This document shows positions 1-64,000 of a DNA stretch of 64,000 nucleotides, in pieces. Where the stretch lies: positions 2,464,001 through 2,528,000 of the forward strand of contig OZ241326.1 of the NCBI GenBank assembly GCA_965199855.1, read 5' to 3'. The stretch is from a bacterium (GTDB lineage Bacteria; UBA8248). The notes below the pieces were generated by a model. That model made no database searches. It had not been told where the DNA came from and worked only from the letters and a program-made list of their open reading frames with translations. The position numbers and the translations under genes are program-made. Each line of letters begins with the position of its first letter. Within the stretch, counting starts at the first letter, position 1.

Positions 1-408
1 CGGCTTCGTGCGTTCTAATTTGTTTCTTCCACCAACAGCATAATTATGGCGTTTTCGCCTTTTGACATGGATGCTTAGTGAACGGTCGGAGCTTTTAGTA
101 TCCATCAGCTGTTGAACTTCCGCCATGTTCAAGGTCAGGAAGCCGTCATATCCGCAGACCAAACAAACGAAGCTTTCCGTTGTGCAATCGGAGAGCAAAG
201 CAAGTTCGGCCATATGATCTTCAGCAAAACCAAAAGTCCATGGAGAGAGACGCTTGGCTGAATGTTTAATGTAGAGACCAACCTTCCCACCTATAACAAA
301 TGAATTAACAACGCCGTGGGCATCTTCCGCTTTTATGTGCGTCCCGGTTGATAGTTCAGTAATCAGCGCCCGCAGAACAATGCCGTGGTATCTTTCATAA
401 TCAGCCAT
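1..408 (-). CDS. Hypothetical protein (3'-partial), translationally coupled to the Z1 ATPase; possible degenerate nuclease-fold partner
   Basis: Not in the ORF track because it runs off the window. Manual translation is MADYERYHGIVLRALITEL...GLYIKHSAKRLSPWTFGF...FVCLVCGYDGFLTL..., open for 136 codons. Its ATG (408) overlaps the TGA of the upstream gene (ATGGCTGA). Confidence 0.75.
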   Translation of the reverse strand, partial: MADYERYHGIVLRALITELSTGTHIKAEDAHGVVNSFVIGGKVGLYIKHSAKRLSPWTFGFAEDHMAELALLSDCTTESFVCLVCGYDGFLTLNMAEVQQLMDTKSSDRSLSIHVKRRKRHNYAVGGRNKLERTKP

Positions 409-2284
409 TCGGCTTGTTCCACAGGAAAGTCAACCTATCGATGTCGGCGCAATCGTATTTATAGAACAACCTTCCTCTCAGATTCCGATAGTGAAATATC
501 TTGAAGTGATGGACAGCGGACTTCTCCTTGTCCCGATTAAATTGTCCCCAGAAACCGCGCGACCGATATACGTTTTCTATATCATCACCACGAGCGGGAT
601 CAGGCTTAAATTCGCTGACATCATCAAGGGGGTAAAAAACGATCCTGTTGCCTCCGCTCCCAAAATGATCGACGAACTCTACGAGGTGATTCGGAATTGC
701 TCGCTCTCCAATCAGACGGTGCAAATCTCGGAGAGTGTTCGGTGATAAGAACATCTTATCCACGAGCTCTTTTAACAGTGAATCTATATCTTCGGTAATT
801 CTAAACAAATCAAAAAACATCTCGCTACGATTTGTGTGATATACATTCGCCTTGTCGATACTCGGTCCAGATACTGCCGCAACTCTTTTGTCTGTTACCC
901 ATATGGGCGGATTTCCTTTCCGCGCACCATCCAGGGACAGCTTGTGATAAACGAAACAGCGGCGCCAATCGTTGTAAAGATGCTCAGGTATCGACAACTC
1001 AAAATGCTCAAGATAGTCATTTCTTACGCCAAACATACGGGCTCGCTGAATATACGTATCTTGCTGGATTTTGTGCTTCACGTCCCGGGTGAAATACATT
1101 GATAACAAATTGTTTAGCGTAACCCCCCGGGAGACAATGTTTCCGCCTACCACGATTGTGAACAGTGATTTTGGGTTTGTTGCATCCTCTCCGCTCACTG
1201 AAACATCTCGCTTGGAATTAAGGATAATGATCTTATAGCGGGAGATATTCTTTAGAACAAAATCTGTAATTTTATCAGGGTCGCTATCCGGATATCGCTC
1301 CTTTGCTACCTCCCATATGTTTTCGACGTATTTTTCGGAATCTTTCGAGCCTTTATCCAATACCTCGAATATGCGACGGATAGTTTTCATATCCTTTTGA
1401 TGGTCATCCACCTTGCCGCTCGTATGGACCAGCATTGAATAATTTTTCATTTGGTGATCTGGCCGATCTAGATTCAGATACGCGGTTGCCACCAGAAAAC
1501 TGAACAGTGCTTCTCTTGGGTATTTCGGTTCGTCCCCTTCGGCAGGCAGGGGTTTTAATCGGTAGGCTATATTTTTATCGACCGGGAAGAATTGATCTTG
1601 GCCGGTGTAAGCGCCATGCGTCCCGAATTCCACCCACTTGGAAGTGTCGTTGCCAAACGTGTTGTTCAGGTCGAGACGCGCGGGGGTGGCGGTGACGCCA
1701 ATATATCTGCCATTCGAATTAAGCAATTTTTCTATTAGTTCATTTATCCTTGTTTTGGTTTGATCCGGGCGATTGATTTTCGCGTTGGGCGTAGCGTAGT
1801 CCGCTTCATCATCAATGACGACCACTTGGCCCAGACTGTCTATTTTGTCTATGAATTTTTCTAGATCTCGCGCGTTCTTCTTGCAAAAAACTACGTGGTT
1901 GATTCCTTCTATTTGATATTCAGGGTCCAGTATCTCGGAAAAATTCTTCGGCGACGGCGCCAAGCCACTGATCTGGAAGCGCCCCAAATTCTGTGAAAGA
2001 AGATCAACGCTGTCGTTAAGCAACAGGGCGATAAAAGGAAAGCCCTCATCCAGCAATTTAGCGGCCAGACATATCATCATTTCTGTTTTTCCGCTTTGCG
2101 GCTCTCCATAAATAATGAAAGGGTCCGGATTCTCTTCTCTCATGTTATCGGCGGCGGTAGTGACCGTATGCTCAATCTTGTCGGTTTCCATTCCACGTTC
2201 TTTTAAGCGGTCTAGTTGCTTTTCATACTGATCGGCCGACTTTTCCGACCGCCTGAACTTATTGATGTCAAATTCCGTGCTCAT
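401..2284 (-). CDS. Z1-domain / SF2 helicase-like ATPase (restriction/defence-associated)
   Basis: Walker A GEPQSGKT, Walker B DDEAD, motif III TATP, GNIVSRGVT and DTYIQRARMFG typical of Z1-family proteins. Start moved to MSTEF (2284) behind a GGAGAAGG RBS. DNA is AT-rich. Confidence 0.85.
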   Translation of the reverse strand: MSTEFDINKFRRSEKSADQYEKQLDRLKERGMETDKIEHTVTTAADNMREENPDPFIIYGEPQSGKTEMMICLAAKLLDEGFPFIALLLNDSVDLLSQNLGRFQISGLAPSPKNFSEILDPEYQIEGINHVVFCKKNARDLEKFIDKIDSLGQVVVIDDEADYATPNAKINRPDQTKTRINELIEKLLNSNGRYIGVTATPARLDLNNTFGNDTSKWVEFGTHGAYTGQDQFFPVDKNIAYRLKPLPAEGDEPKYPREALFSFLVATAYLNLDRPDHQMKNYSMLVHTSGKVDDHQKDMKTIRRIFEVLDKGSKDSEKYVENIWEVAKERYPDSDPDKITDFVLKNISRYKIIILNSKRDVSVSGEDATNPKSLFTIVVGGNIVSRGVTLNNLLSMYFTRDVKHKIQQDTYIQRARMFGVRNDYLEHFELSIPEHLYNDWRRCFVYHKLSLDGARKGNPPIWVTDKRVAAVSGPSIDKANVYHTNRSEMFFDLFRITEDIDSLLKELVDKMFLSPNTLRDLHRLIGERAIPNHLVEFVDHFGSGGNRIVFYPLDDVSEFKPDPARGDDIENVYRSRGFWGQFNRDKEKSAVHHFKIFHYRNLRGRLFYKYDCADIDRLTFLWNKPNG

Positions 2285-2436
2285 ACCTTCTCCCGATCCC
2301 GATATAAATACAGTGGAACTAGACGGGTACAGGACGGATAATTTATCACGCTTGATACAAACCGTGTTAGCCACATGTAAAAACATAGCATATCAGCTAT
2401 CGTGATTCAGACTTCTCGCGCTTTTCTCCCCCCCCC

Positions 2437-2868
2437 TCAATACCCCATGTCCCTGGCGGGGGCGTCGGAGGCCACCTGGATGACGATGCCCTCGGTCTCG
2501 GCGGGGTCGAGAAAGAGGATTTCGTATCCCCGGGGGGTGTAGGTTCCCGGCCCGAAGCCTTCCAGGAACCTCACGCCGCTCTCCGCGAAATGCGCGCCCG
2601 CCGCGCCCGTGTCCGGCGTGGAGAGCGCGACGTGCGAGAGGCAGGGGCCGCCGTTTCGCTCGAGCATCTTCGTATAATGGTTCTCGGGGTCGTAGGGCTG
2701 CATGATCTCGATTTCCACGTCGCCCATCCGCAGAAAGGTGGCATGCGCCCAGCCGGTGTCGGCCGTCTGCACCCGGTTCGGCTCGCAGCCCAGCTTTTCC
2801 CGAAACATCTTCACGGTGCGCTCCATGTCGTCCGTGATCAGCCCCACGTGGTGAATCTTTTTGAACAT
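2437..2868 (-). CDS. VOC/glyoxalase family protein (methylmalonyl-CoA epimerase-like)
   Basis: MFKKIHHVGL...EIEIMQP...GPCLSHVAL...ILFLDPAETEGIVIQ; start at MFKK. Confidence 0.85.
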   Translation of the reverse strand: MFKKIHHVGLITDDMERTVKMFREKLGCEPNRVQTADTGWAHATFLRMGDVEIEIMQPYDPENHYTKMLERNGGPCLSHVALSTPDTGAAGAHFAESGVRFLEGFGPGTYTPRGYEILFLDPAETEGIVIQVASDAPARDMGY

Positions 2869-3021
2869 GGCGAGACTCCCCTGAAAGAAGGCGGCGGGAT
2901 TCGTCCGCCGCGTGACGCCGGCATACAAGACACGCGCCGCCCCGAATGTCAAAAAGAGCGCGCCCGGCGCCTCTCCTCCCGCGCGCGGGGGCGGGGAGCC
3001 GCGGCGTCCGTCCGCGTTTTC

Positions 3022-3050
3022 TTGACATCGGCGCGGCGATGCCCTATGCT
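3022..3050 (+). promoter_or_regulatory. Sigma70-type promoter for the ABC transporter operon
   Basis: TTGACA-17 bp-TATGCT about 180 bp upstream of the SBP start. Confidence 0.6.
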
Positions 3051-3228
3051 TCTCCCCATCGTGAAGAGAATCGCGCGAGGGCGGACGGCGGGAAACTCCC
3101 TTTCCCCGGAACGCCATCCCGACGCATGACGCACATGGCGCGGCTTCGCCCTGTCATCATTCATCCTGAAGCGCGGAGTCGCCCCGACGCGGCCCCGCGC
3201 CGCTCAGCCACCACGAGGAGGAGCATCC

Positions 3229-4512
3229 ATGAGCCGTTTGGACAGAAGGAAATTCCTGAAGGGCGCCGGCCTCATCGGCGGCGTCGTGGCCGCGCAGACG
3301 GCGCCCCCTTTCCTGAAGGAGGGACTCGGCGCGCGCCCGATCAAGTGGGGATCCATCCACCCCACGACGGGCCCCTACTCCACCGAGGCCTTCGACCAGG
3401 TGGAGGGCGTCAAGATCGCCATCGAGGACGTCAACAGGGAAGGCGGCGTGGACGGGCGCAAGGTGCAGCTGCTGTTCCGCGACGATCAGTTCAAGTGGGA
3501 TCAGACCACCACGCACGCCCTCGACCTGATCGACAACCACCGCGTTGACTTCATCGCGGGCTCCATGGTCGGGCCCGAGGAGATCCGGCTCAACGAGTTC
3601 TCCCGCAAGCGCAAGATCATCTACGCGAACTATCCCCAGCACATCCTCTCCACCCCGGGCAACGCGAACAAGATGTCGCCCCTGTTCTTCACGGCGAACA
3701 CCACGCCGTATCAGCTGGCGGCGAGTTCGATCACCTACATCGCCCAGAACAATATCGGCAAGAAGATTCACTGCCTCTTCGACGACTACATCTGGCCCAA
3801 GATGTTCGTCCCCGCCTTCAAGAAGCTGACGAAGGACTTCAATCTCTCCTGGAACGCGGACAGCTCCGTCTCCTGGGTGCCCTTCCCGACCTCGATGGAC
3901 TATTCCGCGGCCTTCCCGAGGATTCTGAAGGAGAAGCCCGATATCCTCTTCGTGCTGTGCTGGGGGCAGCGGCAGGTCGCCTTCGTCAAGCAGGCGCGCG
4001 AGGCGGGCCTCGGCGAGAAGGTGAAGATCGTCCTCGGCGCCACCGAGATCACCATCCCCGAGGCCGTGGGCCCCGGCTCCTACGAGGGCTTCAACTCGGC
4101 GATGATGTGGCATCCCTCCCTCGCCGGCCAATACCCGGCCTCCGACGCGCTCAACAAGAAGTTCCTGGCGCGCCGCAAGCGCCCGTGCTCGAGCTACGGA
4201 ATGCTCGCCCACGACCTCACCCGGCTGATCCTGGACACGGCGAAGGAGACGAAGCTCTACAAGCGCCGCGACCACTTCAAGCTCGCGCGCGTCCTGGAAG
4301 GCAAGAAGTTCCAGTACAGCAAGGGCCCGTGCCAGATTCGCGCCTGCGACCACGTGTGCGTCTCGGAGGTCTTCGTCCTGCGCGGCAAGTCCAAGGCCGA
4401 GATGAAGGACAAGTTCGACCACCTCGAGGTCGTCGGCTCCTCCAGCGGCGAGGGCAACACCGTCTCCTGCGAGGCGAAGGGCCTGAAGGGCCCCGCCAGC
4501 GCGAGAGGCTAG
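3229..4512 (+). CDS. Branched-chain amino acid-type (LivK family) ABC substrate-binding protein with Tat signal
   Basis: Twin-arginine signal DRRKFLKGAG; PIKWGSIHPTTGPYS...AIEDVNREGGVDGRKVQLLFRDDQ is the type-1 periplasmic binding fold; followed by livHMGF-like genes. Confidence 0.9.
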   Translation: MSRLDRRKFLKGAGLIGGVVAAQTAPPFLKEGLGARPIKWGSIHPTTGPYSTEAFDQVEGVKIAIEDVNREGGVDGRKVQLLFRDDQFKWDQTTTHALDLIDNHRVDFIAGSMVGPEEIRLNEFSRKRKIIYANYPQHILSTPGNANKMSPLFFTANTTPYQLAASSITYIAQNNIGKKIHCLFDDYIWPKMFVPAFKKLTKDFNLSWNADSSVSWVPFPTSMDYSAAFPRILKEKPDILFVLCWGQRQVAFVKQAREAGLGEKVKIVLGATEITIPEAVGPGSYEGFNSAMMWHPSLAGQYPASDALNKKFLARRKRPCSSYGMLAHDLTRLILDTAKETKLYKRRDHFKLARVLEGKKFQYSKGPCQIRACDHVCVSEVFVLRGKSKAEMKDKFDHLEVVGSSSGEGNTVSCEAKGLKGPASARG

Positions 4513-4545
4513 ACGAAGGGGCCGCGGAAGCGTCTTCGGACGCCG

Positions 4546-4590
4546 GCCGGGGCGGCTGGACATCCGGCGTTCAGCCGCCCCGGCTTTTCT
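4546..4590 (+). terminator. Stem-loop after the SBP gene (terminator/mRNA stabiliser)
   Basis: GCCGGGGCGGCTGGA...TTCAGCCGCCCCGGC followed by TTTTCT. Confidence 0.55.
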
Positions 4591-4667
4591 CCCGCGGCGC
4601 GTGAGGGGGGCCTTCGTCCCGGACGCCGGCGGCCCCGCGATTTTCCCGGCTTTCAAGGAGTTGCGCA

Positions 4668-5648
4668 TTGCCCGGCGGCGGCGTCGAGTTCTCGGAGTTC
4701 GTCCAGCATCTGTTTCTCGGGCTGGTGCAGGGCTCCTTCTGGATTCTTCTGGCCCTCGGCCTCTCCATCATCTTCGGGCTGATGGGCATCATCAACTTCG
4801 GGCACGGCGCCTTCTACATGCTGGGGGCGTACGTGGGGTTCACGGTCTCGAACCTCGTGTTCATGCCGATCCTCGGGCCGAACCTGAGCTTCATCGTCGC
4901 CCTCGCCCTGGTGCCGGTGATCATGTTCGGCATCGGGATGGTCTTTGAGAAATACGTCATCAGCAACATCTACAACACCGAGAACGAGCGCTTCTCGGGC
5001 GTCCTCATCATGTTCGGCATGTCCATCTTCCTGCCCGACTTCGCGCGCTTCGTCTGGGGCAGGCCGGGGGTTCCCTTCAACATCCCGCCCATGTTCCAGT
5101 TCTCGCTCCTCAAGACGGGCACGCTCGACGTCACGGCCTATCGGAGCTTCGCCATCATCACAGCGGCGATTCTCGTCGCCCTCCTCTGGCTGCTCATCTA
5201 CAGGACGAACCTGGGCATGATGATCCGCGCCGGAACCAACAACAACACGATGGTGAAGGTGCTGGGCATCAACGTCTCGCGCATCTGGCGGCTCACGTTC
5301 GGGCTGGGCATCGCCCTCGCGGGCTTCTCCGGCGTCATGATCGCCCCCCTGTTCGCCGTGGACGCCACCATGGGCGAGCTGATTCTGGTGCAGACGTTCA
5401 TCGTGGTCGTGGTCGGCGGCATGGGGAGCTTCATCGGCCCCGTCATCGGCGGGCTGATTCTGGGACAGCTCTGGGCGCTCACCCCCCTGGTGGGGAGAAC
5501 CCAATACGTGGTTCAGAACTGGACGGGCACTGTGATCGGCCCCGATTTCTGGGAAAAGGCTTCCGACATCCTGCTTTTCATCGTCATGGCGGTCATCCTC
5601 CTCCTGAGGCCGAGAGGCCTCTTCGGCCAGGAAGGCGCTTTTGACTAG
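4668..5648 (+). CDS. livH: Branched-chain amino acid ABC permease LivH-like
   Basis: LLALGLSIIFGLMGIINFGHGAFYMLGAY and VVVGGMGS motifs; hydrophobic. Confidence 0.9.
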   Translation: MPGGGVEFSEFVQHLFLGLVQGSFWILLALGLSIIFGLMGIINFGHGAFYMLGAYVGFTVSNLVFMPILGPNLSFIVALALVPVIMFGIGMVFEKYVISNIYNTENERFSGVLIMFGMSIFLPDFARFVWGRPGVPFNIPPMFQFSLLKTGTLDVTAYRSFAIITAAILVALLWLLIYRTNLGMMIRAGTNNNTMVKVLGINVSRIWRLTFGLGIALAGFSGVMIAPLFAVDATMGELILVQTFIVVVVGGMGSFIGPVIGGLILGQLWALTPLVGRTQYVVQNWTGTVIGPDFWEKASDILLFIVMAVILLLRPRGLFGQEGAFD

Positions 5649-5680
5649 GCATCCGGCTCATCCCGGAGGAGGCTTCTAGC

Positions 5681-6883
5681 GTGGACGGCGCGGCTCCGAA
5701 AAACCGCTTCACCCCCAGGGAGTTCTGGGCCTGGCTCGCGGAAGTCTTCGACAACTACGGCATCCTGATACTCGCGGGCCTCCTGCTCTTCTACCCGCCC
5801 CTGTTCAACGGCCTCAACGACAGCATCGTCTGGCTGGAGGACAACGACTGGGAGGCGAGCGCGGAGGTTCTCGCGGAGATTCGCGGCTTCATTCCCAGCA
5901 CGCCCCTGATGATCCAGATTCTCATCTACACGCTCTTCGGCGTCGCCTTCAACATCCTCCTCGGCAACACCGGAATGCTCAGCCTGGGCCACTGCGCGTT
6001 CTTCGGCGTGGGCGGCTACACCGTGGGCATCATGCACGCCTGGATCAAGCCCGGCACCTACGCCCCCGACTGGATGGTGAGCGCCTTCAGGGTGCTGCCC
6101 CTGGAAATCTCGCTCGTCACCTGCGTCCTCGTCTCCACCTTCGTCGCCTGGCTCATCGGCGCCATCTGCAGCTCGAAGCGCGGGGTGTATTTCGCCATGG
6201 TCACCCTCTCGATCAGCATGATCTTCTACTACTCCGCGCAGACGTTCGACGACCTCACGGGCGGAACGGACGGGCTGGGCGGCCTGGAGAACATGCGGCT
6301 CGGCTCCATCGGCCTGCGCGTGGGCATCATGGACGCGAGCGTCACCTACTACTTCGTCTATATCCTCAGCGCCGCGTTCATCGCCTTCATCTGGCAGGTG
6401 CTGCGCTCGCCGTTCGGACACGTCCTGCGGGCGGTCCGCGAGAACGAGAACCGCGCCCGCATCTGCGGCTACGACGTGGCGAAGGTGCGGCTCGCGGCGT
6501 TCACGATGAGCGGGGCGGTCTCCGGCGTCGCGGGCGCGCTGGCGATCATCTACGGCGAGACGGTGCCCATCGAGAACATCCACTTCATCACCTCGGGGCA
6601 GATCGTCATCATCACCCTCTTCGGGGGGGCGGGCGTCTTCCTGGGCCCCGCGGTGGGCTCGTTCATCTACTGGTATCTGCGGCAGCTGATGAGCGTGGAA
6701 TTCGTCAAATACCTGGCCATCTTCCAATACTGGGAGGCGTGGGTGGGCGGCATCTTCGTGCTGATCGTGCTCTTCGTGCCCTCGGGCATCCTGGGCACCA
6801 TCCGCAACGTGACGCTCGAATACCGCGAAAGAAAGTATCTGGCCAAGATCGGCGCGGCCGAAGCGGCGACCGAGACGGAATAG
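5681..6883 (+). CDS. livM: Branched-chain amino acid ABC permease LivM-like
   Basis: NILLGNTGMLSLGHCAFFG, GVYFAMVTL, TGGTDGL, SPFGHVLRAVRENE. Confidence 0.9.
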   Translation: MDGAAPKNRFTPREFWAWLAEVFDNYGILILAGLLLFYPPLFNGLNDSIVWLEDNDWEASAEVLAEIRGFIPSTPLMIQILIYTLFGVAFNILLGNTGMLSLGHCAFFGVGGYTVGIMHAWIKPGTYAPDWMVSAFRVLPLEISLVTCVLVSTFVAWLIGAICSSKRGVYFAMVTLSISMIFYYSAQTFDDLTGGTDGLGGLENMRLGSIGLRVGIMDASVTYYFVYILSAAFIAFIWQVLRSPFGHVLRAVRENENRARICGYDVAKVRLAAFTMSGAVSGVAGALAIIYGETVPIENIHFITSGQIVIITLFGGAGVFLGPAVGSFIYWYLRQLMSVEFVKYLAIFQYWEAWVGGIFVLIVLFVPSGILGTIRNVTLEYRERKYLAKIGAAEAATETE

Positions 6884-6889
6884 CGGAAA

Positions 6890-7624
6890 ATGCCCATCCT
6901 CGAGACGAAAAGCCTCAGCAAGCACTTCGACGCCCTCATCGCCGTGGACGGCGTGGACTACGCGGTGGAGGCCGGCGAGCTGCGCTCCATCATCGGCCCC
7001 AACGGCGCGGGCAAGACGACCTTCTTCAACATGATCGCGGGCGACCTGCTTCCCACGTCGGGACAGGTCGTCTTCGACGGGCGCGACGTCTCGGAGGCGC
7101 CCGCCCACGAGCGCTCCCATCTCGGCATCGGCCGCACCTACCAGATCACGAACATCTTCCCCAAGCTGAGCGTCATGGAGAACATCCGCATCGCCGCGCA
7201 GTCGCGCAAGACGACGTTCAACCTGTGGTCCACCGTCGCGCGCCACGGGGAGCTCATCGAGAAGGCGGACGAGATACTCGAGCGCATCGGCATGACGGAG
7301 AAGCGCGGCGAGCTGGCCGGCGCGCTCGCCCACGGCGAGCAACGCTATCTGGAAATCGGAATCGCCCTCGCCACCGACCCCAAGCTGCTCCTGCTCGACG
7401 AGCCGACCGCCGGCATGAGCCCCGAGGAGACGATTCAGACGGGCGAGTTCATCAAGGGCCTGGCCGACCCGCTGACCGTCGTGCTCGTGGAGCACGACAT
7501 GGAGGTGGTGCTGGGCATTTCGGACAAGATCACCGTGCTGCACAACGGCGCCTTCCTCGCCGAGGGAACGGTGGAGGAAGTCCGCGCGAACGCCGAGGTG
7601 CAGCGCGTCTATCTGAGGGAATGA
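6890..7624 (+). CDS. livG: ABC ATP-binding protein LivG-like
   Basis: GPNGAGKT, LAHGEQR, LLLDEPTAG, VEHDM. Confidence 0.92.
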   Translation: MPILETKSLSKHFDALIAVDGVDYAVEAGELRSIIGPNGAGKTTFFNMIAGDLLPTSGQVVFDGRDVSEAPAHERSHLGIGRTYQITNIFPKLSVMENIRIAAQSRKTTFNLWSTVARHGELIEKADEILERIGMTEKRGELAGALAHGEQRYLEIGIALATDPKLLLLDEPTAGMSPEETIQTGEFIKGLADPLTVVLVEHDMEVVLGISDKITVLHNGAFLAEGTVEEVRANAEVQRVYLRE

Positions 7625-8328
7625 TGCTCGAAGTCGAAACCATCAACACGTTCTACGGCCTGAGCCACGTGCTTCACGACCTGAGCCTGAAGGTCGGCGA
7701 GGGCGAGGCGGTGGCCTTCCTCGGCAGGAACGGGGCGGGCAAGTCCACCACCATGAAGACGATCATGGGGCTGCTGACGCCCCGAAGCGGCAGAATCGCC
7801 ATGCGGGGAAGCGACATCACCCGGGCGGAGGCGCACACCGTCTCGCTCGCGGGAATTTCATGGATTCCCGAGGATCGGCAGATATTCACCAACCTCACCG
7901 TGTATGAGAACCTCAAGATCAGCCGCATTCCCATCGACGGCGCCAGGAATCTCGACGCGCATCTCGACTGGATATTCTCGCTCTTCCCGCGCCTGAAGGA
8001 GCGCGTCAACAACAAGGGGAACCAGCTGAGCGGCGGCGAGCAGCAGATGCTCACCATGGCGCGGGGGCTCGGCACGGAGCCCAGGCTCATCATGGTGGAC
8101 GAGCCGACCGAGGGGCTGATGCCCGCCTACGTGGAAACCATCGAAAACGTGCTGGTGGAGATTCAGAAAAAAGGCATCGCCATCCTGCTCGTGGAGCAGA
8201 ACTTCCGCATGGCGCTCAGCATCACGAAGCGCGCCTACCTCATCGAGAAAGGCGTCATCCGCTGGGAGGGCGCCTCCGCCGACCTGATCGAGGATCAGGA
8301 AACCCGGATGCGCTACCTGGGCGTCTAG
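7621..8328 (+). CDS. livF: ABC ATP-binding protein LivF-like
   Basis: MMLEVETINTFYG, GRNGAGKST, LSGGEQQM, DEPTEGL; ATG overlaps the livG stop. Confidence 0.92.
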   Translation: MMLEVETINTFYGLSHVLHDLSLKVGEGEAVAFLGRNGAGKSTTMKTIMGLLTPRSGRIAMRGSDITRAEAHTVSLAGISWIPEDRQIFTNLTVYENLKISRIPIDGARNLDAHLDWIFSLFPRLKERVNNKGNQLSGGEQQMLTMARGLGTEPRLIMVDEPTEGLMPAYVETIENVLVEIQKKGIAILLVEQNFRMALSITKRAYLIEKGVIRWEGASADLIEDQETRMRYLGV

Positions 8329-8334
8329 GCGCGC

Positions 8335-9687
8335 TCAGGCCGGGGCGGGCGCCCCGCGCTCATCCACCAGGCGGCGCGCCTTCACGTCCCGCATCGGGTC
8401 GTGAATCTCGCCCGGGGCTGCGAATTCGAGAACGGGCCGTATCATCACCGCCTCGCGCACCCGCTCGGGCAGGGAGGCGCCGAGCCTCTCGCGCTCCGCC
8501 TCCTCGGCCTCGACGCGGACGACCATCTCGTCCATCGAGTCCGCGTCGCCGGGGATCGCCTTGCGAATCCTGATCTGAAACTCCCGAATCGCGCGATCCC
8601 TCCCCAGAAGGTCGAAGACGATCCCGGGGTTCACCAGCATCCCGCGAACCTTCAGCAGGTCGCCCGTTCTCCTCGGCGGGCTGACGATGCGCTCGCCCAG
8701 CCGGCCGCAGAGCGGGCAGCGCTCCCAGCGCAGGGCGATGACGTCCCCGATGAGGTAGCGCAGAAGCACCGTGCCGCGCCGGTGCAGGTGCGTGAGCGCA
8801 ATCGCCCCCTCCTCGCCCTCGGCCGCGCGCCGGCCCGTCTGCGGGTCCACCACCTCGAGCAGGTAGAGCTCGGGCACGACGTTGTGCGGCGCCGCCTCGT
8901 TCGCGCACTGGACGAGGCCGCCCTGCATCTCCGTCGCCGCGTAGCGCGCCCGCACCTGCGGCGCCTTCGCCCCGAAGTGCCGGAGGTGGTCCATGTACTC
9001 CTCGCGCAGGGCGTCGCTCACGGCCTCGCCCGTGGTGAGCGCCATGCGCGCGCGGGGGAGTTTCGCGCCCCGCTCCCGCGCCCTTCTCAGAAACCGGCGG
9101 ACGAAGCTCGGCACCCCCCAGATGATCGTGGCGTCCGCCGCCACGTCGATGGCCTCGTCGAGAGACCTCCGCACGGGATACTCCGGATGCGCGCCGCCCG
9201 TCAGCGCGCTCACCACCGGCAGGCCCATGATCTCGGCCGAGCGGACGCAGCAGAGAAACCCGCCCAGGGGCATGGGCGAGAGCGGGTAGAGGTTCGCTAT
9301 GAGGTCGCCGGCGCGCAGACCCTCCGCCTCGCTGCACGCCTTCGCCTGGAGCATGACGTGATATTGATCGTGCGTGGTGTTGAAGAAGGGGGAGGGCCGC
9401 CCGCTCGTGGTTCCCGTGGTGTAGGCCACGTTCCACATCGTCCGCTCCTCGAAGGGGAGCTCGGGCAGCCAGGCGGGGTCGAGGCTGAAGTCCCCGGGCG
9501 CCGCCATGAAGTCCTCCTTGCGCGTCAGGGGAATCTTCTGGAGGTCGTCGAGCTCCCGAATCGCCTCCGGAATCAGGTTCGCCTCGGCGAAGCGGCGCCT
9601 GTAGAAGGGGTGCGCCCGTCCGCACAGGGCGACCATGCGCCGCAGGCGCCTCCTTCGCAGCTCGTTCAGCGCGTCCTCTTCGCTCAT
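8335..9687 (-). CDS. Phenylacetate-CoA ligase (PaaK/AMP-binding) family protein
   Basis: [33 protein letters not shown]; start at MSEEDAL. Confidence 0.85.
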
Positions 9688-9707
9688 CCGGCGCGGCTCC
9701 CGCGTCC

Positions 9708-10103
9708 TCAGAAAATCCCGGCCGCCCGCTGGAGGCGGCGCACGTATTGCACGATCAGCGCGACCTCCTCCGGCCCCAGGCCCGGCACGGGCGGCATGTC
9801 CCCGAACTTCCAGTGGTGGCTCCTCACCCCGCGCTTCACCGCGAGGAAGAAGGCGGCGTCCGCGTGGTGGGAGGGTTCGTAAATCCGGTGAACCAGCGGC
9901 GGGCCGATGCGGGTGCCCCCGGCCTCCGGCCCGTGGCACCTCATGCAGTGGCGCGCGAACAGGGATTTTCCCGCCCCCGCGCCTCCGGCGTCCGCGGATT
10001 CAGGGGGCGGCGTCGGCGCGGGCGGGGCGGGCCGCTTCGTCAGCGTCACGAGAAGGACGAAGCTCCCCGCCAGCAAAAGCCCCGCCGCCACAGCCCGGCC
10101 CAT
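9708..10103 (-). CDS. Membrane-anchored monoheme cytochrome c
   Basis: N-terminal TM segment, CMRCH haem motif, [14 protein letters not shown], distal Met in GDMPP. Confidence 0.85.
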
Positions 10104-10360
10104 CGCGCCCCCGCGCCTCGCTCTCGAATTCTCCCCAACCCTCGCCGCGCCCGAAAGCGCCGCGCCGCCGGGAGCAGATTAAACGGATTCGCCCGCCCAT
10201 TTCAAACCCCGCCGGGCGGGAGGGCGGCCCGCCTCGCGCGCCCTTGTCTCCCGCGCGATTTTTGAGGATTCTACCCGAAAGGGCGGCGTTGGCGGGAGGA
10301 GCGGCGCGCGCGGGCGCGTCCTCCTCCGCGCGGAGACCGGCGGCATCGGGGAGGCTGGCG

Positions 10361-10759
10361 ATGATCAGGAAAACGGACGCGCAGTGGCGGGAGCAGCTGA
10401 CGAAGGAGCAGTATCGCGTCACCCGGAAGGCGGGAACCGAGCGCGCCTTCAGCGGAAAATACTGGGACTGCCACGAGGACGGCCTCTACGCCTGCGTCTG
10501 CTGCGGGGAGGCGCTGTTCGACTCGGCCGCCAAGTTCGACTCGGGCACGGGCTGGCCGAGCTTCTTCGCGCCCATCGAGGCCGGGCGCGTGGCCGACGCG
10601 GAGGACAACTCCTTCTGGATGCGCCGCGTGGAGGCGCTGTGCGCGAACTGCGGCGCGCACCTGGGCCACGTCTTCCCCGACGGCCCGCCGCCCACCGGAC
10701 AGCGCTACTGCGTCAACTCCGCCTCGCTCGACCTCAAGCCGCGCGAGGCGTCGCCGTAG
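10361..10759 (+). CDS. msrB: Peptide methionine-(R)-sulfoxide reductase MsrB
   Basis: GTERAF, Cxx[31 protein letters not shown]; start at MIRKTD. Confidence 0.95.
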
Positions 10760-11081
10760 GGGTCGGGAACCGCCCGCGCCCCGTCAACGGGAACGGCGCG
10801 GGACGCATATATGCGTCCCCTACATACGAAATCGAACGCCGCCCGACCCCGTAGGGGGCGCATATATGCGCCCCGTTGCGGGCCCGGCGACGACACGGAT
10901 TGAATTCGTAGGGACAACCCCCTGTGGTTGTCCTTCGCGCGTATTCCCGCCCCACCAACGCGCGACCATCCCGTAGGGGTCGTTCGGGAACGACCCGCCG
11001 CCTCCGACGCGAATGTCTTTTGAATGCGGGCGGTTCCCGAATCGCGGGGCGGCCCCGGGGAGGGATCGCCCCTGCGAAACC
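10755..11081. repeat. Composite GTAG-type REP cluster, copy 1 (direct repeat of 14069-14402)
   Basis: Successive GTAGGG-headed imperfect palindromes: GGGACGCATATATGCGTCCCCTAC (inverted), GTAGGGGGCGCATATATGCGCCCC, GTAGGGACAACCCCCTGTGGTTGTCC, GTAGGGGTCGTTCGGGAACGACCC. Confidence 0.85.
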
Positions 11082-11338
11082 TGAAACCCGCGCGCCTCGC
11101 CGAACGGGGCGAACCCTCGCGGCGCTGCGCGCGCTCCGCCCCTTCCCGGCCGCTTTTCCGGCAGCGGGTTGCCGTCCGCAGCGGATTTTGATAGCCTCCC
11201 GCAACTCGTCGCATCCGCTCCCCCCGAGGCGCGCCCGCTCTCTGCCGTGAGGAGACGATACTTTTCATGCGTGAACCGCCGCCTTCGCGCCGGAAAACCA
11301 GCGATCTCCCCGTCCGCGCCTGCGAATCTCCCGCGGCG

Positions 11339-11367
11339 TTGCGCCCCGCGGCCGCCCGTGCTATAGT
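11339..11367 (+). promoter_or_regulatory. Sigma70-type promoter of the autotransporter unit
   Basis: TTGCGC-17 bp-TATAGT with an extended -10 TG (GTGCTATAGT); ends 8 bp before the octamer repeat. Confidence 0.7.
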
Positions 11368-11375
11368 GAATCGGA

Positions 11376-11565
11376 AACTTCCCAACTTCCCAACTTCCCA
11401 ACTTCCCAACTTCCCAACTTCCCAACTTCCCAACTTCCCAACTTCCCAACTTCCCAACTTCCCAACTTCCCAACTTCCCAACTTCCCAACTTCCCAACTT
11501 CCCAACTTCCCAACTTCCCAACTTCCCAACTTCCCAACTTCCCAACTTCCCAACTTCCCAACTTC
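11376..11565 (+). repeat. Perfect octanucleotide tandem repeat (AACTTCCC) x23 plus partial unit
   Basis: Counted directly: 11376-11559 = 184 bp = 23 units, then AACTTC. Confidence 0.97.
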
Positions 11566-11720
11566 TTGAAGATCGGGACGCCGTCTCCTCTTCTCCTGAC
11601 GGCGTGAAGCGGCGCGTGAAGCCCGCCCCCTCGCGGAGGCGCGCCGCGTCATCCCCTGACGACAGTCCCGGCGCGTTCATGGCAGCGCGCCCTTCTCGTT
11701 CAATCGAAAGGACAGTTCAC

Positions 11721-13970
11721 ATGCGAAAGACGATTTTTGCGGAAGCGCCCGCTCTTTCTTCGTTCAGAAGGCCGCGGGGCCGCCGCTCGAAGGGAGGAAT
11801 CTTCGGCCCGCTCCTCGCCGCGCTTCTCGCGGCGGCGTGCCTGCTTTCCGCCGGGGCGGCGCGGGCGCAAAGCGACTGCGGGACGCAGGAGGAGCCGGAA
11901 GAAAGGGCGCCTCAGAGGGGGGGAGGCTTCATCTTTATTGGAGGCCCGGGCCGGATAGAAGGAACTGTGGAGATTCGTAATCGGTCGCCGATTCATCTGA
12001 CGCACGAAGGGACGATCACCGCCGAGGAGGACGGCGTTCGGGCGTGCCACCCCACAGAGCGCGACGACAACCCCGAGATCGCCGTAACCATCGCCGAGAG
12101 CGGTCGGGTCACCGGCGGGCGGAACGGCATCTACGTCGGGAGCGCGGGTCTCGTTGAGGGGAGCGACTCTCTCCGCGACCAGAGCGTTACCGTGAACGGG
12201 CGGGTTTCGGGCGGAACGGGCGCGGGCGTCTATATGAAGGGCGGCGGCCGGCTGACCGTGGGCGCTACGGGCGTGGTGGGCGCGGAATCGGGCGTGGGCG
12301 TTTTGTCGGACGGGTCGGGGGATTTGACGGCGACCGTGGCCGGGCGGATCGAGGGCGACGTCCGCAACGCGGGGGGCGCGCTCATGCTGACGACGACGGC
12401 GGGGAGCGTGATCACGGGAACCGTCCACGATCCCGTCGGCCCGGTGATGGTTCCGGGGAGCGTCGGGCGGATTTTGCTGGCGGAAGGCGGGGAGGTGACG
12501 GTTCCCGCCGCGGGTCGGCTCACGGGCGTGGACGGAGAGGCGCTCCGGAGCGAGGCGGGCGACCTGCGCGTCTCCATAGCCGGGAGGATCAAGGGCGACG
12601 TCCGGAGCCTGGGCGGCGACCTCACGGCGACGATATCCGGGACGGTTGAAGGCGACGTGGAGGGTCTGGGGGCGGGCGATCACGCGGTCACGGTCTCCTC
12701 GGGCGGCGTGGTGACGGGGGAGATTCATCTGGCGGCGAGCGCCGTGACGGTGGACGGAACCGTGGGCAGCGTTCGCTTCGACGGCGGCGGAACCCTCACG
12801 GTGGGCCCGACGGGCCGGATTCTCTCGCGGGCGGGGGCGGCGGTCAGCAACGCGGAGGGCGACCTGGGCGTGACGATTCACGTAGCCTCCGGCGAGCGGC
12901 CGGATCAGGCGGCCGCGCGGGTTCAGGGGAGAATCGAGGGCGCGGCGGACGGCGAGACGACCGTGACGCTGGTCGGGGCGAGCGGGCGCGCCGTCCGTCC
13001 GGGCGCGATCGGCTCGCGGGAGGCGGCGCCCTCGGGCGCCTACGACGTGGGCGTGTCGGCGTCCGCGGGGGGCGGCGTCTCCGTCGTGAGCGTCTTCGCT
13101 CCCCGCGCGCGGGTCTATGAGGCGCTGCCCTCCGTTCTGCTGGGCATGAGCGGCCTTCTCTCGCATGAGGAGCGCATGGCGTCGCCCCGCTCGTCAAGGG
13201 GCGTCTGGGCGCGCGTGGAGGGCGCGAGCGGCGACTGGAAGGCGGACGCCTCGACCAGCGGGGGCGTGGAATACGAAGCGAGACGCTACGGCGTCCGCGT
13301 AGGCGTGGACGCCTCTCTCGGCGCGAACGCCCTGCTCGGCTTCTCCGCCCATCACGGGCGCGGCTCGGCGGATGTTGCGGACGGCGGGGATATAGAGGTT
13401 TCCGGGAACGGTCTGGGCGTCTCCGCGTCCTACATGTTCGGCGGGGGCCTCTATCTGGACGGGCAGGTCGAGGCGACCTGGCATGAGGCGGATCTGGAAT
13501 CCGACCTGCGCGGCAAGCTGAAAACCGGCGTCTCCGGCTTCGGCTGGGCGGCGGGCGTCGAGCTGGGTCGCCGGGTGGAATCGGCGGGGCTCCTCTTCAC
13601 GCCGAGCGCGCGTCTGACGCGGGCTTCCGTTTCGATGGACAAGTTCACGGACGCGGTGGGCTCCGCCGTCTCGCTCGAGGACGGCGACCGCTTCACGGGC
13701 GGGGTGGGGATGCGCGTGGAGAAGGAGACGGGCGCGGGGCGTCTGTTCGTCGCGGTCGGCTTCGAGCATGACTTCTCGGCGAAGACGAGCGTGGAGGTCT
13801 CGGACGTCCGGCTCGAATCCGAAGGCGAGCCCTCGAGGCTTCGCCTGCGCGCGGGCGGCGTCCGCGCCTGGAGCGACGGCGAATACGCCGTTCGCGGCTC
13901 CGTGGACTACGCGACCTCCGGCGACGGCCACGAGCTCGGCGGAAGCCTGAGCCTCCAGGTGCGGTTCTAG
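11721..13970 (+). CDS. Type Va autotransporter (adhesin-like beta-helical passenger plus beta-barrel)
   Basis: Signal peptide ending AARA-Q; G/V/T-rich repeats (GDLTATVAGRIEGDVR, GDLRVSIAGRIKGDVR); RARVYEALP linker; GVWAR barrel start; C-terminal LSLQVRF. Start behind an AAAGGA RBS. Confidence 0.9.
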   Translation: MRKTIFAEAPALSSFRRPRGRRSKGGIFGPLLAALLAAACLLSAGAARAQSDCGTQEEPEERAPQRGGGFIFIGGPGRIEGTVEIRNRSPIHLTHEGTITAEEDGVRACHPTERDDNPEIAVTIAESGRVTGGRNGIYVGSAGLVEGSDSLRDQSVTVNGRVSGGTGAGVYMKGGGRLTVGATGVVGAESGVGVLSDGSGDLTATVAGRIEGDVRNAGGALMLTTTAGSVITGTVHDPVGPVMVPGSVGRILLAEGGEVTVPAAGRLTGVDGEALRSEAGDLRVSIAGRIKGDVRSLGGDLTATISGTVEGDVEGLGAGDHAVTVSSGGVVTGEIHLAASAVTVDGTVGSVRFDGGGTLTVGPTGRILSRAGAAVSNAEGDLGVTIHVASGERPDQAAARVQGRIEGAADGETTVTLVGASGRAVRPGAIGSREAAPSGAYDVGVSASAGGGVSVVSVFAPRARVYEALPSVLLGMSGLLSHEERMASPRSSRGVWARVEGASGDWKADASTSGGVEYEARRYGVRVGVDASLGANALLGFSAHHGRGSADVADGGDIEVSGNGLGVSASYMFGGGLYLDGQVEATWHEADLESDLRGKLKTGVSGFGWAAGVELGRRVESAGLLFTPSARLTRASVSMDKFTDAVGSAVSLEDGDRFTGGVGMRVEKETGAGRLFVAVGFEHDFSAKTSVEVSDVRLESEGEPSRLRLRAGGVRAWSDGEYAVRGSVDYATSGDGHELGGSLSLQVRF

Positions 13971-13999
13971 GAGGCGGGCGAACGCCTGACGGATTCACC

Positions 14000-14047
14000 A
14001 CCGGGCGCGGGGATCCACCGACGATCCCCGCGCCCGGTTTTCGTTTT
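14000..14047 (+). terminator. Rho-independent terminator of the autotransporter gene
   Basis: CCGGGCGCGGGGATC-caccgac-GATCCCCGCGCCCGG followed by TTTTCGTTTT. Confidence 0.85.
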
Positions 14048-14068
14048 GCGGGGTGAATCCGTTGGATC

Positions 14069-14402
14069 CGTAGGGGCGGTTCGAAAACCGCCCGCCCGCA
14101 TCAACGTGAACGGCGCGGGACGCATGAATGCGTCCCCTACAAAACCAGAACCGCCCGTAGGGGCCGCGAATTCGCGCCCCGTTCGCGGGCCCGGCGATGA
14201 CGCCGCGCGCGGTGATTTGGCCCCTCCGTGGGGGGACACAACCCCCCGTGGTTGTCCGCCCCGTATCCTCATTCCGCCGGGGCCCAAGAATCCCGTAGAG
14301 GTCGTTCGGGAACGCCCCGCCGCCGCCGATGCGAATCCTCCCCCAAATGGGCGGTTCTCGAATTGCGGGGCGGCCCCGGGGAGGGGCCGCCCCTGCGAAA
14401 CC
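14069..14402. repeat. Composite GTAG-type REP cluster, copy 2
   Basis: Same order of units as 10755-11081: GTAGGGGCGGTTCGAAAACCGCCC, GGGACGCATGAATGCGTCCCCTAC, GTAGGGGCCGCGAATTCGCGCCCC, ACAACCCCCGTGGTTGTCC, GTAGAGGTCGTTCGGGAACG, GCCCCTGCGAAACC. Confidence 0.85.
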
Positions 14403-14901
14403 CTCGCCGCCCTCGCCCGTGGGTGAAGCCGCCGAGGGGTGGTTCCCACGCATTCATGCGTCCCGTTTCGCTCCGCGAAAGCCGTGGATGCGCTTTTGCG
14501 AATTTCTGCAAAATCAGACGAATTCAAGGCCAATATAGACAAATACGCAGCTGTTTTCCGGCCTTTTTCCACCCCTTAGAGACCCCTTTGACCATCCCGC
14601 CCGCTCCCCGATTCGCCCGCTTTCCCTCCCCCCGGAGGCGCACTTCCGCCGCACCAGGAATATACCCCGGCCCGGCGCCGTCTCCGCCCCGCAAATGCGG
14701 GCAGTTGCGGGCAAATGCACGGCGATGTTCCGCGTGGAGCAATTCGAGGGCGGAATTTTCGGGGAAAACGCCCCTCCCCCGGTGGAGCCTCGCCCCGCTT
14801 CGCCCTATAATGGCGGCGCAGCGGCCAAAACGGCGTCAAGGCGCGGCGGGAAGGGGCGGGTCGCCGCCTCCAGCCGCGCGGCGAAGCGAAGGGAACCGGC
14901 C

Positions 14902-15810
14902 TTGTTGAATCCCGAGAATCCTCCCGTCGCGTGCGTCCTGGGCTTCGGCATGGCGGGGCGTCCCATCGCCCGGGGGCTGGCCGAGGAGGGCGCGGCGCGG
15001 GTGCGCGTCTGGAAACGGGCGCCCTGGCGGCCGGAGCATCTCGCCGCCGCCTCCCATCCCCGAATCCGCATGACGGAATCTCTCGAAGAGGCCCTCGCGG
15101 GCGCGGACGTCGTCCTCTCGCTTCTCACGCCGGACGCCGCCCTGGACGCGGCGCGCGCGGCCGCCCCCTTCCTGGCGAACGCCGTTTATCTCGATTTGAA
15201 CACCACCACGCCGGAGGTGAAGCGCGAGATCGGCCGCGTCGTCGAGGCGGGCGGAGGCAGGGCGGTGGATGGGGCGATATGCGACCCGGCGGAAGTCTAT
15301 GGCCACCGGGTCGCCACGCTCATATCGGGGACGGAAGCCGAGTCGCTGGGCGCGATCATGGCGCGCTGCGGGATGCGCCTGCGGGCGATAGGCGAGCGCG
15401 TGGGCGACGCCTCCGCCCTCAAGGTCGTGCGCAGCGCGTTCACGAAGGGGCTGATGATGACGCTTCTCGAGTCCATCGAGGCGGCGAGGCGCTGCGGGCT
15501 GGCGGAGGAGCTCCTCGACTCCATCGCCGGCACCGTGGAGGGACTCCCGCTCAGGGACCTCGCGCTCAGCCTGGCGGGCACGAGCCTCATCGCCGCCGGC
15601 AGGCGAGCGCGGGAGATGGAGGGAGTCGTCGCGACCCTTGACGCGCTGGGGGTGGACGCGCGAATCAGCGCCGCCGCGCTCGAGAAGTTCCGCTGGCTGG
15701 AGGGCTTCGACTTCCACGGCGCGCTGGGAGGCGTGCCGCCCGAATCCATCGAGGCCATGCTTCGCGCGCTGGAGGGCGTATTCGACGCCCCGGCCGGCCC
15801 CGCGGGGTGA
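14902..15810 (+). CDS. NAD(P)-dependent oxidoreductase, 6PGD/3-hydroxyisobutyrate dehydrogenase family (DUF1932-like C-terminus)
   Basis: LGFGMAG Rossmann motif, YLDLNT, ASALKVVRSAFTKG, RRAREM; TTG start is approximate. Confidence 0.8.
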   Translation: MLNPENPPVACVLGFGMAGRPIARGLAEEGAARVRVWKRAPWRPEHLAAASHPRIRMTESLEEALAGADVVLSLLTPDAALDAARAAAPFLANAVYLDLNTTTPEVKREIGRVVEAGGGRAVDGAICDPAEVYGHRVATLISGTEAESLGAIMARCGMRLRAIGERVGDASALKVVRSAFTKGLMMTLLESIEAARRCGLAEELLDSIAGTVEGLPLRDLALSLAGTSLIAAGRRAREMEGVVATLDALGVDARISAAALEKFRWLEGFDFHGALGGVPPESIEAMLRALEGVFDAPAGPAG

Positions 15811-16003
15811 GGCGCGCCCCGCCTCGTCCGGGAGAATGTGAAATTCGCGCCCCCCGCCGCTTGATTTTCCCCGGCGGCGTCTGGTAGCATCACGTCGCGT
15901 TCGGGATCGCCCCGGGGAGGCGGCCCGGACGCGAACCGCCGGGGGCCGCTCTCCCGGGCGTTCGGATCGCGGCAGTTTTCACCATCTGAGGGAGGGGTCA
16001 TCC

Positions 16004-16315
16004 ATGACATTTGTCATCGGCGAGAAATGCCTGGGCGAGCGCTACGCGACCTGCGTGAGCGTCTGCCCGGTGGACTGCATGCACCCGGGCGAATACAGGG
16101 GCGAGCCTTTCCTGATCATCGACCCCGAGGAGTGCATCGACTGCGGCGTCTGCCAGCCGGAGTGCCCGATTGACGCCATCCTGGAGACCGAGGACGACGA
16201 TCCCGAATGGGCGGCCATCAACGCGGAGCTCGCCGAGGAGTTCAAGAACAACGAGCCGGTCGAGCCGCGCCCGGCGAACGACCCGCCCAGAAAGCCGGGC
16301 AACGAGCTGCGCTAG
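16004..16315 (+). CDS. FdxA-type (7Fe) ferredoxin
   Basis: MTFVIGEKC...CVSVCPVDC...IDPEECIDCGVCQPECPIDAI; strong RBS. Confidence 0.92.
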   Translation: MTFVIGEKCLGERYATCVSVCPVDCMHPGEYRGEPFLIIDPEECIDCGVCQPECPIDAILETEDDDPEWAAINAELAEEFKNNEPVEPRPANDPPRKPGNELR

Positions 16316-16334
16316 CCCCGTCTCGCGGATTCAG

Positions 16335-16365
16335 ACGCCGCGGCCCCCGGGCCGCGGCGTTTTTT
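16335..16365 (+). terminator. Rho-independent terminator after the ferredoxin
   Basis: ACGCCGCGGCCC-cc-GGGCCGCGGCGT then TTTTT. Confidence 0.8.
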
Positions 16366-16381
16366 CGCGCGCGGCGCCTTC

Positions 16382-17224
16382 CTACCTCTCGATCGGAAAG
16401 CCCACGATGCTGCCCCACTCCGTCCAGGAGCCGTCGTAGATTTTCACGTTCTCATAGCCCAGCAAATGCTTCATGGCGAACCAGACCAGACTGGCCCGGT
16501 GGCTCAGGCGTCAGTAGAGCGTCAGTTCGACATCCTCCGCCGCCCCCGCCCCGGCCAGGACGCGCCTGAGCGCCTCCGGCTCCCTGTAGGCGTCGTCGTC
16601 ATCCAGCAGTTCGCGGAAAAACAGGTGCGCCGCCCCCGGAATGCGCCCCGCGCGCTCGGCGCCGTGGTCGAAGCCGGGCGGCGGCATCACCCGCTCGCCG
16701 CGGTATTCCTCGGGCGAGCGCACGTCCAGCAGCTTCCGGCCCGGCCTGCCGAGGCCCGCGCGAATCTCGTCGCGCCCCACGCTCAGGCTCTCCCCCGCTC
16801 CCGGCGCGGGAGGGGGAACCGGGGAGGCGGCCGGCGCCTCCTTCGAGAGGGGCCGCCCCTCGGCCGTCCATTTCTTCTTCGCCCCGTCCAGGAGCTTCAG
16901 GCCGGAGAAGCCCGCCATCCTCAAAACCCAGAAGGCGTAGGTTCCGAACTGCACGGGGTCGCCGTAGAGGACGATGGCCGCGTCCGCCCCGACGCCCATG
17001 CGCCCCAGCCGCTCCGCCAGCGCGCCGGGGGCGGCGAAGGCGCGATCCGTCTCGTGCCAGAGTGCCTCCTTCCAGAACCACCAATGCGCCCCCGGAACGT
17101 GGCCTTCGCGGTAGGAGGCGTCATCACTCGAGGCGGACACCTCGATGACGCGGAGATTCGGATTTTCGAGATTTTCGGCGAGCCACGCCGTCGAGACGAG
17201 CGGGGAAGAGTCAGCCGGCGTCAT
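16382..17224 (-). CDS. Two-domain sulfurtransferase (rhodanese/SseA family), putative selenoprotein (Sec at TGA 16511-16513)
   Basis: LVSTAWL, GHVPGA, LLDGAKKKW, DVRSPEEY, GRIPGA. The frame continues through TGA as [36 protein letters not shown] to TAG at 16382. Confidence 0.88.
16480..16500 (-). promoter_or_regulatory. Putative bacterial SECIS hairpin (sulfurtransferase)
   Basis: ACCGGGCCA-GTC-TGGTCTGGT, 9-bp stem with two G-U pairs; loop G at +20 after UGA. Confidence 0.6.
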
Positions 17225-17366
17225 GCTGGAGCGTCCTCCTTGAAGCATGGGAGCGAGCGGCGCCGAGGCGCCGAATTCACGGCCGCCGGGAGCGTCATTC
17301 TACGCATCCTCCGCGCGCGCCGCATCTTCGAGGGGATGCGGGCGTCCGGGCGCGCTCGGTCGAAAA

Positions 17367-18791
17367 TCATCCCTCGACGACCGGCGGCCTTCTGCGCCTG
17401 ATCTCCGGCGTCGCCTCCTCGAAGGCGTGGGCCGCGCGCAGGACGCGGGCCTCCTCCCAGGGCGGCCCCACGAGCTGGACGGAGACGGGCAGGCCCTCCG
17501 CGCTGAAGCCCGACGGCGCGGCGAGGGCGGGGAAGCCGAACAGGTTCCAGGGGCCGAGCTGGGGCCGGCCGAGGCCGGAGAAGGGGACTTCGCGCCCGTT
17601 CACGCGGCCCATCGCCGTGGCGATCGGCGCGGCGGGACAGGGGTAGCCCGGCGCGAGAATGACGTCCGCCTCGCCGAACGCCTTCTCCATCTCGCGGGCG
17701 AGGACGCGCCTCTCCCGGAGGGCGCGGACGTATTCGTCGAGCGTCGCGCGGCTCGCGCCCTCGAGGCGCGCCCGAACGTCCTCCCCGAATTTTTCAGGAC
17801 GGCTTTGGAGCCGCTCGCGGTGAACCGCGAACAGCTCGGCGTCCGCGATGACGCGGCGAACCTCCTCCGCCCGCGCCGCGCGGGGAAAGCGAACCTCGAC
17901 GAGGACGCCGCCCAGCGCCTCCATGGTCGAGAGCGCGCCCTCGAAGCCCTCCTGAACGGAGGCGTCGTTTTCGGGAAGATGGAAATCCTCGCAGACGCCG
18001 AAGCGCATCCCCCGGACGCCCGCGTCCAGCCCCGCGCGGAAATCGGGAGCCGCGCGATCCGCCGAGCCCGGATCCAGCGGGTCGTAGCCCGCCATGCCCC
18101 GGAGGGCGAGGCCGCAGTCGCGCGCCGTTCTGGCGAGGGGGCCGGCGTGGTCGAGCGTGGGGGCGTTCGGAAACGCGCCGCGCAGGCTCACCCGCCCGTA
18201 GGAGGGCTTGAGGCCCATCGTCCCGCAGGCGCCCGCCGGCCCCCGGATGGAGCCGCCCGTGTCGGTGCCGACGGCGGCGGAACACAGGAACGCGGCCACC
18301 GCCGCGCCCGAGCCGCCGCTCGATCCGCCCGCGACCCGCTCCTCGTCCCAGGGGTTTCGACAGGCGCCGTAATGGGGGTTCACGGTGGTGGAGCCCGCCG
18401 CGAACTCGTGCGTGTTGCACTTTCCGACGAGGACGGCGCCCGCCGCCCTGAGCCGCCTCACGCACTCCGCGTCCTCGCCCGGAACGTTGTCGGAGAAAAA
18501 GCTGGACCCCTGCGTCGTCAGGACGCCCGCCGTGTCCACGATGTCCTTGACGCCCACGGGAACGCCGTGGAGCGGCCCCCGGTAGTTTCCGCCCTGAATC
18601 TCCTCCTCCGCCCTTCGCGCGTCTTCGGTCGCCTCCTCCGCGCAGACGGTGATGAAGGCGTTGATCCGGGGGTTGAGCGCCTCGATGCGCCGCAGATGCG
18701 CCTCCACGGCCTCCCGGGGCGAGATTTTCTTCTCCCCGATCAGCCGGGAAAGCTCATGCAGCGAGAGAAAAACCAGCTCGTCGGCGCTCAT
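17367..18791 (-). CDS. Amidase signature (GatA-like) family amidase
   Basis: PLHGVPVGVKD, GGSSGGS, GTDTGGSIRGPA, GLKPSYGRVS. Confidence 0.92.
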   Translation of the reverse strand: MSADELVFLSLHELSRLIGEKKISPREAVEAHLRRIEALNPRINAFITVCAEEATEDARRAEEEIQGGNYRGPLHGVPVGVKDIVDTAGVLTTQGSSFFSDNVPGEDAECVRRLRAAGAVLVGKCNTHEFAAGSTTVNPHYGACRNPWDEERVAGGSSGGSGAAVAAFLCSAAVGTDTGGSIRGPAGACGTMGLKPSYGRVSLRGAFPNAPTLDHAGPLARTARDCGLALRGMAGYDPLDPGSADRAAPDFRAGLDAGVRGMRFGVCEDFHLPENDASVQEGFEGALSTMEALGGVLVEVRFPRAARAEEVRRVIADAELFAVHRERLQSRPEKFGEDVRARLEGASRATLDEYVRALRERRVLAREMEKAFGEADVILAPGYPCPAAPIATAMGRVNGREVPFSGLGRPQLGPWNLFGFPALAAPSGFSAEGLPVSVQLVGPPWEEARVLRAAHAFEEATPEIRRRRPPVVEG

Positions 18792-19023
18792 GTCAGCCTC
18801 CCCTGCGCGGCGTGCCTTTTGGTTCAATCGGGTCGATGAATTCTCATCCTAGCACGACGCGGCGGCTTTCGCCCCCGACCCCGGACGCGCCGAAGCGAAA
18901 TTTTTCCTCCTCTCCGCCCTCCCCGCGCGCGGCGTTGCGCCTCGCGCGGTGATGGGGTGAAATGCGCGGCAAAGGCGGGAGAAGCCTGAGGACGCGGCGA
19001 CCATTCCATGAGGGCGCATTTCC

Positions 19024-20175
19024 ATGAAAGACGACGTTTTCGACGCCCTGGTGATCGGCGGGGGAATCAACGGCCTTTGCGCCCTTTATCACCTGAAGCG
19101 CCTGGGCGCCGGGCGCGTCGGGCTGGTGGAGCGCTTCGCCATCGGGCACGACCGGGGCAGCTCGCACGGGGCGGCGCGCGTGACGAGAAGCGCCTACGCC
19201 GCCCCCGAATACGTCCGCCTCATGCAGCGGGTGCATCAAGAGGAATGGCCGAGGCTCGAGAAGGACCTGGGCCGCCGGCTCGTCCACCCGAATCCCGGTA
19301 TTTTCACCGGGCCGCCCTGCGCGCGCTTCGACCGCTACGTCCGCGCGGTGGAGCGGGAGGGCGTGGACGCCGAGACGCTCTCCCCGGCCGAGGCGCGCGG
19401 GCGCTACCCCCAGTTCACCTTCGGAAACGCCGAGCGGGTCCTGCTGGACAGGACGGCGGGCGTCGTGGCCGCCGAAGAGGCGGTGGCCTCTCTCGCCGCC
19501 TTCGCCCGCGAGAGGGGCGCGGCGATCCATGAGAACGCCGTCGTCCGCGCCATCGACCCGACGGCCGACCCCGTGAGGGTGGAGACGAGCCGGGGCGCGC
19601 TGCGCGCCGGGCGCCTGATCGTGGCGGCGGGCGCCTGGGCGCGGGATTTCCTCCCGTTTCTGAAGCCCAGGATCACCGTCGCCCGCCAGACGGTGGGCTA
19701 CTTCTCGCCCGCGGGCGATCCGGCGGACTACCGCCCCGGCCGCTTTCCCGTCTGGGTGTACATGGAGGAGGACGAGAACCACCTTTTCTACGGGATGCCG
19801 GAGTTCGGCCGCGCGGGCGTCAAGGTGGGCCGCCACCTGAGAGCGGGCGTGGACGACGACCCAGACGACGCGCCCGCGGCCGTCTCCGGGGAGAAGATAG
19901 AGGACTTGCGGCGCTTCATGGCGGGGTTCTTCGCCTGTCCGGAATGGACGCTCGCGGGCGCCGAGCATTGCCTCTACGCCAACGCCCCGAACGAGGACTT
20001 CATCATCGACCTGCACCCGGAGAACCCGCGCGTCGCCTTCGGCGCGGGCTTCTCGGGCCACGGCTTCAAGTTCGCCCCCCTCACGGGCAGGCTTCTGGCC
20101 GAGCTGGTCTGGGAGGGGAAGGCGTCCATCCCCGAGGCCGACCTGGCGCGCCGCCTCTTCTCGCTCGAAAAATAG
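19024..20175 (+). CDS. Monomeric sarcosine oxidase / N-methyltryptophan oxidase family FAD enzyme
   Basis: GGGING, HDRGSSHGAARVTRSAY, HCLY (flavinylation Cys), GFSGHGFKFAP. Confidence 0.88.
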   Translation: MKDDVFDALVIGGGINGLCALYHLKRLGAGRVGLVERFAIGHDRGSSHGAARVTRSAYAAPEYVRLMQRVHQEEWPRLEKDLGRRLVHPNPGIFTGPPCARFDRYVRAVEREGVDAETLSPAEARGRYPQFTFGNAERVLLDRTAGVVAAEEAVASLAAFARERGAAIHENAVVRAIDPTADPVRVETSRGALRAGRLIVAAGAWARDFLPFLKPRITVARQTVGYFSPAGDPADYRPGRFPVWVYMEEDENHLFYGMPEFGRAGVKVGRHLRAGVDDDPDDAPAAVSGEKIEDLRRFMAGFFACPEWTLAGAEHCLYANAPNEDFIIDLHPENPRVAFGAGFSGHGFKFAPLTGRLLAELVWEGKASIPEADLARRLFSLEK

Positions 20176-20194
20176 GGCTTCCGGCGGCCGAGCC

Positions 20195-20653
20195 TCATGC
20201 GGCGGGGTCTTTCGGCCCGAGCGCGCCCCAGGAGGCGGCGCGCCCGGGCGTTATCTCTATCATCCACCTGTGGAGTTCGATATCCCCCCGATACTGCGCG
20301 TATTTCTCCCTCAACGCCTCCGCCGCCGCGTCGTAGGCGGCGTCCGTCTCCGCGTGGATGACGGCGGCGCTTCCGAAGACGATCACGAAGCCCAGGTTCG
20401 CCCAGTCGTCCTCGTAATGATCCACTAGGAACGCGACCTTCCCGTTCTCGCGGACGTTGTCGAGCCGCTTGAGACGCTCGGCGTCCTTCTTCTGCTTGCC
20501 GTCCACGGGAACGTATATCTTTCCGTTCGCCACGGCGAACACCACGGGCACGACGTGGGGCGCGCCCTGGCTGTCCGCCGTCGCCAGCCGCGCCGCGCGG
20601 GCGCCCTGCAGAAAGGCGCGCGCCTCGTCCGTCAACAGGGATTTCATGCTCAT
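20195..20653 (-). CDS. PPOX-class (Rv0121-like) putative F420-dependent enzyme
   Basis: ARLATAD..GAPHVVPVVFA, VDGKQK, RLDNVREN, LVDHYEDDWANL, KYAQY. Confidence 0.8.
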   Translation of the reverse strand: MSMKSLLTDEARAFLQGARAARLATADSQGAPHVVPVVFAVANGKIYVPVDGKQKKDAERLKRLDNVRENGKVAFLVDHYEDDWANLGFVIVFGSAAVIHAETDAAYDAAAEALREKYAQYRGDIELHRWMIEITPGRAASWGALGPKDPAA

Positions 20654-22203
20654 CCTCCCGCCTCGCCGTATCCCCCGCCGCCCGGCGTGATGAGCGTGAG
20701 AACGTCGCCCGGCGCCATCTCGGTGGTGACCTTCGGGTCGATTTCCTCGCCGTTGACGCGCACCTGCCCCCGCGCGCCCGCGCCGCCGCCGAACAGCCCC
20801 GGGGCGGGCGACTTCGTGCGCTCGGCCATGAACGAGACCGTGACGCGCGCCGGCGAATCGTTCCTGAGGACGATACGCTGCCCGCAGCCCCCCCGGAACC
20901 TGCCGGCCCCGCCCGAATCCCGAAGTATCGTCTTCTCCAGCAGGGTGAAGGGCGAGATGCGCTCGATGACCTCAATCGGCGTGTGCGAGACGTTGCTGGG
21001 ATAGCTCAGGCACGCATGGCCGTCTCCGCGCGCGGTGGCGCCCGTCCCCCCGTTCTGGAAGAAAAGCCCCGCCGCGCGCGCCCCCCGCCTGTCGAGTCCC
21101 GCGTAGTTCACGCACCACAGCGGCGAGCCGCTCGCCGCGGGGACGCGCTCGGGGATGACGGGAGCGAGCGCCGCGAAAACGGCGGCGGGCAGGTAATGGC
21201 CCACCAGCATCCTGCCCCCGCCGGCCGCCGGGCGCAGGGGATCGAGAATGCTGCCCGCCTCCGTTCTGACCTGGATCGGCCGGAAGCATCCCTCGTTGTT
21301 GGGAACCTCCGGGCAGAGGACGCATTTCACGGGATAGACCGAATACGCATAGGTGTAGTTGTAGGCCACGTTCAGGGCGCGATCCACCTGGGGGGAGGAG
21401 CCCGCGTAGTCGATCGCCAAGGAGTCGCCCCTCTTCTCGACCCGCGCCCTCACGCGAATCGGCTCCGCCAGACCGTCCGTCTCGACCTCCGAGCGGAATT
21501 CCCCGTCCGGCAAATCGCGCAGGGCGTCCCGCATGGCCTTCTCCGAGCGTCCCTGAATCTCCTTCGTCAGCGCGCGCAAATCCTCCAGGCCGTATTCCTC
21601 CAGTAAGGCGTCCAGCCGCTTCTCCGCCAGCCGGTTCGCCGTGATCTGGGCGTCGATGTCGCCCATCACCAGATCGGGGACGCGCACGTTGCAGCGAATG
21701 AGGTCGAGGAGCGTCCGGTCCGGCTCGCCGCGCCTGTGCATCTTCATCATGGGAATCTGGAGGCCCTCCTCATAGACCTCCCTGGGGTCGGGGGATCGGA
21801 TTTTCCCGCCGATGTCCGGCAGGTGGGCCGTGCTGGCGGAAAAGCCGATGAACTTCCCCCGGTGGAACACCGGCTTGACGATGTTCACGTCGGGCAGATG
21901 GCCGGTTCCGTGCCAGATGTCGTTGGTGACGAGGATGTCGCCGGGTTCGAGCGTCTCCGGCGGATACTTTTTCAGAAAATGGCGAACCGTGATCGGCAGG
22001 GTGCCGATGAACGAGGCGATGCTGGCGGAGGACTGCGCCAGGGAGCGGCCCCGATCGTCGGTCAGCACGCAGGAAAAATCGTTCGACTCGCGTACCAGCG
22101 TGGAAAAGGAGGTGCGCGCGAGGGTCGCCGCCGCCTCGTCCACAACGCCGATGAGCCTTCGCCAGAGCACTTCCAGCGTGATGGGGTCGAACGCCATCCT
22201 CAC
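20650..22203 (-). CDS. hyuB: Hydantoinase B / oxoprolinase subunit
   Basis: DPITLEVLW, RTSFSTLVRESNDFS, GHLPD, HLPDIGG, DSGGAGRFRGG, TPGGGGYG. Confidence 0.9.
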   Translation of the reverse strand: MRMAFDPITLEVLWRRLIGVVDEAAATLARTSFSTLVRESNDFSCVLTDDRGRSLAQSSASIASFIGTLPITVRHFLKKYPPETLEPGDILVTNDIWHGTGHLPDVNIVKPVFHRGKFIGFSASTAHLPDIGGKIRSPDPREVYEEGLQIPMMKMHRRGEPDRTLLDLIRCNVRVPDLVMGDIDAQITANRLAEKRLDALLEEYGLEDLRALTKEIQGRSEKAMRDALRDLPDGEFRSEVETDGLAEPIRVRARVEKRGDSLAIDYAGSSPQVDRALNVAYNYTYAYSVYPVKCVLCPEVPNNEGCFRPIQVRTEAGSILDPLRPAAGGGRMLVGHYLPAAVFAALAPVIPERVPAASGSPLWCVNYAGLDRRGARAAGLFFQNGGTGATARGDGHACLSYPSNVSHTPIEVIERISPFTLLEKTILRDSGGAGRFRGGCGQRIVLRNDSPARVTVSFMAERTKSPAPGLFGGGAGARGQVRVNGEEIDPKVTTEMAPGDVLTLITPGGGGYGEAGG

Positions 22204-24287
22204 CCTCCGATCTCGATGACGACGCGGCCCTCTTCATCCTTCCTGAAGCGCGTCCCCGCCGGCGCCACGATGGTGGATTCGCGCTCCTCGATGACGGCGG
22301 GGCCGGAGAATTCCCGCGCGGGCGGCAGCGCATACCGATGATAGACGGGCGCCTCCGAGAAGCCGCCCCGGGAGTCGTCGTATATCCTTCTCGCTCCCTT
22401 CCCGAAACTCCCGGCCTCGACGGGGGGCGGGACGCTCGCGGCGCGCGGGGCGGGGCCCAGCATCGTCAGCCTCCAGACGGCGACTTCCGCCGCCACGCCC
22501 TCGATCCTTCTCGAATACCGCCGCTCATACGCCCGCTCGAACAGCTCGCGCAAGGCCCCGGCGTCCCGGGCCGGAACGCCCCCCGCTCCGGGCGACGCGA
22601 CGCGCACCGTATCCGTCTGTCCCCGGTAGCGCATCTCGACCGCGCACCGGAACTCCCGGCCCTCGCCCGCGCCGACCGCATCCCCCAGGGAATCCTCCGC
22701 CTCGGCGCGCATCTGCGCGAACAATTCCTCGACGCGCGCCCAGTCGATGGCGTCCACGTCGGAGATCAGGACGCGCGCGGCGTCGGCTCTCGGTCTGGCC
22801 GCCAGAAGGCCGGCGGCCGAGGCCACGCCCACGTCCGGCGGACAGACCACCCGGCGGACGTGGAGCTTTCGCGCCATGCGGCAGGCGTGCAGGGGCGCGG
22901 CGCCGCCGGTGGCGATGAGGGCGTAGTTTCTCGGGTCTCCCCCCTTCTCGGCGATGTGCACGCGCGCCGCGCTCGCCATCTGCTCGGTGACGATCTCGTA
23001 AATTCCCCACGCCGCCGCCTCCGTGCTCATGCCCAGCCTCTCCCCCAGGGACGAGACGGCTTCGCGCGCTTTTCCCGCGTCGAGCCTCATCTCGCCGCCC
23101 AGGAAAAAATCGGGATTCAGGTAGCCGAGAAGCAGGTTCGCGTCCGTGACGGTGGGCAGCGCTCCGCCCAGGCCGTAGCAGGCGGGCCCCGGCGAGGCGC
23201 CCGCGCTGCGCGGACCGACCCGGATCAGCCCGAGCTCGCTCACCTGCGCGACGCTGCCGCCGCCCGCGCCGATTTCGACCAGATCCACCGTGGGCGAGAG
23301 AATCGGCAGACCGCTCCCCTTCTGGAACCTCGACGTCCGCGCCGCCTCGAAGCGGCTCTCCGTCGCGGGCGCTCCGTTCTCGATCAGGCATATCTTGGCC
23401 GTGGTGCCGCCCATGTCGAACCCGATCGCGCGGGCCTCGCCCAGGGACGCGGCGATTCGCGCGGCGGCCAGCGCGCCGCCGGCGGGCCCCGACTCTATGA
23501 TTCGCACCGGATGCTCCCGCGCGGCCTCGACCGCGGCGAAGCCGGCGTTCGAGAGCATGATGAAGAGCTCGCCCGTGAACCCCGCGTCCCGCAGGCTTTC
23601 GAGCAGGCGCGTCAGATAGGCGTCGGCGAGGGGGCGCGCGTAGGCGTTCGCCGCCGTCGTGGAGGTGCGTTCGTATTCGCCCGTCTCGGGGGCCACGGCG
23701 GAGGAGATGGAAACGGGGACGTCCGCTACCGCCTCAATGGCGGCGCGCGCCGCTCGTTCGTTCGCGGGGTTCGCGGGCGCGTGAAGAAAGCAGACGGCGA
23801 GCGATTCCGCCCCCAGCCGGATGAGCCTTTCCGCCTCTTTTCTCACGGCCCCGGCATCGACGGGGAGAACCAGGCGTCCCTCCGCGTCAACGCGCTCGGA
23901 GACTTCGCCCCGCAGCGCTCGCGGAATCAGGGGCGCCGGCATCTCCTGGTGGAGGTCATAGAGGTCGAAGCGCTTCTCGCGGGCGATTTCGATGACGTCG
24001 GAAAAGCCCTTCGTGGCGATGAGTCCCGCGCGCGCGCCCTTCCTCTCGATCAGCGCGTTGGTGATGAGGGTGGTGGCGTGAACGACGACGCCCACGTCCG
24101 GGGCGGCGATGCCGGCGGCTTCCAGGACGCGCGCGAAGCCCGTCATCGCGCCCCGCGCCGGGTCGTCCGGCGTGGTCAGTACCTTGGCGACGCGAACCGC
24201 GCCCCGCGCCTCATCGACCAGGGCGAGATCGGTGAACGTGCCGCCGATGTCGATTCCCAGGCGAACGCGGGGAGGGACGCCCATCAT
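22200..24287 (-). CDS. hyuA: Hydantoinase A / oxoprolinase ATP-dependent subunit
   Basis: GIDIGGTFTD, HATTLITNALIE, ESGPAGG, DMGGTT, GAGGGS, TVTDA. Confidence 0.9.
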   Translation of the reverse strand: MMGVPPRVRLGIDIGGTFTDLALVDEARGAVRVAKVLTTPDDPARGAMTGFARVLEAAGIAAPDVGVVVHATTLITNALIERKGARAGLIATKGFSDVIEIAREKRFDLYDLHQEMPAPLIPRALRGEVSERVDAEGRLVLPVDAGAVRKEAERLIRLGAESLAVCFLHAPANPANERAARAAIEAVADVPVSISSAVAPETGEYERTSTTAANAYARPLADAYLTRLLESLRDAGFTGELFIMLSNAGFAAVEAAREHPVRIIESGPAGGALAAARIAASLGEARAIGFDMGGTTAKICLIENGAPATESRFEAARTSRFQKGSGLPILSPTVDLVEIGAGGGSVAQVSELGLIRVGPRSAGASPGPACYGLGGALPTVTDANLLLGYLNPDFFLGGEMRLDAGKAREAVSSLGERLGMSTEAAAWGIYEIVTEQMASAARVHIAEKGGDPRNYALIATGGAAPLHACRMARKLHVRRVVCPPDVGVASAAGLLAARPRADAARVLISDVDAIDWARVEELFAQMRAEAEDSLGDAVGAGEGREFRCAVEMRYRGQTDTVRVASPGAGGVPARDAGALRELFERAYERRYSRRIEGVAAEVAVWRLTMLGPAPRAASVPPPVEAGSFGKGARRIYDDSRGGFSEAPVYHRYALPPAREFSGPAVIEERESTIVAPAGTRFRKDEEGRVVIEIGG

Positions 24288-25249
24288 TCAGCGTTCAGCA
24301 ACATCTCGCCGTCCCGAAGCACGGGCGCGTCGTCGAACCAGATCGAAGGCGCGCGGATGACGGCGTCGAAGTGGGTTTTGGCCTGCACTTCTCCCCCCAG
24401 GCTGGCGGAGGTTCCGACCCCGACGTGAATCGTGCCGTTCACGCCTTCGTCGTTGAGCATCTCGCCGGTGAAGTCCCGGCATTCGGGGTTCAGCCCCATG
24501 GCGAACTGCGCGACGTTATAGACCCATTCGTCGTTCTGGGAAGCCAGCAGGCCGCGCAGGAAGGCGGCCTGCCGCCCGCCCGATATCTCCCGCACGAAGC
24601 CGCCCTCGATCCGAAGCGTCACCGGCTCCTCGATTACGCCCACGCCGTAATAGGGAATGCTGCCGTCCACCACGAGCGTCCCGTTCGCCGTCCCCTCCAC
24701 GGGGGCTATGTTGGCCTCGATGTTCGGAACGGCGGTGAAGCCCGGCCCCTCGAGCACGCAGGCGTGGCTGTTGCCGGCGCGTCCCGCGACGCCCAGCGTG
24801 AGCGCGCTGCCCGCCGGATTGGCGACGCGCACCTCCCGCGCCGCGCTCAGGCGCGCGGCCACGGCGTCGCAAAGCGGCTTTCTCGCCCTGAAATCCGCCA
24901 TCAGGCCGCCCTCGCACATCTGCCGGGGGGTGAAGGCCGTCATCGATAGCACGCGCCCGCCCGCGGCCACCGCCTCGCGCACCGCCCGCGTATGGGCGAG
25001 GGCGCGGGTGACGGGGAGAAAAACCACGTCCGCCGCCCGCATCGCCTCCGCAACGGCGCGAGGCGGCTCTTCGTTGTCAATGCGCCGGGGCGGACACTCG
25101 ATTATCCTCGCCCGCGCGCCCCGCGCTTCCGCCTCGGCACGAAGCGCCTGCGCGATTTCGAGCCGCTCGGCGTCGGCGACGATCAGCGCGTCTTCCCCCC
25201 GCTTGACGCCGGCGCACTCATTGACGAGGATTCCCGCCCCTTTTTTCAT
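24284..25249 (-). CDS. M29/leucyl-aminopeptidase-like metalloprotein
   Basis: EANIAPVEGTANG, NVAQFAMGLNP, NDEGVNGTIHVGVG, THFD. Confidence 0.75.
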   Translation of the reverse strand: MKKGAGILVNECAGVKRGEDALIVADAERLEIAQALRAEAEARGARARIIECPPRRIDNEEPPRAVAEAMRAADVVFLPVTRALAHTRAVREAVAAGGRVLSMTAFTPRQMCEGGLMADFRARKPLCDAVAARLSAAREVRVANPAGSALTLGVAGRAGNSHACVLEGPGFTAVPNIEANIAPVEGTANGTLVVDGSIPYYGVGVIEEPVTLRIEGGFVREISGGRQAAFLRGLLASQNDEWVYNVAQFAMGLNPECRDFTGEMLNDEGVNGTIHVGVGTSASLGGEVQAKTHFDAVIRAPSIWFDDAPVLRDGEMLLNAE

Positions 25250-25415
25250 CCGCCGTTCATCCTTCGCGTCAGGGCGCGAGCCGATCCGGTTTTCTCCCCT
25301 CCCCCGCCCCGATGAAAGCCAAAGGGCGTGCGAGGCCGCAGGCGCGCCGTTGCCAATTCCGCCCCGCCCGTATTAAAGAAAGGATGCTCTCGACGCGCAC
25401 GGAAGGCTTCTTCGG

Positions 25416-25492
25416 CGTCATTCCCGACCGAAAAGGGGGGAACGCCGCAAACCGGGGCCGGCGGGAAAGCCCCGGCTTTCGCCGGAATGACG
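25416..25492. repeat. Degenerate CGTC-type REP dimer
   Basis: CGTCATTCCCG...CCGGCTTTCGCCGGAATGACG, with inverted termini CGTCATTCC/GGAATGACG. Confidence 0.6.
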
Positions 25493-25550
25493 CGCGTCGG
25501 GCATGGCGTCGTCTCGAAGAATCTACACGAGAGGAATGCGCGAGGCGAGC

Positions 25551-26354
25551 ATGGGCCGCGGAAGCGGCGCGAGTCGGCCATCCGGAATCGGCCGAAAGCG
25601 CCTGATGGACATCTACAATCGCCTGTATGCCCGCTTCGGCCCGCAGGAGTGGTGGCCCGGCGAGACCGCGTTCGAGGTGTGCGTGGGCGCGATTCTCGTG
25701 CAGAGCACCTCATGGGCGAACGCGGCGCGCGCGATTGCGAACCTCAAGGAAGCGGGACTCCTCACGGAGAGCGCGCTCGCGAAAGCGCGGGTGAGCCGCC
25801 TCGCCCGCCTCGTCCGTCCCGCGCGGTTCTTCAACGTGAAGGCCAGAAGAATCAAGGGGTTCGCCGCCTACCTATGCGGGCATCACGCGGGAGACATAGG
25901 GAAATTCCTGAGCCTGCCCGAGAAAGAGCTGGGCGAGACGCTCCTGAAGATGGAGGGCGTCGGGCGGGAGACGGCGGATTCCATCCTCCTCTACGCCGCC
26001 GGGCGCGCGGTGTTCGTGGTGGACGCCTACACGAAGCGCATCTTCTCGCGTCTCGGGCATTTTCAAGCGTCGGAAAACGGGGAGAAGGACTATCTCGCCC
26101 TACAGGAGGCGCTCGCCGCGCGCCTGCCCCGGGACGCCGGGCTCTTCAACGAATACCACGCCCTGCTCGTGCGGCTGGGAAACGCCTGCTGCCGCCCCCG
26201 GCCGAGGTGCGCCGAATGCCCGCTCCTGGAGATTTGCCCGCACTCCCCAGGCGACGCGCGCGCCGCAAGAAAAGCATCCGGGAAGCCCCGCCGCCTCGAC
26301 AGCCGAGGCGACGGGGCGGCCCGCGTCAGTTCTTTCGCAAGAGACACGTCCTGA
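25551..26354 (+). CDS. HhH-GPD endonuclease III-related DNA glycosylase
   Basis: GPQEWWP, GAILVQSTSW, GVGRETADSILLYA, VVDAYTKR, EYHALLV, CCRPRPRCAECPL FeS motif; start uncertain (25503-25604). Confidence 0.88.
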   Translation: MGRGSGASRPSGIGRKRLMDIYNRLYARFGPQEWWPGETAFEVCVGAILVQSTSWANAARAIANLKEAGLLTESALAKARVSRLARLVRPARFFNVKARRIKGFAAYLCGHHAGDIGKFLSLPEKELGETLLKMEGVGRETADSILLYAAGRAVFVVDAYTKRIFSRLGHFQASENGEKDYLALQEALAARLPRDAGLFNEYHALLVRLGNACCRPRPRCAECPLLEICPHSPGDARAARKASGKPRRLDSRGDGAARVSSFARDTS

Positions 26355-27402
26355 GCGATTTCGCCAGGTTGCGCATGAGGGTGAAATACGCATCCTCCCC
26401 GGCGGGAATGTGCGCCCCCAGCGGATCCAGCTCGCCGGCCCGGGCACCCGTCCCGTGGATGATGGTCGTGATCACCCCGGGCCGAAACTGCGGCTCGGAG
26501 AAGACGCATATCGATTTCGATTCTCTGATCTTCGCGCGCAGCTCCGCCAGCCGCGCGGCGCCCGGCTTTTTCTCCGGCGAGGCACTCACCGAGCCGACGG
26601 CGTTCAGCCCGTAGCGCTTCTCCAGATATTGATACGCATCGTGAAAAACGATGTAGGACGCGCCCCTCACCGGCGCGAGCGCGCCTCGCAGCTCCCGGTG
26701 CAGGCCGTCGAGCCGGGCTTTCAGACGTCGCGCGTTCGCCTCGTATTTCTCCCTGTTTCCCGGGTCGGCCTCTCCGAGTTCCCGGGCGATGACGTCCGCC
26801 CACAGACGCGCGTTCAGGGGGTCGAGCCACAGGTGGGGATCGAAGGCGTGCTCATCATCGTGATGATCCGCCTCGTCGTGGGCGCGTTTTTCCCTGTCGT
26901 GATCATGTCCGCGCTTCTCCTCGTCGTGATGATGCTTTTCTCCATGCTCGTGGCGGCCGCGCCCGGCCTTCTCGCGCTTCTCCTCGCCGTGATCATGTTT
27001 CGCCTCGTCATGGTCGTGATCGTGGGCTTCCCACAAGCCGCCCTTTCGGAACTCCAGCCTCGTAAGCCCCGCCCCTTTCGCGTCCGCCAGGGAAACGACC
27101 TTCGCCCCTTTCGGAATCACCCTGAAAGGCCGCGCCAAGGGGGGCGCGAGGACCCCGCCCACCCAGAAGATCAGACGCGCATCCTCGATGACTTTCGCGT
27201 CCGAGGGCTTCAGGGCGAAAGTATGAGGCGAGGCGGCGCCCTTCAGCAGAAGCCAAGGCTCGCCGACGCCCTTCATCACGCCCGCGACCAGCGAATGAAC
27301 AGGCTTGATGGAAGCCACCACGCGGGTCGCCGCCGAAGCCCGGTGGACAAGCGGCCCGCAAAAGACTATCAACAGGATCATGCAGGACAGAACGCGCCTC
27401 AT
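26326..27402 (-). CDS. znuA: Zinc ABC substrate-binding protein ZnuA with His-rich loop
   Basis: VVASIKPVHSLV, SPHTF, long H/D/E loop, DPHLWLDP, FHDAYQY, LDPLG. Confidence 0.93.
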   Translation of the reverse strand: MRRVLSCMILLIVFCGPLVHRASAATRVVASIKPVHSLVAGVMKGVGEPWLLLKGAASPHTFALKPSDAKVIEDARLIFWVGGVLAPPLARPFRVIPKGAKVVSLADAKGAGLTRLEFRKGGLWEAHDHDHDEAKHDHGEEKREKAGRGRHEHGEKHHHDEEKRGHDHDREKRAHDEADHHDDEHAFDPHLWLDPLNARLWADVIARELGEADPGNREKYEANARRLKARLDGLHRELRGALAPVRGASYIVFHDAYQYLEKRYGLNAVGSVSASPEKKPGAARLAELRAKIRESKSICVFSEPQFRPGVITTIIHGTGARAGELDPLGAHIPAGEDAYFTLMRNLAKSLRTCLLRKN

Positions 27403-27450
27403 CGCTTTGCTCTCCAAAAAAGTGGGAAAAGGGGTTGCGTGAACAACAAG

Positions 27451-27471
27451 TTTTGATACAATATAACATAT
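27451..27471. promoter_or_regulatory. Zur box in the divergent znuA / zur-znuCB promoter
   Basis: TTTTGATACA-A-TATAACATAT resembles the proteobacterial Zur palindrome (AATGTTATA-N-TATAACATT). Confidence 0.75.
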
Positions 27472-27495
27472 CAATCAGCCTGTCAAGGAATTTTG

Positions 27496-27981
27496 ATGAA
27501 CGCGACGCGAAAACATTTTCCCGGCCCCGCCCACGACCACCGCGCCTGCGTCGAGAACGCCTTGAAGCAGGCGGAGGCGATTTGCCGAAAGCGCGGCGCC
27601 CGGCTCACCGCGCTCAGGCGCCGGGTGCTGAAGATCATCTGGGAGAACCACGCGCCCCTGGGCGCCTACGACGCGCTCGATCGCATGAACGCCCAAGGGG
27701 AGAGAAACGCTCCGGCCACGGTCTATCGGGCGCTCGATTTTCTCCTGAAGCACGGCCTCGTCCACCGCATCGAGAGTCTCAACGCCTTCGTGGGCTGCTC
27801 CGCGCCGGCGGACGCCCACGCGGCGCAATTCCTCATCTGCCGTGCCTGCGGAAACGTGGCCGAGACGCACAACGAGCAAATCGGGGAGGCCATCAAGGCG
27901 GGCGCCGCCCAAGCGGGCTTCCAGATCGAAACGCCCGTCGTGGAAATCAGCGGGCGGTGCCCCGAATGCCGCCATGACTGA
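27496..27981 (+). CDS. zur: Fur-family zinc uptake regulator
   Basis: HDHRAC, RLTALRRRVL, PATVYRALDFL, HRIESLNAF, CxxC twice; in the znu locus. Confidence 0.92.
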   Translation: MNATRKHFPGPAHDHRACVENALKQAEAICRKRGARLTALRRRVLKIIWENHAPLGAYDALDRMNAQGERNAPATVYRALDFLLKHGLVHRIESLNAFVGCSAPADAHAAQFLICRACGNVAETHNEQIGEAIKAGAAQAGFQIETPVVEISGRCPECRHD

Positions 27982-28762
27982 CGCGCCCGCCCCCCTCGTC
28001 TCCGCCAGAAGCCTTCGCCTCCGCCTCGGCGGAGCGACGATTCTCGAAAATATCGACCTCGATATCTCCGCACGCGAGATTCTCACCCTCATCGGCCCCA
28101 ACGGCGCGGGGAAAACCACTCTCCTCCGCGTCCTGCTCGGGCTGATCGCGCCCGACTCCGGCGAGGTTCGCCGGAAGGAGGAACTCATCATCGGCTACGT
28201 CCCCCAGACCTTCGAGGTGGACGAGTCGCTTCCCCTCACCGTGCGCAGGCTGCTCACCCTCACGCAAAAGCCCTCGCGCGAGGAGATGCGGGAGCGCCTC
28301 GAGGAGACGGGCGCGGGCGATCTGCTGGATCACCCCTTCGCAAGCCTCTCGGGCGGGGAGCGGCAGCGCGTCCTGCTTGCCCGCGCCCTGCTGCGCAATC
28401 CCCGCCTCCTCGTCCTCGACGAGCCCCTCCGGGGCGTGGACATCGCCGGACAGACCGAGCTCTACCGCCTTATTGAGAGAATCAGGGACGATCGGGGCTG
28501 CGGGATACTGATGGTCTCCCACGATCTGCACTTCGTCATGGCGTCCACCGACCTCGTGGTGTGCCTCAACAGGCGCGTTTGCTGTTCGGGCCGCCCCGAA
28601 GCCGTGAGCAGGCACCCCGAATACCTCTCCCTCTTCGGCCCGCAGGCGGCGGAGAGCCTGGCCGTCTATAAGCACGCGCACAACCGCATCCATGGACCGG
28701 GAGGAGAAGTCACCCCCTTGGAATCCGCCGAGGCCCGTCCGCACGCGAACGGGAGCGTCTGA
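27974..28762 (+). CDS. znuC: Zinc ABC ATP-binding protein ZnuC
   Basis: GPNGAGKT, GYVPQ, LSGGERQR, SHDLHFVM, CCSG. Confidence 0.93.
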   Translation: MTDAPAPLVSARSLRLRLGGATILENIDLDISAREILTLIGPNGAGKTTLLRVLLGLIAPDSGEVRRKEELIIGYVPQTFEVDESLPLTVRRLLTLTQKPSREEMRERLEETGAGDLLDHPFASLSGGERQRVLLARALLRNPRLLVLDEPLRGVDIAGQTELYRLIERIRDDRGCGILMVSHDLHFVMASTDLVVCLNRRVCCSGRPEAVSRHPEYLSLFGPQAAESLAVYKHAHNRIHGPGGEVTPLESAEARPHANGSV

Positions 28763-29559
28763 TGGAGGATTTTCTGCTTCGGGGACTCCTGGGCGGGATG
28801 GGCGTGGCCGTCGTCACCGGCCCCATCGGCTGCTTCATCGTCTGGCGCAAGATGGCCTATTTCGGGGATTCGCTGGCCCACGCCGCCCTGCTCGGCATGG
28901 CGCTCGGCTTCTCCTTCGGGACGGACCTGCGGCTCGGCATCCTGGTCGCCTGCGTCAGCCTCGCCCTGTTCCTGCTCCTGCTTCAGACGCGGAAGAAACT
29001 CTCCACCGACACCCTGCTGGGCGTTCTCTCGCACGCGGCGCTCGCCTTCGGCGTCATCGCCGTCAGCCTGATGGAGATGCTTCGGGTGGACCTCATGGGC
29101 TACCTGTTCGGCGACATCCTCGCGGTCGGTCCAGCGGACCTGCTGTGGATCTACGGCGGCGGCGCAGCAGGGCTGTGCGCGCTCGCCTCGATATGGCGCA
29201 GTCTGCTGGCGGTCACGGTGAACGAGGAGCTCGCGCGCGCCGAGGGCGTTCCGGTCTTCGCCGTAAAGCTCGCCTTCATGCTCCTCATCGCCCTCGTCGT
29301 CGCGGTCGGCATGAAGCTGATCGGGATTCTGCTCATCACCTCGATGCTCATCATCCCGGCGGCGGCGGCGCGGCCGTTCTCCAGAACGCCCGAGCGGATG
29401 GCCGCGCTCGCGAGCCTGGCGGGCGCGTGCGCCGTGGGGCTCGGCATGTATGTCTCGGTTCGGTGGAACGCGCCCGCGGGGCCTTCCGTCGTCGTGGCGG
29501 CGGCCCTGCTCTTCCTTCTCAGCTTCGCGTGGAGCGCGACCGCGCGCGGGAAACCCTGA
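28762..29559 (+). CDS. znuB: Zinc ABC permease ZnuB
   Basis: GCFIVWRKMAYFGDSLAHAALLG, YLFGDIL, LIIPAAAAR. Confidence 0.93.
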   Translation: MEDFLLRGLLGGMGVAVVTGPIGCFIVWRKMAYFGDSLAHAALLGMALGFSFGTDLRLGILVACVSLALFLLLLQTRKKLSTDTLLGVLSHAALAFGVIAVSLMEMLRVDLMGYLFGDILAVGPADLLWIYGGGAAGLCALASIWRSLLAVTVNEELARAEGVPVFAVKLAFMLLIALVVAVGMKLIGILLITSMLIIPAAAARPFSRTPERMAALASLAGACAVGLGMYVSVRWNAPAGPSVVVAAALLFLLSFAWSATARGKP

Positions 29560-29705
29560 ACCCGCGCGCCGTCAAACCCCGTCCGCATTTCATCTCAAAG
29601 AGGCGAGCGCTCACTTCGCAGAGGAAGGCTACGGCCCGTCGAGCCGCGAGACGGCGCACGAAAGGTCCGCTCGGCGGCCGCAAGGTCGCCAAGCTGCGGC
29701 TTTCT

Positions 29706-31391
29706 CTATGAAATGTCCGGCAGAGGCTGTTCGCGCGTCATCACTTCGAGGAGAGCCGGCCTTCCCGCCGAGAGCGCCTCCTCGATGGCCCCGTCAATAT
29801 CCTCCGGGCGCTCCACGCGCAGACCGAAGGCGTCGAAGGAGCGCGCCATCTCGGCGAAGCGCGGGCTTTTGAAATCGCAGCCGTAGGCCGCGCCGTAGAG
29901 GTTCCGCTGCTGGCGCTCGATCTGGCCGTAGGAGCCGTCGTTCAGGACGATCATCACGACGTTCGCGCCGCATTCGCCCGCCGTTCCGAAATCTCCCATC
30001 GTCATCAGGAAGGCGCCGTCGCCCGCGAGTCCGATGACGTCGCGAGCCGGATGCTCCATCTTGGCGACGATGGCCGTGGGCAGCGCGAAGGACATGGCGT
30101 TCCATACCCCCGACTGCATGAAGGAAAAAGGGTTTCGGAGCGGCAGATAATAGCGCGCGAACATCTGGCAGTTGCCCACGTCGCTGACGACGATGGCATC
30201 CGGCTTGACGCGGGCGGCAAGCCTCTCCATCAGGAGAGCCGGATGAATCGGCGTCTCGCGCTCGCGGCCTTCAAGCACCCGCAGCGCCTGCCTTCGCAAA
30301 TCCGCCTTTCCGCGGGCGATCTCCTCCCTCAATTCTCCATCGGCGCGTCCGCTCTCGCCCGAGAGGCGCTCCTCCAGGGCGCGGAGAAACATTCCGGGAT
30401 TCGCCACAATTTCGTCCGCGCCGCCGTAGCGCGCATCCTCCGCGTCGTCGAAGCCCACGAAAATCCGCTCTGTGGGCGCATGGGGCTGGATGTGCAGCGT
30501 CTCCGCCGCGTCGGCGCGAAGACCGACGAACATCGCCAGGTCGCGCCGCGAGGCGACGGCCTTCAGGAACGCCGTGTTCCGGAAGGCGAAGTAATGCCCC
30601 ACCGCGAAGGGGTGATCATCGGGAATGACGCCCATCGCGTCCTGGGGGTAGATGACGGGAATCGAGAATTTTTCGGAAATCCGCGCCAGCGCCCCCATCC
30701 CCCCTTTCCGCATCACCCCCTTGCCCGCGCAGATGAGAGGACGCTCCGCCTCCAGCAGCCGCCGGGCGTATTGCGCGACGTCCTCCTCCCTGGGCGGAAC
30801 GGCCTCCGTCGGCTCCGGCTCGTATTCGGGCATCGGGATCGGTTCTTCCTGGAGGAGATGCGGGCTGTAGTCGCCGAGTCTTGGAATCTCGACGTGAACG
30901 GGGCCCGGCCTCCCGCTTCTGGCGATTCGGAACGCTTTGGCCATGACGCCCGATACGTCCTCGATTCGCCGGACGCGAACGCTCCACTTCGTGACCTTCC
31001 TGAACATATCCACGAGAAAATCGGGGTCGTCCACCCCGTGAAACGCCTCGCGCGCCGCGTCCAGAGGCACGGAGCCGGTGACGTGCACCATCGGCGACGC
31101 CGCTCCGTAGGCCTGCGCCACGCCTGCGATGGAGTTGGCTCCCCCCGGCCCCGCCGTGAGCAGACAGACGCCGGGCTCTCCGGTGAGCCGCCCGTGGGCG
31201 TCCGCCATCAGCGAAGCGTTCGACTCCTGCTTGCAGGTGACGAGGCGGATGGAGGGCGTCTCCCTCAGCGCGTCGTAGAAGGGCAGAAGATGCGAGCCGG
31301 GAAGGCAGTAAAGCCTCCTGACGCCCTCCTTGACGAGGGCGTCAACGACAATGTGGCCCGCGTGGACGAGCGAGCCGGCCTCAAGTTCCAC
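29706..31391 (-). CDS. Thiamine-pyrophosphate enzyme, acetolactate synthase-like family
   Basis: LPGSH, QESNA, TAGPG, GRPGPVHVEIP, GDGAF...NDGSYG TPP motif. Confidence 0.88.
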   Translation of the reverse strand: MELEAGSLVHAGHIVVDALVKEGVRRLYCLPGSHLLPFYDALRETPSIRLVTCKQESNASLMADAHGRLTGEPGVCLLTAGPGGANSIAGVAQAYGAASPMVHVTGSVPLDAAREAFHGVDDPDFLVDMFRKVTKWSVRVRRIEDVSGVMAKAFRIARSGRPGPVHVEIPRLGDYSPHLLQEEPIPMPEYEPEPTEAVPPREEDVAQYARRLLEAERPLICAGKGVMRKGGMGALARISEKFSIPVIYPQDAMGVIPDDHPFAVGHYFAFRNTAFLKAVASRRDLAMFVGLRADAAETLHIQPHAPTERIFVGFDDAEDARYGGADEIVANPGMFLRALEERLSGESGRADGELREEIARGKADLRRQALRVLEGRERETPIHPALLMERLAARVKPDAIVVSDVGNCQMFARYYLPLRNPFSFMQSGVWNAMSFALPTAIVAKMEHPARDVIGLAGDGAFLMTMGDFGTAGECGANVVMIVLNDGSYGQIERQQRNLYGAAYGCDFKSPRFAEMARSFDAFGLRVERPEDIDGAIEEALSAGRPALLEVMTREQPLPDIS

Positions 31392-31437
31392 GAAAGAGCG
31401 CTCCCGCTCCGAAGGGGAAAACGATGAAAATTCCGGG

Positions 31438-32517
31438 CTACGCGCCCGCTTTCTGAATATGCGCGCAAAGAAAATCGCCCACCTGCCGGGTGCCGAGCGA
31501 ACCGCCCAGATCGGCGGTAACTTTCTTCTCGCGGACGGCGGAGACGATCGCCTCCCAAATCAGGTTCGCCGCCTCTCCCAGCCCCAGAACGTCCAGCAGG
31601 ATTCTCCCCGTCAGGCACGCCGCGAAGGGATTCGCCACCCCCTTCAAGGCGATGTCGGGCGCCGTGCCGTGCACCGGCTCGAACATGCACACGCGGCCCG
31701 GGTGAATGCAGCCCGACGCCGCCAGCCCCACGCCGCCCACCAGCCCCGCGCATAGATCGCTCAGAATGTCGCCATACATGTTGTTCGTGACGATGACGCC
31801 GAAATGCTCGGGCCTGTAGAGCAGCTCCTGGCAGAGGGTGTCGATGAAGCAGTGCTCCGCCTCCACGTCCGGGAATTCCTCCGCGATTCCCCAGAAGACC
31901 CGCTGCCACAGGCCGTGGGCGTGAACCAGGGAGCCGTGCTTGTCCGCCATCGTCACCCTGGGGTAGCCGCGTTCGCGCGCGTATCGGAACGCATAGCGGC
32001 AGATGCGCGAGACCCCCTTGTAGGTGTTGATGTCCTCCTGAATGGCGACTTCGTCCGGCGTACCCATCTTGAAGTTGCCGCCCACGCGAACGTTCACCCC
32101 CTCGGTGTTCTCGCGGACGATGACCAGGTCAATGGGCGCGTCCCGCTTGAGAGGGCAGAAATCGGGATGGAGCAGGGGCGCGGGGCGCAGGTTGACGTAG
32201 AGGTCGAGCTCGAAGCGCAGGGCGCGAAGAAGGTCGCGGCAGTTCACGTCCTCGGGAATCCTGGGGTCGAGGCCCGCGCTGCCGAAAAGGATGGCGTCGT
32301 GCGCCTCCGCCAGCTCTCGCGCTACGACCGCCGCGTCGTCCGGCAGGGGCGCGCCGCGTTCCAGGTAGTGAAGCGCGCCGTAGTCATAGACCCTGGGGCG
32401 AACCTCCGCGCCCGAGGCGCCCACCGCCGCCTGAATCACCTCGGTCGCCACGGGCAGCACGTCGTGGCCCACGCCGTCTCCGGGGACGACGGCCAGGGAA
32501 AGCGCTCTCCCGCTCAT
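31438..32517 (-). CDS. Isocitrate/isopropylmalate/tartrate dehydrogenase family
   Basis: PGDGVG, LYVNLRP, VRENTEG, NMYGDILSD, FEPVHGTAPDIA. Confidence 0.9.
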   Translation of the reverse strand: MSGRALSLAVVPGDGVGHDVLPVATEVIQAAVGASGAEVRPRVYDYGALHYLERGAPLPDDAAVVARELAEAHDAILFGSAGLDPRIPEDVNCRDLLRALRFELDLYVNLRPAPLLHPDFCPLKRDAPIDLVIVRENTEGVNVRVGGNFKMGTPDEVAIQEDINTYKGVSRICRYAFRYARERGYPRVTMADKHGSLVHAHGLWQRVFWGIAEEFPDVEAEHCFIDTLCQELLYRPEHFGVIVTNNMYGDILSDLCAGLVGGVGLAASGCIHPGRVCMFEPVHGTAPDIALKGVANPFAACLTGRILLDVLGLGEAANLIWEAIVSAVREKKVTADLGGSLGTRQVGDFLCAHIQKAGA

Positions 32518-32531
32518 GGGGGCCTCTCCGC

Positions 32532-33707
32532 TCACAGGTGCCTGACGACCTTGACGCGCTGCACGGCGTCGCCGGCCAGATGCGTCCAGATGGCCGCGTC
32601 CCGCACGAGCTTCTCCGCGCCCACGTCCTTCATCACGCCCGCGCCCCCGTGGATGTCCATGTTCAGGTGAGTGACGCGCTGGATCGCGTCCGTGGCGAAG
32701 TTCATCAGCAGAACGTTGTGCTTCCTGTCGCGGTCGGCGCCCTTTTCGAGGTCGCACGCGGTGCGCATGACGTAAGCGCGCAAAGCCTCGGTGAGCATGT
32801 GCATCTCGGAGAGTTTGAGCTGAATCGCCTGGTGCTCGATGATGTATTTGCCGCCCTGCCAGCGCGTTCTGGCGTGGTTCATCGCCATGTCCACGGCCGC
32901 TTGGCACACGCCCAGGCCGTTGGCGGAGAGCTCGAGATCCCCGAACTCGGAGGTGTCGCCCTTTCGCGCCTGAACGCCCCGGTTCACCTCGCCCACCACG
33001 TTGGCGTGCGGCACGCGGGCGTCCTCGAAAATGAGCTCCGCGTTCTGATAGAACCGCCAGCCGATCTTGTCATAGACCTTCCCTACGCGAAAGCCCGGCG
33101 AATCGCTCGGCACGAGGAACAGCGTGGTGCCATCCGCGATGGGAGCGTCAGGGTCGGTTCTTCCGTCTATGAAGAAGAGCTTCGCCACGCTTCCGTTGGC
33201 GATGTAGCGCTTGCGGCCGTTGAGCAGCCATTCGTCGCCTTCGCGCGCGGCCCCGAGCTTCCAGCCTGTCCGGGGGTCGTCCGAGGGCATCCGGTTGTCC
33301 GATCCCGCCGCCTCCTCGGTTCCTCCCTTTCCGAGGAGATACGCGTCGTCCTCGAGAAACGGCTTCAGGAACCTGTCCTTTTGATCCTCCGTGCAGGAGG
33401 CGGCGATCAGGTGGCTCCACTTCCAGCACTGGCTGAACGTTTTCGAGATCGCGCTGTCCCCGCGCGCGAGCTCCTCCATCACCAGCGCCTGGGTGACGAA
33501 GTCGATGCCGTGGCCGCCGCGCTCCTTGGGGACGACGGCGGTGCGAAAGCCGAGCCTCGAACCCTTCTTTATGATCTCCCAGTCGAAGGTCTCGCGCGGG
33601 TCGGCTATCATGTCCCGCTCCAGGGAGATCGGCGCGATCTCCTCGACGGCGAACTTTCGCGCCTTGTCCCGCCACTCCCGCTGCTCTTCGTTCAAATCGA
33701 AATCCAT
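32532..33707 (-). CDS. Acyl-CoA dehydrogenase-like flavoprotein
   Basis: MDFDLNEEQ, TEEAAGSD, LNGRKRYIANG, HQAIQ, IHGGAG, EKLVRDA. Confidence 0.85.
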   Translation of the reverse strand: MDFDLNEEQREWRDKARKFAVEEIAPISLERDMIADPRETFDWEIIKKGSRLGFRTAVVPKERGGHGIDFVTQALVMEELARGDSAISKTFSQCWKWSHLIAASCTEDQKDRFLKPFLEDDAYLLGKGGTEEAAGSDNRMPSDDPRTGWKLGAAREGDEWLLNGRKRYIANGSVAKLFFIDGRTDPDAPIADGTTLFLVPSDSPGFRVGKVYDKIGWRFYQNAELIFEDARVPHANVVGEVNRGVQARKGDTSEFGDLELSANGLGVCQAAVDMAMNHARTRWQGGKYIIEHQAIQLKLSEMHMLTEALRAYVMRTACDLEKGADRDRKHNVLLMNFATDAIQRVTHLNMDIHGGAGVMKDVGAEKLVRDAAIWTHLAGDAVQRVKVVRHL

Positions 33708-33785
33708 GAATGCCCGCCCTCATCGTTGAAGGGAAACCGGAACCGCGCCCGCGCCCCCGCGCGCGGCCCGAAGCCCGCGAGAAGC

Positions 33786-34928
33786 CTAGACGGAAGCTCC
33801 CTGGCTCAGGGACAAAAACGCCGCATCCTCCTCGTGGATCAACCTCAGGTCCCGCTCCATCTCGCGCACGAGGGGAATCACATGCCTGCCCACGTTTTCG
33901 CATTCCTCATGCAGGGGGAAGCCGGAGAGAATCAGCATATCCACGCCTGCCTGCTCGATCTCGACGATCTTCCGCGCGCACTGCGCGTAGGAGCCCACGA
34001 TGGCGACGGCGGAACCCGAGCGAATTCGGCCCATGCCCGCCCAGAGGTTGGGCCCCACCATCTCCTCCCTCGTCCGCGCCTGCTGCTCCTTCGTGCCCCG
34101 GCTCTCGAAGGAGGAGATCACCTTCCCCCGATGCGCCAGCACCTCGGGATCGACCCGGCTCATCACCTCCTCTGCCGCCTCGAAGGCTTCCGCCTCGCTC
34201 GCGCGCGCGAAGATCTGAAAGCGCGTCACATATTTGAGGGGGCGCGTCCGCCCCGCGCGCTCGCATTTCGCCTTCATGCGCTCGACGCGCTCCGCCACCT
34301 GCCCAGGGGTTTCGCCCCAGAACACCGAATACTCCGCCCGCCGGACGGCGATGTCCTGCGCGACTTCCGAGGAGCCCGCCATGAAGAAGGGAATCCGCGG
34401 CTGCTGGAGGGGCCGGGGATACACGGTGGCGTCCTTGAGGCGGTAGAACTTCCCCTCAAAGGAGTATTTCTCCCGCGTCCAGAGGCCCTCGAGGATTTCC
34501 AGGTATTCGTCCGTCCGCTCATAGCGGGCGTCATGGTCGAGCGACTCGCCGTAGTTCGAGAGCGCGGCGCCGCCCGTCACGACGTTGTAGAGAATGCGGC
34601 CGCCCGTGAGCTCGTCGAGAGAGGCCATCATCCTAGCGCAAATGGCCGGATCGATGACGCCCACCCGCACCGCCAGAAGCAGCTTGATCGTCTTCGTCGC
34701 CGGGCCGATGACGGCGGCGTTCACCATGCTGTCCCAAGTCGGCGCCTGCGGCCCGTAGTGGCCGCTGACCTGCGAGGTGGGCACCAGGATGGTGGTGAAG
34801 CCGCTGCGCTCGGCGTTTCGCGCGATGCGGGTAAAGGTGTCGTAGCCGGGGGGATGCTCGGCGAATTTGCGGCCGATGTGCGCGCTGTCGCCGTCGCAGG
34901 ACATATACCACGCGAGCTCTATCGCCAT
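33786..34928 (-). CDS. LLM-class flavin-dependent monooxygenase (SsuD-like)
   Basis: AERSGF, LLAVR, GRILYNVVTGG, HDARYERTDEYL, GPNLWAG, IVGS. Confidence 0.88.
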   Translation of the reverse strand: MAIELAWYMSCDGDSAHIGRKFAEHPPGYDTFTRIARNAERSGFTTILVPTSQVSGHYGPQAPTWDSMVNAAVIGPATKTIKLLLAVRVGVIDPAICARMMASLDELTGGRILYNVVTGGAALSNYGESLDHDARYERTDEYLEILEGLWTREKYSFEGKFYRLKDATVYPRPLQQPRIPFFMAGSSEVAQDIAVRRAEYSVFWGETPGQVAERVERMKAKCERAGRTRPLKYVTRFQIFARASEAEAFEAAEEVMSRVDPEVLAHRGKVISSFESRGTKEQQARTREEMVGPNLWAGMGRIRSGSAVAIVGSYAQCARKIVEIEQAGVDMLILSGFPLHEECENVGRHVIPLVREMERDLRLIHEEDAAFLSLSQGASV

Positions 34929-35097
34929 GCGGGCTCTCTCCGAACAGCGTCCGTCGATGAACGGCGGGCAGTATATCCCCCGAGTCGCCTCCCGTCATTC
35001 AGGCGCGCTCATCCTCGGGCGAATACCAAGTACCGGAAAAAGCCGCCGGACGCCGAGAAGCCGACCTGCGGGCGCGCCGAATCCGCAGGGCGATGAA

Positions 35098-35970
35098 TCA
35101 GACTCCCCCGTCGCCCAGAAACGCCCGCATCTGGCGGCGATAGTCCGCGTCGTTGCTGTATTTTTTGATGAACCCGGGCGGGGGAACGCCCTCCAGCTCC
35201 TCGGGCGGCGCCCCTTCCCTGAGCGCCTTCAGGACTGCGTAGGCAGCCTGCGCCGCCGCCATGATGGGCTGGTGTCCCTGGAGGGCGACGCGCACGCCCT
35301 GGGCCGCGAGATAATCCCGCCCGCGCGTATCCTTCCCGCTCCCGCCCAGGATGAGGGGAAGCCTCACCTCCGCGGCGATGGCCTCGAGCTGCTCTCGGCC
35401 CTGAACGCCCACGAGAAACAGGGCGTCCACCCCCGCCGCCTCGTAGGCTTTGGCCCGCGCGATGGCGTCCTCCGTCCCCGTGAGGCGGGGCGCGCTTGTT
35501 CTGCCGGCGATGACCAGCCGCGGGTCGCGGCGTCCCTCAAGGGCGGCGCGCATCTTGCCGACGCCCTCCTCGAGCGAGGTAAGCCGCGCCGCGCCCCCCG
35601 AGCCGAATCCCTGCGGGAGCGCGGTGTCTTCTATCGAGAGCGCCGCCACGCCCGACGTTTCCAGCTCCTCGACCGTCCGCTTCACGTTCAGGGCGTTGCC
35701 GTAGCCGTGAGCGGCGTCCACCAGGAGAGGAACGCCGGCCGCGCGGTTGATTCTGAGCGCCTGGCCCGCAAACTCCGTCAGCGTCAGCAGGATGACGTCG
35801 GGCGCGCCCAGAACGGTCAGCGAGGCGGTCGAGCCCGCGAAGATGCCGACCTCGAAGCCCAGCTCCTCGGCCATGCGCGCGGTGAGGGGGTCGTAGATCG
35901 AGGCGGGATGGGCGCATCCCCCGCCCGCTAGCAGGGCGCGGAACTTCTCCCGCCTTTCCGTCCAGCTCAT
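35098..35970 (-). CDS. Isocitrate lyase/PEP mutase family, oxaloacetate decarboxylase-like
   Basis: PASIYDP, LGAPDVILLTLTEF, DAAHGYGNALNVKRTV, IEDT. Confidence 0.85.
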   Translation of the reverse strand: MSWTERREKFRALLAGGGCAHPASIYDPLTARMAEELGFEVGIFAGSTASLTVLGAPDVILLTLTEFAGQALRINRAAGVPLLVDAAHGYGNALNVKRTVEELETSGVAALSIEDTALPQGFGSGGAARLTSLEEGVGKMRAALEGRRDPRLVIAGRTSAPRLTGTEDAIARAKAYEAAGVDALFLVGVQGREQLEAIAAEVRLPLILGGSGKDTRGRDYLAAQGVRVALQGHQPIMAAAQAAYAVLKALREGAPPEELEGVPPPGFIKKYSNDADYRRQMRAFLGDGGV

Positions 35971-36010
35971 TTCAGGCCCGCCTCCCGAAGGCGGGCGCGG
36001 ACGGGCCGGC

Positions 36011-36402
36011 TCACATCACCTCCCGCCCGCCGTCCGAATAGGTGATCCGCATCGTCACGGAGCCCTCGTTCAAAAGCCAGGGACGGATGGTGAACTCGCG
36101 CGCTCCGCTCGCGTGCATGGGGTCGGACTCGGCGATGCGTCTCGCCTCGGCCAAGGAGCCGGCGCGGATGATGACCATGCCCTCCCCCTCCCATCGCTCC
36201 TCGTCATCCGTCCAGAAGGGGCCCGCGCCGAACATGACGCCCTTTTGCTCCAGCTCCACCTGGAACTTCAGGTGTTCCTCCAGGTTCTCCATCACGGGCC
36301 CCATGCCGTTCGCAGGCCGGGTGAAATAGACGTACATCTGCTTTTGAAGACACCCCGGCTGGCGTTCAGCACGTCCCGCGCGCTGATTTGCGGCTCGCTC
36401 AT
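36011..36402 (-). pseudogene. YciI-family protein with a 1-bp frameshift near 36353-36356
   Basis: HLKFQ...FGAGP...DPMH YciI motifs. The upstream frame MSEPQISARDVLNASRG joins CLQKQMYVYF if one G is added to the GGGG run. It could also start at 36337. Confidence 0.6.
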
Positions 36403-36576
36403 GCTCGCTCCCGTAGCAAGGGTTGAAGGGACGGCGATTTTCCCGTCGATTTGAACCTCGGGACTATACCATTTTTTTCCCGCGCCATGAGACGCGCGGC
36501 GGCGCATGAGGGAGAGGACGCAGCGCCCGGCGAGCGCGTCGCCCGCCGCCGGAACTCATCGGACGGCGGCGCATCA

Positions 36577-37023
36577 TCAGGTTCTGGGGCGCGCGTCCTC
36601 CTCGCGGCGCACCGAGCCGCCCACGACGATGGCGGCGCTCAGGAGGATGAGGTTTTTGATGATGTATTGCCCCTCGAGCGTGGGGGCGAAGGGAATCCGG
36701 GTGAAGCAGACCTCGGGTAGGAGGACGAGGGGAAGAATCGTCCCCGGCATCTGCGCGAAGAGCAGGAAAAGGGCGACGCGGACGAGCGGGCGGAAAAGCA
36801 GGCCCACGCCTATCCCCACCTCCCACCAGCCGAGCAGCGGGATGAAAAAATCGGGCGGAAGCCAGTAGACCGTGCGGCGCACGAGGTCGGTCCCCGCGCT
36901 GAGCCCCAAGGGCTTGAGGACGCCGAACCAGACGAAGACGACGGCGAGCGAAATTCTGAGGAAAAGCCGGCCGTAGCGGTTCATCCAGCCCGCGATATGG
37001 CGATCGATTTTTTCGAAGCGCAT
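36577..37023 (-). CDS. DoxX/YkgB-like membrane protein
   Basis: LRISLAVVFVWFGVLK, GWWEVGIG, TLEGQYIIKN. Confidence 0.8.
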   Translation of the reverse strand: MRFEKIDRHIAGWMNRYGRLFLRISLAVVFVWFGVLKPLGLSAGTDLVRRTVYWLPPDFFIPLLGWWEVGIGVGLLFRPLVRVALFLLFAQMPGTILPLVLLPEVCFTRIPFAPTLEGQYIIKNLILLSAAIVVGGSVRREEDARPRT

Positions 37024-37414
37024 TTTCAAGGGGCGCTTCCGTCCGTCCGGCGGCTTGGGCTCAAGGGGAGCGGGGAGCGGCGCGCGTGAAACGCGCGGGG
37101 CGCATCCATGCGTTCCTTGCGCGAAGACCGCGAGCGAGGCCCCGACGCTTCGGATGATAGCCTTTCCCCGCGTCCGTGAAAATACCCGAGGCTCCCGACG
37201 CTTCCTCGGCGAAGCGCCTCTCTCCCTGAAAGCTTTCAGGCCCCGGCCGCGCTCCGGTGCTAGATCGAGGAGCCGGAGAGGCGCGCCCCCAAATTGAAAA
37301 AGACGGCGCTTTGCCGCATACTTCCCCACATCCTGAGCGCGAAAACGCGAACCGGGGCGGACGGCGGATTCGGCCGAAGCCGCGCCGTCCCATCCTCAAA
37401 CCCAGGAGGCGCAC

Positions 37415-39142
37415 ATGATCATCGAACGCGATTTGCCCGTTGAAATGGACGACGGGGTGGTGCTGCGGGTCGACGTCTACAGACCGGACACCAAGGCGAA
37501 GGCGCCGGTCGTCATGGCCGGCGGCCCCTACGGCAAGGGCGTCAAATACCAGGAGCACTACAAGCCGCTCTGGGATTCGCTGGTGAAGATGCACCCCGAC
37601 GTCCTGTCGGGCTCCCAGCACCGCTGGCTGACCTGGGAGACGGTGGACCCCGAAATCTGGGTGCCGTGGGGCTACGCCTGCGTGCGCCTCGACTCGCGCG
37701 GGGCGGGACGCTCTCCGGGGTATCTCGACATCTTCTCCCCCCGCGAAACCAGGGACTTCGCTCTCGCCATCGAGTGGGCGGGCCGCCAAAAGTGGTCGAA
37801 CGGCAAGGTCGGCCTGAACGGCGTCTCCTACTACGCCATCAACCAGTGGCAGGTCGCCGCGCTCCAGCCGAAGCACCTCACGGCGATGATCCCCTGGGAG
37901 GGCGCCGCTGACCACTACCGCGACTGGGCGCGGCACGGCGGCATCCTCTCCAACAAGTTCATGGAAATCTGGTATCCGCGCCAGGTAGAGGCGGTGCAGC
38001 ACGGAAACCCCGACGGCCCGCGCGACCATTGGATGAAGACGCGCTCGACGGGCCCGGCGGCGCTCTCCAGGGAGCGGCTCAAGGACAACCGCGCCGACAC
38101 GCTCGGGAACTTCCTGGCGCGAGAGATGGACGACGACTGGTATCGCTCGCGCTCGCCCGACTGGTCGAAAGTGAAGGTGCCCTTCCTCAGCGCGGGGAGC
38201 TGGGCGGGCTTCGGCCTGCACCCGCGCGGCAACTTCGAGGCGTTCACGCAGGCGGCTTCGAAGGAGAAGTGGCTGGAGGGGCACCCGGGCCGGCACGAGG
38301 AGTGGTTCTACCTCGAATACGGAATGCAGCTGCAAAAGCGCTTCTTCGACTACTACCTCAAGGGGGAGCGCAACGGCTGGGAGAAGGAGCCGCGCGTGTG
38401 GCTCAACCTCCGGCGCCCCTTCACCGACGAAGTGGAGCTGCGCAAGGAGCGCGAGTGGCCGCTCAAGGGCACGAAATGGACGAAGCTCTATCTCCACGCG
38501 GGCGGCAAGGGCAAGCTCGACTGGACGGCGCCGAAGGTCAAGCGCTCGAAAACCTTCCGCGCCCTCACGCGCGGGATCACGCTGATGACGCCTCCCCTCA
38601 AGGAGGAGACCGAGATCACCGGCCCCATGGCGGCCAAACTCTTCATCTCCTCCTCCACGAAGGACGCCGATTTGTTCGTCACCGTCCAGGCGTTCTCGCC
38701 CAAGGGGCGCGAGGTGTATTTCCAGGGGACGGTGGACCCCAAGACGCCGCTCGCCCAGGGCTGGCTGCGCGCCTCCCACCGCAAGCTCGACCCGGAGAAA
38801 TCCACCCCTTGGCGGCCGTATCACGCCCACGACGACAAGCAGCCGCTGACGCCGGATCGCATCTACGAGCTCGACGTGGAAATCTGGCCCCAGTGCATCG
38901 TCCTGCCCAAGGGCTTCCGCCTGTCCATCAACATCGCCGGACAGGACTTCGACCGCCCCGGTCCGGCGGTCGAGGCTTACGTGCCCTCGCGCGGCTCGGG
39001 GCCGTTTCTGCACGATCACCCGGCGGATCGCCCGAAAGAGGTCTTCGGCGGGCGCACCACCCTGCACACGGGGCCGAAGCACGCATCCTTCCTCCTCGCG
39101 CCGATCATCCCGAAGCGGCGGCGCGGCGCGGTGGTGAAGTAG
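37415..39142 (+). CDS. CocE/NonD family serine hydrolase (peptidase S15)
   Basis: MDDGVVLRVDVYRP, DSRGAGRSPG, WSNGKVG, GVSYY nucleophile, GWLRASHR. Confidence 0.92.
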   Translation: MIIERDLPVEMDDGVVLRVDVYRPDTKAKAPVVMAGGPYGKGVKYQEHYKPLWDSLVKMHPDVLSGSQHRWLTWETVDPEIWVPWGYACVRLDSRGAGRSPGYLDIFSPRETRDFALAIEWAGRQKWSNGKVGLNGVSYYAINQWQVAALQPKHLTAMIPWEGAADHYRDWARHGGILSNKFMEIWYPRQVEAVQHGNPDGPRDHWMKTRSTGPAALSRERLKDNRADTLGNFLAREMDDDWYRSRSPDWSKVKVPFLSAGSWAGFGLHPRGNFEAFTQAASKEKWLEGHPGRHEEWFYLEYGMQLQKRFFDYYLKGERNGWEKEPRVWLNLRRPFTDEVELRKEREWPLKGTKWTKLYLHAGGKGKLDWTAPKVKRSKTFRALTRGITLMTPPLKEETEITGPMAAKLFISSSTKDADLFVTVQAFSPKGREVYFQGTVDPKTPLAQGWLRASHRKLDPEKSTPWRPYHAHDDKQPLTPDRIYELDVEIWPQCIVLPKGFRLSINIAGQDFDRPGPAVEAYVPSRGSGPFLHDHPADRPKEVFGGRTTLHTGPKHASFLLAPIIPKRRRGAVVK

Positions 39143-39285
39143 GGATTTGAAGCGAGGAGCGGCGGCGCGAAACAGCGGTTCGCCGTGAAGACGAAGGGAA
39201 GTTCGGGCCGGGGGCGCGTCCCTCGGCCCGACGGCTTCCTCGCAGGCAAGAACAGATTCAAGGCTTCAGAATATGAACCGGACGG

Positions 39286-40050
39286 TCAGCGCCTCTGTTT
39301 TTTCCTTGCTTTCCTGCTGTTCAATTCGCCCCTGTTTTTCAGCCTTTTCTCGTGTTTCTTGCGAGGCTCCAGCTCTTTTCTCAACTCCTCGATTTGATTT
39401 TGGAGCGCATCGATTTCTACGGCGCGTCGGGGGACTCCGGGCTTGGCCTTGGGTCTCCGCGTCAAACTCAGGTCTTTGACCCTGCGTCCCCCTTCCACGA
39501 AAGTAACCGAGTCGTAGTAATCCTCCAGCCGAACGTAAACGCCTACTTCCTCCGCCCATTCCTTCAATTCTCTCTTGCACGAGATATCCCAGGCCAGAAC
39601 CTCAATACCCCAGCCCTCTTTGTACAGGCGCTCCATATCGGCGTGAAAGCCGATTCCGTCATCGATTCCCGCGCCGTCTCCCGTAAGCAGAACGGCTACC
39701 TGCGGATTGTCCCGGTTGTCGAGGCCGGCGCGCAGGATATGCGTCTGCAGCACCTGATCGACTCCCTGCTCCGTCCCCGTAATTCCGCCGCGCTCCAAAA
39801 ATACGGGCTTGATGCCCGTCTCCTTTTCTATAGCCTGCCGAATCTGGTTTTGTTCGCGAGGCTCGGAGCCGACCACGAACGCGCAGCGCTCGTCGCAATG
39901 GCGGCCCGCCACGGCCAGCCTGCACAGATGCGAAAACTGAATCCGGAGAGCTCTTTGATCGAACCCGGGCTCCCTGGACGGAACGACCTTCTGGGCCGAT
40001 ATGAATATGTTGGAGTTGTCCCAGAACAAATACACTTCAGGCGCGCTCAC
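39286..40050 (-). CDS. NYN-domain (PIN-like) ribonuclease with C-terminal basic coiled coil
   Basis: YLFWDNSN, EQGVDQ, LLTGDG..FHAD, GWGIEVLAW; GTG start. Confidence 0.85.
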   Translation of the reverse strand: MSAPEVYLFWDNSNIFISAQKVVPSREPGFDQRALRIQFSHLCRLAVAGRHCDERCAFVVGSEPREQNQIRQAIEKETGIKPVFLERGGITGTEQGVDQVLQTHILRAGLDNRDNPQVAVLLTGDGAGIDDGIGFHADMERLYKEGWGIEVLAWDISCKRELKEWAEEVGVYVRLEDYYDSVTFVEGGRRVKDLSLTRRPKAKPGVPRRAVEIDALQNQIEELRKELEPRKKHEKRLKNRGELNSRKARKKQRR

Positions 40051-40065
40051 AATCCAGTTCCCTTC

Positions 40066-40141
40066 TGGTGGGCGGGAGAGGGTTCGAACCTCCGACCTAC
40101 GCCTTGTAAGGGCGCCGCTCTGCCAGCTGAGCTACCCGCCC
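40066..40141 (-). tRNA. tRNA-Val (anticodon TAC)
   Basis: GGGCGGGTAGCTCAGCTGGCAGAGCGGCGCCCT-TAC-AAGGCGTAGGTCGGAGGTTCGAACCCTCTCCCGCCCACCA: 76-nt cloverleaf with encoded CCA. Confidence 0.97.
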
Positions 40142-40237
40142 GCGCGGAAGCGGCGCGAGGAGAATAACACTTTTGCGAATTGAGCGGCTATCGCGCGAGC
40201 CGACGTGAATTCGGCCGCGGGGGCTTCATCCGTCCGG

Positions 40238-41359
40238 CTAGATCTTCAGCTCCCCGTTCCTGGAGAAGAGCTTTCCGTCCACGAAGACCTCGCCCCCCTC
40301 CCGCAGGTCGCACACCATGTCCCAGTGCAGGGCGGAGTCGTTTCTCGATCCGCTCTGCGGATAGCCCTTGCCCAGGGCGAGGTGCAGGGTGCCGCCGATT
40401 TTCTCGTCGAACAGCGTGTTCTTCGTGAAGCGCCGGATGCCGTCGTTCAGGCCGAAGGCGAACTCCCCCACCCTTCTCGCGCCCTCGTCCATGCCGATCA
40501 TGGACTTCAGAAAAGCCTCGTTCTTAGAGGCCCGCGCCTTCACGACCTCTCCGCGCTCGAACTCGAGCTCGACGCCCTCCACCTCGCGCCCCGAGATGCA
40601 GGCGGGGAAGGAGTAGCGAACCTTCCCGTCGATTCTGCGCTCCTGGGGGCCGGTGAAAATCTCCCCGTCCGGAAAATTGTTGTGGCCCGCGCAGTTCATG
40701 AACGGACGCCCCGCGATGCCCACGCGCAAATCGGTGCCCGGCGCGCCGATCTCCACCACCTTGCGGCCCTTGAGATAGCGAATCACCCGCGCCTGGCGCC
40801 TCTCCAGCGCCCGCCAGCGCCGCGCGCCGCCCGGGGCGTCGGCGAAGCACGCGCCGAAGACGAAATCCTCGTATTCGCGCAGCCCCATCTCCGCGTCCTG
40901 CGCGTAGGCTTCGGTGGGAAAGAGGGTCAGCGTCCACCTGAGGCCCTTCTCGCCCGTTTTCTCATATTGGGCGGCGCGCTTCATAAAAATTTCCATGACG
41001 GACTGCCTGGCTCCGGCGGCGAGCGCCTGCTTTTTGGGGTCGGCGCCCGAGAGCCGCCTGGTGTTCGTCTCGGACAGGACGCTGATGAGCGCGTCCGCCT
41101 TCTCGACCTCGAACCGCCGCAGGGGCGAGAGGTGGGCCAGTTGCCGCCGGCTGGCGCGCTCGAAGAAAATCTCCTCCACCCCCGGCAGCGAGACGTCGAC
41201 GTAAGGGTGCGCGCCGCGCTTGAGGCACGCGGCGTAGAGGGCGCGAAGCAGGGGCGCCGCCGCCGTCCCGCCCCGGATGCCCACGAGGTCGCCCCGCTTC
41301 ACCCGCGCCGAATACCCCGTGATGATTTCCGCCATCCGCTCTACGCGCGCATCCTCCAT
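40238..41359 (-). CDS. Aminopeptidase, M29 (AmpS/PepS) family
   Basis: NFPDGEIFTGP, VGEFAFG, LFDEKIGGTLHLALG, NDSALHWDMV. Confidence 0.92.
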   Translation of the reverse strand: MEDARVERMAEIITGYSARVKRGDLVGIRGGTAAAPLLRALYAACLKRGAHPYVDVSLPGVEEIFFERASRRQLAHLSPLRRFEVEKADALISVLSETNTRRLSGADPKKQALAAGARQSVMEIFMKRAAQYEKTGEKGLRWTLTLFPTEAYAQDAEMGLREYEDFVFGACFADAPGGARRWRALERRQARVIRYLKGRKVVEIGAPGTDLRVGIAGRPFMNCAGHNNFPDGEIFTGPQERRIDGKVRYSFPACISGREVEGVELEFERGEVVKARASKNEAFLKSMIGMDEGARRVGEFAFGLNDGIRRFTKNTLFDEKIGGTLHLALGKGYPQSGSRNDSALHWDMVCDLREGGEVFVDGKLFSRNGELKI

Positions 41360-41698
41360 CGACTTCCTCCCGTGATGATTCTTCCGCCGCGCGAGGCGGA
41401 AAGACCCTAATGAGGCCCGCCGCCCATCCCAGACGGCGCATCATACAAACCTTCGCGGGCCCGGAAAAGCGGATGAGCCGATCATCGAACACAGTCGCCC
41501 CCCGCCGCGCGCCGTTCCGGCGAAGGCCGAACGCCTCGCGCCGCTGTTTCCACAGATTTTTTAATGCGGCAATCTTTTGAAAATCAAACGCTTCGGGGAA
41601 TTCCCTCCGCCTCCGGCCCGCGTTTCGTGGCGAGGCGGCGCGGGTTCGTGATAGAATGGTTCGCGATCCTAAGTATAAAATGAAGGGAGAGAGACTCG

Positions 41699-42340
41699 AT
41701 GCCCAGACTTCACAAGGTTCGCCAGTTCAAGCCCTACCTCATGCGCTACCTGCACTCGAACGACCCGAACTACGAGCCGGTTCTGAGAGACCTGTTCGAG
41801 CACGAGCACGCGGTCTATGACGACATCACGGCGAGCGAGGAGACGGATTTCCGGCGAGGCGAGCGCGGAACCCAAACTTGGCACGTCGTTTTCACCGAGC
41901 TGACCGACATCCTGACGCCGTTTCACATCGAGCAGCTCTTCGAGCGTCTGGAGAAGGATTTCTCGGCCACCTGCCGGCTCATGCGCGAGACGCCCGCGCC
42001 GGAGCCTGCGGAGAGCGCGTCCGGCTTCCGTCCCTACCTCATGCGCTACCTCCTCTCCGGCGACCCCAACTACGAACCCGCGCTCCGGGATCTGCTCGAG
42101 CACGAGAACAAAGCCTACGACGCCGTCACGGCGAGCGAGGAGACGGATTTCCGCCGAGGCGAGCGCGGAACCCAAACCTGGCGCGCGGTCTGCGGCGAGC
42201 TCGCAGGCGTCCTCTCTCCCGGACAAATCCGCGAGCTTTTCGAGAGGCTGGAGAAGGATTTCTCGGACACCTGCCAGCTCTTCCATGAGATGGCCGAGGC
42301 GCAAAAACTCATCGAGACAGAAGAAGGCGGACCGGGCTGA
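41699..42340 (+). CDS. Hypothetical protein with two tandem ~100-aa repeats
   Basis: PYLMRYL.S.DPNYEP.LRDL.EHE...YD..TASEETDFRRGERGTQTW...LFERLEKDFS occurs twice; GC3-rich codons; RBS and TGATAGAAT extended -10 upstream. Confidence 0.85.
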   Translation: MPRLHKVRQFKPYLMRYLHSNDPNYEPVLRDLFEHEHAVYDDITASEETDFRRGERGTQTWHVVFTELTDILTPFHIEQLFERLEKDFSATCRLMRETPAPEPAESASGFRPYLMRYLLSGDPNYEPALRDLLEHENKAYDAVTASEETDFRRGERGTQTWRAVCGELAGVLSPGQIRELFERLEKDFSDTCQLFHEMAEAQKLIETEEGGPG

Positions 42341-42464
42341 TTCGCTCCTCTTGCCGTCCCGGAGCGCAATCCCTACAATTCGCCTGAGACTGCTTCGTCC
42401 AGCCGGAACCGCCCGCGCGAGCGAAGCCGGCGGTCGGCAAACGCTTCTCCGGGGAGACCGCCGC

Positions 42465-42851
42465 ATGGCCAGATATTCATACGATCACCTTCATTTCAGA
42501 AGCGAGGACCCTCACGCCGCCCGCGATTTCTGGATCGAGATGTTCGGCGCCGAGGTCCTCGAAGAGCGGGAGCTGGGCGGCGCCCCGGCGTTCAACATGG
42601 ACCTGAACGGCATGACGTTCATCGTCTCCGGCCGGGCGAAGGGGGAGGACCCGGTGCGGACGGGCTCCGAGCCGCGCTACGGGCTGGACCACTTCGGCCT
42701 CCTCGTGGACGACATGGACGAGGCGCAAAAGGAGCTGACCGGAAAGGGCGCGGAGTGGATATGCGAACCATGGGAGATACGGCCGGGGGTGAAGATCGCC
42801 TTCATCAAGGGGCCCGACAACATCAGCATCGAGATGGCCCAGCGCGGCTGA
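42465..42851 (+). CDS. VOC/glyoxalase family protein
   Basis: YDHLHFRSED, YGLDHFGLLVDD, AFIKGPDNISIE. Confidence 0.88.
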   Translation: MARYSYDHLHFRSEDPHAARDFWIEMFGAEVLEERELGGAPAFNMDLNGMTFIVSGRAKGEDPVRTGSEPRYGLDHFGLLVDDMDEAQKELTGKGAEWICEPWEIRPGVKIAFIKGPDNISIEMAQRG

Positions 42852-42909
42852 CCCCGCGCGTCCGCCGGAGGCCGCTCCCTTTCATCATCCCGCCGCCGGG
42901 AGCTTCGCC

Positions 42910-43558
42910 ATGAAGAAATGGAACAGGCGCGAACTGCTCAGAGACTCCCTGCTCGGCCTGACGACGATCGGCGCGGGCGTCTTCGCGCTCGAGGACGCGC
43001 TCGCGCCCACGCCGGCGCACGGGGAGCTGGGGGAATACGGCGAATTCCTGCTCGCGCGAGGCGAGAGCCCCGACGCGCCGCCCAGAAGCTTCGATCCGAC
43101 AGACGCCGACGCCTGGGGGCCTTTCTACAAGCAGGGCGCGCCCTTCCGGGGCCGCGTGGCGCCGGAGGACGCCCCGGGGACGCCCATGCTCATTCGGGGC
43201 CGCGTCTATGGCCGCGAGGCCCGGAAGGCGCTTGACGGCGCGGTGATCGACGTGTGGCAGGCGGATGCCGGCGGCCGCTACCACGGCATGGACGAGGGCG
43301 CAGGGAGGCTTCTACCGCTTCGAGACGGTTCACCCGGGGCGCTACGGCTCCGGCTTCTGGCGGCGGCCCTCGCACATCCATTTCTACGTTCGCCACCCCG
43401 ACTACCGGCCCCTCGTAACGCAGCTGTATTTCGAGGGCGACCCGAGGCTGAGCGGACGCGAACGCTCGAAGCCCTCGCTGATCATTCCGCTGCGGCAGGC
43501 TTCCCTTGGGAAAAAATACGAGACGGGACGCTTCAACATCGTCCTGACGAAGGGGTGA
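42910..43558 (+). pseudogene. Secreted intradiol ring-cleavage dioxygenase-like protein, frameshifted/deleted near 43290-43305
   Basis: NRRELL Tat-like signal, GPFY and DVWQADAGGRY in one frame; GFYRFETVHPGRY...RPSHIHF...LVTQLYF in another. Confidence 0.75.
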
Positions 43559-43606
43559 GGAACATTCCGGGCGTCGCGGAACGGGCCGGGGAGGCGCCCC
43601 CCGCCC

Positions 43607-46504
43607 TTACGCCACCGGTCCGGAACCCGGCGGCCGCTTCTTGCCCCCGCGCACCGACGGCTCGGCGCACCACTTGACCGCCAGCCGCCGCGCGCCCTGA
43701 TAAACGCTCTCGTCGAACCCCAGCATGTCGCAGATGACGCGCCTGTCCAGCAACGCGCGATTCGGGTCGGCGTCGGCCAGATACGCCGGCATCAGCTCCT
43801 GCTCCCGAAACTCCTCGAATATCTCGCGGGCGACGGCGAGCTGCGCGTCATCAAGGGCGCGGAAATCGAGAATGGGGAGCGTGTCGGCCGCGCTGATGGT
43901 TATCCGCCCTCGGCCGCTATGCTGCCGGTTGGAATGCCACCAGAATTTCAAAAGGCCCAGCGTGGAGTTGCTCCATACGACAAATGCGTAGTCAAACCTT
44001 TCATCGAGGAAAAACACGTTCGGCCATGCAGTTCCGCCGATAGATTTCTCTTCCGTGAACGCGGCAGTCAGCGGCTGGGAATTGAAGCGAAAATCAAGCG
44101 TCAAGTGCGCGCGGCTGGCCGTGGCCCAAACCTCGGCGGCCCTCTTCTCCATGCCGGGGCGAACCCGCAGCTCGGAGTCCGGTTCGCAAACCATCCGCGT
44201 TTCCTTCTTCGCGTCGTGATTCCACAGGGACGGATAAGTGGCAGTCGGGCTGGGCTGTCTCATTTTGATGAAGGGCGCGGAAGAAGCGCCTACGATGTTT
44301 CTGTGATACAGGCCGCGCCGGCCGACATGGCTCAAGGGCGCGGTTTTCAGGCGCAGGGCCGCAAGGATGCCGGGCAGCCACAGCCTGGAATCGGCCAGCG
44401 CGTGAGCGGTCTGGGCCAAGGAAAAATCCGATACGCGCACCCCGGCCCACGTCTCCCCGTTTTCGGCGCAGGGCGGCGTCAGCATCTCTCCCTCTACTTC
44501 GTCGCCCACCATGAGGGGCGCGCCGCCGTATGGCCCCTCGTCGATTCGTCTGATGAGTTCGGCGGCGCGGATGCTTTTCGCCGTCTCGGCGGCGTGGACG
44601 AAACTTTGCGGGCGGCGGCGCAGGGAAACGAAGCGCGCCCGCCGCGCCGGCGGCTCCTCCGCCTCCCGCTTGCGGGCGACGACCAGGCACTCCGCCATGC
44701 CCGTATCCGAGGAAAAGGAAATATCCCCGCCGTTGGCGGCGATGCTCAGCACCTCCAGATCCACGTAGCCGTCGGTGAGCATCTGCCGGAACTTCTCCCA
44801 GGAGACGCCCGTGGCGGCCGACAGGGGCAAAACCAGAGCGAGGACGCCGCCGGGCTTAAGTTTGCGATCCCCCAAGGCGGCGAAGGAAGAAGCGATGCCG
44901 GCGTAGCCGTGGGCGCAGGTATCCCTGGCGAACCGTTTCTCCCTGCTGGACATCTCTTTCTGGGTTTCCGGGTCGGAGCCCAATCCCCGGAACTGCTTCA
45001 CCGTGTCCGCTTCCCTCTCGTCCCCCTCCCAGTCGGAGCCGGCCCGCGTGAACGGCGAATTCATTATCACCAGGTCGAAGCCCTCGTCGGGAAACTCCAC
45101 CACGTTTTGGGAGGCGGCCTCCTCGCCCGCGCTGCCGATGCGCCGGGCGGGATCGTTCATGTTCAGGAGGATGAGCTGGCGGCTCTTGTCCAGGAGCTCC
45201 AGAGAGCCTATCGCCACCGAGTCGTCCTTCTGGCGTCCGTAGGGCATCGTATAGATGCGGGAGTTGTCATAGCCGACGGCCGGCTGAACGCCGGAGAGAG
45301 TCGCGCCGGTGATGTGGACGGCCGAGGGCATCACGTCGCAGCCGTAGAGAACTTCCTCCATCATGGCCGGATGGATCGCCGCCGCGTCTCCTCCGGCGCG
45401 CTCGTGGCGGGCGGCCACCTGATCATAGACCGCCGACAGGAGCGCGCCCGTGCCGCAGGCGAAATCCGCGACGCGCAAGCCCCCGACGGCCTCCGCGCAG
45501 GCCCAGTCCACCCCCTTCATCTTCGCCACCGCCAGCCGCGCCAGAAGCGCGGCCGAGGCCGGGCGCGTGTAGAACGTCGCCAGATACTTCCGGTCGGCGA
45601 TGAGCCTCTGGAACACCTGCCCGGTCAGGTCGTGAGCGTGGGAGACGCCTGCGGCGTCTATGCGCTGGGCGGTGGGGAGCAAACTGGATAAAACTTGAAC
45701 CGCGGGACCCGCCGACAGTTCCTCCAACACGCGCGCGGCGATGTCGAATATCGGAAAATAGTTCACCTCAAGAATGCGCCGCCATGCGGCAAGGACGCCC
45801 GCCTGCAGCGTATGCCCGCCGACTTTGTCCAGCGTCGGGATGCCGAGTTCCCGGCGCGTTCCGGCGAGGCGTTCGTGGAACACCACCGCGTTTGCGAGAA
45901 TGGCGCAGGCCATGCGGCGGGTCTGAGGCTCGTTTCGCATTTCCAGCGTCCCGGCGATATTCTCCGTCAGGCCGGGCCGCAGGATATTCACCTCATTCAG
46001 AATCCACGACGCCCGCTCTACTCCCTGCTCAAAGGCGTCGGTCGCCTCGTCCACCTCCTTTTGCGGCACGGAAACCAGCCGGATGAGGTCGGCCAGGCCG
46101 TCCGCCGAGCCTTCCAGCCAGCCCGATTCGGGAAAGCGGATGCCGCCCTCGCGCAGGACGCACCAGGAAAGCCTCGCTTCGGCGAGCGCGCGGCCCGCGT
46201 CGTAGGCGTCTCTCGCCGACTGCGGATAGCGCAGGGCGACGGCGGCCTCGACGGGACGCCCCTCGCCCTCGACCCCCAGACCCAGCCGCTCCCGGGCGTC
46301 TTCCTCCGCCTCCTCCGCCGGTTCGTATTCGGCCTCCACCACGACCGGCGAGCGGCCGGGAGAGGTGATCAGCACGTCGGGACGGCGGCCCGAATGGCCG
46401 ATGAGAACCGCCGTATTCTCGGAGCGCGCCTCGCAGGCGGGCATCATGCGCCGAAGCAGACCGCACAGGGCGTTGTTGAGGTTGGGTTCTGATTGACGCG
46501 GCAT
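43607..46504 (-). CDS. Type IIG-like fused restriction endonuclease / N6-adenine methyltransferase
   Basis: N-terminal RPDVLI..VVVEAE nuclease-like motif; FYTRP; motif I ADFACGTG; motif IV-like NSPF; LKPGGVLALVLP; C-terminal TRD-like region. Confidence 0.8.
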   Translation of the reverse strand: MPRQSEPNLNNALCGLLRRMMPACEARSENTAVLIGHSGRRPDVLITSPGRSPVVVEAEYEPAEEAEEDARERLGLGVEGEGRPVEAAVALRYPQSARDAYDAGRALAEARLSWCVLREGGIRFPESGWLEGSADGLADLIRLVSVPQKEVDEATDAFEQGVERASWILNEVNILRPGLTENIAGTLEMRNEPQTRRMACAILANAVVFHERLAGTRRELGIPTLDKVGGHTLQAGVLAAWRRILEVNYFPIFDIAARVLEELSAGPAVQVLSSLLPTAQRIDAAGVSHAHDLTGQVFQRLIADRKYLATFYTRPASAALLARLAVAKMKGVDWACAEAVGGLRVADFACGTGALLSAVYDQVAARHERAGGDAAAIHPAMMEEVLYGCDVMPSAVHITGATLSGVQPAVGYDNSRIYTMPYGRQKDDSVAIGSLELLDKSRQLILLNMNDPARRIGSAGEEAASQNVVEFPDEGFDLVIMNSPFTRAGSDWEGDEREADTVKQFRGLGSDPETQKEMSSREKRFARDTCAHGYAGIASSFAALGDRKLKPGGVLALVLPLSAATGVSWEKFRQMLTDGYVDLEVLSIAANGGDISFSSDTGMAECLVVARKREAEEPPARRARFVSLRRRPQSFVHAAETAKSIRAAELIRRIDEGPYGGAPLMVGDEVEGEMLTPPCAENGETWAGVRVSDFSLAQTAHALADSRLWLPGILAALRLKTAPLSHVGRRGLYHRNIVGASSAPFIKMRQPSPTATYPSLWNHDAKKETRMVCEPDSELRVRPGMEKRAAEVWATASRAHLTLDFRFNSQPLTAAFTEEKSIGGTAWPNVFFLDERFDYAFVVWSNSTLGLLKFWWHSNRQHSGRGRITISAADTLPILDFRALDDAQLAVAREIFEEFREQELMPAYLADADPNRALLDRRVICDMLGFDESVYQGARRLAVKWCAEPSVRGGKKRPPGSGPVA

Positions 46505-46913
46505 CGCGCGCGCTCCCGTAGCGAAAACCGATGCGTTGCTCAGGATCGGGAATTAAATTTTCGTAACATATTCGCCTGTTTTGCGAAAATACGCAAGCGC
46601 TATATTTCTCTCACCCCGGAAAGCGAGAGCGTCCAGTCGGAAAGAATGAAAAGGGCGGAGCAAAAAGTCTATGGGAGACGACCGGGGCGGTCAACCGGGC
46701 GAGACGCGCCCCGGGGCGCATTTTCGCGGGTCCCGCGCCGGCACGAGGCGAGCCGCCGCGCCTCCGGCGCTTTGACCGGGCGCAGCCGATGTGCTAGACA
46801 AGAGCCTGTTTTCCCGATTGTTCCCATTGGCTGAAATTTCCGTGAAACCGGCCGGATTCTCCGCGCAGGCGCGGGCCGCCGAGAACGCGAGGCTCCCAGG
46901 AAAGGCTCAAGAA

Positions 46914-48425
46914 ATGCGGAACGGCAAAGAGAAATGCGACGTGGTCGTGGTGGGCTGCGGAAACGCCGCCCTTTGCGCGTCCCTGGCGGCGCGGGATCAG
47001 GGGGCGAAGAAAGTCGTGGCGCTCGAGAAGGCGCCCGAGGCGTGGCGCGGCGGCAATTCGGCTTTCTCGGGCGGACTGTTCCGCTTCGCCTTCCAGAGCA
47101 TCGAGGACATCTACGCGCTCGTCCCGGATATGTCCGACGCCGAGAAGGAAAACATCGAGATCGAACCCTACACCTCCGAAAAATTCTTCGACGACCTCGC
47201 CCTCCTCACCGAATACCAGACCGACGGCGACCTCGCCTCCGTCCTGATTCACGAGTCGCTCCCGACGCTTCAGTGGATGCGCTCGAAGGGCCTCAGGCTC
47301 ATTCTCGCCAGCGGCCGGCAGGCCTTCAAGGTGGACGGCAAGATGCGCTTCTGGGGCGGGCTGATTCTCGAAATCGTGGGCGGCGGACACGGACTCATCG
47401 ACTCGCTCCTCGACGCCGCGAACGAGGCGGGAGTCGAGGTGCGCTACGGGGCGAAGGCGACCCGCCTGCTCACGGACCGGATGGGCGCGGCGCGGGGCGT
47501 CGAGGTCAGGGGGCCCGAGGGGCCATACGAAATCGAGGCGCACGGGGTGGTGCTGGCCTCGGGCGGCTTCGAGGCGAACGCCGAGATGCGCTGCCGCTAC
47601 CTGGGGCCCGGCTGGGAGCTCGCCAAGGTTCGCGGCACCCCCTACAACACGGGCGACGGCATAAGAATGGCGCTCGACGTCGGCGCGCAGCCCTACGGCA
47701 ACTGGAGCGGCTGCCACGCCGTCGCCTGGGACTTGAACGCGCCGCCCTTCGGCGACCTCACGGTGGGCGAATCCTACCAGAAGCACTCCTACCCCTTCGG
47801 AATCATCGTGAACGTCGAGGGCAGGCGCTTCGTGGACGAGGGGGCGGACTTCAGGAACTACACCTACGCCAAATACGGCCGGAACATCCTCCAGCAGCCC
47901 CGGCGCGCCGCCTTTCAGATATTCGACCAGAAGACCGCGCACATGCTGCGCGACGAATACCGCATCCGCGAGGTCACCAAGGCGGAGGCGAACACCCCGG
48001 AGGAGCTCGCCCGCCAGCTCGAAATCGACGTTGACGGCTTCGTCAGGACGGTTCGGGAGTTCAACGCCGCCGTGCAGCCGGGCGAATACAACCCGACCAT
48101 CAAGGACGGCAAGGGAACGGAGGGCGTCAACCCTCCGAAGTCGAACTGGGCGCTCCCCATCGACGAGCCGCCCTACCTCGGCTTCGCCGTCACAACGGGC
48201 ATCACCTTCACCTTCGGCGGCATCCGCGTGACGCCCAGGGCAGAGGTCATCAACACCGAGAACGAGGTCATCCCCGGGCTTTTCGCCGCGGGCGAGCTCG
48301 TGGGCGGCGTCTATTACTTCAACTATCCGGGAGGCGCCGGCCTCACCCTGGGCGCCGTCTATGGGCGTCTGGCGGGAGCCGCCGCGGGCCGCCGCGCCGT
48401 CGAGGCGAACCCGGCCTCCGCGTAG
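46914..48425 (+). CDS. tcuA: FAD-dependent tricarballylate dehydrogenase TcuA-like
   Basis: DVVVVGCGNAA, RGGNS, ASGGFEAN, VRGTPYNTGDG, GCHAV, GITFTFGG, NYPGGAGL. Confidence 0.85.
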   Translation: MRNGKEKCDVVVVGCGNAALCASLAARDQGAKKVVALEKAPEAWRGGNSAFSGGLFRFAFQSIEDIYALVPDMSDAEKENIEIEPYTSEKFFDDLALLTEYQTDGDLASVLIHESLPTLQWMRSKGLRLILASGRQAFKVDGKMRFWGGLILEIVGGGHGLIDSLLDAANEAGVEVRYGAKATRLLTDRMGAARGVEVRGPEGPYEIEAHGVVLASGGFEANAEMRCRYLGPGWELAKVRGTPYNTGDGIRMALDVGAQPYGNWSGCHAVAWDLNAPPFGDLTVGESYQKHSYPFGIIVNVEGRRFVDEGADFRNYTYAKYGRNILQQPRRAAFQIFDQKTAHMLRDEYRIREVTKAEANTPEELARQLEIDVDGFVRTVREFNAAVQPGEYNPTIKDGKGTEGVNPPKSNWALPIDEPPYLGFAVTTGITFTFGGIRVTPRAEVINTENEVIPGLFAAGELVGGVYYFNYPGGAGLTLGAVYGRLAGAAAGRRAVEANPASA

Positions 48426-48461
48426 CTCTCGATTCGGCGGCGAGGCGGGGCCTGCCGTCCC

Positions 48462-49040
48462 TTATTCCCCGGTCGCGTTCAGGGAAACCGGCTCGCCGTT
48501 CAGCTCCGCCGTGCTCTTGAGCGGAACGGCCGCCGTGACCATCTGCTCGGCGAAGCACCCCCGCTTCGCGTTTCTGATGACGGCGAGCATCTTCTCCGCC
48601 TCCTCGTCGGATTCCACCTCGAAATGCGTCCGCACCTCGGAGCAGCCGGCGTTCACCGTCCCCTTGAGAACGGAGCCGCCCAGAAAGTAGTCGAAGTCCA
48701 CGCGCACCCTGGCGCGCTTGAAAGACACCTTCATCATGTGCGCGTACCGCGCAAGCTGGGTCAGCAGTCAGAATCCCACCCCCATGGCGATGTAGCAAAG
48801 CGGCTGCGGATGGGAATCCTCCCCGCCGATGCGGGGCGGCTCGTCGCAATACACCTCGAAGTGCCTGTGCCTGCCGAGCTTGAGTTGGCCCTGTCCCTCC
48901 ACCGTCTCGGTGTCGGCGGACATGGTGAAGGCGTAGCCCTGCGGAGGGAGCTCGGGCTTGTCGATCGCGCGCTCGCCTGGAACGGCGCTGTCCTTGCGGG
49001 GGTCGAGGGGCGCCGCCCCTCCCGTCTGCTCTGGCGTCAT
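48462..49040 (-). CDS. OsmC/Ohr-like protein, putative selenoprotein (Sec at TGA 48768-48770)
   Basis: The two track ORFs share a frame and join through TGA: CDEPPRIGGEDSHPQPLCYIAMGVGF-U-LLTQLARYAHMMK...RGCFAE. The TGA is at the first OsmC catalytic Cys position. Confidence 0.85.
48739..48753 (-). promoter_or_regulatory. Putative bacterial SECIS hairpin (OsmC-like gene)
   Basis: TGCGCG-GTA-CGCGCA perfect 6-bp stem; loop G at +21 after UGA. Confidence 0.6.
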
Positions 49041-49159
49041 GCTTGTCTCCTCTCCTCTGGTATCATAAGAATGCGGCCGCAAGAGAATATCACGCGCGCG
49101 GAGACGGCGAAAAGGAAGCCGCCCGCGCGCGCCCTCGCCCGCGCGTGAAAGGACGCCCC

Positions 49160-50119
49160 ATGAGCCGAATCGTCGTGCCGGACGACTATCCTTCCGTATT
49201 CTCCGGCAGCGCCGCCGAGGCGCGCCTGCGCGAAATCGGGAGCGCGGAAATTCATCCGTCGAACCCGCAGACCTCCGGGGAGCTGCTCCGCCGCGCGGAA
49301 GGCGCCGAGGGCGTCATCAACATCCGCGCCTTCTGCAGGTTCGACGCGGAGTTCTTCTCGCGCTGCGGCGCGCTCAGGGCGCTCTCGATTTGGGGGACGG
49401 GAACGGATCACGTAGACCTGGAGGCGGCCAAAGGCGCGGGCGTCGTCGTATCGAACACGCCGGGCGTGGCCGCCGTCTCGGTGGCGGAGCACGCCCTGGC
49501 GCTCATGCTGGCGGCCGCGCGCCAGATTCCCCGAAACGACGCCGCCACGCGCGCGGGCGCGTGGCCCCGGGGCCAGATGACGCAGCTGAGCGGGAAAACC
49601 CTGGGACTCATCGGCCTGGGCGCCATCGGCCGCCGGACGGCGCGCCTCGCCGCAGGCGTCGGGATGCGCCTCATCGCCTGGACGTTTCACCAGGACGCGG
49701 ACTTCGCCGCGGAGGTCGGGCTGGAGTTCGTCGAGCTGGACGACCTCTATGCGCGCGCCGACGTGGTTTCGATACACGCGCGGCAGTCGGCGGACACCGT
49801 CGGCATGGTCGGCGCCGAGGCGTTCTCCCGCATGAAGCCGGGCGCCATTCTGGTGAACACCGCGCGGGGGCTGATCGTGGACGAAGAGGCGCTCGTCTCG
49901 GCGCTGGAGAGCGGAAGTCTGGCCGCGGCGGGCCTCGACGTGTTCGCCGAGGAGCCCCTGCCGCCGAATCACCCGCTGGGAAAACTGGAGAACGCGGTTC
50001 TCTCCCCCCACAACGCGGGCATCACGCCCGAGGTGACGGAAGCGGGCCTGCTGATGGCGGTGGAGAACATCGCCGCCGCTTTCTCGGGAAATCCGCAGAA
50101 CGTGGTCGCCGCGCCGTGA
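49160..50119 (+). CDS. D-isomer-specific 2-hydroxyacid dehydrogenase (SerA-like)
   Basis: SVAEH, GLGAIG, NTARG, AGLDVFAEEP, SPHNAG. Confidence 0.92.
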   Translation: MSRIVVPDDYPSVFSGSAAEARLREIGSAEIHPSNPQTSGELLRRAEGAEGVINIRAFCRFDAEFFSRCGALRALSIWGTGTDHVDLEAAKGAGVVVSNTPGVAAVSVAEHALALMLAAARQIPRNDAATRAGAWPRGQMTQLSGKTLGLIGLGAIGRRTARLAAGVGMRLIAWTFHQDADFAAEVGLEFVELDDLYARADVVSIHARQSADTVGMVGAEAFSRMKPGAILVNTARGLIVDEEALVSALESGSLAAAGLDVFAEEPLPPNHPLGKLENAVLSPHNAGITPEVTEAGLLMAVENIAAAFSGNPQNVVAAP

Positions 50120-50240
50120 TTTGCTATAATGGGCGGGCGGGGAGGAGCCGCTCTCGTTCGCCGGCGCGCCTCGCGCAGAATCGACGAAAGGCGCGAATTC
50201 CCCCGCAATCCTTTCGCCCGGATGAGCCGAGGAGAAAAAA

Positions 50241-50921
50241 ATGAGTCCTACGGGAAGGGCCTGCCTGGCCGAAGCCATCGGCGCCTTCGCGCTGTGCTTC
50301 ATCGGCGCCGGCGCCATCATCCTGAACCAGAAGACGGGAGGAGCCGTGGGCCTGATAGGCATCGCCCTCGCCCACGGTCTGATCCTCTCGGTGATGATTA
50401 CCGCCATGGGGCACGTCTCGGGCGCGCACTACAACCCGGCCGTCACCATCGGCTTCATGGTGACGAAAAGGACGGACGGCGGAACGGGCGCCGCCTACAT
50501 CATCAGCCAGCTCGTGGGCGGGACCGTCGCCGGCATTCTGCTGAGAGTCATCTTCGACGCCGGCGTCTGGGAGAAGGTGAACCTCGGGACGCCGGCCCTC
50601 GCGGGCGACGTGAGCTTCGGCATGGGGATTCTGATCGAAGTCGTCCTCACGTTCTTCCTGGTCATCGCCATCTGGGGCTCCGCCGTGGACGAGAGGCGCC
50701 CCGACGTGGGCGGCTTCGCTATCGGCCTCACCGTCTCCGCGGACATTCTGATGGGCGGGCCGCTCACGGGCGCGGCCATGAACCCGGCGCGCGCGTTCGG
50801 GCCCGCGCTGGCCGGAGGTGGCTTCGACGGCGTCAACCACCTCGTCTATTGGATAGGCCCCATCATCGGAGGCGTGGCGGCGGCGGCGCTCTACAACAGC
50901 GTTCTGATCAAGAAAGACTAG
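50241..50921 (+). CDS. MIP family channel (aquaporin)
   Basis: SGAHYNPAV and AMNPARAFGPA; TGCTATAAT extended -10 at 50122-50130. Confidence 0.93.
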   Translation: MSPTGRACLAEAIGAFALCFIGAGAIILNQKTGGAVGLIGIALAHGLILSVMITAMGHVSGAHYNPAVTIGFMVTKRTDGGTGAAYIISQLVGGTVAGILLRVIFDAGVWEKVNLGTPALAGDVSFGMGILIEVVLTFFLVIAIWGSAVDERRPDVGGFAIGLTVSADILMGGPLTGAAMNPARAFGPALAGGGFDGVNHLVYWIGPIIGGVAAAALYNSVLIKKD

Positions 50922-50977
50922 GACGGACAGCCCGCCCCGACGGTCGGCGCGCCGCCGGGGCGGGGCTTGCCTCGTCC

Positions 50978-51940
50978 TCAAGCGTTCTTCGTGACGACGT
51001 TGATGGGCGCGCCCCGGATGAACGCCTCGATGTTCGCCACCGGCATGTCCCGGAATCTGGCGCATGTCCCGTCCGTCATCCACGCGGAGTGCGGCGTGAT
51101 GACGACGTTCTCCAGAGCGCGATAGGGCGAATCCTCCGGCAGGGGCTCGAACGGCTCGAAAACGTCGAGACCGGCTCCGGCGATGCGCCCCTCCCGCAAG
51201 GCGTCGAGCAGCGCCTCCTCGTCCACGATCCGGGCGCGCGAGGTGTTGATGAAATACGCCGTCTCCTTCATCCGGGCGAATCTCTGGCGCGACATGAAGG
51301 GCGCGGCGCCCGCCGGCGAATGCAGGTGGAGCGACACCACGTCGGAGGCGAGGCATTCATCGACGGAAGCGGCCTCCGCCCCTTCGGCCCGCGCGCGCTC
51401 GGGCGTCATCGAAGGCGAGCAGGCGGCCACCCGCATCCCGAAGCCCAGCGCCATGCGGCAAACCAGGCGGCCGATGCGTCCGAAGCCGACGAGGCCCAGC
51501 GTCTTTCCGGCGAGCTCGATTCCCTGAACCTGCGGCCACTCGCCCGCGCGCATGGCGGGGAGGGTGAGCGGCATTCGCTTCGCCAGCGTCAGGATGAGCA
51601 TCATCGTATGCTCGGCGACCGAGGCGGCGCTCGCCGCGGGCGTCACGCTCACCACGACGCCGCGCTCGTTGGCGCGGTTCATGTCGATCATGCGCGGGCG
51701 CGTGCCCATCACGGAAATCATCCTGAGACGGGGGACGTGATCCAGCAAATCGGTCGTCTTGAAGTCGGTCTGATACCGCGTCGTCAAAATGATTTCCGCG
51801 TCCCCGAGGCGCTCTCGGAGCGCCTCTTCGCTTTCGGCGACGTCCGCGTGGCACCGAACCTCGCCCAAGGCGCGAAGCCGCTCCAAGGCCCCGGAATTTT
51901 CAAACAGGAGGAAGCGGTCGTCGGGAATGACGATTCGCAT
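50978..51940 (-). CDS. D-isomer-specific 2-hydroxyacid dehydrogenase
   Basis: SVAEH, GFGRIG, NTSRA, GLDVF, TPHSAW. Confidence 0.9.
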   Translation of the reverse strand: MRIVIPDDRFLLFENSGALERLRALGEVRCHADVAESEEALRERLGDAEIILTTRYQTDFKTTDLLDHVPRLRMISVMGTRPRMIDMNRANERGVVVSVTPAASAASVAEHTMMLILTLAKRMPLTLPAMRAGEWPQVQGIELAGKTLGLVGFGRIGRLVCRMALGFGMRVAACSPSMTPERARAEGAEAASVDECLASDVVSLHLHSPAGAAPFMSRQRFARMKETAYFINTSRARIVDEEALLDALREGRIAGAGLDVFEPFEPLPEDSPYRALENVVITPHSAWMTDGTCARFRDMPVANIEAFIRGAPINVVTKNA

Positions 51941-51950
51941 GAGCGGAGAA

Positions 51951-53030
51951 TCAGTCGTCGCTCACGAGGACGACCGCCGATTTGTCGATGGTGAGCTTCA
52001 CCCTGCTACCCACGCTGAAGAACTCGTGCGGATCGCCGATGACGCGAAGCGGCTCTTCCAGGCCCGCCACCTTGACGAGATAATCCACCGTGCTGCCGAA
52101 GTAGTAGCCGCGCGTCACCTCTCCCTCGATGAGGTTCTGGCCGTCCGCGCCGCCCACGTCGGCGTCCCGGGGGTGGACCTGAATGCGGTGGGGCCGTATC
52201 GAGACGAGGCCGCCCTCTTTTCCGCCGTCGGAACCCATTTTGAATTTCGCGCCGCTTGCGGCCTCGAAAAGACCCGGGGCGCTCACTCTCCCCTGAATCG
52301 AGTTGGTCACGCCCACGAACTCCGCGACGAACCTCGTCGCCGGAAGATCGTATATCTCCGAGGGTCTGCCCAGCTGCTCGATCTTTCCGCTGTTCATGAC
52401 GCAGATTCTGTCGCTGGTGACCATCGCCTCGGCCTGATCGTGGGTCACGTAGATGCTCGTGATGTTGAACTCGTCGTGCAGGCGCCTGATCTCGAAGCGC
52501 ATCTCCTCGCGCAGGTTGGCGTCGAGGTTCGAGAGCGGCTCGTCGAGCAGCAGGACGGCCGGCTCGACCACCAGAGCGCGCGCCAGCGCCACGCGCTGCT
52601 GCTGGCCGCCCGAAAGCTCCCCCGGATACCGCGAGCCCAGGTGATCCATCTGCACGATGGAGAGCAGGCTCTTCACCCGCCTGTCCGCCTCGGCGCCCGT
52701 TATGCCGCGGAACTTCAGGCCGTAGCCCACGTTCTGCGACACCGTCTTGTGGGGCCAGATGGCGTAGCTCTGGAAGATCATGCTCATGTTGCGGCGCTCG
52801 GGCGGAATGACGCTCGCGCTGTCCGACACGACCTCGCCGTCCATGACGATCTCGCCGGCGTTGGGCTCGATGAAGCCGGCCACGAGCCGCAGGGTGGTCG
52901 TCTTGCCGCAGCCCGACGGCCCCAGCAGGGAGATCAGCTCCCCGTGTTCGATGTGGAGGTCTATCTCGTCCACCGCGCGAACGTCCGAGCCGAATATCTT
53001 CAGCAGACCCTTCAAATCCAGAACAGCCAA
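51951..53030 (-). CDS. ABC ATP-binding protein (FbpC/PotA family)
   Basis: GPSGCGKT, LSGGQQQR, DEPLSNLD, TOBE-like C-terminus. Confidence 0.92.
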   Translation of the reverse strand: MAVLDLKGLLKIFGSDVRAVDEIDLHIEHGELISLLGPSGCGKTTTLRLVAGFIEPNAGEIVMDGEVVSDSASVIPPERRNMSMIFQSYAIWPHKTVSQNVGYGLKFRGITGAEADRRVKSLLSIVQMDHLGSRYPGELSGGQQQRVALARALVVEPAVLLLDEPLSNLDANLREEMRFEIRRLHDEFNITSIYVTHDQAEAMVTSDRICVMNSGKIEQLGRPSEIYDLPATRFVAEFVGVTNSIQGRVSAPGLFEAASGAKFKMGSDGGKEGGLVSIRPHRIQVHPRDADVGGADGQNLIEGEVTRGYYFGSTVDYLVKVAGLEEPLRVIGDPHEFFSVGSRVKLTIDKSAVVLVSDD

Positions 53031-53048
53031 TGGAAGCCTCCCTCTCCT

Positions 53049-54794
53049 CTATCCGGCGGACCGCATGAAGTCCCTGCCCACCAGCCGGAAGCCGGCCGCA
53101 ATCGCCGCCAGGGTGATGAGCAGCAGCAAGACCCCCAGGGCCGAGATGGGCCCCAGCAGCGATTCCTCGTAGAAATCGACGATGACCACCGAGATGACCT
53201 TCGTGTTCGTCGTCCACAGCAGCACCGAGGCGCTCAGCTCCCGAAGCGAGGGCATGAACACCAGAATCCACGACGCGATGACGCCCGTCTTGAACAGGGG
53301 CACCGTCACGTCCTTGAACACCTGGAGCCGGTTCGCGCCCATGATGCGGCAGCTCTCCTCGAGCTCCGGGTGGATGCTCGTGAGCGCCGCGTTCGAGGTC
53401 TGATACGCCAGAGGCAGGTATTTGGTGAGGTAGGCCAGGAACATGATCCACAGCGTGCCGTAGAGCACGAAGGGCTGCTTCGTGTAGGCCGCGAAGAGGC
53501 CCACCGCCAGAACGATGCCGGGAATCCCGATGGGCGCGGTCGCCATGAACCCCAGATACTGATGCCCCTTGATGAGCTGGCGCTGGGCGATGAAGGCGGA
53601 GATCGCGGCCACGATGGTGGCGCCCGTCGCCGCCATGACGGCCAGGAGGATCGTGTTGTAAATCGCCACCCGCACCGCGTCGTTCGTCAGGATGAAATGA
53701 TAATTCCACAAAGTGAAGTTCGCCCAGTTCAGCCCCCCGCCCAGATTCTTCATGAACGACGTGGTGAGCAGGGACAGCGCGGGCAACACGATCGCGCACA
53801 CGAGCGGCAGCAGGCACACGAGAAACAGCGGGATTCGCCAGGCGCCCAGCTTCTGTGGGCGCCTCTGCCCCCCCTTGCCGCCGACGGTGGCGTAGCCCCT
53901 TCGCCCGAGAATCACGCCCCGGGTCCAGACCATGCAGATCGCCACGACGAGCATGGGCATCGCGTAGGCGGAGGCCAGACCGAGCAGATCGTCTTCGGAG
54001 ACCATGAAGGCGCGGAGCTGGGTCGTCATCGTGTGCTGGCCGGCGGGAATCGACAGAACGGCCGGGATGCCGAAAAGAATCATCGCCTCGAGCGCCGCCA
54101 GAATGAAGCCCGCGAAAAGCGAGGGCGCCACGAGCGGCAGGGTAATGCTGAACATCGTGTGGAAGGTGCCGCCGCCCGCCACGTTGGCCGCGTCCTCCAC
54201 GTCCGAGGAGATGTTGTTGAGGCCGGAGAGGACGACGATGAATACGAGGGGGAACGTGTAGAGCGACATGGCGAACACGACGCCCTTCATCGTGAAGATG
54301 TCGAACAGATAGAACTCGCCGCTCAGGCCGAACACCCAGCGAATCAGCTTGTTCAGCCACCCTTCGTTTCTTCCGGCCAGGAATATCCAGGCGATGGCGC
54401 CCAGGAAGGGCGGGGTGACGAACGACGCCAGGATGCCGTTCCGAATCAGGTTCGGGAAGGGAACGTCCGTCCGGCTGACCATCCAGGCCATCACGGCCCC
54501 CACCACCAGGGAGATGACGCCGACCGAAATGGCGAGCATGATCGTGATGTACATCGGCTTGTAGTATTCCGACGTCTGAAAGGCGTCGAAATAATTCTGG
54601 AGCGTGAAGCCGCCGGCCTCGTCCTCGGAGACGAAGAAGCTCTCCTTGAAAAGCTGGAAGATGGGATTCGCCACCAGGATGATCAACAGGATGAAGATCA
54701 CCACCCAGACGATGGCGGTGTAGTCGAATTTCCTGGCGGCCGAGGGGGCGCCGCCGGGGATCGCTCCCGGAAGCCGCTCTGCGTCCTGCGTCAT
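53049..54794 (-). CDS. ABC permease, FbpB-like (two fused TM domains)
   Basis: EDAANVAGG and EESCRIMGA EAA loops. Confidence 0.9.
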   Translation of the reverse strand: MTQDAERLPGAIPGGAPSAARKFDYTAIVWVVIFILLIILVANPIFQLFKESFFVSEDEAGGFTLQNYFDAFQTSEYYKPMYITIMLAISVGVISLVVGAVMAWMVSRTDVPFPNLIRNGILASFVTPPFLGAIAWIFLAGRNEGWLNKLIRWVFGLSGEFYLFDIFTMKGVVFAMSLYTFPLVFIVVLSGLNNISSDVEDAANVAGGGTFHTMFSITLPLVAPSLFAGFILAALEAMILFGIPAVLSIPAGQHTMTTQLRAFMVSEDDLLGLASAYAMPMLVVAICMVWTRGVILGRRGYATVGGKGGQRRPQKLGAWRIPLFLVCLLPLVCAIVLPALSLLTTSFMKNLGGGLNWANFTLWNYHFILTNDAVRVAIYNTILLAVMAATGATIVAAISAFIAQRQLIKGHQYLGFMATAPIGIPGIVLAVGLFAAYTKQPFVLYGTLWIMFLAYLTKYLPLAYQTSNAALTSIHPELEESCRIMGANRLQVFKDVTVPLFKTGVIASWILVFMPSLRELSASVLLWTTNTKVISVVIVDFYEESLLGPISALGVLLLLITLAAIAAGFRLVGRDFMRSAG

Positions 54795-54933
54795 GTCCGC
54801 GTCTTTCCTTTCCGGCGTTCAGCCGCCGCCGAAAAACGCCTTCCGCCGAAGCATCCGCCCCGGCGAAGCAAAGCGAAGAGGCGGGAGCGGCCTCCCGATT
54901 TCGCACGAGAAGCCGCCCCCGCCCGTCATGCTC

Positions 54934-55947
54934 CTACACGCCGAATATCTTCTTGAACCTCTTGCGCGTCGGCTTGTTCTTCTTCTTCAGTTCGTTCCCG
55001 TCGATGGCCATCAGGTTGATGTCCTTGAGCGCGGGCAGCGCCTTGGGATACTTCACGTCGGGGTTGCCCACGTACAGGAAGTAGTTCGCCAGAAGCTGCA
55101 TGGTCTCCAGACTGAACAGGTAGTCGGTGAACACGCGAGCGGCGTTGGGGTTCGGCGCTTTCGTGAATACGCCGTTGGGCGAGGTCACCAGCGCCAGACC
55201 CGCCGGGGGAACGATGGGCTTGAGCGGCTCGCCGCCCTGTATCTTACTGAGCAGCGAGTAGGAGGTCGTGCCCGCGCCCAGCCAGAGCTCCCCGCGCGCG
55301 ACGAGCGGAATGCTGCCGGCGGCGGACTGCACGATCTTGGGCTCCTGCTTCGCCAGCTTCTCGTAGTAGCCCCAGCCGAACTTGTTGACGATGTTGATCA
55401 TGCCGTTCGTGACGAACCCGCTGTAGCTCGGGTGCGAGTGAACGATTTTGCCCTTCCATCTCGGGTCGAGGAAATCCTTGTAGGTCTTGGGGGCGTCCTT
55501 CGCGCTGATCTTCTTGGTGTTGTAGAAGGGCATCAGCACGCCGGCGCGGAGAATCGTCCAGTAGTTGTCCTTGGTCACGAACGCGGGGTTGAAGTTGCCG
55601 GTTCCGGCCGGCTTGTAGGGCGTGATGATCTTCTTGGCTTTGAGGTTCAGGAAGTGGCCCAGGTTCGACGTGTGGAGGACGTCCGCGACGTAGATGCCGC
55701 CCTTGCGCTCCTGAAGATACCGGCGATAGAGCTTGCCCGAGCCGTCGCGGTGAAGGACGCACTGAACCCCCATCTTCTTCTTGTTGAAGCGGTTGCAGAT
55801 GTCCTGCGCGATGTTCAGCGTGATGGAGGAATACCAGGTGACCTTCCCCTCCTTCTTCGCGGCGCGCATGGTGGCCTCGTCCGCGGCGAACGCGGGCGCG
55901 CTCAGCAAGGCCGCCGCCATGAAGCCGGTGATGATTCCTTTCCGCAT
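54934..55947 (-). CDS. ABC substrate-binding protein (FbpA/AfuA-like family)
   Basis: Signal peptide ending AFA, AAKKEGKVTWYSS, DFLDPRWKGKI, APNPNAARVF. Confidence 0.88.
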   Translation of the reverse strand: MRKGIITGFMAAALLSAPAFAADEATMRAAKKEGKVTWYSSITLNIAQDICNRFNKKKMGVQCVLHRDGSGKLYRRYLQERKGGIYVADVLHTSNLGHFLNLKAKKIITPYKPAGTGNFNPAFVTKDNYWTILRAGVLMPFYNTKKISAKDAPKTYKDFLDPRWKGKIVHSHPSYSGFVTNGMINIVNKFGWGYYEKLAKQEPKIVQSAAGSIPLVARGELWLGAGTTSYSLLSKIQGGEPLKPIVPPAGLALVTSPNGVFTKAPNPNAARVFTDYLFSLETMQLLANYFLYVGNPDVKYPKALPALKDINLMAIDGNELKKKNKPTRKRFKKIFGV

Positions 55948-56131
55948 TTTTCCTCTCCTTCCGTTGATCGTGTGGCGGCGGGCGCGAGGCGCGGAAAATC
56001 CCGTCCCCGCTCGCGCGAGAGCATAGTCCTCCTGCCCGCCAGTCATCCAGCGTGTCGCGGCTTTTGAAAAGGTATGGAGAAGCATATCAAAATCGGCCGC
56101 ATCGTCAAGCGCGCAATTTCGCCGCGAGGCA

Positions 56132-57415
56132 TTATGCGCGGCTCCGCGCGAATTCCTCCTCCGCGTCCTTCGGCCCGTCCCCGGCGGCGAGACGCCTCGC
56201 GACGCAGATGGTGGCGAGCGCGCCCAGCATCGCCGCCGCGCCCGGGCCGACGAAGGCCCAGCTCCAGTTCACGGGCAGAAGTTCCCCGCCCCCCGAATCG
56301 CCGCTCATGTCCAGGAATTTTCCCACGACCATGGGGGAGAGGGAGCCGAGCAGAAAGCCCAGGCCGGACTGGATTCCCAGCGCCGAGCCGAGATAGCGCC
56401 TGGGCGCGAGCTCCGCGGTCAGCACCACGAGGACGGGGGCGTCCACGTGCATCGCTATCACCCAGATCAGGCACAGCGCCTGGAGGACCCAGAAAGGCGC
56501 CCCGAAGGCCAGACCGATGGAAGCCGAAACCAGGCCGCTCAGAAAAAGACTCCAGATGATGGTGGGCGGGCGGCCGATGCGATCGGCGCACCAGCCGCCG
56601 ATGAGCTTCGAGACCGCGCTCAGACCGATGATCAGGGCGGCGGACGAGGAGGCGGCGCGCAGGGCGCTCTCGCGCGTCTCCTCCCCCGTCACCATCAGCG
56701 AGGCCGCCAGAAAGGTGACGATCCATCCACGGAACGCGAACACCTCCCATCGGTGCGCGCCCGCGACTCCCATCAGCGCCCACGCGGGCGCGGGCAGTCT
56801 CGGGAATTCAAAGCCTTTGTCCTCGCGGCCCCTCGGCGCGGGCAGCTTCGGGAGCAGGAACGCCATGGCCGAGAACCCGACCGCCGGCCCCAGAGACGTC
56901 AGCGCGAACGCGGCGCGCCACTCGTAATGCGGGACGAGCGCGCCCGTCGCGTAAATCGAGACGGCGACTCCCACGGTGTAGAAAAACGTATAGACCCCCA
57001 CCATGCGGGCGCGTCCGCCCGCCGGGGCGTATTCCGCCACCAGCCTCAGGGCGGGAGCGTAGGTTCCGGCCAGTCCCACCCCCGTGAGTCCCCGGAGCAA
57101 CGCCGCGCTCGCGAAGCCCTCGGCCAAGAGCGGGAACATGAGATTCAGGAGCGCCAGCCAAAGGCTCGAGGCCAGATATATCCTCTTCGCGCTCATGTAG
57201 TCCGTCGCCGTCGCCAGCGCCGCCGAGGCGAGGATGTAGCCCGCGTAAAACGCCGTATAAATCGCGCCCGCCTGCGCGTTGGTGAGGCTCCATTCCGCCT
57301 TGAGCAGCGGCAGGGCCGCCACGTAGTTCGCATACACGAGCATCACGGGCACCTGCGCCGCGCAGAGCGCCCAGAGCCATCGGTTCGACGGCGCGCGGAG
57401 CGCCTGCTCCCGCAT
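56132..57415 (-). CDS. MFS transporter
   Basis: About 12 hydrophobic segments, LRGLTGVGLAG, GWCADRIGR; start at MREQAL. Confidence 0.85.
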   Translation of the reverse strand: MREQALRAPSNRWLWALCAAQVPVMLVYANYVAALPLLKAEWSLTNAQAGAIYTAFYAGYILASAALATATDYMSAKRIYLASSLWLALLNLMFPLLAEGFASAALLRGLTGVGLAGTYAPALRLVAEYAPAGGRARMVGVYTFFYTVGVAVSIYATGALVPHYEWRAAFALTSLGPAVGFSAMAFLLPKLPAPRGREDKGFEFPRLPAPAWALMGVAGAHRWEVFAFRGWIVTFLAASLMVTGEETRESALRAASSSAALIIGLSAVSKLIGGWCADRIGRPPTIIWSLFLSGLVSASIGLAFGAPFWVLQALCLIWVIAMHVDAPVLVVLTAELAPRRYLGSALGIQSGLGFLLGSLSPMVVGKFLDMSGDSGGGELLPVNWSWAFVGPGAAAMLGALATICVARRLAAGDGPKDAEEEFARSRA

Positions 57416-57560
57416 GAAAGCCTCCTTCGCCAGGGGACGGGAAGATGATAAGGGATTCGCGGTTCTCTGACGAGAGAGGAGCGCTCCCCCTCCGACTACC
57501 CGAAGGCGGGCGTTCTGATATATTCTTGCATTTTCCCGATTCTTTTTCCGGAGTGCGCCG

Positions 57561-58439
57561 ATGCCCGCACCCGTCATCGACTTCAGGGTCTCCTGCCCCG
57601 TCCCCGAGGGGCTGAACAGATACCTGAAGCCCGAGGGCCGCTTCGCCGACTACGCCAGGCACTACGGCGAGCGGGTGTATGGCGGCAAGGCGGAATACGG
57701 CTGCATGGAGCCGGCCGCGTTCGTCGCCTTTCTGGACGAGCAGGGGGTGGACAAGGCGCTCGTCAAGGCCTCCGACATGACGACGATCTCGGGGACGAAG
57801 TTTCCCGCCCGCGTTCTGCACGAATACATCAGGGACCACCCCGACCGCCTCATCGGAACGGCCGGGTGCGACCCCTTCCGGGGCATGGACGCGGTGCGCG
57901 ATCTGGAGCGCGACGTGAGAGACTATGGACTAAAGGGCGTGAACATGGGGCCTTGGGAGCTCGGCCTCTACGCGAACGACAAGAAATTCTACCCCATCTA
58001 CGCCAAGTGCGTGGAGCTGGACGTTCCCGTTCTGCTTCACACGTCCATGAATCTTTCGAGCTCGAACCTGCTCGACTTCGGGCGGCCGATTTATCTGGAC
58101 GAGGTGGCGAGGGATTTTCCCGAGCTTCGCGTCGTGGCGGTGCACGGGGGCTGGCCCTGGATCGCCGAGATGATCGCCGTGAGCTGGCGCCATCCCAATC
58201 TGTATATCGAAATCAGCGGAACGATGCCCGGATACATCGCCGCCCCCGGCAGCGGATGGGAGCCTCTGATTCGCTACGGAGGCTCCGTGCTCAAGAACAA
58301 GATTCTCTGGGCCTCGAACTGGCCGATGATCAGCCCGAAGGAGAGCCTGGCCGAATTCGACAAGTTCCCGCTCAGGGACGACGTGAAAGAGCGCTGGTTC
58401 GGCGGAAACGCCCTGCGCGTCCTGGGGCTGGAAGCGTAA
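57561..58439 (+). CDS. Amidohydrolase_2 family protein
   Basis: YPIYAKCVELDVPVLLH, DFPELRVVAVHGGWPW, HPNLYIEIS, ILWASNWP. Confidence 0.88.
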   Translation: MPAPVIDFRVSCPVPEGLNRYLKPEGRFADYARHYGERVYGGKAEYGCMEPAAFVAFLDEQGVDKALVKASDMTTISGTKFPARVLHEYIRDHPDRLIGTAGCDPFRGMDAVRDLERDVRDYGLKGVNMGPWELGLYANDKKFYPIYAKCVELDVPVLLHTSMNLSSSNLLDFGRPIYLDEVARDFPELRVVAVHGGWPWIAEMIAVSWRHPNLYIEISGTMPGYIAAPGSGWEPLIRYGGSVLKNKILWASNWPMISPKESLAEFDKFPLRDDVKERWFGGNALRVLGLEA

Positions 58440-58451
58440 CCGCCCCCGGGA

Positions 58452-58486
58452 GAAAAAAGGACGGGGGCAGCCGCCCCCGCCTTTTC
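58452..58486. terminator. Bidirectional terminator between convergent genes
   Basis: AAAAAAGG-ACGGGGG-cagccg-CCCCCG-CCTTTT. Confidence 0.6.
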
Positions 58487-58511
58487 GCTCACCGCGTTCG
58501 ACTGCGCCTTC

Positions 58512-59402
58512 TCAGGTCGCCACCGCCTCCCCGATCAGGCCGTATTCCCTGACGAACGCCTCCAGCCGCTTCATGTTGGCGTCCGAGGGCGGGCAGAGCG
58601 GCAGCCTGTATTCCAGGGCGATGCGCCCCATGATCGCCAGCGCCGCCTTCGCCGGAATCGGGTTCGTCTCGCAGAACATCATGTGGTTGAGCTCCCACAT
58701 CCCGTAGTGCAGCTCCCTGGCCCTGGCGGCGTCTCCGTCGAGTTGGGCCTGGCACATCCCGGCCACGTCGGCGGGCGCCACGTTCGCGGTCACCGAAATC
58801 GTGCCCACGGCGCCCATCGCCATCATGGGCAGCGTGACGAAGTCGTCCCCCGAAAGCACGATGAAATCCTCCGGGACGCGGGAGATGATGTCGCAGCAGT
58901 TCGCCAGACTCCCGGTCGCCTCCTTGATTCCCACGACGTTGGGAATCTCCGCGAGGCGCGCCACCGTGTCGGGGGCGATTGGAACGACCGTGCGGCCGGG
59001 CACGTTGTAGAGAACGACGGGGATGTCCGCCGATTCCGCGATGGCGCGAAAATGCCGATACAGCCCCTCCTGCGTCGGCTTGTTGTAGTAGGGCGCCACC
59101 AGGAGCGCGCCGTCCGCGCCGGCGCGCATGGCGAACTTCGTGCGTTGCACGGCCTCCGCCGTGCTGTTCGAGCCCGAGCCGGCGATGACGGGGATCCTCC
59201 CGCCGACCTGCTCGATCACGAGCTCCACCACCCGGTCGTGCTCGTCATGGCTCAGCGTGGCGGACTCTCCGGTGGTGCCGCACGCCACGATGCCGCGCGT
59301 TCCGTTTTCCACGTGAAATTCCACCAGCGAGCGAACGCCCCCTTCGTCGAGTTTGCCGTCGCGGAACGGGGTGACCATCGCGACGTAAGAGCCCTTGAAC
59401 AT
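58512..59402 (-). CDS. dapA: 4-hydroxy-tetrahydrodipicolinate synthase
   Basis: GTTGES, PYYNKP, LYNVPGRT, GIKEA, SGDD, ETNPIP. Confidence 0.96.
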   Translation of the reverse strand: MFKGSYVAMVTPFRDGKLDEGGVRSLVEFHVENGTRGIVACGTTGESATLSHDEHDRVVELVIEQVGGRIPVIAGSGSNSTAEAVQRTKFAMRAGADGALLVAPYYNKPTQEGLYRHFRAIAESADIPVVLYNVPGRTVVPIAPDTVARLAEIPNVVGIKEATGSLANCCDIISRVPEDFIVLSGDDFVTLPMMAMGAVGTISVTANVAPADVAGMCQAQLDGDAARARELHYGMWELNHMMFCETNPIPAKAALAIMGRIALEYRLPLCPPSDANMKRLEAFVREYGLIGEAVAT

Positions 59403-59666
59403 GAGGAGACCTCCTTCTTCCTCCGCTCATCGCGGAAAAAAAGAATCTCAAGCCCCGCCTTCATCATGGGGCGCGCATGACGCAACCGCCACGGCGAACA
59501 TGAGCGTTCCACAACCTCCCGATGGCGTCCATCCTATCAAAGCGGCCCATGAGACGCAAGAAACGGAATTGCGCCGCATCCGGCATGAAGCGCCCGCATT
59601 CCGCCCGTCGCGGGGCGAACGGCCCGGCGGGACGCCCCTTTTCTGCCGCCCCGCAATACTTTTGTT

Positions 59667-59741
59667 TTGACAAGCGAATAAAAAAATTGTAATGTTGTTG
59701 AAATTCAACGGGTTGAGTTGACATATCAAGAAATTTCTTGA
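59667..59741. promoter_or_regulatory. AT-rich promoter region with two palindromes between dapA and the carboxypeptidase gene
   Basis: TTGACA-17-TAATGT; GTTGAA-A-TTCAAC (59697-59709); perfect TCAAGAAATTTCTTGA (59726-59741). Confidence 0.55.
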
Positions 59742-59779
59742 AAAACTCGCCCGAACCGCCCGGATTCCAGGGAGAAACC

Positions 59780-60976
59780 ATGCCACCTGCCCTGAACCCT
59801 CATCGGCGATTCCAATCCGTCGTCCTCGCGCTGTTCGCGTTCGCGCTTCTCCTCTCGTTCGGCGCCGATTCGGCCTCCGCGCGAAAAAAGAGAGCCCGAA
59901 AGAAGGTCGTCCCCTATCGCTCCATCCTGCTGCTCGACGCGAATACCGGGCGCGTCCTGAAATCGCGCAACGCGCGCTATGGCGCGAGGCCCGCCTCCAT
60001 CGTCAAGATGATGACGTCGCTTCTCGCCATGGAGCACGTCAGGAAAGGCGCCGCCAGCCTCGATGACGTCATCGCCACCAGCAGGCGCGCCTCCCGAATC
60101 GGGGGCCAGCAGGTGTATCTGAAGCAGGGCGAAAAGTTTCGCCTGAGAGACCTGATGAAGTCCGTCATCATCAGCTCCGCGAACGATTCCTCCTACGCCG
60201 TGGCGGAGCACGTCGCCGGAGACGCCGAAGCCTTCATCGAGATGATGAACCTGCGCGCCGAGGAACTCGGCATGACGGACACCCGCTTCGTCAACGTCAA
60301 CGGCCTGCCCGAGCGAAGGGGAAAGCCGGGCAACCGGATGAGCGCGCGCGACGCCGGCATCCTCGCCCGCGAACTGCTGAAATATCCGCTGATCATGAAG
60401 TGGAGCTCCACCCCAAGCGCCCCGTTCCGCAACGGAGAATTCACCCTCACCAACACGAACCGCCTCCTGGGGCGGTTTCGCGGCATGGACGGCCTGAAGA
60501 CGGGCTATCACAAAAAGGCGGGGTTCAGCATCGTCGCCACGGCGAAGCGCAGAAACCTGCGGCTCATCGCCGTCGTCATGGGTTCGAGCCATTCCAAGCG
60601 CCGCTTCAGGGAGGCCAGGCGTCTGCTCGCCTGGGGCTTCGCCCAATACCGCTGGGTCGACGCCTGGAAGCAAGGGAAATGGAAGCCGCGGCCTGTCGCG
60701 GTGCTCGGCGGCCACAAACGGACGCTTCGCCTACAGCCGAAGGGAGAAGTGAAGGCGCTGGTGCGGCGCGGCGAGGAGAAGCGCATTTCCATGAAGGCGG
60801 AACTGCCCGAGGCCGTCGCCGCGCCCGTCCGCGCCGGCCAGAAGGTGGGCCGCGTCGTCTATGAATTCGGCGGAAGCAAACTGGGCGAAATCACGCTCGT
60901 GGCGGCCGAGCCGGTGAAGAAGCTGGGCTTTTTCCAGTCCCTGATGCGGCTCTCGGTTCGCGGCGGCGAGAAATGA
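59780..60976 (+). CDS. D-alanyl-D-alanine carboxypeptidase (peptidase S11, PBP5/6 type)
   Basis: PASIVK (SxxK), SAN (SxN), GLKTG, C-terminal APVRAGQKVG. Confidence 0.92.
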   Translation: MPPALNPHRRFQSVVLALFAFALLLSFGADSASARKKRARKKVVPYRSILLLDANTGRVLKSRNARYGARPASIVKMMTSLLAMEHVRKGAASLDDVIATSRRASRIGGQQVYLKQGEKFRLRDLMKSVIISSANDSSYAVAEHVAGDAEAFIEMMNLRAEELGMTDTRFVNVNGLPERRGKPGNRMSARDAGILARELLKYPLIMKWSSTPSAPFRNGEFTLTNTNRLLGRFRGMDGLKTGYHKKAGFSIVATAKRRNLRLIAVVMGSSHSKRRFREARRLLAWGFAQYRWVDAWKQGKWKPRPVAVLGGHKRTLRLQPKGEVKALVRRGEEKRISMKAELPEAVAAPVRAGQKVGRVVYEFGGSKLGEITLVAAEPVKKLGFFQSLMRLSVRGGEK

Positions 60977-60979
60977 AGC

Positions 60980-62206
60980 CTACTCCGGGGAGATATCGCC
61001 CGTCTTTCCCATAAACGGCAGGGCGGTCGCCAGAAACGCGATCATCACCACCTCGGAATCGCCAAAATTGTATTCAAACACCCCCGCGCTCAGGAAGGCG
61101 GCGGCGGAGGCCAGACCGCCCACCATCCGAAACCGCGTTCCGAAGGGCTGCGGCCCCGCGTCCCGCATTCGCCGAATCACCAGGATGAAATACCCGACCC
61201 ACGCCCAAATCCAGGCGCCCAGGGCGAAAACGCCCCGCTCGGCGGCCAGGTGCGCCACGTTGTTGTGCAGATGGCCGGTGGACTTCTTGATCGCCCCGGG
61301 GTTCGCGTATTGCCCGTAGCTGGCCTTGATCTGATCGGGGCCGAAGCCCAGCCATTTCCTGTCCATCCACATCCGGAAGCCGCTTTCCCACATGTACAGC
61401 CGCTCCACGGCCGTCGCGTCCCGGGGGTTCATGATGCTCTTCGCGCGCCGGCGAACGGAATCGGGCGCCAGGAACACCGTCAATACCGCCACCATCGCCA
61501 GGAACAGGACGGCCTTCCTGCTCCGGCTCGCCGCGGCGATCACCGCCATCCCCACGGCGAAGCCGACCCATGCGTTGCGGCTGAAGGTGCTCGCCAGCGC
61601 CGCGATGATCAGCAGGGCCAGCGCCCATATCCAGGCGTCCCTCCATCCCCGGGAGGACGTGAAGAGCCAGGAAAGCGCCAGAGCGGCGACCAGGAGCAGG
61701 AAGCCGCCGAGCGTCATGTAGATGCTGAAAAAGCCCGACATCCGGTTGAGCAGCGAGAAGGGCAGCCGTAGCCAGACGACGAGGGTCCACAGAGCGGCCG
61801 CGCCCGCGGCGAGAAAGAGCGCCTTCGCCAGCCAAAGCGCCTCCCGGTCGTCCTCGACCACGTTGAGCGCCAGATAAAAAATCAGTATCTGGCTCAGCTC
61901 CCTGGACTGGATGAGGCCCTTCACCGAATCGTCGGAATGAAAGGCGCTCGCGAGGGTCAGGATCGCGAAGAGGAGCCAGGGTCTCCACAGCGGAAACCTC
62001 TGGGCGAGCAGGGGGGCCTGCCCCCTCGCGCCCATGGAGGCGAGCCACGCCGCGATGGCCGTGAAGACGCATATCTGGGCGAGGGATATCGAAAACGGCG
62101 CGCTGACGGCGAAGCCGAAAAGTCCGCCGAACGCTACGCGGGAGAGCGGGGAGCGCCTGCGGAAGCGCCCGCCCAGATCGATGAAGGAGGCTCTCAATTC
62201 ATCCAT
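60980..62206 (-). CDS. O-antigen ligase (WaaL/Wzy_C) family protein
   Basis: Polytopic; TFSRNAW, RLYMW, LGFG, HLHNN; start MDELRAS overlaps the upstream stop. Confidence 0.88.
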   Translation of the reverse strand: MDELRASFIDLGGRFRRRSPLSRVAFGGLFGFAVSAPFSISLAQICVFTAIAAWLASMGARGQAPLLAQRFPLWRPWLLFAILTLASAFHSDDSVKGLIQSRELSQILIFYLALNVVEDDREALWLAKALFLAAGAAALWTLVVWLRLPFSLLNRMSGFFSIYMTLGGFLLLVAALALSWLFTSSRGWRDAWIWALALLIIAALASTFSRNAWVGFAVGMAVIAAASRSRKAVLFLAMVAVLTVFLAPDSVRRRAKSIMNPRDATAVERLYMWESGFRMWMDRKWLGFGPDQIKASYGQYANPGAIKKSTGHLHNNVAHLAAERGVFALGAWIWAWVGYFILVIRRMRDAGPQPFGTRFRMVGGLASAAAFLSAGVFEYNFGDSEVVMIAFLATALPFMGKTGDISPE

Positions 62207-63017
62207 GAGCTCGCTTCCTGCCGGGATCGAACGCGCTTCGATAGGCGCGGACGACCCTCTTGTATTGGCGTTTGAAAAGAACTCGCTTCCGCAGGATATC
62301 CTCCATGCGCCTTGTGAACCGAAGCAATCTGGCCATCCGGCCGGAAGATGAATCCACGATGAAATGCTCCCCGATATCACTCTCCATCTCCACGTCGTGG
62401 TCGGCAAGCGGCGGAACAATCGTTCCCTCCAGAAAGCCGGTGCCCCACCAGCGGCGCAGGAGGGTGTCTATCGGCATCTGGACGCGCCCATGGCCCAGTA
62501 TTCGAGCGGCGGCTCGCTCATTGATTACGTATGCGGAACTCCCGTCAAGACTGCCGTATTTCTTAAGACGGATCTGACGGTCGGCGCCTATCGGTCCGAC
62601 GGGCAGGGAGGGCATGTCCGGTCGCCTGTCCTCCAGCATGAGAATGTCGAACTCCCGGGCCGCCATGCGCAACTGCTCAAGATACGCGGGAAGCTCTTCG
62701 GAGAGGATCGCGTCATCCTCCAATATGAGGACGCATTTTTCGCCCCTTCCCAGCATCGCTCGATAGACGTTCAGATGGGCGAGATAGCATCCAATCTGCC
62801 CGGCGGAAGGGAGGGTCCCGTGATGATAGATTTGCGCTATCCTCCGCTGCGTTTTCAGATCGCGCAAAGTCGCCAGGACTTCCTCGCTCTCCCCGCGAAG
62901 ATCCACTCCGTCAATCCAGGAAAAATCCAGCCCCAAAGCCTCGAGTCGAGACCGCATTCGGGCGCGCCTGTCCTTGGCCGTTTTCAGGGAGATGACGAAG
63001 ATTCGCATCCGCTTCAC
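62199..63017 (-). CDS. Glycosyltransferase family 25 (LPS biosynthesis)
   Basis: IFVISL...DRR, IDGVD, GQIGCYLAH, LILEDDA, AYVI, MPID. Confidence 0.9.
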   Translation of the reverse strand: MKRMRIFVISLKTAKDRRARMRSRLEALGLDFSWIDGVDLRGESEEVLATLRDLKTQRRIAQIYHHGTLPSAGQIGCYLAHLNVYRAMLGRGEKCVLILEDDAILSEELPAYLEQLRMAAREFDILMLEDRRPDMPSLPVGPIGADRQIRLKKYGSLDGSSAYVINERAAARILGHGRVQMPIDTLLRRWWGTGFLEGTIVPPLADHDVEMESDIGEHFIVDSSSGRMARLLRFTRRMEDILRKRVLFKRQYKRVVRAYRSAFDPGRKRAHG

Positions 63018-63093
63018 TCCTCAACGCTTGAGCGTCTCAACAGCTTCGGCCGGCCGCGCAGGGTTCGACAACTTCCGCGCCGCGCCGGAATCT

Positions 63094-64000
63094 TCAGGAG
63101 CCGCGGCCTCTCGATTCGATAATTTCCCGATAAAGCCTTTCGGTCGCGTCGGCGTTCGCCCGCCAGGTGAATTTCAGCGAAAGCGCGCGCGCCGCCGCGC
63201 CCATGGCGGCCGCTTTCTCCTCATCCATGCACAGGCAGAGGAGGCGCGCAATCTCGTCCGCGTCCGTCGGGTCGTCGAGAACGAAGCCCTCCTTCCCGTC
63301 GGTGATGATTTCCGCCGCGCCGCTTCTCGATGAAAACACGCAAGGCAGGCCGCTCGCCATCGCTTCGAGGTAAGTGCTTCCAAAAGGCTCATACAGGGAA
63401 GGAAGCGCGAAGGCGTCCGCCGCGCGATAGAGCAGGGCCGTGGGCACGTCGTCATCCACGAAGCGAAACCGCTCCCCCACGCCACGCGAGCGAGCGAGCC
63501 GCTCGCAGGCGCCCCTCGCGCCCCGGCCGCGCGCCAGCAGGCGAGGCGTCCTGCCGCCTCGCGGGCTTTTCATCCCGGCGAGGCCCTCTATCAGATGGCG
63601 CAGCCCCTTCCTGAAAAAACCGGTTCCCACGTAGAGCGCGGCGAAGTCGCTCTCCGCCAGGCCGATTCTGTTCCTTATCTCCTCGCGCTCCGACGCTTCC
63701 GGCGGCCGGAACTCCTCGGCGTCCACGCTGTTGTAGATGACGGGAACTTTCCTCAGCCCGAAATGCCTCTCGACCTCCGCGGCCCCTTTTCGGCTGATGG
63801 CCGTCACTATCTTCGCTCCGCCCCCGCCCATGAGGTTTTCCTCGAGCCCCAGAAGGACTTTGTGGAGCGGGTCCAGGCTTCTGACGAACCTCGCCCAGGG
63901 CGAAAGGCGCGGGGAGGACGCGCGCAGCCACTCGCGATGCAGCCCCTCCTCCGCATGATAGACGTCGCACCTGTTGATCCGAGCGCATGAGTGGCTGACG
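63094..64000 (-). CDS. Glycosyltransferase family 4 (WaaG-like), 5'-partial
   Basis: DVYHAEEGLHREWL, IYNSVD, GFFRKG, PSLYEPFG..YLEAMASGLP; the frame stays open to the window edge. Confidence 0.88.
   Translation of the reverse strand, partial: VSHSCARINRCDVYHAEEGLHREWLRASSPRLSPWARFVRSLDPLHKVLLGLEENLMGGGGAKIVTAISRKGAAEVERHFGLRKVPVIYNSVDAEEFRPPEASEREEIRNRIGLAESDFAALYVGTGFFRKGLRHLIEGLAGMKSPRGGRTPRLLARGRGARGACERLARSRGVGERFRFVDDDVPTALLYRAADAFALPSLYEPFGSTYLEAMASGLPCVFSSRSGAAEIITDGKEGFVLDDPTDADEIARLLCLCMDEEKAAAMGAAARALSLKFTWRANADATERLYREIIESRGRGS

Follow-up and report, generated by a model that had tools for sequence, protein, structure and literature searches.

The closest described system is that of hmw1A and hmw2A in H. 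influenzae, where the simple sequence repeat (SSR) (ATCTTTC)n overlaps the -10 box of promoter P2 and forms the transcribed beginning of a long 5' UTR, and where expression is reported to fall as the repeat number rises (PMC8262952, PMC2424069). A 2025 study of hmw describes pairing of 10 repeats with a downstream G-rich arm, the resulting hairpin being cut by RNase III, and further reports that repeat change depends on transcription, which hints at slippage driven from the start site (PMC12721329). In M. catarrhalis, the 5' UTR of uspA2 carries (AGAT)n and uspA1 has a poly-G tract (Attia & Hansen 2006 and Lafontaine 2001, as cited in PMC4679880). The clbR gene of the E. coli pks island is preceded by the VNTR (ACAGATAC)n, for which a transcription start site (TSS) 16 bp upstream, 2-20 copies and an approximately 2-fold reporter change are given (PMC7364221). 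At pil1 of S. gallolyticus, a small upstream ORF (uORF) contains the SSR (GCAGA)n, and the frame in which ribosomes leave the repeat sets how far they travel into a structured leader (PMC3894217). Finally, a G-repeat in the tlpB leader of H. pylori is targeted by the sRNA RepG, resulting in graded control (PMC8295292).

The window, i.e., the whole stretch of 64,000 nucleotides analyzed here, harbors an octanucleotide array between a promoter-like element and an autotransporter gene. The core of the locus comprises the following features:

11339..11367, + strand: proximal promoter-like element, with -35 TTGCGC, a 17-nt spacer and extended -10 TGc-TATAGT; 89% identity over 36 nt to loci L042 and L049 of the sister species G001
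11376..11565, + strand: (AACTTCCC)x23.75 perfect array, identified by TRF; predicted TSS 0-2 nt ahead of it
11566..11720, + strand: rest of the leader, 155 nt, structured, with a terminator-like hairpin at 11670-11691 and the SD sequence AAGGA at 11708-11712
11721..13970, + strand: autotransporter gene (749 aa, P0001), Pfam Autotransporter beta-domain

The array is perfect throughout (TRF: period 8, 23.8 copies, 100% matches, score 380) and is alone among the 35 TRF rows of the window in combining a short unit with more than 3.4 copies; within the genome (G000), (AACTTCCC)n occurs a single time. Read in sense, each unit comprises 4 C and no G, so that the 190-nt array is 50% C and free of G, with a minimum free energy (MFE) of 0.0 for 20 units, and its complement GGGAAGTT fits a G3N5 pattern. 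An earlier note on this DNA, drawn from the letters alone, had described a perfect 8-bp repeat that begins 8 nt after a -10 box and ends 155 nt before the ATG, on which TRF and sequence reading agree, and had called the transcript strand C-rich and G-free and the template strand G3N5, both of which are borne out by the unit composition and its complement. The well-spaced -35/extended -10 promoter of that note is likewise readable in the sequence as TTGCGC (11339-11344), TG (11359-11360) and TATAGT (11362-11367), followed by the 8 nt GAATCGGA before the array. A sigma-70 consensus scan of 10600-12000 returned 0 promoters, because the -35 box matches the consensus at only 3/6 positions and falls below the scan threshold. 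We therefore speak of a promoter-like element; calling it a putative promoter rests on the extended -10, the 89% identity of 36 nt with the G001 homologue and the recurrence of -10-like boxes before sister arrays. A search of positions 10760-11800 against Rfam matched no family and gave two sub-threshold chance matches only.

P0001 has the features of a type Va autotransporter, namely a C-terminal PF03797 barrel (residues 495-718, E 5.6e-32) and an N-terminal signal peptide, recognized by eye from a basic n-region, a hydrophobic core and ARA-Q. Its ATG at 11721 has an SD sequence of its own, and the G001 homologue starts at the aligned position. From residue 133 to its end at 749, P0001 is identical to the C-terminal portion of an autotransporter that follows (CCGACTCA)x20 at G000:C1:1782368, and a search of genome contigs with P0001 yielded 3 distant matches only (37-41% identity). 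The stretch was also found in sponge and marine metagenome runs.

Set against the published accounts, the locus resembles hmw most closely. In both, an SSR adjoins or overlaps the -10 box of the promoter that would drive the gene (TGcTATAGT ends 8 nt before the array here) and heads what is, or here would be, the long 5' UTR of a gene for a large secreted adhesin; in both, the unit length is not divisible by 3, the RNA of the sense strand is rich in pyrimidines and free of G, and tens of copies are present that vary by strain and by paralogue. The two systems differ in the secretion route, with type Va autotransporters here and two-partner secretion in hmw, and in the G-rich hairpin partner, which is not predicted here. 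Mean pair probability is 0.09 in the array compared with 0.58 in the rest of the leader (RNA fold), and the best duplex that the array can form with the 350 nt behind it does not outperform shuffles (z -0.51). Extended over 12 loci, the duplex test gave |z|<2 at 11/12, the one exception having z -3.2. The uspA2 and uspA1 repeats share with this array their position in the leader of an autotransporter-class adhesin gene, and strain-dependent copy number is stated to change expression there; as presented in PMC4679880, however, they are a tetranucleotide or a homopolymer, are not G-poor, do not adjoin a -10 box and occur at single loci. The clbR repeat shares the 8-bp unit and the 5' UTR location, but it is described as a single locus before a regulator gene, where more repeats gave more expression. 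The tlpB leader also carries a variable repeat, yet its control as described needs a complementary sRNA; a genome-wide search for a RepG-like sRNA found, outside the arrays, neither a 12-mer copy nor a 12-mer complement of the AACTTCCC, CCGACTCA and CGCAGAC units. No description of the present repeat family was found in the literature searched.

The length of the array varies between strains. A protein search with the antisense ORF that crosses the array identified P0002, encoded on a 3,033,334-bp contig of a near-identical genome; its repeat run of 52 aa is bordered by matching flanking residues. The underlying repeat measures 158 nt (19.75 units) compared with 190 nt (23.75 units) in the window, a difference of exactly 4 units. 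Ahead of the repeat, P0002 is read in the frame of ORF 10705-11652 of the window, and beyond the repeat in that of ORF 10820-11680. P0004, on a 15.6-kb contig, has the same repeat run as the window. An invariant length with no effect on expression would have spoken against the tunable switch of the earlier note; with 23.75 and 19.75 copies in two near-identical genomes the length is not invariant. In metagenomes, contigs from X1, X3 and X9, three runs that belong to three different studies, span the unique upstream region, the promoter, its junction with the array and the first 30 nt of repeat; they show 0, 3+1 and 3+1 differences, respectively. The depth of repeat bins relative to the flanks was 19 in X1 (20 expected for 23.75 copies), 31 in X3, 42.5 in X9 and 36 in X11; these ratios are only a weak hint of longer tracts, since the 31-mers may come from other organisms. 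The AACTTCCCx3 24-mer is indeed common in unrelated metagenome DNA: a scan of metagenomes for (AACTTCCC)x3 returned at least 120 stretches, and among the 80 examined none had locus-like flanks, apart from one 26-nt chance match. A search with the N-terminus of the fused uORF-autotransporter form returned mosaic paralogues in the other genome, whose orthology was too uncertain for copy-number differences at further arrays to be counted.

To place the array in its genomic context, the whole of G000 (a single contig of 3,043,534 bp, 67% G+C) was analyzed by TRF and an exact-repeat scan. It contains 18 perfect SSRs with units of 4-12 bp and at least 4 copies, five of them with 4-6.5 copies and 13 with 12-58. 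The unit of the long arrays is CCGACTCA at 9 loci, CGCAGAC at 2, and CCGCCTCA and AACTTCCC at 1 each. All 13 lie upstream of, and are co-oriented with, autotransporter beta-domain genes, and 12 of the 17 PF03797 matches of G000 are preceded by an array, one gene having two. The placement of these SSRs is not chance: 13/13 arrays with at least 12 copies precede autotransporter genes. The array described in the earlier note is one member of a genome-wide family that had gone unnoticed there. With 13 arrays, 4-5 unit types and 12/17 autotransporter genes, this family is larger than hmw. As a side observation, two of the five autotransporter genes of G000 without an array have G11 or G12 tracts in the leader.

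Units are 7 or 8 bp throughout, never a multiple of 3, and the C-rich strand is the sense strand at every array. A -10-like hexamer ends 4-9 nt before 11/13 arrays (2.6% of random genome positions), and 10/13 combine such a hexamer with a TTG-type -35 at 16-18 nt (0.26% of random positions). The two arrays that scored 0 are a locus with TGaTATGAT 1-3 nt upstream and another that starts after two imperfect units behind TATACT; overall, 12/13 arrays have a -10-like box a few nucleotides upstream. Across G000 and G001, four -10 types adjoin arrays (CATACT, TATAGT, TATGAT and GATGAT). The CCGACTCA paralogues follow a fixed order of TTGnCC, 17 nt, CATACT, 4 nt and array, after which the SD and the GTG or ATG of a signal-peptide ORF come within 2-28 nt; so short a distance cannot accommodate a promoter between array and gene, and at these loci the array must therefore be transcribed. 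Moreover, the TTGnCC-17-GGCATACTG blocks are read in different frames at different loci, and their conservation is thus at the nucleotide level. The CGCAGAC-type arrays (G000 1186579 and 2141818, G001 L057) have the extended -10 TGaTATGAT and no uORF.

The same organization is found in G001, a member of the same genus represented by one 3.09-Mb contig. It has 17 autotransporter matches, and a long perfect array is present in 11/17 autotransporter regions examined, with CCGACTCA (8), CGCTCAA (2) or CCGCAGA (1) as unit and the layout seen in G000. The locus itself is not syntenic, as the gene that follows msrAB in G001 is not an autotransporter gene. Two autotransporter genes of G001 nevertheless carry a homologue of the 11339-11367 element, with a 36-nt block from -35 to -10 that is 89% identical. 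About 9 nt behind TATAGT or TAGGCT, these homologues have (CGCTCAA)x7.1 and (CGCTCAA)x10.1; since a different unit stands there, the position behind the promoter is conserved and the unit sequence is not. The 300-nt downstream flanks of the two G001 copies are 100% identical, and their arrays differ by 3 units. Among relatives, AACTTCCCx3 was found in 0/60 other genomes and CCGACTCAx3 in G001 only; of the other genus members, G008 has 0 autotransporter matches and G019 has 3, the best of which is a GDSL-type gene without SSR.

These distributions bear on an alternative in which the arrays are hypermutable and functionally neutral, expanding at transcription start regions where they are tolerated. 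Copy numbers of 7-58 across the arrays of G000 and G001, with no obvious optimum, would fit such tolerance. It is nonetheless unlikely, as neutral expansion would not account for 13/13 long arrays preceding autotransporter genes, of which there are 17 in a 3.04-Mb genome, for the same preference in G001 or for an orientation that always puts the C-rich strand in sense; in the studied analogues, copy number is moreover reported to alter expression (PMC8262952, PMC7364221).

We favor a reading in which the array is a hypermutable SSR in the transcribed leader that tunes autotransporter expression by its length, as a graded knob; we give it a probability of about 0.55. Transcription would start from the extended -10 element TTGCGC-17-TGcTATAGT, either right at the first unit or 1-2 nt ahead of it, and the mRNA would begin with approximately 190 nt of G-free, C-rich, unstructured and start-codon-free RNA, followed by the 155-nt structured leader with its SD and ATG. 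Slippage would alter the unit number; variation is observed between strains, and slippage is its presumed source. The unit number may then set the amount of full-length, translatable mRNA in a graded manner, as at hmw P2, where more heptamers give less adhesin. The rheostat put forward in the earlier note thereby has an exact experimental precedent in hmw as described in PMC8262952 and PMC12721329.

The readout of length could be premature termination by Rho that depends on the length of the array, or else length-dependent decay or processing. A Rho entry (rut) site is C-rich, G-poor, unstructured RNA of at least about 70-80 nt that is free of ribosomes. The AACTTCCC array, at 190 nt, has the length and composition of such a site, and a rho gene is present in the genome (PF07497, E 2.9e-36). 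For 20 units, the MFE of the sense strand lies between 0 and -15 kcal/mol for all five unit types, compared with -7 to -100 on the antisense strand. All five have more C than G on the sense strand and lack start codons, a bias in C over G that rests on about four independent unit types (p ~0.06). The five types thus share what is classically expected of a Rho entry site, and Rho loading, already raised in the earlier note, is compatible with these data. Five unrelated, C-over-G units, all predicted to be unstructured, at the same position argue for a readout of length and composition rather than of specific sequence. As the hmw hairpin is not predicted and all unit types are predicted to be unstructured, with C over G in sense, we take Rho termination as the likeliest readout, albeit tentatively.

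Another conceivable readout is structural: a G-quadruplex (G4) formed by (GGGAAGTT)n on the template strand, or an i-motif on the coding strand, might modulate RNA polymerase according to tract length, as the earlier note had also considered. The template does fit G3N5; 12 units give 9 overlapping G3N1-7x4 starts, ViennaRNA with G4 terms yields -15.7 compared with 0.0 kcal/mol, and a possible quadruplex in the G-rich arm of hmw is discussed in PMC12721329. However, runs of G3 or C3 occur in 0/4 other unit types, including the CGCTCAA at the homologous G001 promoter, and loops of 5 nt together with the need for strand opening would make the structure marginal. Since G4 potential is unique to the AACTTCCC unit, it is not the general principle of the family; we consider this readout very improbable, and a G4 or i-motif is at most a local extra.

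A different reading places the start of transcription upstream of the array. It draws on two further features:

11169..11197, + strand: candidate upstream promoter P-up, TTGCCG, 17 nt, TGa-TAGCCT; weak, and absent from the consensus scan output
11249..11269, + strand: SD-like GAGGAG (11249-11254) and ATG (11267-11269), the start of uORF 11267-11569 in the ORF list, which crosses the array and ends with the stop TGA 11567-11569

The array itself has no start codon, yet if transcripts start upstream of 11267, ribosomes could enter it from the conserved SD and ATG (11267) that lie 109 nt upstream of the array and whose ORF is open into the repeat. The unit number would then set the frame of exit, as in S. 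gallolyticus pil1, with an ON/OFF period of 3 units: at the present length translation meets TGA 11567-11569, one additional unit would lead in frame into the autotransporter ORF, and one unit fewer would lead to a stop at 11605-11607. How far ribosomes travel would in turn decide whether the gene is shut off, be it by Rho, by the terminator-like hairpin or by the structured leader. We regard this frame-gated switch as a serious rival, though a clearly less probable one than the graded leader. Unit lengths of 7-8 bp, never a multiple of 3, are what a frame-dependent switch would lead one to expect, and the autotransporter frame is open from 11370 (an 866-aa open frame). An SD-preceded ATG or GTG is open into the array at 19/24 arrays of G000 and G001 compared with a shuffle mean of 0.30, but the 24 arrays amount to about 6 independent promoter types, of which 4/6 have a uORF with 0.3 expected each, which is not decisive, and a uORF is found at 0/3 CGCAGAC arrays. 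When 16 upstream regions of the CCGACTCA type were aligned, they displayed, besides the proximal TTGnCC-17-GGCATACTG, a conserved and better-matching promoter approximately 100-115 nt upstream, together with an ATG and an SD rich in G; transcripts that include a uORF are therefore plausible.

At the locus itself, the evidence for the uORF is mixed. The P-up block GCGGATTTT..TA.CCT is kept in the G001 homologue L046, as is GAGGAG..CTTTTCATGCnTGAACCG (also aligned as GAGGAG..CTTTTCATG), but P-up is weak and was missed by the consensus scan. While the ATG frame is open in L046, it is closed by a TAG in the -10 box of L049, the closest promoter homologue, and the peptide is not conserved: of the 6 differences from L046 within its first 10 codons, 1 is synonymous. 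G001 homologues have a TGA 63 nt before the ATG in the autotransporter frame. The hairpin at 11670-11691 could serve as a terminator, yet its U tail is poor and the terminator scan gave 3 hairpins with 1.6 expected, a count not above shuffles. Frame gating would also leave the -10/-35-like boxes that adjoin arrays in four promoter types unexplained. The leader-peptide mechanism is known from pil1 (PMC3894217), where an SSR likewise lies in a small uORF ahead of a gene for a surface structure; as that paper presents it, the mechanism depends on a terminator, which is proven there, and on a promoter ahead of the leader ORF; both are only weak candidates here, and no promoter box in pil1 is described as adjoining the repeat.

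Classical phase variation, by a frameshift within the autotransporter gene or a change of -35/-10 spacing, is the usual mode of action of SSRs before adhesin genes, the GCAA repeat of Lav being an example (PMC9022572). Its repeats lie between start codon and ORF or within the -35/-10 spacer. The AACTTCCC array, by contrast, begins only after the -10 and stops 155 nt short of an ATG that has its own SD and is aligned to the start of the G001 homologue, which makes a classical switch extremely improbable. The earlier note had set aside both frameshifting and promoter spacing: this holds insofar as the array is neither behind a start codon in the autotransporter frame nor in a -35/-10 spacer, whereas uORF 11267-11569, which the note had not remarked on, keeps a dependence on frame alive.

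Returning to the graded, length-dependent leader, we would cautiously generalize it to the family, a proposal we regard as speculative. Interchangeable promoter-plus-repeat cassettes may run the autotransporter repertoire, with the sequence of the unit being irrelevant and any G-poor, unstructured, start-codon-free repeat at the transcription start serving as a Rho entry site that acts by its length; the position at the start site would make the tract mutable through initiation-driven slippage. Such cassettes would explain why unrelated units stand at one and the same nucleotide position when homologous promoters of sister species are compared. Points of interest are the scale of the family and the replacement of one unit by another at a position that is itself conserved. 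As the RNase III hairpin of hmw is not predicted here, a second mechanism, either Rho loading or a frame-gated uORF, becomes directly testable. “Volume-knob” contingency loci, so far described mainly in a handful of respiratory pathogens, would with these arrays be extended to the greater part of the adhesin repertoire of an organism detected in sponge and marine metagenomes.

Residues 133-749 of the autotransporter encoded in the window (749 aa; window 12117-13970, + strand) are identical to the C-terminal part of a 1265-aa autotransporter at another locus of the same genome, L012 (G000:C1:1782368); the full alignment has 633 identities over 653 residues. The L012 gene is preceded by a (CCGACTCA)x20 array, so that one passenger end and barrel are placed under two different promoter/repeat/N-terminus cassettes. 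Judged from this sequence identity, the common passenger end and barrel is the product of a recent duplication or gene conversion.

A single autotransporter gene at L011 (G000:C1:1185893-1186985) harbors two tandem arrays:

First array: (CGCAGAC)x58, behind TGaTATGAT
Second array: (CCGACTCA)x34.75, behind TATACT, ~410 nt after (CGCAGAC)x58

Each unit of all CCGACTCA arrays contains GACTC, a match to GANTC, the motif methylated by CcrM in Alphaproteobacteria. The arrays at G000:C1:2194250 and 2441703 are equal in length (293 nt, 36.6 copies) with flanks only ~68% identical; this may be coincidence, or may point to an upper limit or a preferred length. Two autotransporter genes outside the window and without an octamer array (G000:C1:1972309 and 955972) carry G11 or G12 tracts ~65 nt 5' of the open frame, located behind TTGACn-17/18-TATnnn boxes and adjoined by a C-rich stretch, resembling uspA1-type poly-G leader switches.

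REP-like palindromes headed by GTAG are found at window 10800-11098, where contig depth reaches up to ~100x that of unique flank, as well as immediately 3' of both (CGCAGAC)n arrays; GTAGGGGCGGTTCGGGAACCGCCC comes next after these heptamer arrays. Several loci of the sister species G001 (for instance L041, 1200-1400) have REP-like hairpins within the autotransporter open frame, after the post-array ATG and before the part that encodes the signal peptide. Elsewhere in the window, a tandem repeat with a 300-bp period (1.8 copies, 78% matches) spans 41732-42280, and G+C content is 46% at positions 1-2000 vs ~67% in the remainder.

A further G001 autotransporter locus, L042, contains a decayed CCGACTCA-type cassette at 1330-1400 (G001:C1:1291830-1291900), in which GGGATACTGGCG is joined by two degenerate units and the GTGAGGGCGCGG start, and which is positioned directly 5' of the TATAGT/(CGCTCAA) cassette. 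This provides evidence that promoter/repeat cassettes have been shuffled between autotransporter genes.
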